The position numbers and the translations under genes were made by a program. Shown in pieces: positions 1 to 56,223 of a stretch of 56,223 bases of DNA (positions are counted from its first letter, which is position 1; each line of letters opens with the position of its first letter). The DNA lies in NCBI GenBank assembly GCA_947628475.1, contig CANRAB010000001.1, positions 1-56,223 of the forward strand. The letters are read 5' to 3'. A model generated the notes under the pieces. That model was not told the origin of the DNA, did no database searches, and saw only the letters and a list, made by a program, of their open reading frames with translations. The stretch is from an uncultured Clostridia bacterium (lineage in GTDB: Bacteria; Bacillota; Clostridia; TANB77; CAG-508).

Positions 1-875
1 GGTTCATTTTCTCCTTCAATCATTTGAGTCTTTTTATAATAATTTACATACATTTGCATTTGCCCAATATCTTGATGTGTAAGTTTGCCAATTTTTAAAT
101 CAATTATTACAAAACATTTTGCTAAACGATTATAAAAAATTAAATCTGGATAATAATATTCTGTACCTACTTTTATTCTTTGTTGACTTGCAACAAAAGA
201 AAAACCCCTACCTAATTCCAATAAAAATTCAGTCAAATGTGATAGCAATGCTGTTTCTAAATCCGTTTCTAAATAATTTTTATTTTCTTTTAAACCAGCA
301 AATTCAAAAATATATGGTGTCTTAAGTAATTCTTCTGGTTGTTTTTCAATCTTGTTTTTTTGTGATTCAGTGATTATTTTATTCTTATCTGGTGATATTA
401 AATATCTATCATATAATTTAGTATTGATTTGCCTACGTAACTCTCTACATCCCCAATTAGATTTTATGGCTTCTTGTTCATAGAAATCTCTTTCTTCTTT
501 TCTATCTATTCTAATTAATTCTTGAAAGTGAGCCCATGACAATTCAGTCGACACTGTCGACCAAATTGGATAGAATTCATAAAATCTTCGCATTCTTCTT
601 ATGCTAACGGAAGAAAAACCACTTCCAAATTCAATCGTAAGTTTACTAGATAAAACATCTATTATTTTTTTACCATAAATTGCCTTTGTACTATTTTCAG
701 ATAATTCATATGTTATTTTTCCTACATACCAATATACTTCCGTCATTGTAGTATCTATATGTTTAAACATTTTTTCTCTAGCAATTATTATTTTATTACG
801 AATATCTTGATAAATGTTTTCTATATTTGTTAATTCATTTTCATTATTTACTATTATTTCATTTTTCTTGTCCAT
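1..875 (-). CDS. PDDEXK-nuclease family protein (DUF1016/YhcG-like), 3' end outside window
   Basis: Own translation from ATG at 875..873 (not in supplied track): MDKKNEIIVNNENEL...MTEVYWYVGKITYE...GRGFSFVASQQRIKVGTEYYYPDLIFYNRLAKCFVIIDLKIGKLTHQDIGQMQMYVNYY. The D...DLK nuclease core and layout are typical of YhcG/DUF1016. The frame is open to the window edge. Confidence 0.6.
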   Translation of the reverse strand, partial: MDKKNEIIVNNENELTNIENIYQDIRNKIIIAREKMFKHIDTTMTEVYWYVGKITYELSENSTKAIYGKKIIDVLSSKLTIEFGSGFSSVSIRRMRRFYEFYPIWSTVSTELSWAHFQELIRIDRKEERDFYEQEAIKSNWGCRELRRQINTKLYDRYLISPDKNKIITESQKNKIEKQPEELLKTPYIFEFAGLKENKNYLETDLETALLSHLTEFLLELGRGFSFVASQQRIKVGTEYYYPDLIFYNRLAKCFVIIDLKIGKLTHQDIGQMQMYVNYYKKTQMIEGENE

Positions 876-919
876 TCAATCTTTTCACTTCCTATTTTAT
901 TATTGGCGTATAAAATATT

Positions 920-1402
920 TTAACATGAAAATTTTTTTGTCATATCTATTAGTCTAGTATGATAACCATTTTTTTCATAAAATTTACTAGCATTTTCATT
1001 ATATCCAAATACTTCAATCAAAATATCTTTACATCCACTTTCAATTAAATATTTTTCCATAGAATTTAATAATCTTTTCCCATATCCTTTTGCTCTACAA
1101 TTTTTTGACACAATTAATTCAGTTATTCTACCTCTTTTTGGTGCCTGAAAATTATATTCAAAGGTTTCTTCATTATTTATTATTCCTACTATCAATCCGA
1201 TTATTTTATTGTTTTCTTTATACAGTAACATTTTTCCATTGTTTTTTTGGATTTCTTCCATAATTTTTTTAAAATATTCTTCTCTATAATTTTCTTTTAA
1301 GATATTATATTTTTCTTTATCAATACTTGCAATATAATCTTGTAATTCAACTAATAAATTTTTAACATCTTCATCATATTGACTATTGTAATCAATTACC
1401 AT
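920..1402 (-). CDS. GNAT family N-acetyltransferase
   Basis: 160 aa ORF with an acetyl-CoA binding motif region, ITELIVSKNCRAKGYGKRLLN, and a C-terminal FYEKNGY. Confidence 0.75.
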   Translation of the reverse strand: MVIDYNSQYDEDVKNLLVELQDYIASIDKEKYNILKENYREEYFKKIMEEIQKNNGKMLLYKENNKIIGLIVGIINNEETFEYNFQAPKRGRITELIVSKNCRAKGYGKRLLNSMEKYLIESGCKDILIEVFGYNENASKFYEKNGYHTRLIDMTKKFSC

Positions 1403-1668
1403 TCTTATTTATTTCTCCTTATTCTAACTTTTCTAATAAATTTTTTTCAAATATTATATATTTATTAAATATTTATTTTATAATAATTTGTTTTTACAGG
1501 AATGGTCCATTCGTCACTTAACTTCATGTCTTCTATATTTGTTTTAAACAAAATTCCTCCACTTTTTTTTAATAACTTTAATAACTTTATTTGAGCCTAA
1601 ATTTTACGCCTATACTGGTTCTATTTTACTTTATTTTTGTTATTTACATATTGCTTAATTTTATTTAC

Positions 1669-3174
1669 CTAAAATAATGGTGCAAATAATCTTAAGATGG
1701 CTTGCCATAAAGACTTGATAAATCCTGCTTTTACTTCTTTATCATCTAATTTTTTACAGTCTTTAAAAGTTTCCTCAAAGTCGCTTAATATTTTCTTTAT
1801 CTCGTCAACGCCTTCCATATAAATTCCATTTTCAAAATGAAGATATAAACTTCTATAATCCATGTTTATTGTTCCAACTACTGCTCTAATATCATCTGAT
1901 AAAAATACTTTTGAATGAACAAATCCATTTGTATATTTGTAAATTTTTACACCATTATCATGTAATACTTTAAAGAATGAAGTTGTTTGTGTATAAACTA
2001 TTTTTTTGTCTGGAATTCCTGGTACTACTATTCTTACATCTACCCCTCTTTTAGCTGCTCTACAAAGTGAGTTAACAATATCGGTGTCAATTATTAAATA
2101 TGGCGTCATTATATATAGATAATTTTTTGCACTATTAATAATATTAATATAAACATCTTCACCTATTAAATCTTTATGAAGTGGAGCAACTCCATACGGA
2201 ATAACATAACCATTATTTTTATCATTATTATCAAAATTATATTTGAATTTTGTAATATCTTTGTCCTCATTTATATTAGCATTCCACATAGTTAAAAACA
2301 TAACTGTTAAGTTCCAGATTGCTTCTCCCACAATTTTTATTCCATTGTCTTTCCATATACCTAGTTTACTATTAACATTTATATATTCATCGCTTAAATT
2401 TACACCACCAGAAAAAGCTACTTTTCCATCTATAATAGTCATTTTTCTGTGATCTCTGTTATTCATGAATATTCCTCTAAAAGGACTTAATTTATTAAAT
2501 GGTATACATTTTATACCGTAACTCGCCATCTGTTTTGAAAAACTTGTTGAAAGCATCGCAAGACTTCCCATATCATCATACAATACTCTAACATCTACGC
2601 CTTTAGCTGCTTTTTCTTTTAATATATCCAAAATGCCATTCCACATAGTACCTTCATTAATAATAAAATATTCCATAAATATAAATTTTTCTGCTTTTTT
2701 TAACTCTTTTAATAACTCAGGATAAAACTTTTCACCAAAATTATAATATGTAATATCATTATTAGTACTTACAAAATAATTTGTCCTATTTATTAAGTAC
2801 TTAATATTATCCAATTCTTTATTATCTATATCTTTTTTTATTTTTTCTTCTTGTACTAGATATTTACTATATTTCTTTTCATATTCAAATATATTTTTTA
2901 ATAATTTGTTTTTAGAGTAATTTCTTCCTAAAGTAATTAATAAAATAGTTCCAAATATTGGAAATATTAGAATTAATATTACCCATGGTAAATCATTTGA
3001 AAGTCTAGTACTGTTCTTTAATATTCCAAGGACAATTAAAATACTTGCAATATTATAAAACAATGTAATAATTCCAAGATACTTATAGAAAAATAATCTT
3101 ATAATGATTGCAAATCCAAATTGCAAAATGACACCGATTGCAACTATTAAAGCTCTTTTTACTGCATTTAACAT
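1669..3174 (-). CDS. cls: cardiolipin synthase
   Basis: 501 aa with N-terminal TM helices and two PLD HKD motifs (HRKMTIIDG... and HSKVFLSDD...). Confidence 0.9.
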   Translation of the reverse strand: MLNAVKRALIVAIGVILQFGFAIIIRLFFYKYLGIITLFYNIASILIVLGILKNSTRLSNDLPWVILILIFPIFGTILLITLGRNYSKNKLLKNIFEYEKKYSKYLVQEEKIKKDIDNKELDNIKYLINRTNYFVSTNNDITYYNFGEKFYPELLKELKKAEKFIFMEYFIINEGTMWNGILDILKEKAAKGVDVRVLYDDMGSLAMLSTSFSKQMASYGIKCIPFNKLSPFRGIFMNNRDHRKMTIIDGKVAFSGGVNLSDEYINVNSKLGIWKDNGIKIVGEAIWNLTVMFLTMWNANINEDKDITKFKYNFDNNDKNNGYVIPYGVAPLHKDLIGEDVYINIINSAKNYLYIMTPYLIIDTDIVNSLCRAAKRGVDVRIVVPGIPDKKIVYTQTTSFFKVLHDNGVKIYKYTNGFVHSKVFLSDDIRAVVGTINMDYRSLYLHFENGIYMEGVDEIKKILSDFEETFKDCKKLDDKEVKAGFIKSLWQAILRLFAPLF

Positions 3175-3234
3175 TACATAACATCCTTTCTAAATTTAAA
3201 ACATAGGTAACTATTATTTAGTTACCTATTCCAG

Positions 3235-3699
3235 TTAAAATTTATATTGATTTTTGTCTGCTCTTTCATCAAAATTTCTATCATATTCTGTTGTTCCATA
3301 AAACCAGTCTGTTTTTCTATTCCTTACGCTTCCCTTTTTTCCACTGCTTAATCCTATATCCATAACTGCAAGTAATGGTATTATTACTGCTATTAATGAT
3401 ATGAATAATGTAATATAATTTCCGGTTTGTGATGTTCCATTCATTATCATTTCTATTGATTTATACGCATCTACCCCAAAATATGCACACTGTGCAATTA
3501 GATATATTATAGCTCCTAACATTTTTCTCTTAGCTACTAGAACTATACATACAAAAGTTATAAATAGCAATACAAATTCAAATGTTACATTCATTGGTAC
3601 AATAGCAAATCCTGAATCTGTAGAATATAATAACATTACTAATACTCTAAAAAGCCAAAATACTCCACCAAGTGCTGTAATAAAATAACCAAACATCAT
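3235..3699 (-). CDS. hypothetical integral membrane protein
   Basis: 154 aa with about four hydrophobic helices. No recognisable motif. Confidence 0.4.
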   Translation of the reverse strand: MMFGYFITALGGVFWLFRVLVMLLYSTDSGFAIVPMNVTFEFVLLFITFVCIVLVAKRKMLGAIIYLIAQCAYFGVDAYKSIEMIMNGTSQTGNYITLFISLIAVIIPLLAVMDIGLSSGKKGSVRNRKTDWFYGTTEYDRNFDERADKNQYKF

Positions 3700-3835
3700 T
3701 TTTCCCCCTTTTTTATTATTTATTTACATTTATTTTAAATGTTATTTTATAAATTGTCAATATTTTTATTCTTAATTTATATGTTATAATTTTCTACTAT
3801 TATTAAGTTGTTAGAAATATGATATATGCAAATTT

Positions 3836-4696
3836 TTAATCTATTATAACATCTCTTTTTAACAATTTATTACTTACTGTCCCTAATCCTAAAAATTTAT
3901 TACCATTATATATACGATAAACATTATCTTCATTATTAATTGAAAGTTTCACACCATTTAAAAATAATTCAGTTTTTTTATCATTTAAAACTATTTTACA
4001 TTTTTCCACAAATACATCTTCCACAGGTATTATTTTTTCGTTTACAATATCTATACCTTTTTTTCTTATCTCTTCAATTGTTACAGATTGTTCTATCTTA
4101 AAATTATCTACATTTAGTCTACACAATTTTTGCATAACTCCTATTGTTCCAAGTCTTACTGCTATGTCTTCGCAAAGTTTTCTAATATATGTTCCTTTTG
4201 AACATTCTACTTTAAAAATTATTACTTTTCCTTCAAATTTTATTAAAGATATTTGTTTTATTTCTATTTCTCGAGGTTCAATGTTTACTATTTTACCTTC
4301 TCTTGCATATTCATAGGCCTTTTTACCATTTATTTTTACTGCTGAATATATTGGTGGTGTTTGTTTTTGTTTTCCTAAAAAGGTCTTTAATACTTGCTTA
4401 ATTTGTTCTTCACTTAAGTTTGGTACACCTTTGGTTTCTATTACTTCACCTTCTAAATCCCCTGTTGTAGTTTTTTCACCTAATTTTAATTCTGCCATAT
4501 ATGTTTTATTATGTTCAATTAAATATTTTGAAATTTTTGTTGCTTGTCCTATTAAAATTGGAAGTACACCCGTTGCTTGAGGATCCAATGTTCCAGCATG
4601 TCCTATTTTTTTAATATTTAACTCTTTTCTTAAAATATTTACTATATCATGTGAAGTATAACTTTCTGGTTTGTTTACTATTAAAACTCCATTCAT
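3836..4696 (-). CDS. truB: tRNA pseudouridine(55) synthase TruB
   Basis: N-terminus MNGVLIVNKPESYTSHDIV...GHAGTLDP with the catalytic Asp motif. Located in the nusA-infB-rbfA-truB synteny. Confidence 0.95.
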   Translation of the reverse strand: MNGVLIVNKPESYTSHDIVNILRKELNIKKIGHAGTLDPQATGVLPILIGQATKISKYLIEHNKTYMAELKLGEKTTTGDLEGEVIETKGVPNLSEEQIKQVLKTFLGKQKQTPPIYSAVKINGKKAYEYAREGKIVNIEPREIEIKQISLIKFEGKVIIFKVECSKGTYIRKLCEDIAVRLGTIGVMQKLCRLNVDNFKIEQSVTIEEIRKKGIDIVNEKIIPVEDVFVEKCKIVLNDKKTELFLNGVKLSINNEDNVYRIYNGNKFLGLGTVSNKLLKRDVIID

Positions 4697-4744
4697 CTCT
4701 GTCTTCCTTTTCTTATGTCAAAGCATTTTTATTATAAATACTAA

Positions 4745-5692
4745 TTATTTTAAATTATTTTTACATTCTGTTACTATTTTTTCTTTGGCTTTTTCAAATG
4801 GTAAAGATATACTTCCACCTGCTGCTCTAATATGTCCTCCTCCATTAAATAATAAACATATATCAGATACATTTACATATTCATTTGATCTTAATGATAT
4901 TTTATACTCATCATCTGCTACTTCTCGTAAAAATATAGACACCTCTACACCTTCTATATCTCTTCCCATCTCTACAATTCCATCATGATCTTCACTTTTT
5001 GTTTCTTCCTCGTCTTTTCTTGTTATATATGTAAACGCTATTTTTCCATCTTCTAGCAATTCTAGTCTATTCATTGCTATTCTTCTTAATTCAAATTTTT
5101 CTACTGGAACTGTTTGCAAAACTTTTTTATATATATTAGATACATTAACCCCTCTATTTAGTAGTTCTGCTGCAAATTCAAATGTTTCAGCTTTTACACT
5201 TTGATACTTGAATCCTCCTGTATCTGTAATTATACCTGTTAATAAGCATGTTCCTATTTCTTTTGTAATTTCTATACCTAAAGCGTTTAATACTATTACC
5301 AATATTTGACAGCATGCTGGTGCTGTTGGATTAACAAAATTATAATCTCCAAACATTGTATTTGCCTCATGATGGTCTATTGAAATTTTACAATTTGCAT
5401 CTTCAAAATAATTTGCAAAACCATTTAATCTTTTTATATCTCCACAATCTAAAGCTATTGCTAAATCATAATTTTCATTTTTGCCTTCTTTTTTTATCTC
5501 TTCAGCAAATGGTAGGAAAGAATATGTTTTAGAATATTTTGGTATTACAACATCCACATTTTTTCCTATTTGTTTTAAGCCTATATACATTGCTAAACTA
5601 CTTCCTATGGCATCTCCATCAGGGACATCATGTGTTAATATAACAATATCTTTCGCTTTATATATTTCTTCTTTAATATTATCTAAAGTCAT
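4745..5692 (-). CDS. nrnA: DHH/DHHA1 family phosphoesterase (NrnA-like oligoribonuclease/pAp phosphatase)
   Basis: HDVPDGDAIGS, LDCGD, SIDHHE and GGGH motifs. Conserved position between rbfA and truB. Confidence 0.85.
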   Translation of the reverse strand: MTLDNIKEEIYKAKDIVILTHDVPDGDAIGSSLAMYIGLKQIGKNVDVVIPKYSKTYSFLPFAEEIKKEGKNENYDLAIALDCGDIKRLNGFANYFEDANCKISIDHHEANTMFGDYNFVNPTAPACCQILVIVLNALGIEITKEIGTCLLTGIITDTGGFKYQSVKAETFEFAAELLNRGVNVSNIYKKVLQTVPVEKFELRRIAMNRLELLEDGKIAFTYITRKDEEETKSEDHDGIVEMGRDIEGVEVSIFLREVADDEYKISLRSNEYVNVSDICLLFNGGGHIRAAGGSISLPFEKAKEKIVTECKNNLK

Positions 5693-5736
5693 TATTACCT
5701 CTCTTTTCTGCCAAAATTGGCTTCTTTTCTTCTTTG

Positions 5737-6108
5737 TTAATTTTCAGGTTTAATATCCTTCATAATTTTCTCTAATATTGAATCTATTTTTTCACCATAT
5801 ACTAGACTTTCATCTAACTCAAATACTAACTCTGGTGTTATTCTTAAATTCATCTTTTCTGCTATTCTACTTCTTATAAAGCCTGAAGCTGATTTTAAAC
5901 CTGCAAGTGTTTGCTTTACATTCCTTGAATTAATTATACTAACACTAACTTTAGCATACTTTAAATCAGGTGATGTTTTTACTTTTGTAACACTTATCAT
6001 TCCTGTAACATTTGAATTTTTTACCTCATAATTGATTATACTACTTAATTCTCTTTTTAATTCCTCATTTACTCTAGCCATACGGTTAGAATTATTACTT
6101 TTTTGCAT
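5737..6108 (-). CDS. rbfA: 30S ribosome-binding factor RbfA
   Basis: 123 aa with RVNEELKRELSSII... and synteny downstream of infB. Confidence 0.9.
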   Translation of the reverse strand: MQKSNNSNRMARVNEELKRELSSIINYEVKNSNVTGMISVTKVKTSPDLKYAKVSVSIINSRNVKQTLAGLKSASGFIRSRIAEKMNLRITPELVFELDESLVYGEKIDSILEKIMKDIKPEN

Positions 6109-6159
6109 TTTTCACTCTCCAAGTTTTTTATTTTTATAAAGTTTGAAACATTATGAACT

Positions 6160-9144
6160 TTACTTTATTTGTTCCATAACAAAGGCTTCGATTATATCTC
6201 CCTCTTGAATATCATTAAAGTTCTCAATTTGAATTCCACACTCATACCCTGCTGCCACTTCTTTTGCATCATCTTTCATTCTCTTTAATGAGATTAATTT
6301 TCCATCATGTATTACTACATTATTTCTTAATACTCTAACTCCTGCATTTCTTGCAACTTTTCCACTTGTTACATAGCATCCAGCAATTGTTCCTACATTT
6401 GATATTTTAAATGTCTGTCTTATTTCTGCATTACCTATAATTACTTCTTTATATACTGGATCTAACATTCCTTTCATTGCTGCTTCTACATCTTCTATTG
6501 CATTATAAATTACTGAATATATTTTTATTTCTACTTGTTCTTTTTCTGCCATATCTTTTGCTATTGGTTCAGGTCTTACATTAAATGCAATTATTATAGC
6601 GTTTGAAACTTTTGCAAGTGTAACATCTGTTTCTGTTACTGCACCAACATTTGCATGAATTACTTTTACTTTTACCTCATCGTTAGATAATTTTTCTAAT
6701 GATTGTTTTACTGCTTCTACTGAACCTTGAACATCTGCTTTTACTATTATATTTAGTTGTTTTAAGTTTCCTTTAGCAATTTGGTTAAATAGGTCATCTA
6801 ATGTTACTCTATTTGTAGCATTTAAAGCTTTATCTCTTGCTTGACGTTTTCTCTTTTCTATTAAATGTTTAGCAGTTTTTTCATCTTTTACCTCATAGAA
6901 AGTTTCTCCTGCTTCTGGCACTTCTGTAAATCCTGTTATTTCAACTGGTGTAGATGGTCCTGCTTTCTTTAATTTTTTACCTTTTTCATCTGTCATTGTT
7001 CTTATTCTACCTATTGTAGAACCTACAAGTATAGTATCTCCTACATCTAATGTTCCACGTTGTACTAGCATTGTTGCAACTGCACCTTTAGATTTATCTA
7101 ACTTCGCTTCTATTACAACACCTTTTGCTTGTTTATTTGGATTTGCTTTTAATTCTTTCATATCTGCAACTAATAAAACCATTTCTAAAAGTGTATCAAT
7201 ATTTTGCTTTTTCTTTGCAGAAATCGGAACAAATATTGTATCTCCACCCCATTCTTCTGGTACTAGTTCGTATTCCATTAATTCTTGTTTTACTCTATCT
7301 ATGTTTGCACCTTCAACATCTATTTTGTTTATAGCTACTATAATTGGAATACCTGCTGCTTTAGCATGATTTATTGCTTCTACTGTTTGTGGCATTACTC
7401 CATCATTTGCTGCTACTACAAGTATAGCTATATCTGTAATTTGTGCACCTCTTGCACGCATTGCTGTAAATGCTTCATGTCCTGGTGTATCTAAGAATGT
7501 TATTTCTCTATCTTTTACTTTTACCTTATAAGCTCCAATATGTTGTGTAATTCCTCCTGCTTCTCCTTCTATTACGTTTGTTGACCTTACAGCATCTAGA
7601 AGTGATGTTTTACCATGATCAACGTGTCCCATAACAACTATTACTGGTGGTCTTGGTAATAAATCTTCTGGTCTGTCTTCACTATCATCAAATAGTATAT
7701 CTTCATCTGTTACAACTTCTTTTTTGTTTGCTGTAATTCCAAATTCTTGTGCAATTAAAAAAGCGGTATCAAAATCTATTTCATTATTTATAGTTGCCAT
7801 TATTCCATAATTAAATAATTTCTTAATAATTTCACTACTAGTTTTCTTTAATTCTGTGCTTAAATCTTTTACAGTTATTGTTTCAGGAATTGTTATTTCC
7901 GTTAATTGGAATATTTTTTGTTTGTTTCTTTCTTCTTGATTATTATTTTTCTTTTTGTTCTTTTTTCCTCTAGCAGTTGTTAAGTCATAATAATCTAACA
8001 TAGAACCTTCATCAAACATTCCTGAAAGTCCTCTTTCTTGTTTCAAATCTTTTAGTTTATGACTGCTGATTTCTTCGTAATTATTTCTTCTATTTTTATT
8101 TCTTTTTGCTGTTCTATTTTCATCAAATTTACTATTATTTTTTTGTTTATCTATTGCTTTATTAGCATATTCTCTAACATTTTCTTTTTCACCAATATCA
8201 GCAGCCATTATGTTTTTAATATTTTTTTCTATTCCTCTTTCATCAAGGCTTCTATTTTGTTTATTATAGTTGCCACCATTATTTCTATTGTTGAATGGTC
8301 TATTATTTCCTTGTTGTCTATCTCTGTTAAAGTTATTATTACGGTTACTATAATTATTTCTGTTATTGTAATCCCTATTATTATTTGAATTAAAGTTTCT
8401 ATTCATATTATTAAATGGTCTTTTTTGTCCATTATTATTGCGATTTGAATTATTATAACCTGAATTACTATAATTTTGATTATTATTTTGGTTAGTATTA
8501 TAATTTTTATTTTGAGTATTATTATAATTTCTGTTTTGAGTATTACTATTCAAACTTATATTAACGTTAGTATTTTGCACAGTTTTTATACTTTCATTCT
8601 TATTTATTTCTTTTCGTTCTTCATCTTTTTTTACCTCTACTGCTGCTGTAGGAGTTTGTTTAGCAGTTTCAACAGCTTTTTCTTTGTTTACTTCTTCTTT
8701 TGGTTCTTCTTTTTTGCCAAACAATTCACTAACAGTAAGAGGTTTTGTTGGTTTATTTCTATACACAATATTGTAGTCTTTATTTCTTCCACGCTCTATC
8801 ATTCCAACATCTCTGTTTACATTATTTTCTTGTTTTCTTTCTTTTTTATTTTTATCTTCATTCTCCTCTACTATCACTTGTCTTCTAATTATTACTGGTT
8901 CCTCTTTTGCTTCTTTTTTAGGTCTATTCTCTCTTACTTTTTTTGTCTTTTCATCATTTTTTGATATAGCTTTATTTTTAGAATAACTATCTTCTATCAT
9001 CTTTGCCTCTTTTTCTTCAATTCCACTTAAATGTGATGTTGCATCTATTCCAAGTTTCTTTGCTCTTTCTAAAATTTCTTTACTTGTTAATCCCATTTTT
9101 TTTGCAATCTCATGGATTTTTACTTTATTACCCAATAATATCAC
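6160..9144 (-). CDS. infB: translation initiation factor IF-2 (with long Asn-rich N-terminal insert)
   Basis: GTPase motifs [20 protein letters not shown] and NKID, plus a conserved C-terminal domain. 994 aa. Exact start uncertain. Confidence 0.95.
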
Positions 9145-9170
9145 CTCCTATTTTACTATTATCAATAAAA

Positions 9171-9443
9171 TTATTCTGTACTAGCGTTATCAATAATTAC
9201 ACCCCTTATATCTTCATAAATTTTTTTATCTATATTTGTTTTTAAAACTTTAAATATTCTATTTGTTTTTATTGCTTTTTCTAAACATTCTTTATTTTTA
9301 CATATATATGCTCCGCGTCCTTCCATTCTTCCTGTAATATCAACAATTACTTTATTATCTTTAGTTCTTACTACCCTAATTAATTCATATTTGTTTTTCT
9401 TTGCGTTGCAACTCATACATCTTCTTTGAAAAGCTTTTTTCAT
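9171..9443 (-). CDS. ylxR: YlxR/RnpM family RNA-binding protein (DUF448)
   Basis: RRCMSCNAKKNKYELIRVV...GRGAYICKNKEC pattern. Sits between nusA and infB. Confidence 0.85.
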   Translation of the reverse strand: MKKAFQRRCMSCNAKKNKYELIRVVRTKDNKVIVDITGRMEGRGAYICKNKECLEKAIKTNRIFKVLKTNIDKKIYEDIRGVIIDNASTE

Positions 9444-10558
9444 TACTCATCATTTCCCTCTTTGGTTGTTGTTTTATCTGTTTTTTGATTTTCTTCATAT
9501 TTCATTAGCTCTCTATACTGAGTTTCACTTTTAATATCTATTTTCCAATTTGTAAGTTTTACAGCCAATCTAGCATTTTGTCCGCCTTTTCCAATTGCTA
9601 ATGATAATTCTTCATCTGGAACTATAACTTGTGCAAATTTTTCGTCTTCTTTTATATCAATTGCCATTACATGAGCTGGTAGTAAAGCAGAACTTATAAA
9701 TATTGCTGGATCTTCATTCCATTCTATAACATCTATTTTTTCACCATTCATTTCATTTATTATATTTTGTATTCTTATACCTTTTGAACCTACGCAAGAA
9801 CCTACTGGATCAATATCAGGATTTTTTGAATATACTGCAACCTTACTTCTATTTCCAGGATCTCTTGATACTGCCTTTACTTCTATTAATCCCTCATATA
9901 TCTCAGGTATTTCTAATTCAAATAATTTTTTTATAACATCTGGATGACTTCTTGTTACTAATACTTGTGGAGCTCCTTTTATACCTTTTTCTACATTTAA
10001 TACATAAGCTTTAATTTTATCATTTACTTTATATTTTTCTGTTGGAATTTGCTCTTTTAATGGCATTATTCCTTCTAATTTTCCTAAATCTAATATAACA
10101 ATTCCTTTATCAGATTTTTGTACTATTCCTGTTACAATTTCGCCTTTTCTTTCATTATATTCATTAAATACCATATTTCTTTCTGCTTCTCTAACTTTTT
10201 GTACTATATGTTGTTTAGCAGCCTGTGCTGCTATTCTTCCAAAATCCTTTGGCTTTGTTTCTATATTTATGATATCACCAATTTGAGCCTTCTTTTCTAT
10301 TTGTTTAGCTTCGTCTAAAGAAATTTGTAAATTATTATCTTCCACATTCTCAACAACTTCTTTTTGTGCATATATATGAATTTCTCCTGTAGTACTATCC
10401 ATCTCTATTTTTACATTTTCTGCTGAATCAAAATTTCTTTTATATGCTGAAGCCAACGCTACCTCTAACGATTCTAATAAATATTCTTTATTTATTCCTC
10501 TCTCTTTTTCTAATTCTTCTATTGCCATTATTAATTCTTTATTTTCATTATTCTTCAT
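9443..10558 (-). CDS. nusA: transcription termination/antitermination factor NusA
   Basis: S1 and KH domain sequence (GEIVTGIV..., IGKGGQNARLA). I prefer the ATG at 10558 because a GGGAGG RBS (10567..10574) lies 8 nt upstream, rather than the track start at 10585. Confidence 0.93.
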   Translation of the reverse strand: MKNNENKELIMAIEELEKERGINKEYLLESLEVALASAYKRNFDSAENVKIEMDSTTGEIHIYAQKEVVENVEDNNLQISLDEAKQIEKKAQIGDIINIETKPKDFGRIAAQAAKQHIVQKVREAERNMVFNEYNERKGEIVTGIVQKSDKGIVILDLGKLEGIMPLKEQIPTEKYKVNDKIKAYVLNVEKGIKGAPQVLVTRSHPDVIKKLFELEIPEIYEGLIEVKAVSRDPGNRSKVAVYSKNPDIDPVGSCVGSKGIRIQNIINEMNGEKIDVIEWNEDPAIFISSALLPAHVMAIDIKEDEKFAQVIVPDEELSLAIGKGGQNARLAVKLTNWKIDIKSETQYRELMKYEENQKTDKTTTKEGNDE

Positions 10559-10578
10559 TTTTTTAATTCCTCCCTTTA

Positions 10579-11034
10579 TTACCATTCAAATACAGTTTTT
10601 GTCTGTGCAATATCTTGTCTTGCAATATTTATACTTTGATTTTCTGTTTTTACAGTTAAATTGTTTTCATCGTATTGCTCTAGTATACCTACATATTGCT
10701 TCTTGCCATTTAATGGTTTAAATAATTTAATTTGTACTTTTTTTCCTATATTTGCTTCTAAATGTTTATCTTTTCTTAATATTCTTTCTACTCCTGGTGA
10801 TGAAACTTCTAGGAAATATTGCTCTTTTATATAATCTTCCTTATCTAAAAGTTCTGTAATATTGTTGCTTACCAATTCACAGTCATTTAAAGTTATTCCT
10901 TTTTCATTATCAATGTATATACGTAAATAATAATCTTTCGCTTCTTTTACATATTCTACATCATAAAGTTCATATCCTAAACTTTGTATCTTACTTGATA
11001 CTAACTCTTCAACTTTATCTTCTATTTTTGCCAA
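10579..11034 (-). CDS. rimP: ribosome maturation factor RimP
   Basis: 151 aa with LGYELYDVEY...SSPGVERIL. TTG start with an AAGGAGAG RBS. First gene of the nusA operon. Confidence 0.9.
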   Translation of the reverse strand: MAKIEDKVEELVSSKIQSLGYELYDVEYVKEAKDYYLRIYIDNEKGITLNDCELVSNNITELLDKEDYIKEQYFLEVSSPGVERILRKDKHLEANIGKKVQIKLFKPLNGKKQYVGILEQYDENNLTVKTENQSINIARQDIAQTKTVFEW

Positions 11035-11059
11035 TAATCTCTCTCCTTATTTTCAAAAG

Positions 11060-11086
11060 TTAAGAGTGGGCTTTGCCCACTCTTAA
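11060..11086 (-). promoter_or_regulatory. GC-containing leader hairpin immediately upstream of rimP RBS (possible attenuator of rimP-nusA-infB operon)
   Basis: TTAAGAGTGGGC/GCCCACTCTTAA form a 12-bp perfect stem with a 3-nt loop. On the minus strand it is followed by CTTTTG, then the RBS. Confidence 0.45.
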
Positions 11087-11207
11087 GTCTTATTATTTAA
11101 TTGCTAATTAATTATAATATATTTTTTTTGAAAAATCAAGCATTTCTTAGAATTTTCAAAATTTTTTTTACATTTTGATAAATAAAAAAAATTATTTTTT
11201 ATTTATA

Positions 11208-11236
11208 TTGACGAATTTTATTATTCATTATAAAAT
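11208..11236 (+). promoter_or_regulatory. putative sigmaA promoter of HD-GYP gene
   Basis: TTGACG (11208..11213), a 17-nt spacer and TAAAAT (11231..11236). An AGGTG RBS precedes the ATG at 11254. Confidence 0.4.
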
Positions 11237-11253
11237 AAATATAGGTGTTGTTT

Positions 11254-23318: not shown

Positions 23319-24872
23319 TTATCTTCCATTATCATATTGATTACTCTCTAACTTTTCCACCCTACCATTTGTAAGATCAAAAGCAGAATATATTGAATTA
23401 CCAGTATCTATATAAATCATTGGTTCATATTTTTTATCGTCTGAAAAATTCTTAACATTTACTCCCTCTGGTTGTCTAGTATGCCCCACTACCATTACAC
23501 TACCTCTTGGGAATTTAACTGGTGCATAATGTGTTCTATCATCTTCTTTTCTATACCACATTACTGTTTCAAATTTATTTAATAGTGTAGAATTATCATC
23601 TCTTATTTTCATATTCAAAGCTTTTTCTAAATTGAAATTTGGATCTTGATTATATAATTCATCATCAAAATATGCGTGTGCTAAAGCATACTGTGTTCCA
23701 TTAACAACACTTTTCTTTTGTATTGGCTGTTTTCCTAGCCACTCAATTAATTCTCGTTTACTAATCTTATTTTGTATACTTCCACTTTCTAACTCTCTAT
23801 TTACTACCTCATTAAAATTTTTTAACTGCTCCATAGTAACTTCTCCGCCGTTTCTCAATAAATTTCCTGTTGCTCTTCCTACTATACTTACTATATTTTG
23901 ATTTTTCATCTTTTCACTATCTGACATTCTTGATAAAATTTCATTGCCCTTTACATAATTATATGTAAAAATATCATGATTCCCTGGCAAATACTCTGCT
24001 TTTCCTATATCACACAACTCTTTTATTTGTAGCAATATTTCCAACCCACAATTGCCTCTATCCATTGCATCTCCTAGTATTAAAAGTTTCATATTAGGGT
24101 TTGTTTGCATATATTTTTTTACCGCTTCCCATTTCTCCATATTACCATGTAAATCACTTACAGCAATAACTTGTTCTGGATAATTTCTACTTTGCATTTC
24201 ATTATTATGATAGCTCTCATTACTGCTCAAATCTTCACAAAATTCTCTATGTCTATTATAATTGTTTTTTGTACCATTATTTACACTTGTATTATAATCA
24301 TATGATGTATTTTTTACAGTTCCATTTCCTAATATTTTCCTAAAAAAATCTCTTATAGGATGTTTCTTTTGAACTGTCAATGCTTTCTCCTGCACTGTTT
24401 CTCTTCTCTTATCTTGTTCAATAAACTCATCATACTCTCTCTGAATATTATCTATATTAGCAAGTAATTCTTCTTTATTTGGGAAATTATTTGGAAGAAC
24501 TTCTCTTAAATATTTTACCTGATAGTTAGATACATGACCTGTAGCTACCTCATAAAATAATTGTTTATATGATAATTGCTCTTGTCCCATATTCTTTAAC
24601 CAGTAGAAATAACTATTTCCCTGATTTAATCTTGTTCTATCAGTTGCATATAAAAGTGCATTCATTGTTTGCATATATCTATTTCTTATACTTGCCCCAA
24701 CATGTCTACCTTTTAATTCATCTCCTATCATATTCATACTTCTAATATAAATTCTCCCACCTATAGAATCGCTATTTCTAACTTTAAATTCTTCATTTAA
24801 GTTGTTCTTTAAATATTTATCTACTTCGTTTAAAATATTAATAATTTCAGTATTTTTCAAATTTATTACCAT
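23319..24872 (-). CDS. PPP-family metallophosphoesterase (Ser/Thr phosphatase-like) with about 235-aa uncharacterised N-terminal domain
   Basis: C-terminal half has VSDLHGN, LGDAMDRG, PGNHD and VGHT motifs. The N-terminal half has no motif I recognise. Confidence 0.65.
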   Translation of the reverse strand: MVINLKNTEIINILNEVDKYLKNNLNEEFKVRNSDSIGGRIYIRSMNMIGDELKGRHVGASIRNRYMQTMNALLYATDRTRLNQGNSYFYWLKNMGQEQLSYKQLFYEVATGHVSNYQVKYLREVLPNNFPNKEELLANIDNIQREYDEFIEQDKRRETVQEKALTVQKKHPIRDFFRKILGNGTVKNTSYDYNTSVNNGTKNNYNRHREFCEDLSSNESYHNNEMQSRNYPEQVIAVSDLHGNMEKWEAVKKYMQTNPNMKLLILGDAMDRGNCGLEILLQIKELCDIGKAEYLPGNHDIFTYNYVKGNEILSRMSDSEKMKNQNIVSIVGRATGNLLRNGGEVTMEQLKNFNEVVNRELESGSIQNKISKRELIEWLGKQPIQKKSVVNGTQYALAHAYFDDELYNQDPNFNLEKALNMKIRDDNSTLLNKFETVMWYRKEDDRTHYAPVKFPRGSVMVVGHTRQPEGVNVKNFSDDKKYEPMIYIDTGNSIYSAFDLTNGRVEKLESNQYDNGR

Positions 24873-25021
24873 CCTTCTCTTGTAAAATATATTTTTATTT
24901 TATCATATAATGTAACTATTTTGCAATATAAAACATATATTATTTTTACATAATATATTGAATTTTTTGAATTTACAGTATATAATCTATATGTCTATAA
25001 ATGAAAGGTTAGTGTGATTCA

Positions 25022-26407
25022 ATGGATTTAAGTAATATAGAAAATTTAAAACAATATAAACATATACATTTAATTGGCATCGGTGGAATAAGTATGAGTG
25101 GTATTGCAGAGGTTTTACATAATTGGGGGATTTTTGTTACAGGGTCAGATTGTACTAAAAGCAATATAACTGATAGATTGTCTTCACATGGAATCTTTGT
25201 TTCTATTGGTCATAATACAAATTTAGTAGAAAAAGCCGATTTTGTTATATATTCTGCTGCTATTAAACAAGATGATCCTGAACTTGTTTGTGCAAGAACT
25301 AATAATATTCCTATTGTAGAAAGAGCGGATTTTGTTGGTTTTCTTACAAGAATTTATGATAATACTATCTGTATATCTGGAACACATGGTAAAACAACCA
25401 CAACTTCTATGATTGCTTTATGCTTTTTAGAAGCTAATTTAGATCCTAGCATTCAAGTAGGAGCAATTCTTAAAGACATCGATGGAAATTATAAAGTTGG
25501 AAATAGCGACTTTTTCATACTAGAAGCTTGTGAATATGTAGAAAGTTTCTTGAAATTTAGTCCTCAGAGTGCTGTGGTAACTAATATTGATAATGATCAT
25601 TTAGATTATTTTAAAACTTTTGATAATATAAAAAATGCTTTTGCTAAATATGTTAATCTGCTTCCTAAAGATGGCATTTTAGTTACAAATGGAGATGATC
25701 CTGACTGTTTAGAGTTAAGGAAACATACCAATGCAAAAGTTATAACTTTTGGAATAAGAAATGATAAAGCAAATTTTGTTGGAAGAAATATAGTTTATGA
25801 TAAAAATGGTTTTCCAAAATTTGATGTTTATAAAAATAATTCATACTTTGGAGAATTCAAATTATCTATACCTGGACTTCATAATGTTTATAATGCTCTA
25901 GCTTGTATAGCAATGTGTACACATTACGGAATTGCTAAGCAATTACTAAAAACTGTTTTGGCAAAGTTTAATGGAGCTAGTCGCCGATTTGAATATACAG
26001 GTACTTATAGTGGTATAGACGTTTATGATGACTATGCTCACCACCCTAGTGAAATTTATGCAACTGCTAAAGCTATGAAAAATAAATCTTATCGTCAATC
26101 TTGGGTTGTATTTCAACCTCATACATATAGTAGAACAAAAGAGCTCTTAGTAGATTTTGCAGAAGCTTTATTAGAATTTGATAATATAATTATTACTGAT
26201 ATCTATGCTGCTCGTGAACAAAACACTTATGGAGTATCTTCTAAAGATTTAGTAAATAAAATTAATGAACTAGGTAAAAACGCTATCTACATATCAGACT
26301 TTGATGCGATTGCAAATTATATAAGAGGTCATGCGTGTCCTCATGACATTATATTAACCATTGGTGCTGGCACTGTATTTGAAGTTGGTAAAAAAATTTT
26401 AAACTAG
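25022..26407 (+). CDS. murC: UDP-N-acetylmuramate--L-alanine ligase
   Basis: HLIGIGGISMSGIA, GTHGKTTTTSM and DYAHHP motifs. Confidence 0.95.
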   Translation: MDLSNIENLKQYKHIHLIGIGGISMSGIAEVLHNWGIFVTGSDCTKSNITDRLSSHGIFVSIGHNTNLVEKADFVIYSAAIKQDDPELVCARTNNIPIVERADFVGFLTRIYDNTICISGTHGKTTTTSMIALCFLEANLDPSIQVGAILKDIDGNYKVGNSDFFILEACEYVESFLKFSPQSAVVTNIDNDHLDYFKTFDNIKNAFAKYVNLLPKDGILVTNGDDPDCLELRKHTNAKVITFGIRNDKANFVGRNIVYDKNGFPKFDVYKNNSYFGEFKLSIPGLHNVYNALACIAMCTHYGIAKQLLKTVLAKFNGASRRFEYTGTYSGIDVYDDYAHHPSEIYATAKAMKNKSYRQSWVVFQPHTYSRTKELLVDFAEALLEFDNIIITDIYAAREQNTYGVSSKDLVNKINELGKNAIYISDFDAIANYIRGHACPHDIILTIGAGTVFEVGKKILN

Positions 26408-26418
26408 GTTATAAAAAA

Positions 26419-26452
26419 ACAGTAATTAAAATAAATTACTGTTTTTTATTTT
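26419..26452. terminator. bidirectional rho-independent terminator (murC / histidine kinase)
   Basis: ACAGTAATT / AATTACTGT stem with an A-run upstream and TTTTTTATTTT downstream. Confidence 0.7.
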
Positions 26453-26520
26453 GCTACAATTTATAAAATATTTTAATTAAACTATGATCTTGTAACTTTA
26501 TTTCATTTTATAAGCCTAAG

Positions 26521-27744
26521 TTAAATCTTTACTACAAACCTTGTTCCCTTTGGCTCGTTATTATATACTTTTATTGTACCACCGTGCATTTTTACAATTG
26601 TTTGAGCTATTGATAATCCTAAACCTGTTCCTCCTGTTTCTCTTGTTCTTGCTTTATCTGCTCTATAAAATCTTTCAAATATATGTTTCTTTTGTTCATC
26701 ACTTATCCCTATCCCTTCATCTGCAACCTCTATTATACATTTTCCTTCTTTGCAATTTGTTTGTACCTTTATTTTTTCTCCCTCTTTGGTGTATTTTATT
26801 GCATTATCTAATAATATTACAATCAGCTGTGTAATTTTATTAACGTCTATGTTTAATTCCTTATTACAGTTTAATTCTATAGTTAAATCTTTGTTTTGCA
26901 TTTTTGCATATTCCATATACGGAGCAGATACTTCTTTTATTACTTCGTCTATATTTTTTGTTTCTTTTTTTATTTGTAATTGATTTGAATCTGCCATTGC
27001 TAGAAGCATTAATTCTTTTACAAGTTTTGTAAGTCTTCTTGTTTCATTTATTGTTAAACTTATATCTTCTGATTTGTCTATTATCTTACTTTCTGGTTCT
27101 TCTAGCAATAATTGTTGTTTTGCTTGAATTATTGTTAAAGGAGTTCTTAATTCATGTGCAGCATTTTGAACAAATTCAGTTTGTTTTTCCCACGCTTGAA
27201 ATATAGGTTTAAGTGTTCTTTTAGACAAAAGATAACTGGCAACTATTGACGTTACAATTATTATCGTACTCATACTTATTAACCTATTTTTTAAAATCAT
27301 TAAACTCTCAATCTCTCCATCAACATTTGCAAGAAGTTGAATATAACATAATTGATTTGAAATTGTATACGCTGGTACAGTTATACCTCTATAATTATAT
27401 TTTGAATTTACACTTATTGAATATATCTCATTTAATTTGCTACTATCAAATTCCACATTGTATATATAATCATCATATAGTCTTCCTATACTCTCTTCAT
27501 TTATTATTTCTCCCTCAGTATCTCTTATAATATAAATTATTCTTGGATTTAATAATATTATTCTATCATTCAATTCCTCTAAATTTGCAAAATGCTCTAA
27601 CTCTGTATCTATTTCTTTATACAATAATTGTTCTGCTCTATTGTATATTAGTAAATCAAAAATTAAAACTAATATAGTAAAAACTGTAAATGTGTATATC
27701 ATATTTTTTATTAACTGCTTTTTCACAAGTTTTTTTTCTTCCAT
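26521..27744 (-). CDS. sensor histidine kinase (HisKA + HATPase_c), no adjacent response regulator
   Basis: Two TM segments, H-box NAAHELRTPLT, N-box LLDNAIKYT and G-boxes DEGIGI / GGTGLGLSI. Confidence 0.88.
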   Translation of the reverse strand: MEEKKLVKKQLIKNMIYTFTVFTILVLIFDLLIYNRAEQLLYKEIDTELEHFANLEELNDRIILLNPRIIYIIRDTEGEIINEESIGRLYDDYIYNVEFDSSKLNEIYSISVNSKYNYRGITVPAYTISNQLCYIQLLANVDGEIESLMILKNRLISMSTIIIVTSIVASYLLSKRTLKPIFQAWEKQTEFVQNAAHELRTPLTIIQAKQQLLLEEPESKIIDKSEDISLTINETRRLTKLVKELMLLAMADSNQLQIKKETKNIDEVIKEVSAPYMEYAKMQNKDLTIELNCNKELNIDVNKITQLIVILLDNAIKYTKEGEKIKVQTNCKEGKCIIEVADEGIGISDEQKKHIFERFYRADKARTRETGGTGLGLSIAQTIVKMHGGTIKVYNNEPKGTRFVVKI

Positions 27745-27833
27745 GTTTCCTCCTGTTTATAAGAACCTTGTTGTTCTTCAATAGAAAATAATCCAGCCAC
27801 ATTATGTATATGTAGCTAGATTATTACATTTTA

Positions 27834-29438
27834 CTATAATTCTATTCTGTTAAATAATAATTCTAGTTCGTTTATCTTTATATCTCCTTTTAGAGTAATA
27901 GGTTCCCACTTAAATTCTGGCAAGTTTAACATCTTCTTTATTTTTAATGACGTTTTTGGCATAAATGGAGCTATTAAATTAGATATATTTGCAATTATAT
28001 ATGCACAAGTGTATGTTGTTTTATTAAATTCTTCTATATCTTCTTTACATTGCTTCCATGGTTCTTTTTCATCATAATACTTGTTTGCATATCCAATATA
28101 TTCAAATATTTCATCAATGGCTGACTTAAGTTCTGCCTGCTCAATTAATGCTCCCACTTTTCTAAAAAGTTCTTTTGTCATTTCTACTATCTTTTCATCA
28201 ATCTCTGCTTCTTTTATAATTCCATCAAATTTTTTATTTATAAATGAGAAATTCCTATTTACAAAATTTCCTAGCATTCCAACTAAAAATTTATTATGCG
28301 CTTGAGCAAAAAGTTCTTCTGTAAAGTTCATGTCTTTCTTTTCTGGTCCATTTGATATCATGAAATACCTTATGCTATCTGTATCATATTTTTCCACTAA
28401 TTCATCAACTGTTATTAAGTTTCCTTTACTTTTTGACATCTTAGTATCATTCATGTTTACATATCCACTTGAAACAATATATTTAGGTAGTTGGTACCCA
28501 TTTCCTATACCTAGTATAAGAGCTGGAAATATAATGGTATGAAATGGAATATTATCTTTTCCATGAACGTAATATGTTGATAAATTTGGATTATCTTTGC
28601 TCATAAATTTCTCAAAGTCTATTCCTCTTTGCTCCGCTACCCTTTTAGCAGTTGTTAAGTAACCTAAAACAGCCTCAAACCATACATATATTCTCTTATC
28701 TTCATAACCTTCTACTGGAATTTTTATTCCCCAGTCCAATTGTCTTGTTGCTGCTCTATCTATCAAACCATTATTTAAAAACTTCCTTGATTCTCCTACT
28801 GCTTGTTTTCTCCAAGTATTTTCGCTACTATTTATTAAATCTTCTATTTGTTTTTGAAATGCTGATAGTTTAAAGTATAAATGTTTATTATCTCTTAATA
28901 CTGTTTCTGAACCACATTCTTTACAATGTTTATCTTGAACTTCATCTGCATTTAAAGTTGTTAAACAACTATCACACTGTTCTCCTGTAGCTTCTCCTCC
29001 ACATTTTGGACATTTTCCTACAATCTCTCTATCTGATAAGAATTTGCCACATTTTTCGCAATAATCTTGCTGAATTGTTTTCTCATAAATATATCCATTT
29101 TTTATAAGTTTTAAAAAATATTCTTGTACTATTTTTTTATGTTCTTCTGTAAATGTTGCAGTATATAAATCATACTCAAAGTCCATTGCACCAAAGCTCT
29201 TTACAAATGCTTCATGATATCTTTTTGCTATTACTTCAGGACTTACATTTTCCTTCTTTGCCCTTCCTGTTATTGGTGTACCATGAGAATCTGTACCTGA
29301 TACATATATTACATTATCTCCATTTCCTCTATAATATCTTGCGATTACATCTCCTGGTAAAAGTGCTGCTAAATGTCCTATATGCATAAAATAGTTTGCG
29401 TATGGCCATGCCCCTCCTATAAGTATATCTCTATTCAT
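27834..29438 (-). CDS. metG: methionine--tRNA ligase
   Basis: PYANYFMHIGHL (HIGH), a Zn knuckle CEKCGK...CPKCG, and KMSKSKGN. Start probably at MNRDIL (29438). Confidence 0.93.
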   Translation of the reverse strand: MNRDILIGGAWPYANYFMHIGHLAALLPGDVIARYYRGNGDNVIYVSGTDSHGTPITGRAKKENVSPEVIAKRYHEAFVKSFGAMDFEYDLYTATFTEEHKKIVQEYFLKLIKNGYIYEKTIQQDYCEKCGKFLSDREIVGKCPKCGGEATGEQCDSCLTTLNADEVQDKHCKECGSETVLRDNKHLYFKLSAFQKQIEDLINSSENTWRKQAVGESRKFLNNGLIDRAATRQLDWGIKIPVEGYEDKRIYVWFEAVLGYLTTAKRVAEQRGIDFEKFMSKDNPNLSTYYVHGKDNIPFHTIIFPALILGIGNGYQLPKYIVSSGYVNMNDTKMSKSKGNLITVDELVEKYDTDSIRYFMISNGPEKKDMNFTEELFAQAHNKFLVGMLGNFVNRNFSFINKKFDGIIKEAEIDEKIVEMTKELFRKVGALIEQAELKSAIDEIFEYIGYANKYYDEKEPWKQCKEDIEEFNKTTYTCAYIIANISNLIAPFMPKTSLKIKKMLNLPEFKWEPITLKGDIKINELELLFNRIEL

Positions 29439-29512
29439 ACACAGCATTCTCCTCTCTATTGGAATTATTTTCTCTTATATTATAACCAATTTATGTCAAA
29501 AAATCAATACTT

Positions 29513-29704
29513 TTATCTTGTATAAGCTACTTTATCTGTTATATAACTATTATTTTCATTATTGTTTTCTTGCTCTATATTTCCAATCATTAATGTAAAT
29601 ATTGCTACTCCAAATATTAATACTATTAAAATTAAAGCTATTATTGATATTGGTTTTATTTTTGAACCATTCTTTACATTCTCTTCTTTCTTTTCTTTAC
29701 TCAT
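29513..29704 (-). CDS. small single-pass membrane protein, hypothetical
   Basis: 63 aa with one TM helix (ISIIALILIVLIFGVAIFTLMIG). Confidence 0.35.
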   Translation of the reverse strand: MSKEKKEENVKNGSKIKPISIIALILIVLIFGVAIFTLMIGNIEQENNNENNSYITDKVAYTR

Positions 29705-29948
29705 TATAAAATTCCCCCTTCTTTAGTAAATAGAAAAATATTTTTCTAAATTTCGTTTTGATAAATTTTATCATATAAAAAATAATTAATCAACATATTT
29801 TTATCTTTTTGTTAAATTTTGCTTTTCACTACCACTTATATTAAATTTCTATAAAACATTTGCTAATTTTATAATATAAATTCTTTATCACTTTTTGTAT
29901 ATTATTATCATATTATGTACTATACATTAAAAAAAGGAGGAATTATTA

Positions 29949-30299
29949 ATGTATAGAAGACAGTGTAAATGTAATTGCAATTATAATAACAACGATGTTG
30001 CTTCTGAATATGATAATTGTTTAGAAGACTCTTGCACAGATGTTGAAAATACTCTTGATGCTTACGATGATTGTAATTGTGGTTTTGATGAAAGCAGCCA
30101 GTTTCCAGAAAATCCTGTTCTAGCTCAAAGTTATGTTCCTATTCAAACTATGGATAGAACATTCATGCCTTGTGTTGGATTAAAAATGGGAACAATTTAT
30201 CCAGAGCTTGTAAGTCCTTATATGCCTGGTCAATCTATGGCTGAAATTGAATATTTAAAAGCTAGAAATACTATTGGGGAGGGATGTAATAAATGTTAG
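29949..30299 (+). CDS. cotJA: spore coat-associated protein CotJA
   Basis: AQSYVPIQTMDRTFMPCVGLKMGTIYPELVSPY is a typical CotJA core. AGGAGG RBS. Followed by cotJB and cotJC. Confidence 0.8.
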   Translation: MYRRQCKCNCNYNNNDVASEYDNCLEDSCTDVENTLDAYDDCNCGFDESSQFPENPVLAQSYVPIQTMDRTFMPCVGLKMGTIYPELVSPYMPGQSMAEIEYLKARNTIGEGCNKC

Positions 30300-30658
30300 A
30301 TTCTTGTAATGATAGAAATTGTAATTATAAATGCGATTGCAATAAAGATGAAATGCCTGAAGACACTCTACCTACCATGGAACTACCTGAGAGAAAAGAA
30401 TGTCCTAGAGATTGCAAACGTGAAGAAATGATTATGAAAATTAAGGAACTAAATTTCGGAGTTATAGAACTTGCTTTATATTTAGATACTCACCCAGATG
30501 ATAGAAAAGCTTTATGTTTGCATAATAACTATGCAAAACAATTAAAAGATTTAAAGGATAAATATCAAAAAGTTTATGGTCCTCTAACTATTAACTATCC
30601 TTGTAATAAGTGGAGATGGCTTGAAGAACCTTGGCCATGGGAAAGGGGGAATTATTAA
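30293..30658 (+). CDS. cotJB: spore coat protein CotJB
   Basis: ELNFGVIELALYLDTHPDDRKAL...YGPL motif. Overlaps cotJA by 7 nt, and the stop overlaps the cotJC ATG (TAATG). Confidence 0.85.
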   Translation: MLDSCNDRNCNYKCDCNKDEMPEDTLPTMELPERKECPRDCKREEMIMKIKELNFGVIELALYLDTHPDDRKALCLHNNYAKQLKDLKDKYQKVYGPLTINYPCNKWRWLEEPWPWERGNY

Positions 30659-30864
30659 TGTGGACTTATAATAAAACTTTAGAGTACCCAATAAATATAA
30701 AATGTACAAATCCAAAGCTTGCTAAATTCATTATCTCTCAATACGGTGGTCCTGATGGAGAACTTGCCGCTTCTCTTAGATATTTATCTCAAAGATTTGG
30801 TATGCCAGATCAAAAGTCAAAAGCGATTTTGAATGACATTGGTACTGAAGAATATGCACCCTAG
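30658..30864 (+). CDS. cotJC: cotJC 5' segment (Mn-catalase-family spore coat protein), interrupted after codon about 64
   Basis: MWTYNKTLEYPINIKCTNPKLAKFIISQYGGPDGELAASLRYLSQRFGMPDQKSKAILNDIGTEE, then unrelated YAP-stop. It matches the CotJC N-terminus up to DIGTEE; the expected continuation (L/F)AHLEM is found at 37489. Confidence 0.85.
   Translation: MWTYNKTLEYPINIKCTNPKLAKFIISQYGGPDGELAASLRYLSQRFGMPDQKSKAILNDIGTEEYAP
30841..30860. other. attL (deduced): GGTACTGAA-GA-ATATGCACC
   Basis: Point where cotJC homology stops. Central GA at 30850..30851. Confidence 0.55.
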
Positions 30865-30978
30865 GAGGTCGTTTGTTGATAAAATTAACAAACAATCTCC
30901 TAAAATGACCTCATTGGAAGCAACATGTCAAAAGTAATCGTTTAAAATGTATATCAAAAAATAATATAACAACGATTT

Positions 30979-33384
30979 TTAATCTCTAAATAGCTTGTGT
31001 ATTATATTTTCTTCATCACTTTTTTTATATAATAAATCAGCATCATAAATATACTTTTTATAGTATGTATAATCCTCTTCTGGTGTATTGTAAACATAAT
31101 TTATATATTCTAGCACAATTTTTTTTATTTCATTATTATCAAAACTCCATTCTCCTACTTCTGGATATTTCATTCTTTCATATAATTCATCTGGCAATTC
31201 ACAATATATTTTGTCTAACATATCTTGTATCCCTCTAGAAACTACTTCTATAAATTCTTTTTTTACCTCTTCAATTAAATCTGTCTTGAAGTCTTCTTCT
31301 GTACATTCATTCCACCTTTCATCATATTCATAATCACTTTTTAATTTTTCTATCTCACATGCTACTATATCTTCTAATCCATAATCTCCTGCAAGTTCAC
31401 TCATTAAATATGCATTTGGTTCTTTTTCAAATTCTTTTTGCAAATATTCTATTAAAATTTCTTCATTTTTCATTCTTCTATTTTGTTTATTTTCATAAAT
31501 GTATAATAAAAATTCTACTTGATTATCTAGGTTTTGTTTATTTAAAATTTTTGATAATGAATCTCCTTCAAAAAAAATCTTCAAAATTTGTTCTTCACTT
31601 AATTTTTCTGAATCCCATAATTTTCTTAAAATACTATATTGTCCAATATATTCATTTCCTATATCATATCCAGATGTCAATTTAAATACTGTACTAACTA
31701 CATCAATTTGATTTATTTTATCTGTCATATTATAAAATAAAATATGTGCTAAATAAAATTCAGAAATATCCCTATTGCTAATTGTATTTAAATTTAAAAA
31801 TTCATTTTTAGTAATCTTTTCTCTTGTGAATTTTTCATATATATCTTGTGAACCTGAAAATCTTTTTATTTGTTCAATAAATTTCGCTGAACTTAAAATT
31901 TTTCTCTTTTCTAATTCATTTTCTTTTAATTCTTCTCTTAAAAAGTCATTAACACTGGGGTTAATTGTCATTATTAATTTTTTATTGTCTTTAATAACTA
32001 TCTTTATAAAAGATTGATTTAATCTTTCCAAAATATTATCAAATAAAGAAAAGGATGTGTCTATTTTTTCTTGTTTCAATCTTTCAAAAAATGCTAACCT
32101 CAATTGTTCCTCTTCAACACTATAATCCGATAGTGAAAATAATGTTATTAAAAATAATCTATCTTCTATAGATATCTTGTTTTCATATTCATCTTTCCAA
32201 ACATATTTAGACTTTTTAAATGCAGCCTGAATACTTTTTGCATAATTTTCTGGCTTTATATTTATATAATTTTTCTTTTCTGTTATATAGTCAATTATTC
32301 TAAGATTATAACTATTATCTTCTATTATTTTCATATAATTTTGATTTTTCAAAATAGATTGTATATATTCTTGAGGCACTTTTTTTTGTGATAAATAATG
32401 TTTTAAAATTCTTGCCTTTTCTAATTTCGAAATATTTTCAATATTAATTACTTGTATTTTTATGTTCTTATTATCAATAATTTTTCCTAGTTCATATTGT
32501 CTTTCTTTAGCTTCTTGAAATACTGTTATTCTGGAGTTTAATATTAATAGTTTATTAGAATATCGTTTTATATATTTGATTAAATTTATAATATCATTCT
32601 CTCTTTGTTCTTGTAAATCTAAGTATCTTTGACCTAAACAATCATCTAAAAAAATTATTTCTTTTTTTCCTTTATCTAATGATAATGATTTTTTCAAATC
32701 TTCCAAATTATGACTATTACTATATCTTACTAAATAACCATTTTGTACATAATACAATAATAGCATTTTAGACAATGTAGTTTTTCCAATTCCTGGCATA
32801 CCTAATATTAATAATAGTCTTTCTTTTTCTAGTATATTCTGACAAATTGAATATAAATCTGTTTGTACAAATAAATCTACTTCCTCTTTAATATTATCAA
32901 ATAGTATTTCACAGTCTACAAACACATTTTTATTTGTTATACTTTCTAAAATATTAGTTGAACATAACCATAGTTTTATATGTTTTCTTACAATATCACT
33001 ATATTCCTCTTTATTTAATATTTCATTAATTTCATTAATTGTAAAAATATTTTCTTTTGTTTTTAAGTAGTTTTGCAAAATTTCATATATTTTTTGTATA
33101 TTTTGAGGCGACATTTCTCTTCCTATAAAAAGATAATATTGTTCAATTTTTTTATTTGTTATTTTATTTGCTTCTTTTTTTATTTTGCTGACTGTATCAT
33201 ATTGAGATGTATTTTTATAGAATTTTACTTGTCCTATGATATTTTCATTATCATTTGCTTGAATATCTACTCCTCCATCTGCTCCTCTTCCAAATACTCT
33301 AAATGTTTTTCCTAACTTTTTTTCTAATATTTCCTTACATAATTCTTCAAACTCTATTTCATCTATATTCATGAAATTAAACAT
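30979..33384 (-). CDS. Mrr-like restriction-endonuclease domain fused to P-loop STAND-type NTPase with long helical C-terminus (Avs-like defence candidate)
   Basis: N-terminus FEELCKEILEKKLGKTFRVFGRGADGGVDIQ...IIGQVKFY (D...QxK nuclease core), Walker A LILGMPGIGKTTLSKM, Walker B EIIFLDDCLGQ, then about 450 aa of helical repeats. Confidence 0.6.
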   Translation of the reverse strand: MFNFMNIDEIEFEELCKEILEKKLGKTFRVFGRGADGGVDIQANDNENIIGQVKFYKNTSQYDTVSKIKKEANKITNKKIEQYYLFIGREMSPQNIQKIYEILQNYLKTKENIFTINEINEILNKEEYSDIVRKHIKLWLCSTNILESITNKNVFVDCEILFDNIKEEVDLFVQTDLYSICQNILEKERLLLILGMPGIGKTTLSKMLLLYYVQNGYLVRYSNSHNLEDLKKSLSLDKGKKEIIFLDDCLGQRYLDLQEQRENDIINLIKYIKRYSNKLLILNSRITVFQEAKERQYELGKIIDNKNIKIQVINIENISKLEKARILKHYLSQKKVPQEYIQSILKNQNYMKIIEDNSYNLRIIDYITEKKNYINIKPENYAKSIQAAFKKSKYVWKDEYENKISIEDRLFLITLFSLSDYSVEEEQLRLAFFERLKQEKIDTSFSLFDNILERLNQSFIKIVIKDNKKLIMTINPSVNDFLREELKENELEKRKILSSAKFIEQIKRFSGSQDIYEKFTREKITKNEFLNLNTISNRDISEFYLAHILFYNMTDKINQIDVVSTVFKLTSGYDIGNEYIGQYSILRKLWDSEKLSEEQILKIFFEGDSLSKILNKQNLDNQVEFLLYIYENKQNRRMKNEEILIEYLQKEFEKEPNAYLMSELAGDYGLEDIVACEIEKLKSDYEYDERWNECTEEDFKTDLIEEVKKEFIEVVSRGIQDMLDKIYCELPDELYERMKYPEVGEWSFDNNEIKKIVLEYINYVYNTPEEDYTYYKKYIYDADLLYKKSDEENIIHKLFRD

Positions 33385-33481
33385 ATCTCTTTACCTCATT
33401 TTCTATTTTCATATAATTGCATGTGATATTATATCATAAACATTACTCCAATGTAAATGTTTTATCTTATACAACAAGCCA

Positions 33482-35083
33482 TTAACCTGCTTTATTAATT
33501 TTAGGAAATAAATTTATAGTAAAGTTCGTTGGATCTGAATCTTTTCTTATTGATTTTTCTGTTTTTAAGTAGGTTACTTGTGCCAAAACTGTCTTTAATA
33601 AATCATTCTTTTCCTCTGGTGTTTTTAATAAATAATATACATCAATAAGATTTTGTAATTTAGGTACTAATACCTCTTTTCCTTTATCTGCTATTTCTTG
33701 CGATAATTTAGTTTTATATTTTTCAATAGAATTATTAATTCCTTCTATATTTTGTAATATTACCTCACTTCTTTCTTTAAACATTTCTTTTGTATATGTT
33801 CCATCTTCAAGGAAGTTAAATATATTTAACAATTTGTCATTTTCTCTTTTAGCTTCTATCTCTAATGATTTTATCGTTTTTTCAATAAATTCAATTTTAT
33901 TATGATTTACTTTAGCTATATGTTCTTGATAATCAAATCTATATTGTTCTAACCATTTTTTTAATCCATCTAAAACTTTTTCTTCTACAAAATGAAATTT
34001 TGATCCTACATTATCACATTTAGTATTCGCACAATATAAAGTTGGCTCTTTACTATATTTTGTGTATGACCTTCTTTTCATCTTTTGACCACATTTAGCA
34101 CAATATACTAAACCGCACAATGGATTTTGAATCATAGAGCAGTGTGTTACTGGTGCAGTATTATGGCTTCTTTTAGCCTGGGCAATTTTCCATGTTTTTT
34201 CATCTATTATAGCTTTATGCAATCCATCAACAAGTATATAATCATCATTTCTTGGTCTTGTATTTTTAAGTTTTTCATTTTTATAAACTTTAACAACTTT
34301 TCTTACATTCCATTTTATTTTACCTATATATACAGGATTAGCCAATATATCTTTTACACTAGCAACAGACCATTCATCATTTTTTCTAGGTTTTAATCCC
34401 ATTTCATTTAGCTTTCTTGTTACTTCATGTAATGATAAATTATCATAAGCATATAAATCATACATAATTTTAACAATACCTGCCTCTGAATTTTTTTTTA
34501 ATGTAAATCCCTTATCCCCTTTAATTTTAACTCTATCATATCCAAATGGTGCTATACTGCCTACATATTTTCCTTCATTAACTGATGAAATTCTCCCTCT
34601 TTGAAGTCTTCTATTAATTGTTTTATATTCTCTTCTGGACATAAATAAACCAAATTCGAAATATTCTTCATCGAATTCATCATTTGGATCATAAGTTTTC
34701 ATCGGTGTGATTATTTTAGTATCTGAAATTTTAAATGCCTTTGCTACAATTCCCTGATCCATTGTCTCTCCTCGAGCAAGTCTTTCAATTTCAACAACTA
34801 AAACACCTTTCCATCTTCCTCGTCTTACATCTGCTAATAATTTCTGAACTTCAGGTCTTGCCTCAATAGTTTCACCACTTACTATCTCCCTATATATTTT
34901 ACCTACTTTGATCTCTTTTTTATAAGCCAAATCTAATAATATTTTTTCGTGTCTAGCAAGAGTTTCCCCCTCTCCCTTTTCCTCCGCCTCCATGTCAGCT
35001 CTTGATTTTCTTAAATACATTGCATATTCACCAAAAATATCTACAACAGAATTATTTAAATCCCCATAATGTATATTTTCCAA
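33482..35083 (-). CDS. large serine recombinase (SpoIVCA/TndX-type)
   Basis: YLRKSRAD catalytic Ser motif, resolvase domain VVEIERLARG, recombinase domain, a zinc ribbon CGLVYCAKCGQKM...YCANTKCDN and a coiled-coil tail. The start is uncertain (TTG at 35083 or ATG at 35020). Confidence 0.9.
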   Translation of the reverse strand: MENIHYGDLNNSVVDIFGEYAMYLRKSRADMEAEEKGEGETLARHEKILLDLAYKKEIKVGKIYREIVSGETIEARPEVQKLLADVRRGRWKGVLVVEIERLARGETMDQGIVAKAFKISDTKIITPMKTYDPNDEFDEEYFEFGLFMSRREYKTINRRLQRGRISSVNEGKYVGSIAPFGYDRVKIKGDKGFTLKKNSEAGIVKIMYDLYAYDNLSLHEVTRKLNEMGLKPRKNDEWSVASVKDILANPVYIGKIKWNVRKVVKVYKNEKLKNTRPRNDDYILVDGLHKAIIDEKTWKIAQAKRSHNTAPVTHCSMIQNPLCGLVYCAKCGQKMKRRSYTKYSKEPTLYCANTKCDNVGSKFHFVEEKVLDGLKKWLEQYRFDYQEHIAKVNHNKIEFIEKTIKSLEIEAKRENDKLLNIFNFLEDGTYTKEMFKERSEVILQNIEGINNSIEKYKTKLSQEIADKGKEVLVPKLQNLIDVYYLLKTPEEKNDLLKTVLAQVTYLKTEKSIRKDSDPTNFTINLFPKINKAG

Positions 35084-35134
35084 AATATTTCCCTTCTTTA
35101 CTGATTATTTTATATATGGTCAAAAATATAATCT

Positions 35135-35272
35135 TTAATAACATTCTAAAATTTTTTTCATAATTAGCGTTAATAAAATATCTATTATTTCCTGTTCTTC
35201 TTCTTTCGTTACAATGTTTCTATCATCAACCCTTATTATTGTTTTATCACATTTGTATTCTTCAATAATCAT
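35135..35272 (-). CDS. 45-aa ORF directly upstream of the recombinase (candidate recombination directionality factor)
   Basis: Own translation (too short for the track): MIIEEYKCDKTIIRVDDRNIVTKEEEQEIIDILLTLIMKKILECY. AGAGGTG RBS 8 nt upstream of the ATG. 51 nt gap to the recombinase start. Confidence 0.35.
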   Translation of the reverse strand: MIIEEYKCDKTIIRVDDRNIVTKEEEQEIIDILLTLIMKKILECY

Positions 35273-35371
35273 TTAATATACACCTCTATAAATATATATT
35301 TAAATATAAAAATAAAAGAACATTAAGATATACTTAATATTCTTTCAGAACATGATAAAATTAACAATTTA

Positions 35372-36037
35372 TTATTTCTTTAAAACTCCACATTCTTTCA
35401 ATATTTGCTCAACACACTTATTAATTGTCAAATCTGGATTTTCAGTATAATATTTAAATTTTCCATATATTTTACATTTATCTTTTGCGTTTTCCTCATT
35501 CATTTTCCTAATTTCATTACCATTTTTCACAGCACAAATTACATCTTCTAATTCTATCTTTTGTAATATTCTTTTAAAATTTTTTTCTTCTTTATAATCG
35601 TCTATAAACTGAAATTTTTCATTATATGCTCCATTAATTCCATTTACATATTGTTTTCTATGAGATACTGAACCTTTTTGTTGTATTTTATGTAAAATCA
35701 TCCATAAGTCAAAAGAAAAATTACTATATCCTAATTTGTATTCAAGATTTTTATTTATTTTATTTACATTTTTCAGTTCATCTAAAACTCTATTAAATTG
35801 TTTTACATGCACTTCTTCATTACTTTCATAATCACAAATATGAAATACTTTAGTTGGTTTATATAATGCAGGTATTGACTTTGCTGTACTAATAATTGAT
35901 TTACTGATTTTAGAATAAAATTTAACTTTAAATAATAATTCTTCTTTATTGTTTATTAATTCTTGCAATCTTTCAAAATACCATTGTTCTGTTTCACCTT
36001 CAACAGATAAATAATATTTATTACATATTTTTTTCAA
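35372..36037 (-). CDS. RloB-like (AbiLii-like) protein
   Basis: N-terminal YYLSVEGETEQWYFERL resembles the RloB CEGxxTExxYF motif. 221 aa. 4-nt overlap with the upstream ATPase gene. Confidence 0.55.
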   Translation of the reverse strand: MKKICNKYYLSVEGETEQWYFERLQELINNKEELLFKVKFYSKISKSIISTAKSIPALYKPTKVFHICDYESNEEVHVKQFNRVLDELKNVNKINKNLEYKLGYSNFSFDLWMILHKIQQKGSVSHRKQYVNGINGAYNEKFQFIDDYKEEKNFKRILQKIELEDVICAVKNGNEIRKMNEENAKDKCKIYGKFKYYTENPDLTINKCVEQILKECGVLKK

Positions 36038-37344
36038 TCTTTATTTTCCTCTCTTTCGTCGTTTTTAAAAATATTTGAAAAATCAATATCTCTTATTGCT
36101 CCATATTTATTAATAAAATAATTTTTCATATAATCTTCTGTATTTCTTACACCTTTAGTTCCATTTGTACCAAAGTCTGATAAAGAATACAAAATACTAC
36201 CTTTATCCTCATTCTCTACAAATTTTATTTCATCTCTTCTTAATAAAGCATTATTTAAAAATATTGGATTATGTGTATTAAAAATTAATTGTGCTCCCTT
36301 TGTATTGATTTCATCATTATGAAAAATATTGATTATATTCATAATCGCCATAGGATGTATAGAAGCATCAAACTCATCTACTACTAGTGTAGCTCCTGTC
36401 CTTATTGTCATTAATATTACAGGAAAAATATTCAAAAATCTTATGGTTCCAAATGATTCGAAAAATTCAGCAGGTATTATTGCTTTACCATTTTTATATT
36501 CAATCATTGATACAGGCTCTACAAGTTCATTATCTCCATTAATTGGATATGCAATCTGCTTTGATGTGAGTCCAAAATCTTTAATAGCTTTATTTAATGT
36601 TTTATCTATATAATACTTTTTTTTATTATTGTTCGATAGTATAACAGGGGAAAAATGTATCATATCTGCATGATAAATAATTCTATATTTATTCTTAAAC
36701 CAATCATAAATAATATCAAAAATCTTTTTACTATATAAGGTCTTAAACATTCCATTAAAAAATAATTCTTTATTATCTAAATTGGCAGTTGAGATTTTTT
36801 CCGCTGTTTCCTTTTCAAAATTTTCAATTAAAAAATCATTAATAGTATCAATTTTTCCAATCTCTACACTATTTTCTCTTCTATATATTAAAACATTATT
36901 TATATACAATTCTTCATTTACTATTTTCCTATCATATTCAGAATCAATAAATTCACCTAAAGCCAATGATAAATAAAATTCAATTACCATATTTTGTACT
37001 AAAAATTTAATATAAAAACTTACTGGCTCATTTTTTTCACTATTTATATTTGGTATAAGTTCTAATCTATCTACTGCTGTATTGAGAGTTGTCAATTTTT
37101 CTTTATTTTTTATATTACCATTTAATATAATAGAACGTAAAACATCCATGCCACCAATAATATTAGTTTTACCAGCAGAATTTGGTCCATAAATTGCCGT
37201 AGAAGATAAAGCTTTTACTTTTTTTCCTTTAATTTCTCTAACTATAATACTATATTCCAAATCTTTTTGTGGAGTAGGAATCATTTTTAAATTCATTTCT
37301 TCTCTGAAAGATTTAAAATTATTCATTTTAAATTCTAATAACAT
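36034..37344 (-). CDS. AAA_21/ABC-type ATPase (AbiLi-like)
   Basis: MLLEFKMNNFKSFREE..., Walker A IYGPNSAGKTN, Walker B LVVDEFDASIHP and QLIFNTHNP. Confidence 0.65.
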   Translation of the reverse strand: MLLEFKMNNFKSFREEMNLKMIPTPQKDLEYSIIVREIKGKKVKALSSTAIYGPNSAGKTNIIGGMDVLRSIILNGNIKNKEKLTTLNTAVDRLELIPNINSEKNEPVSFYIKFLVQNMVIEFYLSLALGEFIDSEYDRKIVNEELYINNVLIYRRENSVEIGKIDTINDFLIENFEKETAEKISTANLDNKELFFNGMFKTLYSKKIFDIIYDWFKNKYRIIYHADMIHFSPVILSNNNKKKYYIDKTLNKAIKDFGLTSKQIAYPINGDNELVEPVSMIEYKNGKAIIPAEFFESFGTIRFLNIFPVILMTIRTGATLVVDEFDASIHPMAIMNIINIFHNDEINTKGAQLIFNTHNPIFLNNALLRRDEIKFVENEDKGSILYSLSDFGTNGTKGVRNTEDYMKNYFINKYGAIRDIDFSNIFKNDEREENKD

Positions 37345-37478
37345 ACAACTCTCCTTTTTATTTGCAGTATTTTCGCAAACTTTATTTTTATTATACTATT
37401 ATTATGCTATTTAGTCAATATTTTATGCTAAATTATTGCAAGTTTTATATTTTTAGAAATCAAAACGATATCATTATG

Positions 37479-37498
37479 GAGCATACGAGCTAGCTCAC
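37479..37498. other. attR (deduced): GGAGCATAC-GA-GCTAGCTCA
   Basis: Point where cotJC homology resumes. Central GA at 37487..37488. Confidence 0.55.
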
Positions 37499-37909
37499 TT
37501 AGAGATGGTTGGAACAATAGTTCATCAATTAACTGATGGAGCATCAATAGAAGAAATTGAAAAAGCTGGTTTAGGTGCATATTATACTGACCGTGGTGTA
37601 GATGTATATCCTCAATCTGCTGGAGGAACTCCTTTTACAGCAGCATATATCGCATGCAAAGGCGACCCAATAGCTAATTTACAAGAAGATTTAGCTGCAG
37701 AACAAAAGGCTCGTGCAACATACGAAAAGTTAATTGACCTTTGCGGAGATGACCCAGATGTAATTGACCCTCTACGTTTCTTAAGACAAAGAGAAGTTGT
37801 TCACTTCCAAAGATTTGGTGAAGCTTTGCGTGGAGTTCAAGATAAACTTGCTGAAAAGAAATATTATATGAATGATATGAACTGCATGATGAAAAATGAT
37901 ATGAGATAA
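37489..37909 (+). CDS. cotJC: cotJC 3' segment
   Basis: (E)LAHLEMVGTIVHQLTDG...GDPIANLQEDLAAEQKARATYEKLI...LRFLRQREVVHFQRFGEAL carries Mn-catalase/CotJC motifs (EExAHxE, AEExAR, REVVH). It has no RBS or start of its own at the homology boundary. Confidence 0.85.
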
Positions 37910-37917
37910 CGCTTTTA

Positions 37918-37955
37918 ATCAAAAATGAAGTATCAAAAGATGCTTCATTTTTGAT
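37918..37955 (+). terminator. hairpin downstream of cotJC
   Basis: ATCAAAAATGAAG...CTTCATTTTTGAT, a 13-bp stem. The trailing U-tract is weak. Confidence 0.4.
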
Positions 37956-37989
37956 GCTTAACTTAAAGACTTAAAAATTTCATTTTATA

Positions 37990-39018
37990 TTAATTGCATA
38001 TTTTGTAAATCAACTCCTGATATTGTTTTACTAGTTTTTGATAACTAGTTTTTGATATATGTTCATTTACTTCATGTGCAGTTACCGGTCCTGTACCTAA
38101 AATAATTCTTTTGCAATTACTTATAAAACTTGCTTCTGTCATAAAATTCGCCGTTTTTACATTTTTTATGAAGTCAATTGTATCTAAAAATGGATCTATG
38201 TTTTCTATAATATTTGTATCTGCAATATATTTCTTTGCTAATTCTTCTATTTTATCTTTTATTAATTTTATGTGTTTTTTATTAGCTACTCTAAAATCTA
38301 TGCTTATTTCACAACTAGCAGGTATAGAATTTTTAGCACTTCCACCTTTGATTATCCCTACATTCATTGTTGTATATGGAATTTCATAGGCTTCTTCTTT
38401 ATCATTTTTTATATTATCATTATAAAATTCATTTAACTCATATATAAAATTCACTGCATTCAAATTTGCACTAATACCTTTCTCTGGATTACTAGAATGT
38501 GCTTTTATTCCTTTAAAATAAATTTCATATTCTAGTAGCCCCTTTCCCCCTGTTAACATTTCATTATCAGTTGGCTCTCCAAATATTACAAATTCGGGAA
38601 ATTTTTCATTATTTTTTACTAATTCATAAGTTCCTCCAAAGCATATTTCTTCATCATAAGTAAAATAAAGCTTCATACCATTTTTTAATTTGTTAAAATT
38701 TATTGTTGAAACAGCCTCCATCATAGCTGCTATTCCACCTTTCATATCACATACTCCTAACCCATATAAATATTCATCTTTTATCGTTAATTCAAATGGA
38801 TTCTTAAAAGTTTCTATATACTCAACAGTATCTGTATGCCCTAAAAATCCTAGTTTCTGATTTGTTCCAATTGTCATTATTAAATTTTTTGTTTTAGACT
38901 CTGTTTTGAATCCTAAGTTTAATAAATAATTTTCTATATAATTCATAATCTCCTTATTTTCTTTATCTTTAATTGTATTAAACTTAACTAAATCCTTTAA
39001 AATTTTAAAATTTTCCAT
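37990..39018 (-). CDS. M20 family metallopeptidase (ArgE/DapE-type deacylase)
   Basis: LGFLGHTDTV, GVCDMKGG, GEPT and a C-terminal HEVNE-type motif. Confidence 0.7.
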   Translation of the reverse strand: MENFKILKDLVKFNTIKDKENKEIMNYIENYLLNLGFKTESKTKNLIMTIGTNQKLGFLGHTDTVEYIETFKNPFELTIKDEYLYGLGVCDMKGGIAAMMEAVSTINFNKLKNGMKLYFTYDEEICFGGTYELVKNNEKFPEFVIFGEPTDNEMLTGGKGLLEYEIYFKGIKAHSSNPEKGISANLNAVNFIYELNEFYNDNIKNDKEEAYEIPYTTMNVGIIKGGSAKNSIPASCEISIDFRVANKKHIKLIKDKIEELAKKYIADTNIIENIDPFLDTIDFIKNVKTANFMTEASFISNCKRIILGTGPVTAHEVNEHISKTSYQKLVKQYQELIYKICN

Positions 39019-39814
39019 ATTTTATTCCTCCATTTTCCTCTATTATTTTTCCTGACACGACAGCTTCTTTTATATAATCAGAACACATATTCAAAGTTAC
39101 ATTAATGCTATACCCTGATGGCTGTGTAATTTCAAAGCAAGTTATACCTAGAATAGAATTTTTATAAATAGCTACTGCTAAACTTCCACTACCACATGCG
39201 GTTTCATAAAATAAAGTATCTATTGTTTTTACCCAAATTATTGGATAGATTTTTATGCTTTCTTGATTTGCTTCTAATAAAATTATTCCTACCGCATTTT
39301 CTCCATTATCAAACTTTTTCATTATTTTCTTTAACTTATTTTTGGTTTTTTCTTCATTTATTTTTAATTCTTTAATATATTCTTTTGAATTATTTTCATC
39401 TATAACTGCTAAACATATTCCATCTAATTTTATATAATTCAATTTTCCTTTTATGCTCATAATATCATTAATTCTTTTATTTATTTTAATTTTTGCATAC
39501 ACATTTCTTTGTCTACTAATTCCACCTTCTACTATCTCTTTACAGCCCGATACTTGTATTTTTATATTTCCTTCTTTTTTATTAAGATATTCCCAAATTG
39601 CACATCTTGTAGCATTTATACAAAATTCTCCTCCAGCCATTTCTAAACTATTTTCTTTATTACTTATAAAGCCAACTTGTTCAACATCTTTATTTTCTCT
39701 TAGTATAGTTTCATTAATAATCTTTTTCTCAAAATTTGAATAACAACTTCCAATTACTAATGCTGTTTTATTTCCACCAGGATTTAATATTTTATACTTA
39801 AAATTTTTCATCAT
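39005..39814 (-). CDS. DapF-family PLP-independent epimerase/racemase-like protein
   Basis: ILNPGGNKTALV, GGEFCINATRCA and ETACGSGSLAVA give the two catalytic-Cys motifs of the DAP-epimerase fold. Overlaps the M20 gene by 14 nt. Confidence 0.55.
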   Translation of the reverse strand: MMKNFKYKILNPGGNKTALVIGSCYSNFEKKIINETILRENKDVEQVGFISNKENSLEMAGGEFCINATRCAIWEYLNKKEGNIKIQVSGCKEIVEGGISRQRNVYAKIKINKRINDIMSIKGKLNYIKLDGICLAVIDENNSKEYIKELKINEEKTKNKLKKIMKKFDNGENAVGIILLEANQESIKIYPIIWVKTIDTLFYETACGSGSLAVAIYKNSILGITCFEITQPSGYSINVTLNMCSDYIKEAVVSGKIIEENGGIKYGKF

Positions 39815-39915
39815 CTACCTCCTCCTTATATTTTACTTACAAATTTTATTGTAGTTTTTCACTTTTTCATCCCCTTATAATATTTATTTTTCATAAAACT
39901 CTTTTCATTTTTTAT

Positions 39916-40036
39916 AAAAAAAATGTATGAGTAATTCTTTTTATAATCACTCATACATCTTTTAGCCTTATTTTGTCTTACAACAACTTGTATTACTGCA
40001 CGACTAATACGTATGGGTGATACTCACTCCATACGT
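39916..40036 (-). promoter_or_regulatory. attenuator-like leader: upstream hairpin, alternative antiterminator pairing, and strong intrinsic terminator with U8
   Basis: Minus-strand RNA. Hairpin 1 is ACGUAUGG-A-GUGA/UCAC-CCAUACGU (40036..40009). The terminator is AUGUAUGAGUGAUU/AAUUACUCAUACAU plus UUUUUUUU (39958..39916). AUCACCCAUACGU can pair with AUGUAUGAGUGAU (12 of 13). Confidence 0.5.
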
Positions 40037-40166
40037 GATGTTTATTATTTATTTCATTTACTATTATTCTTTTTGTATACTTCATCTTTTTTGCTTCTCC
40101 TATCAACTTTTACATTTTATGCTGATTAATTCTTAACATCTTAATAAAAATATTCCGTACATTAAT

Positions 40167-42887
40167 TTACTCACCTATCTCTTTTTCTTTCATTTTTTCC
40201 TCTTGAACATTAAAGTATTCTACTTTTCCATTTTGTAAATCAACTAACGCTTCTCTCTCTTCATATGCTGCTCCACAATCTATATCAAGATATCCATTTT
40301 TATATTCTATCATATTACTATCAGTTGGTGTATGCCCAATTATAGTAAATGTGCCTTTCTTTGCTATATTTTTATTTACTGTTTCAGAACTATCTCTACA
40401 CCAAACAGCCTCCTCTATCATATTCATTTTTCCTTCTCTCAATAATTCTCTTACAGTTTTATCTCCACTCTCGTTTTCTGCTTGTATTGCCTTGGCGTGT
40501 ACCATGTGAATTTGTTGTGAATTTATATTAATGTTTTTATATACATATGAATCTAAAATAAATTCCTTTATTTTATTTTGTTCGTCTTGAGTTAACCTTT
40601 CAAATGATTGTCTTGTTATATATCCTCCATTTCTTTGTTCCCAATTTTCTCTTTCTTTTTTATCATTCAAGAATAATGATTTCATCATCATAATTTCGTG
40701 ATTTCCTACTATAAATTCAATTTGTCCATTTTCTTTCTTTTTCATTATATCTTGTAAAATCTTTACTCCATCCGGACCTCTATCTATTACATCTCCTAAA
40801 ATATATAATTTATCTTTGTTTCTTAATTTTTTTATAATTGCTTCGTATGTAGAATATTGTCCATGAAGATCACTACATACATAAGTTTTTGAATCAGATG
40901 TATTTTTTTTATTTGTCTCTCTCTCTTCCTCCTTTACTTCTATTCCCTTTTGTTTCATGATTTCTTTTAACTCATTAGCTCTTACTTCATCATAAATTGG
41001 AAGTGTTTGATCTGAATATAATTTATATAGTCTATTATAATTTATTTCTGCTCTCTTATCACCATAATCTGTAATTAATTTTTCATATATATTTTTTGCT
41101 AGAATCTTATCAGGTTCAATAATAACATTATCAGATAAATCCTTTATCCCTTCGTAAGCAATTCTACCTAATTCATCCAGTTCCATTTCAGAAACCGAAT
41201 CATTTTTTTCTATTTTCTTTTTATATGAATTTATAATCTTAGTCATCTCATATGTTGATTGATTTCTTCTTGTAAGTTCATAATTTACGATTAATGGCAT
41301 AACTGGTATTTTTGCAGATAATTTACTATTTTTTAATTTTTTTAATGCATGACTAAATTTTGCTTCATTTTTTATACATTCTATATTATTATTACTATCA
41401 GAATATACATTACTTCTTAATTCCAAAAAATAATTTAATTCTTTACGCAAAAATTCTATTGCTTTTTGTTTATCAGGTATTACAACGCCTTTTCCATTTT
41501 TATCACTATATAGTTGATATAAATAATCTAAAAGGCCAATATTAAAGTCTATGTCTTTTTCAATAAATTCTTTTGCAAAATCGCCTTTCAGTCCATCTTC
41601 TAAATTTAAAATCATTTTATTAAAATTATTACGCACATATTCATCATCATTCTTCTTTAAATAATTTGGAATATAAAAAATATATATTTCTGGCATTTTT
41701 AATATTGATTTACTATTTTCACTAAATTTATCTATAATATTTAATATTTCTTTTCTTCTACCATCAAATTTTTCTGTTTCTACCTCTTTTGATATTATAT
41801 CATTGAATTTATCTTGTTGTTCAATTTCCCCCGTGCTTTCTGGCATTACCTTTGAAAAGTCATTCACTTTTGTTAATTCAATATTAAATTCTTTAGAAAT
41901 TTTTTCTATCAATTTATCATTTACAATATTTGGATATTTCTCTTTAATACTCTCTATATTTGAATTTAGTTCTTCAAATTCTTCTTTTGACAATACTTTA
42001 TCTTGAATTTCTTTAAATATACTTTTTAATTCTACTCTTGCCTTTATCTTTTGTTTTGTCAAATTATTATCTTTATCTAATTTTTTTTCAAGATTCTTAT
42101 AGATTACATCTTTTCTTTCTGGTATCCTTTTAATTACAATTTTTTTAGCTGATGCAGATACCTTTGGTGTTATAATTCGCGTTGTTGAATTTGTTGTAGC
42201 TTTATTATTTTTATCATAATTTTTTATCACATCATCATATCTTTTACTGGTTATATAATTATTATTTATATATTCATTCTGTATCATTGGAATTCTTTTT
42301 AACGCAACAGTTTTATCAATATATTCATTTGCTTTTTCAAATTTATCTTTTTCGAAATTTGAATTTAAACTATTTGAAATGGTTTCTCCTCGTTTTTTTG
42401 CATCAATGATAGATTTTGCAAGTTCCATTTTTCTATCAATTTCTATATCAATATTTTTTTTGCTTTTTATGTTTTCTTTTAATCTGTTAAGATATTGTTC
42501 TGGAACATTTTTATTATTTTCTATATCTTTTAATTTTTGTATTTCTTCAGGTGTATTATAACCTAATAATTTTAAGTCTTCTTCATCTTTTAGAGTTATT
42601 GTACCATCGACATTTTCTATAAATGCTTCACAAAATAATTGATAATCATTTTGTATTTTTTCTTGAGCCTCTTTTATTATCTCTTCCTCATTCATTTCTT
42701 GTTCAGCTAATAAACTATCTGAAATATAATCTAATAGTTCTTCTTCGATTTCCTCTTCTATAATACTTATTCTTTTATTATATTCTTTTTCAGTTTCTTC
42801 TTCTTTTTTTTGCCATTCATCATCTGATATAATATCTAGTTTATTAATTATTTCATTTATTTGCTTTATTTCATCTTCTCTACTCAT
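40167..42887 (-). CDS. 906-aa protein: long acidic/coiled-coil N-terminal region plus C-terminal PPP-family metallophosphoesterase
   Basis: C-terminal motifs CSDLHGQ, LGDVIDRG, VGNHE and IIGHTP. The N-terminal 650 aa or so is low-complexity helical with no recognised motif. Confidence 0.6.
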   Translation of the reverse strand: MSREDEIKQINEIINKLDIISDDEWQKKEEETEKEYNKRISIIEEEIEEELLDYISDSLLAEQEMNEEEIIKEAQEKIQNDYQLFCEAFIENVDGTITLKDEEDLKLLGYNTPEEIQKLKDIENNKNVPEQYLNRLKENIKSKKNIDIEIDRKMELAKSIIDAKKRGETISNSLNSNFEKDKFEKANEYIDKTVALKRIPMIQNEYINNNYITSKRYDDVIKNYDKNNKATTNSTTRIITPKVSASAKKIVIKRIPERKDVIYKNLEKKLDKDNNLTKQKIKARVELKSIFKEIQDKVLSKEEFEELNSNIESIKEKYPNIVNDKLIEKISKEFNIELTKVNDFSKVMPESTGEIEQQDKFNDIISKEVETEKFDGRRKEILNIIDKFSENSKSILKMPEIYIFYIPNYLKKNDDEYVRNNFNKMILNLEDGLKGDFAKEFIEKDIDFNIGLLDYLYQLYSDKNGKGVVIPDKQKAIEFLRKELNYFLELRSNVYSDSNNNIECIKNEAKFSHALKKLKNSKLSAKIPVMPLIVNYELTRRNQSTYEMTKIINSYKKKIEKNDSVSEMELDELGRIAYEGIKDLSDNVIIEPDKILAKNIYEKLITDYGDKRAEINYNRLYKLYSDQTLPIYDEVRANELKEIMKQKGIEVKEEERETNKKNTSDSKTYVCSDLHGQYSTYEAIIKKLRNKDKLYILGDVIDRGPDGVKILQDIMKKKENGQIEFIVGNHEIMMMKSLFLNDKKERENWEQRNGGYITRQSFERLTQDEQNKIKEFILDSYVYKNININSQQIHMVHAKAIQAENESGDKTVRELLREGKMNMIEEAVWCRDSSETVNKNIAKKGTFTIIGHTPTDSNMIEYKNGYLDIDCGAAYEEREALVDLQNGKVEYFNVQEEKMKEKEIGE

Positions 42888-56223: not shown

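Follow-up and report, generated by a model that had tools for sequence, protein, structure and literature searches.

In the window analysed here, a 56,223-nt stretch of DNA from an uncultured Clostridia bacterium, the coat protein gene cotJC is interrupted in codon 65 by a 6.6-kb cassette encoding a large serine recombinase (LSR), and we consider it fairly likely that this cassette is excised in the sporulating mother cell. The element is genuine, though rather unremarkable within a large family of cotJC-specific elements in gut Clostridia, whose members are probably excised in the same way. In the mechanism that we favour, the LSR would have inserted the integrative cassette by a crossover at a GA dinucleotide; the element would remain integrated in the forespore as in vegetative cells, with its cargo (AbiL and the PDC-S73 Mrr-STAND protein) expressed. 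During sporulation, in the mother cell, the LSR and a 45-aa protein, acting as recombination directionality factor (RDF), would recombine attL with attR over the GA, freeing a 6.6-kb circle and rebuilding a 204-codon cotJC, to be transcribed together with cotJA and cotJB from a σK-type promoter. As the mother cell is terminal, the spore line would retain the element. We infer this timing and cell type from the intact and selected cotJC halves, the σK-type cotJ promoter and the intact, conserved recombination module (Table 1).

Table 1. Features of the interrupted cotJ locus, in window coordinates.
Feature	Position	Strand	Evidence or description
Candidate mother-cell (σK-type) promoter of the cotJ operon	29890..29916	+	AC 29890-29891, 17-nt spacer, CATATTAT 29909-29916
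cotJA	29949..30299	+	Pfam CotJA PF11007, E 4.7e-12
cotJB	30293..30658	+	Pfam CotJB PF12652, E 4.4e-27
cotJC 5' fragment	30658..30851	+	Codons 1-64 plus GA of codon 65; Mn_catalase, joined ORF
attL	30826..30876	+	Host arm, GA core 30850-30851, element arm ATATGCACCCTAGGAGGTCGTTTG
Intervening element	30852..37488		6,637 bp, 23.8% GC
Mrr_cat + nSTAND3 protein, 801 aa (PADLOC candidate PDC-S73)	30979..33384	-	Pfam nSTAND3 4.9e-37, Mrr_cat 5e-07
LSR, 533 aa	33482..35083	-	Resolvase + Recombinase + Zn ribbon; Ser27 in invariant YLRKSR motif
Conserved 45-aa ORF, candidate RDF	35135..35272	-	Directly 5' of LSR
Terminator-like hairpin + U-run	35313..35347	-	Between abiLii and 45-aa ORF; RNA fold -14.4 kcal/mol, z = -6.0
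abiLii (RloB family)	35372..36037	-	Pfam RloB 2.2e-12; PADLOC AbiLii 6.4e-12
abiLi (AAA_21 ATPase)	36034..37344	-	Pfam AAA_21 5.3e-24; PADLOC AbiLi 2.4e-69
Sigma-70-like promoter candidate of the abiL operon	37390..37418	-	TTGACT-17-TATAAT, 11/12, best consensus match in region
attR	37463..37513	+	Element arm AAAACGATATCATTATGGAGCATAC, GA core 37487-37488, host arm
cotJC 3' fragment	37489..37909	+	Third base of codon 65 to stop 37907-37909; Mn_catalase, joined ORF, colinear homologues

The breakpoint lies at 30851/37489, with GA present at each junction. In the integrated state the 5' ORF of cotJC reads through into the element and stops at 30862-30864, whilst joining 30658-30851 to 37489-37909 gives 618 nt in frame, encoding 204 aa plus a stop and reading ...DIGTEE/LAHLEMVG... 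across the join. Everything that the initial annotation had stated about the sequence here (a split with GA at the junctions, a 204-codon gene on joining) is correct, and the GA x GA join in silico restores an intact CotJC ORF, as precise excision at short repeats does in sporulation gene-intervening elements. The Pfam Mn_catalase profile is matched at positions 1-68 by the 5' fragment and 72-197 by the 3' fragment, a contiguous match that makes the fragments two halves of a single domain. That annotation had also asked for a comparison with uninterrupted cotJC: homologues of ~90% identity are colinear with the joined Mn-catalase/CotJC over the junction, and in one such gene GGAACAGAAGAATTAGCTCAC runs across the junction point. 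No uninterrupted allele of this particular CotJC was found in a database of 5.8 billion proteins. Against the nearest uninterrupted gene the reconstituted cotJC has an omega of 0.09 (N half 0.06, C half 0.11) and no stop codons; both halves are under purifying selection.

The att sites, with their 2-bp GA crossover, proved to be deducible from the sequence as originally claimed, and the shared split site and recurring arm motifs of related elements confirm the assignment. GA is the sole identity between the attL and attR junctions, and the crossover is pinned to this dinucleotide because the bases flanking it differ on both sides. The reciprocal junction, GGAGCATAC-GA-ATATGCACC, is symmetric at 7/9 innermost positions and at 12/25 over the full arms, a dyad symmetry that is modest when taken alone. 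However, the arm motifs AAACGA (distal) and GGWGCA (proximal) are found again in related elements, the element arm of attL is conserved in two relatives (L003 and L004), and in relatives of opposite orientation the core is inverted relative to the LSR-proximal arm (GA vs TC). These sites fit the serine-integrase type, in which att sites of about 40-50 bp show imperfect dyad symmetry about a 2-bp crossover that sets polarity.

The predicted LSR is full length and intact, all catalytic and zinc-ribbon residues being kept. It matches the expected Pfam domains (PF00239 1e-13, PF07508 7.4e-24, PF13408 1.4e-05) and the phrog_95 integrase (5.1e-93), is predicted to carry a zinc-ribbon coiled-coil insertion, and evolves with a dN/dS of about 0.1-0.2; S27, R25 and four cysteines (C328, C331, C351, C356) do not vary across the aligned family. 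Of the solved structures, that of YokA/SprA, the integrase of SPbeta, comes closest (E 4.1e-45, residues 22-524), and to find the enzyme of the spsM rearrangement as nearest solved relative counts in favour of excision.

The 45-aa ORF is encoded immediately 5' of the LSR, in the same orientation, an arrangement shared by 47/47 genome loci in which the LSR is ~52% or more identical and the upstream sequence is available; the small ORF originally singled out for testing thus accompanies the recombinase as a conserved partner. It belongs to a family of 635 unannotated database clusters, has been called independently by the gene callers of other projects, and is modelled by AF2 as a β-hairpin plus a helix (pLDDT 78). 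We detected no similarity between it and known RDFs, including SprB (YotN), which is usual, as RDFs share no homology with one another. It is a candidate directionality factor for the LSR by virtue of its strict genomic coupling to it.

What would control this module? The hairpin that precedes it, comparable to hairpins at the same position in relatives, would insulate it from cargo transcription, and behind the hairpin, about 20 nt 5' of the small ORF start codon, a -10-like box of mother-cell type, CATA[AC]A, is seen in 20/26 elements. The box-to-start geometry resembles that of CD1234, the RDF gene of C. difficile skin, which encodes a small acidic protein of 72 aa from a σE promoter with its transcription start 14 bp before the start codon. 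In the lineage of the window, the box reads AAATATAT and is missing the C, and no convincing -35 was seen before the small ORF in any member; both count against mother-cell excision. The CATA[AC]A-type boxes, a CATATATA box between the small ORF and the LSR, and the promoter candidate of the abiL operon are all consensus matches only, in AT-rich DNA. The promoter case for placing the recombination module under sporulation control is weak, and nowhere weaker than in this window.

cotJA and cotJB lie immediately 5' of cotJC, and a CATAT[AT]AT box stands 29-40 nt 5' of cotJA (60 nt in the relative L009) in 17/19 related loci. This candidate, a conserved σK-type promoter box of the cotJ operon, agrees with the C. 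difficile mother-cell -10 boxes CATATTAT/CATATAAT and -35 AC (PMC3789822), and operons of the cotJB/cotD type depend on σK in that species (PMC3789822). In relatives, additional LSR elements occupy other slots within the cotJ operon; several unrelated LSR families insert into this same σK-type operon, which fits the known bias of intervening elements for mother-cell genes.

Of the 80 loci in species-representative genomes whose LSRs are the best matches to this one, 70 have a cotJC interrupted at this very codon, as do 17/80 viral contigs with related LSRs. Such recurrence across independent loci means that the split in the window is not due to chance, and it bears out the original reading of an LSR element interrupting cotJC. 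All loci have GA in common as the core, as pinned by the window junction. Members range from 3.3-kb cassettes up to prophage-sized contigs (23-60 kb), and element positions 2632-6600 align with the 4.2-kb L004 element at 79% nt identity. As judged by comparing loci, this is a large, horizontally moving and cotJC-specific family, in which a conserved module (45-aa ORF + LSR) is kept and accessory cargo is swapped.

The cargo in the window is indeed of anti-phage type, as first proposed. abiLi and abiLii are adjacent with a 4-nt overlap (36034-36037) and constitute a predicted AbiL abortive-infection system. The Mrr-nSTAND3 gene matches PDC-S73 as a single gene (E 1.8e-97, profile positions 4-717 of 752) and lies within a ~2.6-kb segment (30916-33482) missing from the L004 relative. 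PDC-S73 is itself a predicted defence gene only. Beyond these genes, the LSR and the 45-aa ORF, Pfam, PADLOC and phrog searches of the insert (23.8% GC vs 27.1% for the whole window) returned no phage structural or replication domains. The initial annotation had thought a minimal element with defence cargo unusual, and here it must be corrected on both counts: minimal cassettes of 3.3-11 kb occupy exactly this site in dozens of species, and across the family the cargo is not confined to defence genes but also includes transporters, sortases and surface proteins.

Could the cassette instead sit in cotJC without any developmental excision? The site would then be targeted only for being a highly conserved and dispensable sequence, with cotJC inactive while the element is resident and sporadic excision serving horizontal transfer. 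We regard this as the less likely explanation. The insertion point falls in a conserved coding stretch (DIGTEE/LAH), and the 40-nt window at the junction ranks 10/665 for conservation among cotJC windows, which would make it a good broad-host target for elements that do move horizontally. Neither the predicted attB 24-mer nor the family attP pattern occurs in assembled metagenome and viral contigs, which counts against developmental excision, as does the weak promoter case. So does a frameshifted 5' fragment in 3/30 loci having both junctions, and since the phenotypes of cotJ mutants in B. subtilis are mild, a permanently split cotJC could be tolerated. On the other hand, nearly every locus keeps both halves of cotJC intact and under strong constraint (median omega 0.125 for reconstituted interrupted genes, n=21, with 21/21 intact ORFs). 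Divergence of the LSR shows almost no correlation with that of CotJC (rho 0.16), and LSR dS mostly falls below host dS, so the insertions may be young and the constraint on cotJC may date from before the split. In the window lineage, five further metagenome samples carry this insertion at 94-100% nt identity, which indicates stable inheritance; it appears to be fixed in the species, with no uninterrupted allele in the protein database searched, yet cotJC shows no decay. The convergence of unrelated LSR families on a σK-type operon, and the kinship with SprA, are likewise better accommodated by excision in the mother cell.

It is improbable that the element is an immobile remnant, i.e. a decayed prophage or island unable to excise, with cotJC a pseudogene in this lineage. 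Such decay might be read from the lack of phage genes and from the -10-like box without its C, but the LSR is full length with every invariant family residue, both att arms retain the family motifs, the small ORF is undisrupted and does not differ between samples, and the cotJC halves are stop-free at the low omega given above. That the junctions are an assembly chimera, or that cotJC ends naturally at 30864 and another gene starts at 37505, can be dismissed: although the window probably comes from a metagenome assembly, its architecture is repeated in the 70 independent genome loci and the five further samples, and the Pfam profile coordinates of the fragments are contiguous. The second of these readings, which the initial annotation had named as a refuting case, is excluded by the uninterrupted homologues colinear over the junction.

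That cotJC is a target of intervening elements, and that non-phage intervening elements exist (gin), is already known. In the accessible parts of the sources, cotJC is named as a target (Abe et al. 2013, as cited in bioRxiv 10.1101/2021.11.22.469490), its interruption in Laceyella sacchari is mentioned (bioRxiv 10.1101/2022.02.25.481979), and it is listed, briefly and for Bacilli, among sites of phage, transposon or skin-like insertions. Those same parts yielded no account of a Clostridia-wide cotJC family, the exact GA site or the 45-aa partner ORF, nor a description of minimal cotJC cassettes with defence cargo.

The proposed excision has a precedent in skin, where an LSR element likewise splits a mother-cell sporulation gene, sigK (SpoIVCA in B. 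subtilis; CD1231 with the RDF CD1234 in C. difficile), whose ORF is restored on precise excision, here in silico only. Skin elements share no common genes besides the recombinase, which parallels the variable cargo of the cotJC family. However, skin is much larger (14.6-48 kb) than this element, which lacks phage genes and has a small ORF unrelated in sequence; excision of the cotJC element is a prediction from sequence. The product of cotJC is a coat protein, where that of sigK is a sigma factor, and restoring it would therefore not control progress through development. SPbeta in spsM (SprA/SprB) similarly combines an LSR with a small RDF in a late mother-cell gene, one for spore-surface maturation, but is a 134-kb active phage, its SprB is unlike the 45-aa ORF, and it does not share the position of the small ORF immediately 5' of the LSR. 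A further precedent is gin in gerE of B. cereus (GirC/GirX), a non-phage element with an LSR and a small directionality factor, and with an attP that is an imperfect inverted repeat about a central dinucleotide, as in the cotJC element; it differs in size (28.6 kb), in having three recombinases, in target gene and LSR lineage, and in a cargo that has not been described as defence genes. Outside sporulation, SCCmec-type cassettes (CcrAB at orfX) insert at the 3' end of a target gene that stays active, and use two recombinases and no RDF; yet they too are small, mobilised by serine recombinases and loaded with interchangeable cargo at a single conserved site, where composite and tandem occupancy are known.

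The insert that divides cotJC is almost certainly a cassette specific to this gene, inserted by a large serine recombinase (LSR). The anatomy described in the initial annotation is borne out: the dinucleotide GA stands at both junctions, and joining the two pieces across it restores an in-frame, 204-codon cotJC (...DIGTEE-LAHLEMVG...), with positions 1-68 of the Pfam Mn_catalase profile matched in the 5' piece and positions 72-197 in the 3' piece. As the bases flanking GA differ between attL and attR on either side, GA is the only possible crossover, in keeping with the 2-nt stagger at which serine recombinases cut. The predicted junctions read ...ATTGGTACTGAA-GA-GCTAGCTCAC... for the empty site (attB) and ...TATGGAGCATAC-GA-ATATGCACCCTAGG... 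for the circle (attP). The symmetry of this reciprocal junction (7 of the 9 innermost positions, 12 of 25 over the full arms) is modest support when taken alone; the arm motifs AAACGA (distal) and GGWGCA (proximal) recur in related elements. The GC content of the insert is 23.8%, against 27.1% for the window. The comparison with uninterrupted relatives that the initial annotation had called for gives the same picture, as CotJC proteins about 90% identical are colinear across the junction, and the nearest uninterrupted gene (85% nucleotide identity) reads straight through the predicted attB. In the locus of that gene (L081:5481-6618), the genes directly upstream lie on the opposite strand and cotJA and cotJB were not seen, reflecting either a different operon context or another element between cotJB and cotJC.

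Features of the split cotJC locus and its insert, with one further ORF near the window end; the insert genes are all minus-strand
Feature	Coordinates	Strand	Size	Remarks
cotJA	29949-30299			upstream of insert
cotJB	30293-30658			upstream of insert
cotJC 5' piece	start 30658		first 64 codons	followed by insert
attL	30826-30876
GA, left junction	30850-30851
Insert	30852-37488		6,637 bp
Mrr_cat+nSTAND3 protein		-	801 aa	PADLOC candidate PDC-S73, 1.8e-97
LSR	33482-35083	-	533 aa	Resolvase, Recombinase and Zn-ribbon domains
Small ORF-LSR spacer	35084-35134	-
Small ORF	35135-35272	-	45 aa
AbiLii		-		RloB family
AbiLi		-		AAA_21, PADLOC 2.4e-69
attR	37463-37513
GA, right junction	37487-37488
cotJC 3' piece	resumes at 37489			directly after insert
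TTG-start ORF	54435-56036	-	533 aa	near window end

Scans with Pfam and PHROGs detected no phage structural or replication families in the insert. The solved structure nearest to the LSR is that of the SPbeta integrase YokA/SprA (E 4.1e-45, residues 22-524), and no integrase from a deposited phage genome exceeds 48% identity to it. A simpler version of the element is found at L004, one of the related loci recovered through LSR relatives, where a 4.2-kb element carries the LSR, the small ORF and AbiL only; it shares 79% nucleotide identity with positions 2632-6600 of the window element and 88% over the attL-proximal 57 nt. The window element equates to an L004-type cassette plus a segment of about 2.6 kb, with the PDC-S73 gene, between LSR and attL. 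Elsewhere in the window, tRNA and Rfam scans found nothing, and the TTG-start ORF near its end, which has the same length as the LSR and was suspected to be a second one, proved unrelated (BLASTP E 0.1).

The insertion is one of a large and uniform family. With one genome taken per species, at least 517 loci encode LSR relatives. Among the best 80 of these (LSR identity 45-84%), cotJ fragments adjoin the LSR in 70, every one of which has codon 64 as the last of its 5' fragment and the same residue as the first of its 3' fragment; the other 10 lie on short contigs or belong to more distant or larger elements. Aligned junctions read ...GATATTGGTACAGAA-GA-ATTAGCTCACTTAGAAATGG..., and while the ends of many elements mimic as much as about 16 bp of the host, GA alone is common to all loci. 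The hosts include uncultured Clostridia and Clostridium MAGs, along with genomes labelled Ruminococcus, Oscillospiraceae, Christensenellaceae, Caproiciproducens, Thermoanaerobacterales and Anaeromonas. The lineage also includes prophage-sized elements, since 17 of 80 IMG/VR viral contigs (23-60 kb, LSR identity about 47-51%) abut cotJC fragments at the same junction. Why should this site be so stable? In nucleotide conservation, the 40-nt stretch with the junction at its centre comes 10th among 665 windows along cotJC, and it encodes an E-E-x-x-H motif that presumably provides metal ligands of Mn catalases, which would explain a stable, broad-host target.

Besides that of the window, 30 complete elements span 3.3-11.1 kb at 24-30% GC, each with one LSR and 1-8 other genes. 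The initial annotation had presented defence genes as the cargo, which holds for the window element and not for the family, where 158 ORFs fall into 86 clusters: defence-type genes (RhuM/PDC-S05, AbiL, ToxN, PDC-S23, SoFic, PDC-S01, a pVip-like radical-SAM protein) travel beside a sortase and its partner, EamA, MFS and ABC transporters, an M29 peptidase, a 1,982-aa Big_2 surface protein and V-ATPase subunits. The last of these (an ATP-synt_ab pair, AC39 and D) lie in a 10.7-kb element, L050:885-11595; they are odd for a mobile cassette, and this element may have captured a larger chromosomal segment. In two close relatives, cargo comprising a protein with weak or faint Spo0A_C matches and a Sigma70_r4_2 protein (L084:809-1546; L085:42-773 and 1184-1675) possibly represents regulators, perhaps related to sporulation. 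Two loci with near-identical 234-aa CotJC proteins, L004 and L034, differ in cargo and carry LSRs 81% and 57% identical to that of the window; such different LSR lineages at the same site point to independent insertion or cassette replacement.

Family elements are inserted in both orientations. Serine integrases take their polarity solely from the central dinucleotide. Read relative to the LSR-proximal arm (CAAACGAC...), the core of L001 is GA and that of the window TC, which fits this rule. L001, L006, L009, L010, L014, L044, L045, L046 and L050 were compared with attL and attR of the window. Among these closely related elements, with LSRs 84% versus 81-83% identical to that of the window, both orientations occur in the same attB; one set has a GA core and the other a TC core, which indicates that element polarity has flipped during evolution.

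The LSR is accompanied by a candidate recombination directionality factor (RDF), proposed from genomic coupling. At all 47 genome loci with an LSR of at least about 52% identity and upstream sequence available, an ORF of about 45 aa lies directly upstream on the same strand, with the consensus M-[IL]-[ILV]-E-E-Y-x4-T-x-I-[RK]...; gene callers of other projects have called it independently. Its family comprises 635 database clusters with no domain and no name other than 'hypothetical protein', has a median pairwise dN/dS of 0.52, and is modelled by AF2 as a β-hairpin plus helix (pLDDT 78). Searches of Pfam, PADLOC, PHROGs, PDB sequences and Foldseek-PDB gave no match, as expected given that known RDFs share neither sequence nor fold. 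Distant, prophage-sized relatives have weaker homologues of the small ORF too, on the opposite strand and at a distance of a few kb.

Are the cotJ operon and this module under sporulation control? Upstream of cotJA, the window carries AC, a 17-nt spacer and then CATATTAT, and 17 of 19 related loci have a CATAT[AT]AT box at the corresponding position; these boxes match the mother-cell -10 boxes and sigmaK -35 described in C. difficile, where cotJB/cotD-type operons are sigmaK-dependent (PMC3789822). Within the element, the cargo operon stops at a strong hairpin with a U-run (-14.4 kcal/mol, z -6.0) that precedes the small ORF. Between this hairpin and the start codon, about 20 nt from the latter, 20 of 26 elements have a CATA[AC]A-type box; the arrangement resembles that of CD1234, the sigmaE-dependent RDF gene of the C. 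difficile skin element. Relatives such as L004 and L166 have CATACA, and the window and its five near-identical copies from other samples have AAATATAT; no member examined has a convincing -35 upstream of the small ORF. The spacer between small ORF and LSR holds a CATATATA box in the window, which may be a separate recombinase promoter; (C/G)ATATAAT-type boxes are frequent in equivalent spacers (L019, L025, L046 and others). In DNA of 24% GC such boxes are hints only; there, a sigma-70 scan (93 promoter-like matches against 69 expected) and a terminator scan, which missed the AT-rich hairpin, were both uninformative. Sporulation control is plausible, and least clear for the window copy.

Whether the split gene is still in use bears on what the element does. 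Omega against the nearest uninterrupted gene is 0.06 for the 5' half of the window gene and 0.11 for the 3' half, and all 21 reconstituted interrupted genes are intact ORFs (median omega 0.125). The same insertion occurs at 94-100% nucleotide identity in five further samples (ERZ27249519, ERZ27249283, ERZ27249530, ERZ27249541, ERR10663727), one spanning attR and host flank, and the protein database holds no uninterrupted allele of the exact CotJC of the window; in its species, the element therefore seems to be fixed and passed on stably, with the gene undecayed. We consider it probable that the element excises developmentally, restoring cotJC. The main rival, a safe-harbour cassette that leaves cotJC inactive, is in our judgement unlikely, and has to be read beside these intact frames on one side and, on the other, a co-divergence test for selection on cotJC while split, which failed because LSR and host divergence are uncoupled (rho 0.16, LSR dS usually below host dS). 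Judging from these divergences, elements move between hosts, and the time that cotJC has spent split is not measurable. No excision junction was seen in assembled contigs: the exact predicted attB 24-mer, ATTGGTACTGAAGAGCTAGCTCAC, had no match in JGI metagenome contigs and the degenerate family attP pattern none in metagenome and IMG/VR contigs, results that are uninformative rather than negative, as assemblies would rarely capture a minority mother-cell product. Candidate circular forms among short contigs with close LSR homologues were all chromosomal junction fragments. As to decay, H99R in the window CotJC was rejected as a sign of it, being present in 6 of 120 uninterrupted homologues; at L027, L036 and L043 the cotJC 5' fragment is matched in two reading frames, implying a frameshift that is either genuine split-gene decay or MAG assembly error.

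The element is best filed under a known class, the LSR elements that intervene in sporulation genes. Mother-cell excision is established for sigK, spsM, spoVFB, spoVR and gerE, a related element is reported in yabG, and the gin element illustrates that such insertions need not be phage-like, an LSR and a small RDF being sufficient. cotJC is itself already listed as a target, in one preprint via a citation of Abe et al. 2013 (bioRxiv 10.1101/2021.11.22.469490), and for Laceyella sacchari in another (bioRxiv 10.1101/2022.02.25.481979). Our literature search returned no description of a Clostridia-wide cotJC family, its exact GA site, the 45-aa partner ORF or minimal cotJC cassettes with defence cargo. 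Three things lift the element above routine: how large and uniform its family is, the conserved ORF proposed as an RDF, and the several LSR slots of the cotJ operon in relatives. Were excision confirmed, cotJC would join all of the genes just named as developmentally rearranged, and no other case would be as widespread in uncultured gut Clostridia. The family amounts to a natural collection of compact LSR, att and RDF-candidate sets with one defined 2-bp crossover, which would be useful for integrase tools and for the study of polarity flips. It also supplies a family of uncharacterised 45-aa proteins whose possible RDF role is open to testing. The elements further give insight into the way anti-phage systems such as AbiL, PDC-S73, SoFic, RhuM and ToxN spread on minimal cassettes, with the cost of insertion borne, on this reading, by the terminal cell only. 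For annotation, cotJC elements explain many 'pseudogene' cotJC calls in MAGs.

We posit, as a more speculative and distinctly improbable extension, that the cotJ operon of gut Clostridia could be a multi-slot docking platform. Each of several unrelated LSR families would have its own fixed place, whether the cotJB 3' end, codon 65 of cotJC or one of three or more other positions in cotJC, and small defence, surface or transport cassettes would be carried only in the germ line. These would leave as circles in the lysing mother cell, restoring the coat operon and freeing the cassettes for horizontal spread, a sporulation-coupled exchange for which the new 45-aa RDF family would be the switch.

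Extra insertions were observed in the cotJC 3' part of several relatives (L009, L011, L012, L014, L020, L029, L033, L035, L036, L045) and between cotJB and cotJC in others (L018, L019, L020, L031, L042). Their positions are fixed: one lies at about residue 114 of cotJB, and the others follow residue 37, 57 or 71 (approximate values) of the cotJC 3' fragment. The majority of the extra inserts examined have an LSR of their own from another family (516-543 aa, in some cases with DUF4368), which in L012 is split into two ORFs, and up to three elements occur in one cotJ operon.
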